A stretch of 7,912 nucleotides of DNA from Candidatus Hydrogenedens sp. (GCA_049968235.1 JBMFRC010000040.1:1-7912), one strand, 5' to 3'; numbered from the stretch's first letter, positions 1-7,912 are shown. Notes: generated by a model from the sequence alone, not told the origin. A program made the numbers and translations.

Positions 1-516
1 CATAAAGGAAGGATTCGTATTACCCGAGTTAGTGAAACCGGAAAAGTAGTTACCTTTAGACATGTAATAACAGGTGACATATTTGGGGACGAAATTTTGT
101 TGGAAAAAAAACAAAGAGAGGAATATGCAGAAGCAATTACAAAATCAGATGTATGGATAATAGCCTTTTCAGAATTCTTAAAAATAAAAGAAGAAAATCA
201 AATATTTGCAAAACTTTATGAAAAAAAACTAATGGAAAGATGTAAAGAATATGAAGAAACATTTGCAGATAGTGTATTTTACCCTGCTATAACACGTGTA
301 GCGAAAAAAATTATAAGAGAAATAAAGAGAGAAATAAATTCTAAAAAAAACTTAGTTATAACTCATCAGGAATTAGCCAACTTATTAGGTATTCGTAGAG
401 AAACTATTACTGTTTGTTTAAAGATTTTAGAGAAAGAAGGATTTATCGAGAAGAAAAAGGGTAGTATAATAATAAAAAATCAAATACTTTTGGAAAATTG
501 GATAGAAAAAAAGTAA
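1..516 (+). CDS. Crp/Fnr-family transcriptional regulator, C-terminal portion. The CDS is 5'-partial: frame 1 is open from base 1 and the first in-window ATG is at 97
   Basis: Frame 1 is open from base 1 (HKGRIRITRVSETGKVVTFRHVITGDIFGDEILL...) with no stop before 516. The tail of a cNMP-type beta-barrel (GDIFGDE..., ...AEAITKSDVWIIAFSEF) is followed by a classic Crp/Fnr winged HTH (ITHQELANLLGIRRETITVCLKILEKEGFIEKKKGSIIIKN). Confidence 0.8.
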   Translation, partial: HKGRIRITRVSETGKVVTFRHVITGDIFGDEILLEKKQREEYAEAITKSDVWIIAFSEFLKIKEENQIFAKLYEKKLMERCKEYEETFADSVFYPAITRVAKKIIREIKREINSKKNLVITHQELANLLGIRRETITVCLKILEKEGFIEKKKGSIIIKNQILLENWIEKK

Positions 517-536
517 CACTATAAAATAAAATCATT

Positions 537-542
537 AAGGAG
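537..542 (+). promoter_or_regulatory. Shine-Dalgarno (AAGGAG) for glgC, 5 nt upstream of the ATG at 548
   Basis: Exact AAGGAG at 537-542 with canonical spacing to the ATG. Confidence 0.6.
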
Positions 543-547
543 TAATT

Positions 548-1765
548 ATGGAAGTATCCATGAAAGATGTCCTTGCTGTTCTACTTGCCGGGGGAGCCGG
601 AGAAAGATTGCACCCTCTAACAAGAAACAGAGCAAAACCTGCAGTTCCTTTTGGAGGTATTTATAGAATTGTAGACTTTACACTTTCTAATTGTATTAAT
701 TCAAACTGCAGAAGAATTCAGGTTCTCGTTCAATATAAATCAAATTCTCTTTCAAGACATATTAGAAATGCATGGAATATTGTTCATCGTGAATTAGGAG
801 AATTTATAGATATTATTCCTCCTCAAATGAGAATAAATGATAGTTGGTATCGCGGAACAGCAGATGCTATTTACCAGAATCTATATTCTATTGACCAGGA
901 AGACCCAAAAATAGTCCTTGTATTAGCAGGTGACCATATTTATAAGATGAACTATCAAAAAATGATTCAATACCATCAGGAAAGAGAAGCAGAATTAACT
1001 ATATCTGCTCTTGAAGTCCCCATTGAAGAAGGTTCTCGTTTTGGAATTATGCAGATAGATAAAAATAATAAAATTATCGGATTCGAAGAAAAACCCAAAG
1101 AACCAAAGTCAATACCCGATAAGCCTGATAAATGCCTTGCCTCTATGGGGATATATGTATTTAATAGGGATTTACTTGCAAATGCCGTAAAGGAAGATGC
1201 AGAAAAAGTTAATTCCGACCATGATTTTGGAAAAAATATTATTCCGAGACTAATTGAAAAAAATAATGTTTATGCATATCCTTTTGAAGATTTAAACAAA
1301 AAAGAAATACCCTACTGGCGTGATGTCGGAACAATTGATAGTTATTGGGAAGCAAATATGGACTTAGTTGAAGTGAGCCCTTTGTTTAATTTATATGACC
1401 GTGAATGGCCTATAAGAACTGTCGTGCCATCGCGTCCTCCCGCAAAATTCGTTTTTGCTGATTTCGGACATCGAATAGGTGTGGCTTTAGATTCTATCGT
1501 TAGTCCCGGATGTATTATCAGTGGAGGTATGGTCAAAAGAAGTATCCTATCAACGGATGTGCGTGTGAATAGTTATGCTTATGTTGAGGAATCCATTCTT
1601 TTTGATGGCTGTAATATAGGACGACATTCAAAGATACGCCGTGCCATTATTGAAAAAAATGTCCAACTGCCAGATAACACAGTCATTGGATATGACCTTG
1701 AGGAAGATTCTAAAAAATATCGTGTTACATCTACAGGTATTGTCGTAGTTGAAAACAAAATATAA
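548..1765 (+). CDS. glgC: Glucose-1-phosphate adenylyltransferase (ADP-glucose pyrophosphorylase)
   Basis: 405-aa ORF. The N-terminus LAGGAGERLHPLTRNRAKPAVPFGGIYRIVDFTLSNCINS...VLVQYKSNSLSRHI matches the hallmark GlgC nucleotide-binding/activator region (E. coli: [41 protein letters not shown]...QYQSHTLVQHI). GTADA, the LAGDHIYKMNY motif and a C-terminal left-handed beta-helix-like region are present. A strong SD lies upstream. Confidence 0.93.
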   Translation: MEVSMKDVLAVLLAGGAGERLHPLTRNRAKPAVPFGGIYRIVDFTLSNCINSNCRRIQVLVQYKSNSLSRHIRNAWNIVHRELGEFIDIIPPQMRINDSWYRGTADAIYQNLYSIDQEDPKIVLVLAGDHIYKMNYQKMIQYHQEREAELTISALEVPIEEGSRFGIMQIDKNNKIIGFEEKPKEPKSIPDKPDKCLASMGIYVFNRDLLANAVKEDAEKVNSDHDFGKNIIPRLIEKNNVYAYPFEDLNKKEIPYWRDVGTIDSYWEANMDLVEVSPLFNLYDREWPIRTVVPSRPPAKFVFADFGHRIGVALDSIVSPGCIISGGMVKRSILSTDVRVNSYAYVEESILFDGCNIGRHSKIRRAIIEKNVQLPDNTVIGYDLEEDSKKYRVTSTGIVVVENKI

Positions 1766-1776
1766 AACGTTTATTT

Positions 1777-2886
1777 ATGAAAATACTTAACTGTAAAACT
1801 AAAGAAATATTATTTATTCTGCTTACAATTTGGATATTTCTATTCCCTATAACCATATATTCCGAGATTTCTAATACCACCGAAATTACAGTAAAACCCG
1901 ATTACAATAGTATAGATGCATTTTTAGAAAAAGAAATAGATAAAAATAAAGAATATAACTCTCCTGAGGAACTACTTAAAAAAGCAAACGAGTTGTTGAA
2001 TTTAGTAGATTATTTTAAAGAACGAAAAGATAGAGATGTAATAAAAAAGATTATGTTGTCTATCGAGGAAATATACAAAGAAGGCTTATCAAAATACCCT
2101 GCAAATATAAGGATATATGATGATTATGGGGCTTTTCTATATGATTATAAGGGGGATTATATAAATTCTGTTCAATTATGGGAACAAGGGTACAAACTGG
2201 ATGAAAAAGATGCAAGCATAAACAATAATTTAGCCCTACACTATTTCCATATTGGTGAATATGATAAAGGATGGGATTATTTACAAAATGCACTAAAATA
2301 TGGTGAGAATGAATCTAATATATTATATAATTCAGCACAGATTTTTATAATTTATAGAAATCAAATTCAAGAAAGAACCGGCTGGGATAAAGAAAAAATA
2401 TATAAAAAAGCAATGGAATATTCTGAAAAAGCAGTAAAAATAAGTCCCAATGACTTTGAATTATTAAAAGATTATGCATTAAATTTTTTTGCCGCAGTTC
2501 AATTCAATTTACCGATAGAAGGAAAAAAATCTGCTATTGCATGGCAAACTGCAAGAAAACATGCCCAAAATGATGATGAAGTTTTTTATACATGGGTAAA
2601 TGAAGGAAGAGCATGGTTAGCCATTAACGAACTAAAAAAAGCAAGAGAGTGCCTTGTTGAGGCTATAAAAATACGACCTGATAGTGTAATTGTAAAAGAT
2701 ATATTGTCCCGTATTGATTCAGGAGAAATTAAGGAAAGTATTGAAGAACAAAAAAAGGCAAAACATAAACCTCCAGAAGAAGAATATCGAAATTCATTAA
2801 TATCTCCTTTTAAGAATTTTTCAGGCAAGAAAAATAAAACACCACTAATACCACAACAAGATAAACCCGAAAAGAAAAAGAAATAA
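1777..2886 (+). CDS. TPR-like repeat protein with N-terminal signal peptide or signal anchor and a Lys-rich C-terminal tail
   Basis: 369-aa ORF. The hydrophobic N-terminus (ILFILLTIWIFLFPITIYSE) is followed by a helical repeat architecture with TPR-like signatures (LALHYFHIGEYDKGWDYLQNALKYG, NSAQIFIIYRN, WVNEGRAWLAINELKKARECLVEAIKIRPD). It lies 11 nt after the glgC stop and no SD is evident. Confidence 0.6.
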   Translation: MKILNCKTKEILFILLTIWIFLFPITIYSEISNTTEITVKPDYNSIDAFLEKEIDKNKEYNSPEELLKKANELLNLVDYFKERKDRDVIKKIMLSIEEIYKEGLSKYPANIRIYDDYGAFLYDYKGDYINSVQLWEQGYKLDEKDASINNNLALHYFHIGEYDKGWDYLQNALKYGENESNILYNSAQIFIIYRNQIQERTGWDKEKIYKKAMEYSEKAVKISPNDFELLKDYALNFFAAVQFNLPIEGKKSAIAWQTARKHAQNDDEVFYTWVNEGRAWLAINELKKARECLVEAIKIRPDSVIVKDILSRIDSGEIKESIEEQKKAKHKPPEEEYRNSLISPFKNFSGKKNKTPLIPQQDKPEKKKK

Positions 2887-2896
2887 TCATTTTACT

Positions 2897-3631
2897 ATGC
2901 CATATTATCAAAAAAGTTACTATTATGAAAATATAAGTTATTTCCGTCCTCCAATTACACCAGGAGTAAGAGCTCTTATAATAATCAACATAGTTATTTT
3001 CGTAATACAGTTATTTATAGGATTACTAATTTCACTCTATAACTCTCTATTTGGTGGAATTTTCTTTGTAAATCAGTCTTTATCATATTTCCATATATCT
3101 TATTGGTTTGGATTTAATGTTCCAATGTTTGTAAAGGGTGCTTTATGGCAACCTTTTACATATTTGTTTATCCATTCCAGTTTATCGCATTTGTTTTTTA
3201 ATATGTTATGGCTTTATATATTTGGTCCTGAAGTGGAAATATACTTTACAAAAAAAAGATTTATTACATTTTATCTTTTTTGCGGAGTTATCTCTGTGCT
3301 GGTAAACTTTATCCCCTTTGTGATACGAGGATTTCAACCACCCATTATCGGTGCAAGTGGTAGTATTATGGCAGTTCTTATTGCATTTGCATATATTAAT
3401 CCTGAACGCGAATTTATTCTTTTCCCATTACCTATTCCTATTAATGCAAGAGGTATTGTTATTTTAGTTATACTGATGAATTTATTCTATGGTTTAGATG
3501 AAACTCAATATTCAGTTTTGACACATTTCGCAGGTATGGGTATTGGTTATCTTTATATTTCTGCGGACTATTTAGGTATTATATATAAAATAAAAAAAAT
3601 ACTTGGTTTAAATAAATTTGATGTAATATAA
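2897..3631 (+). CDS. Rhomboid-family intramembrane serine protease
   Basis: 244-aa polytopic membrane protein. TM1 (RALIIINIVIFVIQLF) is followed by a loop with WQPFTYLFIHSSLSHLFFNMLWLYIFG (rhomboid TM2 H..H...N motif), the catalytic GASGSIMAVL (GxSG) in TM4, and a catalytic His region THFAGMGIGYLY in TM6. It lies 10 nt after the upstream stop. Confidence 0.85.
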   Translation: MPYYQKSYYYENISYFRPPITPGVRALIIINIVIFVIQLFIGLLISLYNSLFGGIFFVNQSLSYFHISYWFGFNVPMFVKGALWQPFTYLFIHSSLSHLFFNMLWLYIFGPEVEIYFTKKRFITFYLFCGVISVLVNFIPFVIRGFQPPIIGASGSIMAVLIAFAYINPEREFILFPLPIPINARGIVILVILMNLFYGLDETQYSVLTHFAGMGIGYLYISADYLGIIYKIKKILGLNKFDVI

Positions 3632-3670
3632 CGGATTATTTCGTTAAATATAGTAAGGGATTTCTACTAT

Positions 3671-4030
3671 ATGTTTCCGAGTTTTCAGGAATTTTTAATG
3701 TTTATTGTGATTATTATCCTGTTAAATTTTACAGGAATACTACCCATTGTTATACGAACATTTAAGGAATTTCGAGGAGATTATGATGGTTATAGAGAAA
3801 GTGAGAGTAAAAATATAAAGGACAATAAAAATCCTCAAAACATAGAGATATCCTATCGTCTTTTAGGTGTTTCTCCCAGCAGTAGTTGGGAAGAAATAGA
3901 AAAAGCATACCGTAGAAAGGCAAAGATACATCATCCAGATCTCGGTGGCGATGAAGATACAATGAAAGCATTAAATGAAGCATATGAAATATTAAAAAGA
4001 ATTTACAAAGGAAATAAAAAAAATTTATGA
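3671..4030 (+). CDS. Small membrane-anchored J-domain (DnaJ-like) protein
   Basis: 119 aa. An N-terminal hydrophobic segment ([21 protein letters not shown]) is followed by a short J-domain: [47 protein letters not shown] with an intact HPD tripeptide. A weak SD (AAGGGA) lies about 10 nt upstream. Confidence 0.75.
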
Positions 4031-6006
4031 AAATAAATAGAAGAAAATTTCTATTCTCCTCTGCAGTTACTTTAGGTTTAATAACGAAATCAAAAAGTTT
4101 ATTTGCCAGTAATAATAAAACACGAGTAGTTCTTCTCGGTTTTGACGGAGCCGAGCCAGATATTGTAAAAAGCATGTTAGAAAAAAAACAATTGCCTAAT
4201 CTTGAAACAGTAATGAAACAGGGATGCTTTTTAAACCTAACTTCTACAATTCCTCCACAATCTCCAACAGCATGGTCAAGTTTTGCTACATGTAAAAATC
4301 CGGGAGAACACGGCATTTATGATTTTCTTCGTCGAGACCCCAAAACATATTTTCCGGGTTTAGCATTGGGGTCTGTTCATTCTCCAGAATTTGATGAACA
4401 GGGCAATCTCAAAAAAGAACCATACTTCGAAACATATCGAAGAGGGATTCCTTTCTGGAAAATTGCTGATGAACAGGGAATCCGTTGTAAGATTCTAAAT
4501 ATGCCATATTCATACCCACCTGATACATTAAAAAATGGATTAATGTTAAGTGGTCTGGGTGTTCCTGATATTAGAGGAACAGAAAGTTTATTTTTTGTGT
4601 TTTCCGATAGATTTACAGAGGAAGAATTAAAACAAAGTATTTCCGGAGGGATGCGTATTAAATTAAACTTTAACAATTCATTTGCAGAGGTAAAATTACC
4701 TGCTCTCCGTAATCCCATTAATCCTAAAAACGGATTTATAGAAGCAAATATAAGTTTCAAAGTAGATAAAACAACAAAGAAAGTAACTATAAATTTAGCA
4801 GATCGTAAAAGTATCCAGATTGAGCAAGGACATTGGTCCGATTGGATAGAATGGGAATTCCCCGTGACAGAAAAATATTCTGTAAAGGCAATCAGTAAAT
4901 TTTATGTAAACAAAATAGGTGAAGAAGTTAATATATATATGACTTGTTTGCAATTTCATCCTCGTTATCCCTATATACCTTTTACTCATCCAGTTAAATA
5001 TTCAGAAGAACTGGCAGAAAGATATGGACTGTATAAAACAATCGGATGGAATTATGATACACATGCTCTGCGTCAAGATGTTCTAACAGAGGATGTCTTC
5101 CTTGATGATGTTCGGAAAACAATGGCATGGCATGAAACGCTAATGTTGGATGAATTAAATAAAGAAGACGATTGGAAATTATTAATGACTATGTGGATGG
5201 CTACTGACAGAGTAGCCCATTTGTTCTGGCGTTTTCGTGACCCTCAACATCCGGAATATAATGCGGAAAAAGCAAAGGTTTACGGAGAAGCCATAGAGGA
5301 AACCTATCGGATAATGGACAAAATTATTGGTAATGCCATGAAATCTATTCGGGAGGATGATTGGTTAATAATAATGTCCGACCATGGGTTTAATACATAC
5401 CGAAAAGGGTTTAATCTGGGAACATGGCTTATACGGGAAGGATACCTTGTTGTAGAGGGACAAACAAATCCGGAAACTGCTTACAATGACCAGGCATTTC
5501 TTTTAGGTTATGATTGGAATAAAACAAAAGCATACGCTTTAGGATTAGGTTCCATATATCTTAATATTGAAGGTCGTGAAAAAAATGGAATTGTTAACAA
5601 AGAAGATGCAAGAGAGTTACGAGAGGAAATAAAAAATAAATTATTGAGTGTAAAAGACCCACAAACAAGTTTACCTGTAGTTAGTAATGTATATAGTTGT
5701 GAAGATTTTCATGGAGATGAAGTAAAAAATGCCCCTGACTTAATTTTGGGTTATCATAAAGGCTACCAATCAACAAAAGCAACCGCCAAAGGTTCTGCTC
5801 CCCAATCAATATTTGAAGATAATAAGGATAAATGGAGTGGTGACCATGTGGCAACAGATTATAAATTAATTCCCGGCATGATGATAACAAATAAAAATAT
5901 AAATACATCCTCACCCCACATTCAAGATATTGGCGTTTCCATTTTATCATACCTGAATTTAAATGTCCCCAAGGATTTGCAAGGGAAGAATATTCTTGAA
6001 GGTTGA
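4027..6006 (+). CDS. Tat-signal alkaline-phosphatase-superfamily enzyme (type I phosphodiesterase / nucleotide pyrophosphatase-like, PF01663-like)
   Basis: 659 aa. Its start overlaps the upstream stop (ATGA, 4027-4030). The N-terminus [28 protein letters not shown] has a twin-arginine RRxFL motif, an h-region and an AxA-like cleavage site. [10 protein letters not shown] (metal-binding Asp), a ...[28 protein letters not shown] nucleophile region (candidate Thr at 4246-4248), LIIMSDHGF and WSGDHV are typical of NPP/AlkP-like metallo-phosphoesterases. Confidence 0.8.
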
Positions 6007-6015
6007 AAATAATAA

Positions 6016-6990
6016 TTAACCGAACCATTTACGAGGGCGCTCTTTATTACGTTTATACATTTGTATAGCAGTAGAAGCATCTTCTTTTACTTGAAAATCA
6101 AACATTCCCACACAAATAAAATCAGCCCCATGTTTAAATGCAAAATCAAAACCTTTTTTAGGAGGTATTGCCCCAGCAGCAAGGACTTTAAATGCTATCC
6201 ACGGAACTTTAACATTTTTCATTATTTCCCGGGTTTTATCCGGGTCCATATCCCACTTATTGTCATAATATTCATTCGATTTAGCTGACCAATAATCAAG
6301 GGAATGGAATGTCTTCATATAAAAATCCGGATAAATTCCCTCTTTTTCACATGCGATAACAACATCGATAGAGTGACCGCCAATACCTCCTATAACACCT
6401 TTATCCCGTATATGGTCAACTATTTTCCCTAAAAGTTTTGTATCTCCTTTTTTTACAAAATCATCTCCTATCTGTCCCTGAATATATACACCAGTAGCGC
6501 CGTTATCGATGGCTATATCTGCATCCTCAAAAAGATTGATTTTCTTAGGCTTTATTTGTGCAATCCATTGTATTTTTCCATGATATTCTCTCCAATAGCG
6601 ATTGATAATTTTTAATGTTTTATCATCCAATCTCAATATCGCAGTATTTATACCTGCCTGCTCGTATAAATTAAGTGTTTGCAATATCTTTTGTTCTGTA
6701 AAATAGTTTCTCATTAATTCGCTAACATAAATCAAATCCCTACTATGGGATATTCCACTTATTAAATTTCCCCCGGCTATTAGCCTGCTCACTTCAAGAT
6801 GTTTGATTTTCCCCATCGGCATATTTTTAGGCAAATCCTCAACGTTATTTAAATAGTCTTCTTCCTCTAATAATTCTCCTTGTTCCTCAATCAGAGGTAG
6901 GGAATCATTTTGATTTAGAATTGAATTTGCTAAAAAAGGAGAAAGAGAAGCGCCAGCAATAAATTCTCTTCTTGATATATGGTCCTTCAT
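6016..6990 (-). CDS. Tat-signal (twin-arginine) exported protein of unknown function; predicted alpha/beta, possibly a TIM-barrel-like fold
   Basis: 324 aa. MKDHISRREFIAGASLSPFLANS is a good Tat signal. An acidic linker (EEQGELLEEEDYLNNVED) precedes an alternating beta/alpha pattern with Gly-rich loops (GGIGGHS, AAGAIPP). SD AGGAG (reverse complement of 6997-7001) lies 6 nt from the ATG. No family assignment is possible by eye. Confidence 0.6.
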   Translation of the reverse strand: MKDHISRREFIAGASLSPFLANSILNQNDSLPLIEEQGELLEEEDYLNNVEDLPKNMPMGKIKHLEVSRLIAGGNLISGISHSRDLIYVSELMRNYFTEQKILQTLNLYEQAGINTAILRLDDKTLKIINRYWREYHGKIQWIAQIKPKKINLFEDADIAIDNGATGVYIQGQIGDDFVKKGDTKLLGKIVDHIRDKGVIGGIGGHSIDVVIACEKEGIYPDFYMKTFHSLDYWSAKSNEYYDNKWDMDPDKTREIMKNVKVPWIAFKVLAAGAIPPKKGFDFAFKHGADFICVGMFDFQVKEDASTAIQMYKRNKERPRKWFG

Positions 6991-7093
6991 TAGAACACTC
7001 CTATATGTTAATTGATTTAAAAACTCTATGATATAATTAATATAAATTAATATGAAATATAATATTGTATATTAAAATTAACGAATAAAGGTT
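6991..7093. promoter_or_regulatory. AT-rich divergent promoter/operator region between the minus-strand Tat protein gene and the plus-strand CNB-domain gene
   Basis: 103-bp intergenic region between divergent starts. Tandem 10-bp-phased direct repeat AATTAATAT at 7035-7043 and 7045-7053. Inverted repeat GTTAATT (7007-7013) and AATTAAC (7076-7082). TATAAT-like hexamer at 7058-7063, suitably placed for the ORF starting at 7094. Confidence 0.3.
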
Positions 7094-7603
7094 ATGACGG
7101 ATATACAGAAATATGAACGATATGCAGAAAAAATATCACTCTTTAATGGTTTAATGGCAGAAGAAGTAGAAGACTTGATAAAAAGAGGTAAAATTATTAT
7201 TGCAAGAAAAGGGGAGACCATATTCCATGAAGGAATGTTAGGTAGCAACTTATTTATTGTATTGAGCGGTAAAGTTGGTATTTATATAAAAAATCAACTT
7301 ATAACAAAATGCCATGTTGGTGATACTTTTGGTGAAATGGCAGTGTTAAATAAAAAACCAAGAACAGCAACTGCGACCGCATTAGAAGAAAGTCGTTTAT
7401 TATGTCTGGATGAAAAACAGATAAACGATATATTAGAAAAACATGTCGCAGTAAGGTTATTGCTCAATGCCATACATTTCTTGAGTGAACGATTAGAGAG
7501 AGATAATTATTTAATTGCAGAAATGGTTAAGACATTAAAAAAACATAATATAGATATTCCGGAAATAGAACCTAAAAAGGGTAAGGAAGATAAAAAACAA
7601 TAG
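7094..7603 (+). CDS. Stand-alone cyclic-nucleotide-binding (CNB) domain protein; no DNA-binding or other effector domain
   Basis: 169 aa. FGEMAVLNKKPRTATATALEESRLLCLD matches the cNMP-binding signature F-G-E-x-A-[LIV]-x(5)-R-[ST]-A-T-A-x-A. The beta-barrel is followed by the hinge/C-helix (VAVRLLLNAIHFLSERLERDNYLIAEMV) and a short charged tail with no HTH. Confidence 0.8.
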   Translation: MTDIQKYERYAEKISLFNGLMAEEVEDLIKRGKIIIARKGETIFHEGMLGSNLFIVLSGKVGIYIKNQLITKCHVGDTFGEMAVLNKKPRTATATALEESRLLCLDEKQINDILEKHVAVRLLLNAIHFLSERLERDNYLIAEMVKTLKKHNIDIPEIEPKKGKEDKKQ

Positions 7604-7614
7604 AACTATTGACT

Positions 7615-7912
7615 ATGGTAAACAAACCAAACATAGCAAATTCAGGTATATCATTTAGAGACCGTTTTATCAGTGCCCTTTTAATAGGGGGAGTTATAGG
7701 GATTTTATGTGGTAGTGCAATAAAAATGTTTTATGCTCCTATTAAAACAGTTCCTCAAGAAATGAAAATGGTTACAGAAAAGAAAAAAAATATATACAAA
7801 GATAAAAAAATTAACGAAAATGTAAATTTATTAGAAAATCATCCTGTGATGGCTTATATTAAGGCATACCAGGAAGAGAAATGGGAAAATGTCATTGAAC
7901 AAACACAATGGA
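7615..7912 (+). CDS. Hypothetical small membrane protein, 3'-partial (runs off the window end)
   Basis: First ATG at 7615, 12 nt after the upstream stop. Frame 1 is open to base 7911. The predicted TM helix ALLIGGVIGILCGSAI is followed by a Lys-rich soluble segment. No clear SD, so the start is uncertain. Confidence 0.4.
   Translation, partial: MVNKPNIANSGISFRDRFISALLIGGVIGILCGSAIKMFYAPIKTVPQEMKMVTEKKKNIYKDKKINENVNLLENHPVMAYIKAYQEEKWENVIEQTQW

Follow-up and report, generated by a model that had tools for sequence, protein, structure and literature searches.

What, beyond its tight packing, holds together a string of bacterial genes encoding a TPR protein, a rhomboid protease, a small J-domain protein and a Tat-exported phosphoesterase? 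Are they all parts of one functional system, or does a smaller unit lie within the string? And, if so, what might a J protein do beside a rhomboid? The region that raises these questions spans positions 1777-6006 of a stretch of 7,912 nt (the window, as the whole of the DNA analysed is called here) from a Candidatus Hydrogenedens sp. MAG (GCA_049968235.1 JBMFRC010000040.1:1-7912).

Gene layout and encoded proteins

The original prediction described five plus-strand genes, from glgC onward, separated by 11, 10, 39 and -4 nt. Its open reading frames, spacing and domain assignments were all borne out, the gaps as read from the sequence and the last of them as an ATGA overlap between the J and phosphodiesterase genes:

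548-1765, + strand: glgC, glucose-1-phosphate adenylyltransferase (NCBIfam NF001947, 602.7 bits vs. a cutoff of 470)
1777-2886, + strand: periplasmic TPR protein, 369 aa (Pfam TPR_2, TPR_1 and TPR_14)
2897-3631, + strand: rhomboid intramembrane serine protease, 244 aa (Pfam PF01694)
3671-4030, + strand: small membrane-anchored J protein, 119 aa (Pfam DnaJ PF00226)
4027-6006, + strand: alkaline-phosphatase-superfamily phosphodiesterase with a Tat signal, 659 aa (Pfam Phosphodiest PF01663)

In same-strand bacterial genes, short gaps are commonplace and by themselves unremarkable; what stands above chance is the adjacency of the rhomboid and J genes (and the TPR gene), which is kept across deeply diverged genomes. 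Separate promoters or terminators, which would speak against a shared transcript, did not emerge: there are no terminator-like hairpins in any intergenic gap of the five-gene string, promoter-like matches are at chance level (38 found vs. 41 expected), and the gaps of 10-11 nt leave no room for a terminator plus a promoter. Altogether, the TPR, rhomboid and J genes display the properties of an operon (one strand, short gaps, absence of an internal terminator and conserved order), and their co-transcription is predicted. In the window, glgC is probably co-transcribed with them.

The following features were located in the products, with those of the J protein given further below:

1777-1860, + strand: N-terminal signal peptide or anchor of the TPR protein (aa 1-28, hydrophobic N-terminus)
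aa ~60-320 of the TPR protein, + strand: TPR solenoid (AF2 pLDDT >90 over 60-320)
aa 331-369 of the TPR protein, + strand: Lys-rich, disordered C-terminal tail
3173-3202, + strand: rhomboid TM2 residues H93, H98 and N102 (H-x4-H-x3-N motif)
3350-3361, + strand: rhomboid catalytic GASG (GxSG motif in TM4, G152-A-S154-G), with Ser154 at 3356-3358
3524-3526, + strand: rhomboid catalytic His210 (TM6)
4036-4056, + strand: twin-arginine motif NRRKFLF of the phosphodiesterase (aa 4-10; S/T-R-R-x-F-L-K type), followed by the hydrophobic SSAVTLGLI; Tat export predicted

The TPR protein exceeds the cutoffs of TPR_2 (39.7 bits vs. 27) and TPR_1 (29.7 bits vs. 27.8), its AF2 model is all-helical (mean pLDDT 83), and Foldseek against the PDB retrieves generic TPR superhelices only, with consensus TPR and OGT at E values of 1e-9 to 1e-6. 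The concern that it might belong to an unrelated, well-characterised family was allayed, as none of those compared (PilW, Ycf3, MamA, BepA and PrsT) reaches its curated cutoff, the best being PilW with 37.3 bits vs. 154 and the rest falling far below theirs. The family is small, comprising just 28 cluster representatives, and all those with a named source come from Hydrogenedentota/Hydrogenedens. Hydrophobic N-termini occur throughout it, with AxA-like cleavage sites in distant members, and all its proteins bear predicted signal peptides.

At 244 aa, the rhomboid consists of a bare core of the 6-TM type, with Rhomboid as its sole domain (PF01694, residues 81-221, 90.9 bits vs. a cutoff of 22.6, E 1.2e-25). 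S154, H210, H93, H98 and N102 are invariant both in a 15-sequence set and in 118 homologues, and the alignment of its profile to Haemophilus influenzae GlpG (2nr9) matches the Ser and the His. With all the catalytic residues intact, the protein is predicted to be an active protease. It is not assigned to any of the more specific groups compared, scoring 28.7 bits vs. 335 for the GlpG equivalog (NCBIfam), 26.2 vs. 250 for TIGR04239 and 29.7 vs. 84 for the rhombosortase equivalog (NCBIfam).

The phosphodiesterase matches PF01663 (126.1 bits vs. a cutoff of 23, E 3.2e-36) and has no sequence relative in the PDB. Its twin-arginine motif recurs in orthologues, as NRRQFLL in locus L004 and SRRKFLF in L007. 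The window actually holds two Tat-signal proteins just downstream of the J gene, namely the phosphodiesterase and a convergent Tat-signal ORF.

Conservation of gene order in Hydrogenedentota

Gene order was compared in a first set of 15 lineages, with the rhomboid or the TPR protein as the main seed, and in a second set of J-seeded metagenome loci, of which 18 were evaluable for the rhomboid-J junction and 13 for the TPR gene. In 14 of the 15 lineages, the next gene after the rhomboid gene on the same strand is the J gene (gaps of 1-69 nt), and the two are adjacent in all 18 evaluable J-seeded loci. Thus, the junction is kept in 32/33 evaluable contexts, in genomes whose GC content ranges from 0.32 to 0.65 and whose flanking genes are rearranged and vary by lineage; the exception is L008, whose S26-rhomboid pair lacks a J gene in its vicinity. 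Outside the phylum, no J gene was found downstream of related rhomboids in any of 72 loci (from Acidobacteriota, Chlorobi-type, Marinimicrobia-type and other phyla), and the J family seems confined to where this rhomboid clade exists. In these gene orders, the rhomboid-J pair is the invariant core of the module. It should be borne in mind that adjacency conserved inside one phylum can partly stem from shared ancestry and not from selection.

The TPR gene adjoins the rhomboid gene, directly or via a signal peptidase I (S26) gene, in 9/15 lineages and 11/13 evaluable J-seeded loci, and wherever the context of a TPR-family gene was read, that gene adjoins either the rhomboid or S26 plus rhomboid. 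Nonetheless, several lineages (L011, L012, L087, L090, L103 and L104) lack a TPR gene close to the pair, so it is not obligatory but a frequent, non-universal member. The S26 gene, placed between those for the TPR protein and the rhomboid in about half of the lineages and not in this window, retains the SM-x-P and KR-I-x-G motifs and is a frequent fourth member. The original prediction would have been refuted by synteny restricted to this genome, which is not what is seen for TPR, rhomboid and J, whose order is conserved well beyond it. The rhomboid-J core, the frequent presence of signal peptidase I and the conservation of the J helix (see below) were not part of the original prediction.

The outer genes of the string behave differently. 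If glgC, TPR, rhomboid, J and phosphodiesterase genes formed one functional system, with the phosphodiesterase as its dedicated exported cargo, the tight spacing in the window, with its ATGA overlap between J and phosphodiesterase genes, would be easily understood, as would the identical five-gene order in L002, L004, L092, L094 and L096. However, the phosphodiesterase is confined to the low-GC clade of the window (the window, L002, L004, L007, L092, L094 and L096; J identity at least 58%) and absent from all rhomboid-J loci outside it, and in the more distant loci the gene 3' of J is always a different, unrelated one. As for glgC, it lies upstream of the TPR gene in the window, L002, L004, L014/L088, L089, L092, L094 and L096, but L005/L006 and L009 lack it and in L109 it is found downstream of J, so that its inclusion in the unit could not be upheld. 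The idea of a dedicated cargo is likewise unsupported, because the gene is restricted to the window's own clade. A functional system of five genes is hardly credible in the light of these comparative data, which have largely refuted it already; the phosphodiesterase is a clade-specific downstream neighbour outside the conserved core, and glgC, with no obvious functional link to the module, is a neighbour rather than a member.

The J protein and its N-terminal helix

The J protein matches DnaJ (PF00226, 48.7 bits vs. a cutoff of 27.8, E 7.9e-13) and J domains in the PDB (E down to 5e-9). It belongs to a family of more than 120 representatives of ~105-125 aa, every named one from Hydrogenedentes, with the following layout in the window:

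3654-3659, + strand: AAGGGA ribosome-binding site of the J gene (from the sequence)
before the TM helix, + strand: N-tail of 4 residues
3683-3778, + strand: TM/juxtamembrane helix, aa 5-36, highly conserved (11- and 121-sequence alignments)
3689-3691, + strand: invariant Glu7 (alignments)
3731-3745, + strand: TG-x-[WL]-P motif (alignments)
aa 35, + strand: invariant Arg35 (alignments)
aa 37-51, + strand: variable, disordered linker (AF2 model)
3833-4021, + strand: C-terminal J domain, aa 55-117 (Pfam, AF2)
3932-3940, + strand: HPD motif, H88-P89-D90 (invariant in 121 sequences)

The NCBI annotation starts this gene at window position 3698 (110 aa). The start at 3671 (119 aa) is supported instead, since the AAGGGA ribosome-binding site lies ~11 nt upstream of it and the N-terminus is conserved family-wide, including the invariant Glu7 that is lost in the 110-aa version. 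The AF2 model consists of a helix (5-34), a disordered stretch (37-51) and a J domain with pLDDT ~90. E7 and R35 are invariant (121/121 sequences), and conservation in the same alignment reaches at least 90% at I15, L18, G22, P25, R32, E33, L34 and G36, far beyond what a passive anchor would show. The DjlA equivalog (NCBIfam PRK09430) was discarded for this protein (32.3 bits vs. a cutoff of 162), as the J domain alone aligns.

Could such a helix be conserved for being cut by the rhomboid? The rhomboid AarA of Providencia stuartii cleaves TatA (PMC3712462), a documented precedent in which a bacterial rhomboid is likewise linked in function to a small single-pass protein with its N-terminus outside, and the N-terminus of the J protein is superficially TatA/TatB-like, with a J domain in place of the TatA amphipathic tail. 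By analogy, a cut in or near the N-terminal helix would switch the J domain on or off, or set it free. The N-out/C-in single-pass topology is typical of bacterial rhomboid substrates, the helix includes helix-perturbing residues (E7, which is invariant, G22 and P25), and hhalign with 11 sequences recovers the TatA/TatB likeness with a probability of 81% and a score of 26.3, above 60/60 block-preserving shuffles. However, 118 of the 121 J proteins have only 4-8 residues before the invariant Glu, which leaves no TatA-like N-terminal extension to remove, and the recognition motif worked out with TatA, P4/P1/P2' (PMC2941825), is unconserved at every position (in 36/121 sequences at most). Furthermore, cleavage near the outer leaflet would leave the cytoplasmic J domain unreleased. 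All this makes a role as rhomboid substrate improbable.

The same likeness could be read as homology, in which case the J protein would be TatA/TatB-like, though diverged, and would link DnaK to the twin-arginine translocase, with the phosphodiesterase and the convergent Tat-signal ORF, both just downstream in the window, as clients. Its N-terminus, MF..G.QELLI...L..TG.WP...R.LRELRG, does read like that of TatB ([26 protein letters not shown]; E. coli sequences verified), with a polar Glu at a position like that of TatB E8, and the initial 11-sequence hhalign result is suggestive. With 121 sequences, however, the probability drops to 22.7% and the score to 19.9, which 1/100 block shuffles equals, so that homology to TatA is not robust. 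Neither does Pfam TatA_B_E (PF02416) match any of 11 members at E <= 10, nor is it among the domains precomputed for the 120 representatives listed; the N-terminal module, as an HMMER profile, retrieves its own family alone, with no occurrence outside it among 1.84 billion representatives; AF2 gives one straight helix, with no TatA hinge of the F/L-G-P kind; and the Tat substrates are restricted to one clade. A Tat-like role is thus very doubtful.

Possible function of the module and comparison with known systems

The gene order of Hydrogenedentota, an uncultured phylum, suggests a chaperone-coupled membrane-protein processing unit. The leading explanation, about which our doubt still slightly outweighs our confidence, is an operon for envelope-protein processing or quality control, extended across the phylum, with the rhomboid and J genes as its core, the TPR gene usually upstream and S26 in about half of the cases, in which the J protein would recruit DnaK to the rhomboid. 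A physical rhomboid-J interaction is suggested by gene linkage and by the conservation of the helix. The rhomboid active site would open to the periplasmic leaflet, recognising and cleaving single-pass or orphan membrane proteins, while the TPR protein, which its signal peptide would carry across the membrane, might serve as a periplasmic adaptor that binds the substrate or a partner, mirroring the fused TPR domain of Bacillus subtilis YqgP. The J protein, oriented N-out/C-in, would sit alongside the rhomboid via its conserved Glu-containing helix, and the HPD of its J domain would activate DnaK (Hsp70) on the cytoplasmic side of the membrane. This chaperone might then hold, unfold or extract the parts of substrates that lie in the cytoplasm, or their cleavage products, in analogy with the recruitment of FtsH by YqgP. 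No description of such a rhomboid-J(-TPR-signal peptidase) unit was found in the literature.

Signal peptidase I is a housekeeping enzyme and glgC lies nearby, so the string may also be a plain conserved housekeeping operon, in which S26, rhomboid, J and TPR proteins exert independent envelope-biogenesis functions and are co-regulated, or inherited as a block, with no physical cooperation. S26, with its motifs intact, and glgC share the gene string, the evidence of linkage is all gene order from one phylum, L008 has S26-rhomboid with no J gene, and no Hydrogenedentota-specific charged rhomboid residue able to pair, by covariation, with Glu7 of the J protein was found among the 118 homologues. 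Against this, the rhomboid-J junction outlasts the rearrangement of its surroundings, the J helix, with an invariant Glu buried in it, is conserved in the manner of an interaction surface, and the J family seems to occur only where this rhomboid clade does. We consider independent functions rather unlikely, with a real chance of being right.

How does the proposed chaperone-coupled unit compare with known systems? In the rhomboid YqgP (GluP), three TPRs make up an extracellular domain at the C-terminus, and the protein serves FtsH as an adaptor during the quality control of membrane proteins (PMC7231995). The precedent invoked by the original prediction, that of a TPR domain fused to a rhomboid core, is accurate in itself. 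The architectural analogy is also sound: an extracytoplasmic TPR module accompanies an active rhomboid in each case, and in both, as we infer for Hydrogenedens, cleavage would be coupled to a cytoplasmic ATP-driven machine. Only this analogy stands, and not an evolutionary split, since there is no TPR Pfam domain among the 120 listed homologues of the rhomboid, itself a bare core. YqgP carries its three TPRs in fusion, behind a seventh TM, and has a cytosolic, metal-sensing N-domain, unlike the 244-aa Hydrogenedens rhomboid, whose TPR counterpart is a separate secreted solenoid of ~260 residues; the cytoplasmic machine is FtsH in the former and would be Hsp70, via a separate J protein, in the latter; and what the two share in sequence, as far as shown, is membership of the Rhomboid and TPR superfamilies. 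The AarA-TatA pair also differs, given that the J protein has neither the N-terminal extension nor the conserved P4/P1/P2' residues.

Regarding the chaperone side, membrane-anchored J proteins such as E. coli DjlA carry an N-terminal TM anchor and a C-terminal cytoplasmic HPD J domain, which presumably activates DnaK locally, at the inner membrane. The Hydrogenedens protein shares this layout, but it is much shorter (~105-125 aa in its family), its TM helix is a different one and far more strongly conserved, and its gene is linked to that of a rhomboid. Mitochondrial Pam18/Tim14 and ER Sec63 are J proteins placed at a polytopic membrane machine, where they let Hsp70 pull polypeptides, and the trypanosome TIM complex contains rhomboid-like subunits, catalytically dead in those eukaryotic translocases. 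That complex also includes a J protein, Pam27 (PMC7064343). The likeness, a small single-pass J protein beside a polytopic membrane machine, is one of analogy only, and the trypanosome system, apart from being eukaryotic, differs in its dead rhomboid-like subunits, whereas the Hydrogenedens rhomboid retains all its catalytic residues. Finally, rhomboids clear orphan membrane proteins, as in the quality control exerted by GlpG and Rhom7 in Shigella/E. coli (PMC7232013). The removal of unassembled membrane proteins by a bacterial rhomboid is what is proposed here as well, although no J-protein or TPR partner dedicated to GlpG or Rhom7 is known to be encoded next to them, and the Hydrogenedens rhomboid is no GlpG equivalog.

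Gene order around the rhomboid

In the phylum Hydrogenedentota, the gene of a rhomboid protease is followed in nearly all lineages compared by that of a small membrane-anchored protein with a DnaJ-type domain (the J protein), often together with the gene of a TPR protein and, in some lineages, with one for signal peptidase I (SPase I, S26 family). The window itself is AT-rich (~32% GC) and carries the genes listed below.

Features of the window (coordinates, strand, description)
1-516, plus: Crp-family regulator (cNMP-binding and HTH), truncated by the window start
548-1765, plus: glgC
1777-2886, plus: TPR protein
2897-3631, plus: rhomboid
3671-4030, plus: small J-domain protein
4027-6006, plus: Phosphodiest-family protein (alkaline-phosphatase superfamily) with a twin-arginine signal (NRRKFLF)
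6016-6990, minus: 324-aa ORF with a Tat-like signal (SRREFI), convergent to the phosphodiesterase gene
7094-7603: cNMP-binding protein of 169 aa, cNMP-binding only, without a DNA-binding domain

The original prediction had noted that the five genes from glgC to the phosphodiesterase, spaced by 11, 10, 39 and -4 nt, may be co-transcribed. These distances, read from the sequence, are exact. Moreover, no terminator-like hairpin was found in a scan of the gaps between the cluster genes, a promoter scan gave matches at chance level in the window and none in the intergenic gaps, and an Rfam scan of the window returned no match, so that the original observation is confirmed. A 184-aa antisense ORF (3762-4316, minus strand) overlapping the J and phosphodiesterase genes was considered and discarded: in the related loci L002, L004 and L007 the matching frame runs for no more than 70-106 aa before a stop, so it is regarded as a shadow ORF, as AT-rich genomes produce.

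Comparison loci (L-numbers, for contigs carrying relatives of the cluster) were collected from look-ups of TPR homologues, a scan of a genome collection with a rhomboid alignment, look-ups of diverse J proteins and a metagenome scan with a J alignment, and were annotated with HMMs built from family members and with six-frame searches; the sets overlap slightly (L092 and L002 are one contig, and L093 is almost identical to L007). In the first three sets, rhomboid and J genes stand side by side on the same strand in 14 of 15 distinct Hydrogenedentota lineages, with gaps of 1-69 nt. Full-length J-family members are encoded by 19 J-seeded metagenome loci, and the rhomboid lies immediately 5' of J in all 18 whose upstream sequence is readable. 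The genomes carrying the pair range from 32 to 65% GC, and no J gene stands 3' of the next-closest rhomboids at any of 72 loci from other phyla (Acidobacteriota, Chlorobi-type, Marinimicrobia-type, Verrucomicrobiota and others). The exception, L008, holds S26 and rhomboid genes only (5293-6795), as the sole such Hydrogenedentota locus; no J-family ORF occurs there in any frame up to 6 kb downstream, and the J gene may have been lost, relocated or affected by assembly.

The other genes are linked to this pair to different degrees. A TPR gene precedes the rhomboid in 9 of the 15 lineages and in 11 of 13 evaluable J-seeded loci, and every TPR gene with readable context adjoins the rhomboid, either directly or via S26. 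The latter, which keeps the SM-x-P and K-R-I motifs, lies between both in 5/15 lineages and 8/15 evaluable J-seeded loci, and is absent from the window's clade. A phosphodiesterase gene is found 3' of J only in that clade (the window, L002, L004, L007, L092, L094 and L096), while glgC, with a Crp-type regulator, occurs 5' in many, not all, lineages. These counts define (TPR)-(SPase I)-rhomboid-J as the conserved unit: synteny across relatives is retained for the TPR, rhomboid and J genes, and the full five-gene string is a clade-specific arrangement, a single five-gene unit being one of the less likely readings.

TPR protein, rhomboid and J protein

The N-terminus of the TPR protein is hydrophobic, and distant family members end this stretch with AxA-type signal-peptidase sites. 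The predicted model contains a confident all-helical solenoid (approximately residues 60-320); a Lys-rich disordered tail is confined to the Hydrogenedens clade. The protein falls below the cutoff of every curated TPR family, and the fold search proposed with the original prediction, run with Foldseek, retrieved generic TPR superhelices only. The family is small, with 28 cluster representatives, and every source-named one is labelled Hydrogenedentota or Hydrogenedens. A 1446-aa TPR-containing protein in L013 (7050-11390) was rejected as an orthologue, being a PMT_2 glycosyltransferase with generic TPRs; it begins 5 nt after a rhomboid-J pair and carries, besides an ArnT/PMT-type membrane domain, over 13 TPRs. 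The ORFs found 5' in L087 and L090 match no Pfam family.

The rhomboid is a bare core of 244 aa. Its active site is intact: G152-A-S154-G, H210 and, in TM2, H93, H98 and N102 do not vary among 118 homologues and align with those of H. influenzae GlpG, so that protease activity is expected. The protein scores below the cutoffs of both the GlpG and the rhombosortase equivalogs, and the 118-homologue alignment reveals positions specific to Hydrogenedentota (e.g., P111, N195, V207 and T209).

The J protein (119 aa) consists of four residues, a long helix (aa 5-34), a variable disordered linker and a C-terminal J domain, whose HPD motif is invariant in an alignment of 121 sequences. In the same alignment the helix is unusually conserved, with E7 and R35 invariant and I15, L18, G22, P25, R32, E33, L34 and G36 at least 90% conserved. 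Basic residues follow the hydrophobic stretch, which, together with the need of the J domain to meet DnaK in the cytoplasm, implies an N-out/C-in topology. A HMMER search of 1.84 billion representative proteins with a profile of this N-terminal module matched its own family and fragments thereof only. The deposited gene start (window 3698, giving 110 aa) probably lies 27 nt downstream of the true one, since it cuts off the MF-PS-QE N-terminus that is conserved family-wide and contains the invariant Glu7; the start at 3671 (window 3671-3698 corresponds to 3608-3635 of locus L001) has an AAGGGA ribosome-binding site ~11 nt upstream.

Is the J protein a substrate of the rhomboid? Its N-terminal sequence looks like that of TatB or TatA, and AarA of P. 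stuartii processes TatA (PMC3712462). When 11 J sequences were compared by hhalign with six TatA/B/E sequences (two of them, E. coli TatA and TatB, checked against NC_000913), the probability was 81% and the score 26.3, above all of 60 block-preserving shuffles (mean 12.3, maximum 20.2). With the 121-sequence profile they fell to 22.7% and 19.9, a score equalled by one of 100 shuffles. Furthermore, the J family has no match to the TatA_B_E Pfam family, the HMMER search gave no TatA relationship among the 1.84 billion representatives, and the AF2 model lacks the TatA hinge. The protein is also devoid of an N-terminal extension, and the recognition motif defined on TatA (P4 large hydrophobic, P1 small, P2' hydrophobic; PMC2941825) is conserved at no position of its N-terminus. 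TatA homology is therefore unproven and AarA-type processing unlikely, and both cleavage of J by the rhomboid and a coupling to Tat count among the less likely readings.

A rhomboid and a J protein as possible partners

Little is known of what bacterial rhomboids do in the cell and with which partners; to our knowledge, the cases worked out well are limited to AarA-TatA, YqgP-FtsH-MgtE and the clearance of orphan proteins by GlpG/Rhom7. Rhomboids, membrane J proteins and TPR adaptors are each already known; what appears new to the searchable literature (most subscription journals lie outside it) is a rhomboid tied phylum-wide to a dedicated J protein, known from genomes of one uncultured phylum, and that literature returned no paper tying rhomboids to J proteins in bacteria, or to Hydrogenedentes. 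The closest precedent is B. subtilis YqgP, to which the original prediction had likened the TPR-rhomboid pair; three TPRs form its extracellular domain, and it serves the AAA protease FtsH as an adaptor in MgtE quality control (PMC7231995). Unlike in YqgP, the TPR part is a separate protein here, and Hsp70 would take the place of FtsH as the cytoplasmic machine.

The best-supported reading of these sequences is a phylum-specific module for envelope-protein processing or quality control, in which an active rhomboid would work alongside a dedicated membrane J protein, the latter activating DnaK at the cytoplasmic face, while a periplasmic TPR adaptor would help from the opposite side of the membrane. 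A gene for signal peptidase I often accompanies them. The sequences directly show the gene order, its conservation, the intact active sites and the signal peptides, and from there the physical association, the coupling to DnaK and the substrates are inferred. The main rival is a conserved housekeeping operon whose products act independently. Under the module reading, the phylum-wide linkage suggests that intramembrane proteolysis is coupled to Hsp70, which would add a second type of force generator in the cytoplasm, and it offers the J protein as a testable partner candidate for a bacterial rhomboid; with three or four genes (TPR, SPase I, rhomboid, J), the system is compact enough to be reconstituted heterologously as a test. 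For genome annotation, the phosphodiesterase and glgC are best left out of the system, and the J start probably needs correction.

A more specific proposal, which we hold to be rather doubtful, is that rhomboid and J associate through the Glu helix into an intramembrane complex, an Hsp70-coupled protease or dislocase with a periplasmic TPR receptor and SPase I as additional subunits. The protease would cut or hold a transmembrane segment, and locally activated DnaK would pull the substrate from the membrane. Such a machine would be the prokaryotic equivalent, with catalytic activity, of Derlin-type ERAD or the import motor of the Pam18 type. Among the group-specific rhomboid positions there is no basic residue able to pair with Glu7 of J.

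Neighbouring genes

The phosphodiesterase found no match in a sequence search of the PDB. The 324-aa ORF convergent to it (6016-6990), a second putative Tat substrate without a Pfam or NCBIfam match, is kept in the same orientation in L002 and L004, the signal reading TSRRKFI in the latter. Two cyclic-nucleotide-type regulators flank the cluster (1-516 and 7094-7603), both kept in these two loci, and a Crp-type gene also lies 5' of glgC or TPR in L009, L014/L088, L089, L092 and L094. A PF04199 'putative cyclase' gene, absent from the window, stands between the Crp-type regulator and glgC in the high-GC loci L088 (3171-3809) and L089 (2646-3293). In L109, glgC (5274-6494) is located ~1 kb 3' of the J gene and not 5' of the TPR gene, so a loose linkage between glgC and the cluster outlasts rearrangement. 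Finally, L007, L009 and L012 are MAG contigs labelled 'uncultured Nitrospirales' that carry a Hydrogenedentota-type TPR/S26-rhomboid-J cluster (L007 also the phosphodiesterase), which suggests mis-binning or mislabelled taxonomy.

Follow-up and report, generated by a model that had tools for sequence, protein, structure and literature searches.

A small membrane-tethered J-domain protein is encoded in a 7,912-nt stretch of DNA from Candidatus Hydrogenedens sp. (GCA_049968235.1, JBMFRC010000040.1:1-7912; the window), and the constant partner of its gene across Hydrogenedentota is the rhomboid protease gene immediately upstream, not the enzyme gene downstream. The ORF at 3671-4030 is a genuine gene whose product is a membrane-tethered class C protein with one membrane pass, and the J-domain identifies this product as a membrane-anchored Hsp70 co-chaperone that is predicted to stimulate DnaK. 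Membrane-anchored class C J-proteins are already known (DjlA, Pam18); what is new, as read from the sequences, is a dedicated mini J-protein whose gene accompanies that of a rhomboid protease throughout a phylum. The features of the window discussed here are as follows.

1777-2886, + strand: gene for a TPR-repeat protein (369 aa) that starts with a hydrophobic signal or anchor; matched by TPR_2 (E 3.4e-10) and by further TPR models.
2897-3631, + strand: gene for a rhomboid intramembrane serine protease (244 aa), 6-TM core only; Pfam Rhomboid E 1.2e-25.
3632-3670, + strand: spacer between the rhomboid and J genes (39 nt), with the SD-like AAGGGA at 3655-3660, 10 nt 5' of the J gene start.
3671-4030, + strand: gene for the membrane-tethered J-domain protein (ATG start, 119 aa, single-pass, class C).
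3692-3736, + strand: short transmembrane (TM) helix predicted by hydropathy and AF2 (residues 8-21), with the invariant hinge residue Gly22 at its end.
3737-3775, + strand: basic amphipathic helix, residues 23-35 (AF2 helix 23-34), predicted to lie on the cytoplasmic face.
3776-3832, + strand: linker, residues 36-54, variable, disordered and of low model confidence.
3833-4021, + strand: the three helices (I-III) of the J-domain, covering residues 55-117; HPD is encoded at nt 3932-3940, and helix IV is absent.
4027-4030, + strand: ATGA stop/start overlap of the J gene and the Phosphodiest gene, read from the sequence and found only in the window.
4027-6006, + strand: gene of the Phosphodiest family (alkaline-phosphatase superfamily; 659 aa); PF01663 E 3.2e-36, N-terminal RRKFL.

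The J-domain is recognised by both sequence and structure. Pfam DnaJ (PF00226) matches residues 62-110 (E 7.9e-13; score 48.7 bits, cut-off 27.8 bits), and Pfam returns nothing else of note on this protein. The HPD motif (H88-P89-D90, encoded by CAT-CCA-GAT) is invariant in 27/27 aligned homologues. AF2, run with the family alignment, places the J-domain helices at residues 55-65, 73-87, and 95-117 (pLDDT 84-88), and the top Foldseek matches of this model in the PDB are the J-domains of Sis1, DNAJA1, and the Thermus thermophilus and Escherichia coli DnaJ proteins (rmsd 1.3-2.3 Å). A sequence-profile search of the PDB retrieves 57 sequences at E<=1e-3, headed by Sis1 (2.9e-9) and many DnaJ-type J-domains (about 3e-9); because these matches include Sis1 and DnaJ, without Tim14, we regard the J-domain as one of ordinary type. 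An earlier note on this DNA, made from the sequence alone, had proposed a 119-aa ORF that combines an N-terminal anchor and a J-domain with an HPD motif, and this description is borne out, including at the level of profile searches. Helix IV, on which the earlier note had sought a check, is absent: the Pfam match ends at profile position 55 of 63, and in both the Pfam match and the AF2 model the protein ends just past helix III. The further statement that the ORF holds nothing besides anchor and J-domain stands with regard to Pfam, which finds only DnaJ, but does not hold for the region in between, where the Gly22 hinge, Pro25, the amphipathic helix, and the linker are found.

The anchor has conserved features of its own. 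The protein has a single hydrophobic segment, at approximately residues 8-21 (Kyte-Doolittle 15-residue mean up to 2.7), preceded by the nearly invariant Glu7, and AF2 predicts one helix at residues 5-21, a break at Gly22, and a second helix at residues 23-34. Among 51 J-family N-termini, Gly22 is invariant, and both Glu7 and Pro25 are at least 90% conserved. For the amphipathic helix (residues 23-35) the hydrophobic moment is 0.59. The linker that follows has pLDDT values below 50 at residues 36-52, is gapped and unconserved in the family alignment, and varies in length from 12 to 32 residues within the J family. In 74 of 76 J-family sequences the segment after the TM helix is more positively charged than the one before it, and by the positive-inside rule this excess of positive charge places the J-domain in the cytoplasm. 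An N-out/C-in topology is thus supported, in which a few N-terminal residues would lie outside and the J-domain is predicted to be cytoplasmic; the earlier note had put this orientation up for checking.

A word-indexed search yielded 139 homologues of the J-protein (98-124 aa), and the organism names given for these are all Candidatus Hydrogenedens, Hydrogenedentes, or Hydrogenedentota. When 185,579 species were scanned, each represented by a single genome, 140 encoding stretches were found, the best 80 of which were kept as loci. Labels for these best 80 of 140 loci comprise 57 Hydrogenedent*, 15 "uncultured Nitrospirales/Nitrospiraceae" bins, five "uncultured bacterium", and three others; the synteny of the differently labelled bins is the same as in the Hydrogenedent* loci. 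Identity of the J-protein across the best 80 of 140 loci extends down to 43%, and the closest locus belongs to Ca. Hydrogenedens terephthalaticus (L001; 93% identity). An alignment of 27 J-protein sequences has 18 invariant columns (G22, G66, W73, E77, A79, K83, A84, H88, P89, D90, G92, G93, D94, D96, M98, N102, A104, and Y105), with E7 at least 90% conserved; K83, A84, M98, N102, and Y105 are invariant residues of J-domain helices II and III. The 139 homologues, the 140 genomic matches, and the 18 invariant columns together argue against a chance ORF. Searched exhaustively with HMMER, 1.84 billion cluster representatives (50% identity) gave only three full-length family-like matches (P0242, P0247, and P0250), and the remainder of its output consists of fragments, followed by generic J-domains. 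An exact-sequence look-up of the window J-protein gave no match. Among the matches found, the J-protein family is almost confined to Hydrogenedentota, which is an uncultured phylum.

Gene order was compared by tblastn of the window proteins against the 80 loci together with ORF-level analysis. Three of the best 80 loci begin at the J gene, which leaves 77 that are informative for the upstream side, and in all 77 the gene immediately 5' of the J gene encodes a rhomboid and is on the same strand. The spacer between the rhomboid stop and the J start has a median length of 33.5 nt and is at most 100 nt in 73 of 76 loci. The pairing is also recovered from the rhomboid side: all three divergent rhomboid orthologues used in this reverse test (P0189, P0174, and P0152; 37-44% identity) are followed, 2-52 nt downstream, by a J gene whose product has 107-124 aa and a DnaJ domain, according to independent gene calls and precomputed Pfam annotation. 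A scan for promoters and terminators gave counts equal to shuffle expectation and so is uninformative; it placed no terminator-like site in the rhomboid-J spacer.

Further upstream, conservation is partial. In the window the TPR gene is the first of the conserved block and ends 10 nt 5' of the rhomboid gene, and tblastn detects a TPR homologue upstream of the rhomboid in about 50 of the best 80 loci. A signal peptidase I gene (Peptidase_S26; Pfam E 9.5e-34) directly adjoins the rhomboid gene on its upstream side in 37 of 65 loci, although the clade of the window is without it; the gene order TPR, S26, rhomboid, DnaJ is present in full at two loci with independent gene calls (L086 and L087). 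Since the downstream flank is not conserved and the upstream flank is only partly so, the rhomboid-J pair emerges as the invariant core of the block. The functionally unrelated GlgC gene is likewise syntenic in about 20 of the best 80 loci; hence neutral block synteny may explain some of the conservation. The closest out-group rhomboids, which occur in a DUF3857-OPT-rhomboid context, have no J neighbour, so the pairing appears to be derived and clade-specific.

The downstream gene, by comparison, is a lineage-specific neighbour that lies outside the conserved module. It follows the J gene only in the six loci of the closest relatives (L001-L006; 58-93% identity) and is absent from the other 71 of the 77 informative loci among the best 80 of 140; in loci with enough downstream sequence, the next ORF belongs to different families, may be on either strand, and shows no RR motif that is conserved. 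The earlier note had identified this neighbour as a Tat-signal phosphoesterase whose start overlaps the J stop codon, and had proposed that the J-protein is coupled to this Tat substrate and hands its folded precursor to the Tat system, much like a REMP chaperone. The ATGA overlap is indeed present in the window, Pfam assigns the downstream protein to the Phosphodiest family, and the protein carries the RRKFL motif; four complete orthologues examined retain RR-x-F-L. However, no Tat-signal HMM matched the Phosphodiest protein at E<=0.1, so the motif is the sole basis for calling its N-terminus a Tat signal. At the six loci of the closest relatives, 2-20 nt separate the adjacent J and Phosphodiest genes, which do not overlap, and the J-protein has 115-123 aa. 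The closest homologues have 115 aa, and the overlap in the window is due to a 4-residue C-terminal extension (GNKKNL) of its J-protein. The ATGA coupling is a recent, local accident of gene order in one strain.

Recurrence of the pairing between J genes and Tat-substrate genes, whose absence the earlier note had itself named among the refuting outcomes, is limited to these 6/77 informative loci, whereas the J family is phylum-wide and elsewhere precedes unrelated genes on either strand. With TorD, DmsD, and NapD the J-protein would share only the proposed cytoplasmic role before Tat export; it differs from them in being membrane-anchored and in having no REMP-type domain, DnaJ being the only domain found by Pfam. 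A hand-off of the Phosphodiest precursor to Tat thus fails on synteny, and we consider a REMP-like function of the J-protein highly improbable. The other suggestion of the earlier note, that the J-protein is a co-chaperone for the adjacent rhomboid, is favoured by the synteny in 77/77 loci and 3/3 reverse tests, evidence that is strong and purely genomic.

The rhomboid partner is catalytically intact and predicted to be active. The Ser-His dyad (GxSG in TM4, His in TM6) and the TM2 motif HxxxN expected of rhomboid serine proteases are all present in the window protein, as Ser154 (in GASG), His210, and the residues H98 and N102; these positions are kept in 72-76 of 77 rhomboid orthologues, with the Ser/His dyad in 75-76 of 77. 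At 244 aa the protein amounts to the rhomboid core and so is without a cytoplasmic domain of its own; neither its length nor Pfam indicates a cytoplasmic or TPR domain.

A single-pass N-out/C-in protein encoded beside a predicted-active rhomboid could itself be the substrate, such that intramembrane or juxtamembrane cleavage would mature or release the J-protein and thereby turn the recruitment of DnaK on or off. The classic substrate of a bacterial rhomboid is TatA, which AarA trims in Providencia stuartii (PMC3712462, PMC2941825); TatA is oriented in the same way as the J-protein, and their N-termini are weakly similar. Rhomboid substrates carry a recognition motif with a large hydrophobic residue at P4, a small residue at P1, and a hydrophobic residue at P2' (Strisovsky; PMC2941825). 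When this motif was sought near the outer TM end of the J-family N-termini, however, it was found in only seven of 76 and was absent from the window J-protein. Furthermore, many members have only 2-4 residues ahead of the conserved Q-E, and thus no pro-peptide to remove, and the outer half of the TM helix is rich in Ile, Val, and Leu and has no helix breakers. Cleavage of the J-protein by its neighbour is accordingly a doubtful proposition, to which we attach a low probability.

From synteny and protein anatomy we infer instead that the J-protein recruits DnaK on the cytoplasmic side and cooperates with the rhomboid in the quality control or processing of membrane proteins, a reading that we give about an even chance of being correct. 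The short TM helix, with Glu7, Gly22, and Pro25, and the amphipathic helix would keep the J-protein at or beside the rhomboid. From there a flexible linker of approximately 20 residues would allow the HPD-containing J-domain to trigger ATP hydrolysis by DnaK at the cytoplasmic face of the membrane. DnaK could then clamp the cytoplasmic segments of rhomboid clients or cleavage products, and hold them, extract them, or hand them on for degradation. The J-protein would in this way serve as a cytoplasmic "adaptor" in trans, where other rhomboids rely on domains fused to them or on ATPases as partners. The gene, its domains, the charge-based topology signal, the active-site conservation, and the gene order are observed directly; what we infer is that the J-protein associates physically with the rhomboid, that it uses DnaK, and which way the hand-off runs. 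More generally, the rhomboid-J pairing suggests that rhomboid proteolysis is connected with the DnaK chaperone in a manner not described before.

To our knowledge, the coupling of YqgP to FtsH is the only characterised case in which a rhomboid is connected to a cytoplasmic ATP-driven machine. YqgP consists of a rhomboid core and a TPR domain in one protein. The likeness to the system described here lies in the proposed combination of a rhomboid with a cytoplasmic ATP-driven machine, as well as in a TPR protein, which here is encoded in the same block. Unlike YqgP, which carries its additional domains on the rhomboid chain and has FtsH for a partner, the rhomboid here is a bare core with separate accessory genes, and its partner would be DnaK, reached through the J-domain. 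In Bacillus subtilis, YqgP (GluP) acts as an adaptor of the AAA+ protease FtsH in membrane-protein quality control (PMC7231995). We count YqgP-FtsH as one precedent for rhomboid-type proteins that act together with ATP-driven partners and TbPam27-TimRhom I as another.

Pam18/Tim14 (human DNAJC19) and the trypanosomal TbPam27 are the membrane-anchored J-proteins of mitochondrial import motors. They resemble the J-protein in that a single N-terminal TM helix is joined by a short linker to a J-domain that lacks helix IV and forms the C-terminus, in approximately 115 aa, which is also the length of DNAJC19; the J-protein thus falls within the range of about 110-170 aa for this TM-plus-J design. 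Kinship with Pam18/Tim14, as suggested by the HPD-x-GG motif, was considered and rejected: Tim14 (2guz) is not among the 57 PDB profile matches at E<=1e-3, and its appearance in Foldseek (2guz_A; rank 13, TMt 0.72) represents a match at the level of fold only. Neither the window nor the loci examined have neighbours of the Pam16, Tim44, or Tim17 type. TbPam27 is a membrane J-protein that needs its HPD motif and that co-purifies with the rhomboid-like TimRhom I (PMC7064343), a case in which a rhomboid-fold protein, a J-protein of the membrane, and Hsp70 act jointly. TimRhom I is a pseudoprotease within a translocase, in contrast to the catalytically intact bacterial rhomboid of this study.

The main rival to a rhomboid-linked recruiter is a general one. 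In this alternative, which is unlikely but carries appreciable weight, the J-protein is a membrane-proximal DnaK recruiter similar to DjlA, with many clients, and shares an operon with the rhomboid without forming a specific complex with it. The shared operon would then reflect only that rhomboid, signal peptidase I, TPR protein, and J-protein constitute one regulon for the processing and quality control of envelope proteins. The TPR protein and the occurrence of S26 in 37 of 65 loci fit such a broader cluster for the processing of exported proteins; against it stands that S26 and TPR are present at some loci and missing from others, whereas the rhomboid and J genes stay together throughout (77/77; 3/3). 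A second point in favour of a general recruiter is that two distant relatives with the same anchor-J design (P0247 and P0250) adjoin a different membrane protein, and the design is thus not intrinsically tied to rhomboids. A third is that the best 150 profile matches (HMMER, with Pfam on 10 long or offset matches) yielded no protein in which rhomboid and J-domain are fused. On the other side, the anchor conserves polar and helix-breaking residues (E7, G22, and P25), which speaks against a passive lipid anchor, since this would not need them. We also count against the rhomboid-linked recruiter that its functional links derive from gene order only, together with the lack of a fusion, the neighbours of P0247 and P0250, and the synteny of GlgC.

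DjlA of E. coli, also a class C protein, is comparable to the J-protein in its N-terminal TM anchor, its C-terminal cytoplasmic J-domain, and its location in the inner membrane. It differs in gene context and in its central domain of approximately 200 residues, which the 119-aa J-protein does not have. The DjlA model (NF006948; 267 positions) scores 32.3 bits against a cut-off of 162, with residues 41-90 aligned to model positions 182-231; more broadly, the NCBIfam DnaJ and DjlA models match the J-domain region only and fall far under their cut-offs. The earlier note had likewise called the protein far smaller than membrane J-proteins of the DjlA type.

The anchor also bears a weak resemblance to TatA and TatB, a suggestive signal that recurs from test to test but stays below threshold. 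The consensus of the J-family N-terminus, M..xxQE.L....II.VLS.TGLWP.VIRGLRELRGE, looks like that of TatA, TatB, and TatE, with a short N-out TM helix, an early polar residue at the equivalent of position 8 in TatA/B, a Gly hinge, a Pro, and a basic amphipathic helix. It has been considered on this basis that the anchor is a module derived from TatA/TatB that docks the J-domain at the Tat translocase, where DnaK would proofread or hold Tat precursors, the rhomboid neighbour echoing the AarA-TatA pair of P. stuartii. Profile alignment with hhalign against 11 TatA/B/E sequences gives a local P of 2e-4 and a probability of 47-77%, a score reached by 1/300 block-preserving column shuffles; against five TatA/B sequences verified in the PDB, P is 1.5e-4 and the probability 51% over 33 columns. 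In a search of 177,635 PDB sequences with the anchor profile, TatA (9e07_F) ranks fourth, and when a TatA HMM was run on 7,438 ORFs of 45-400 aa from the loci, members of the J family took the top six places and 14 of the top 19. Nevertheless, neither the HMM matches (E 0.17-10) nor the PDB match to TatA (E 1.5) is significant, and Pfam TatA_B_E (PF02416) matches only one of 51 N-termini (E 0.29), with no Pfam match to the N-terminus of the window protein. The F-G hinge and the KKLP motif of TatA are replaced by T-G and LWP, respectively. The comparison is also post hoc, having been chosen after the resemblance was spotted by eye; modules that combine a short TM helix and an amphipathic helix can arise by convergence; and neighbours that are Tat substrates are not conserved.

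For these reasons a Tat-derived docking module is very unlikely. The same slim probability applies to the rhomboid-J pair as a regulatory offshoot of the Tat system, in which the J-protein would dock on TatBC or co-assemble with TatA and be controlled by the rhomboid, as TatA is by AarA. The likeness to AarA-TatA is that the J gene adjoins a rhomboid gene; the differences are that the J-protein falls below all TatA thresholds, has altered FG and KKLP motifs, ends in a J-domain, and belongs to a family in which 69 of 76 members do not have the recognition motif. If a Tat origin were true, no earlier case would be known in which a component of the Tat type incorporates an Hsp70 co-chaperone. As for the REMP chaperones, the J-protein has no TorD-, DmsD-, or NapD-like domain, and it has a neighbour with a Tat motif in only six of the 77 informative loci.

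With respect to a DnaK recruiter that serves the rhomboid, our literature search found no paper that describes a rhomboid-J pairing, and a large JDP census makes no mention of rhomboid. A 2025 review of the rhomboid superfamily mentions neither DnaJ, J-domain, Hsp70, nor DnaK (PMC12615303). The invariable co-encoding of rhomboid and J-protein suggests that Hsp70 (DnaK) may fill the role of ATP-driven partner in one whole phylum, in which case bacteria would have, in this pair, a compact equivalent of the eukaryotic combinations of a rhomboid-fold protein with an ATPase, Derlin-p97 and TimRhom-Pam27-mtHsp70. The pair also offers a testable lead into bacterial rhomboid biology, as both proteins are small (244 aa and 115-119 aa).

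Two minor observations concern individual loci. At L086 an atypical Hsp70-family gene is situated divergently from the block, and this gene has no tblastn match in any other locus or in the window. In the window itself, the rhomboid and J genes are in the same reading frame.

Five genes, encoding GlgC, a TPR protein, a rhomboid, the membrane-tethered J-domain protein and a Phosphodiest-family phosphodiesterase, follow one another in this order on the forward strand (window 548-6006), separated by gaps of 11, 10, 39, and -4 nt; a scan of the window detected no terminator-like sites at the four junctions of this run. The GlgC to phosphodiesterase genes are probably carried on a single transcript in the window strain. 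There is no evident functional relation between GlgC and the TPR, rhomboid, J, and phosphodiesterase genes.

In 37 of 65 Hydrogenedentota loci (within L007-L078, loci in other genomes), a co-oriented gene for signal peptidase I (SPase I), identified by a Peptidase_S26 match (E 9.5e-34), lies directly 5' of the rhomboid gene, giving a TPR, SPase I, rhomboid, J gene order. Examples are:

L033:7311-7868, signal peptidase I gene
L086:2323-2925, signal peptidase I gene
L087:2384-2959, signal peptidase I gene

This gene is missing in the window from the TPR–rhomboid junction (between 2886 and 2897), and was either lost or never present in the genus-level clade of the window. A single locus, L086, additionally encodes an Hsp70-family protein divergently, upstream of the TPR-S26-rhomboid-J block:

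L086:1-1103, (-), atypical Hsp70-family gene (PF00012, plus a weak MreB_Mbl match)

No match to this Hsp70-family gene was found by tblastn in any other locus or in the window.

P0247 and P0250 are the most distant of the relatives with a full-length TM-plus-J architecture, and in their regions (L085:556-2015 and L084:1-529) neither adjoins a rhomboid gene. The P0247 gene is preceded by a gene for an LPG_synthase_TM-family membrane protein, and the P0250 gene overlaps the end of a membrane-protein gene. This suggests that in other lineages the partners of mini anchored J-proteins may be polytopic membrane proteins of different kinds.

Other ORFs in the window include:

1-516, (+), Crp/Fnr-type regulator gene, first in the window and truncated by its start (frame open from base 1)
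3762-4316, (-), antisense ORF, 184 aa, overlapping the larger part of the J gene as well as the start of the phosphodiesterase gene
6016-6990, (-), ORF, 324 aa, convergent with the phosphodiesterase gene
7094-7603, (+), stand-alone cNMP-binding protein, 169 aa, without HTH

The antisense ORF, opposite two conserved genes (J and phosphodiesterase), is treated as a chance ORF. The 324-aa ORF matched no family in Pfam or NCBIfam; its N-terminus (MKDHISRREFIAGASL) bears a second twin-arginine-like motif. It is kept in four of the window's closest relatives (L002-L004 and L006), and, outside that group, in L012 and L024. In L003 and L006, two close relatives, the block is likewise flanked by the genes for the Crp/Fnr-type regulator and the 169-aa cNMP-binding protein.
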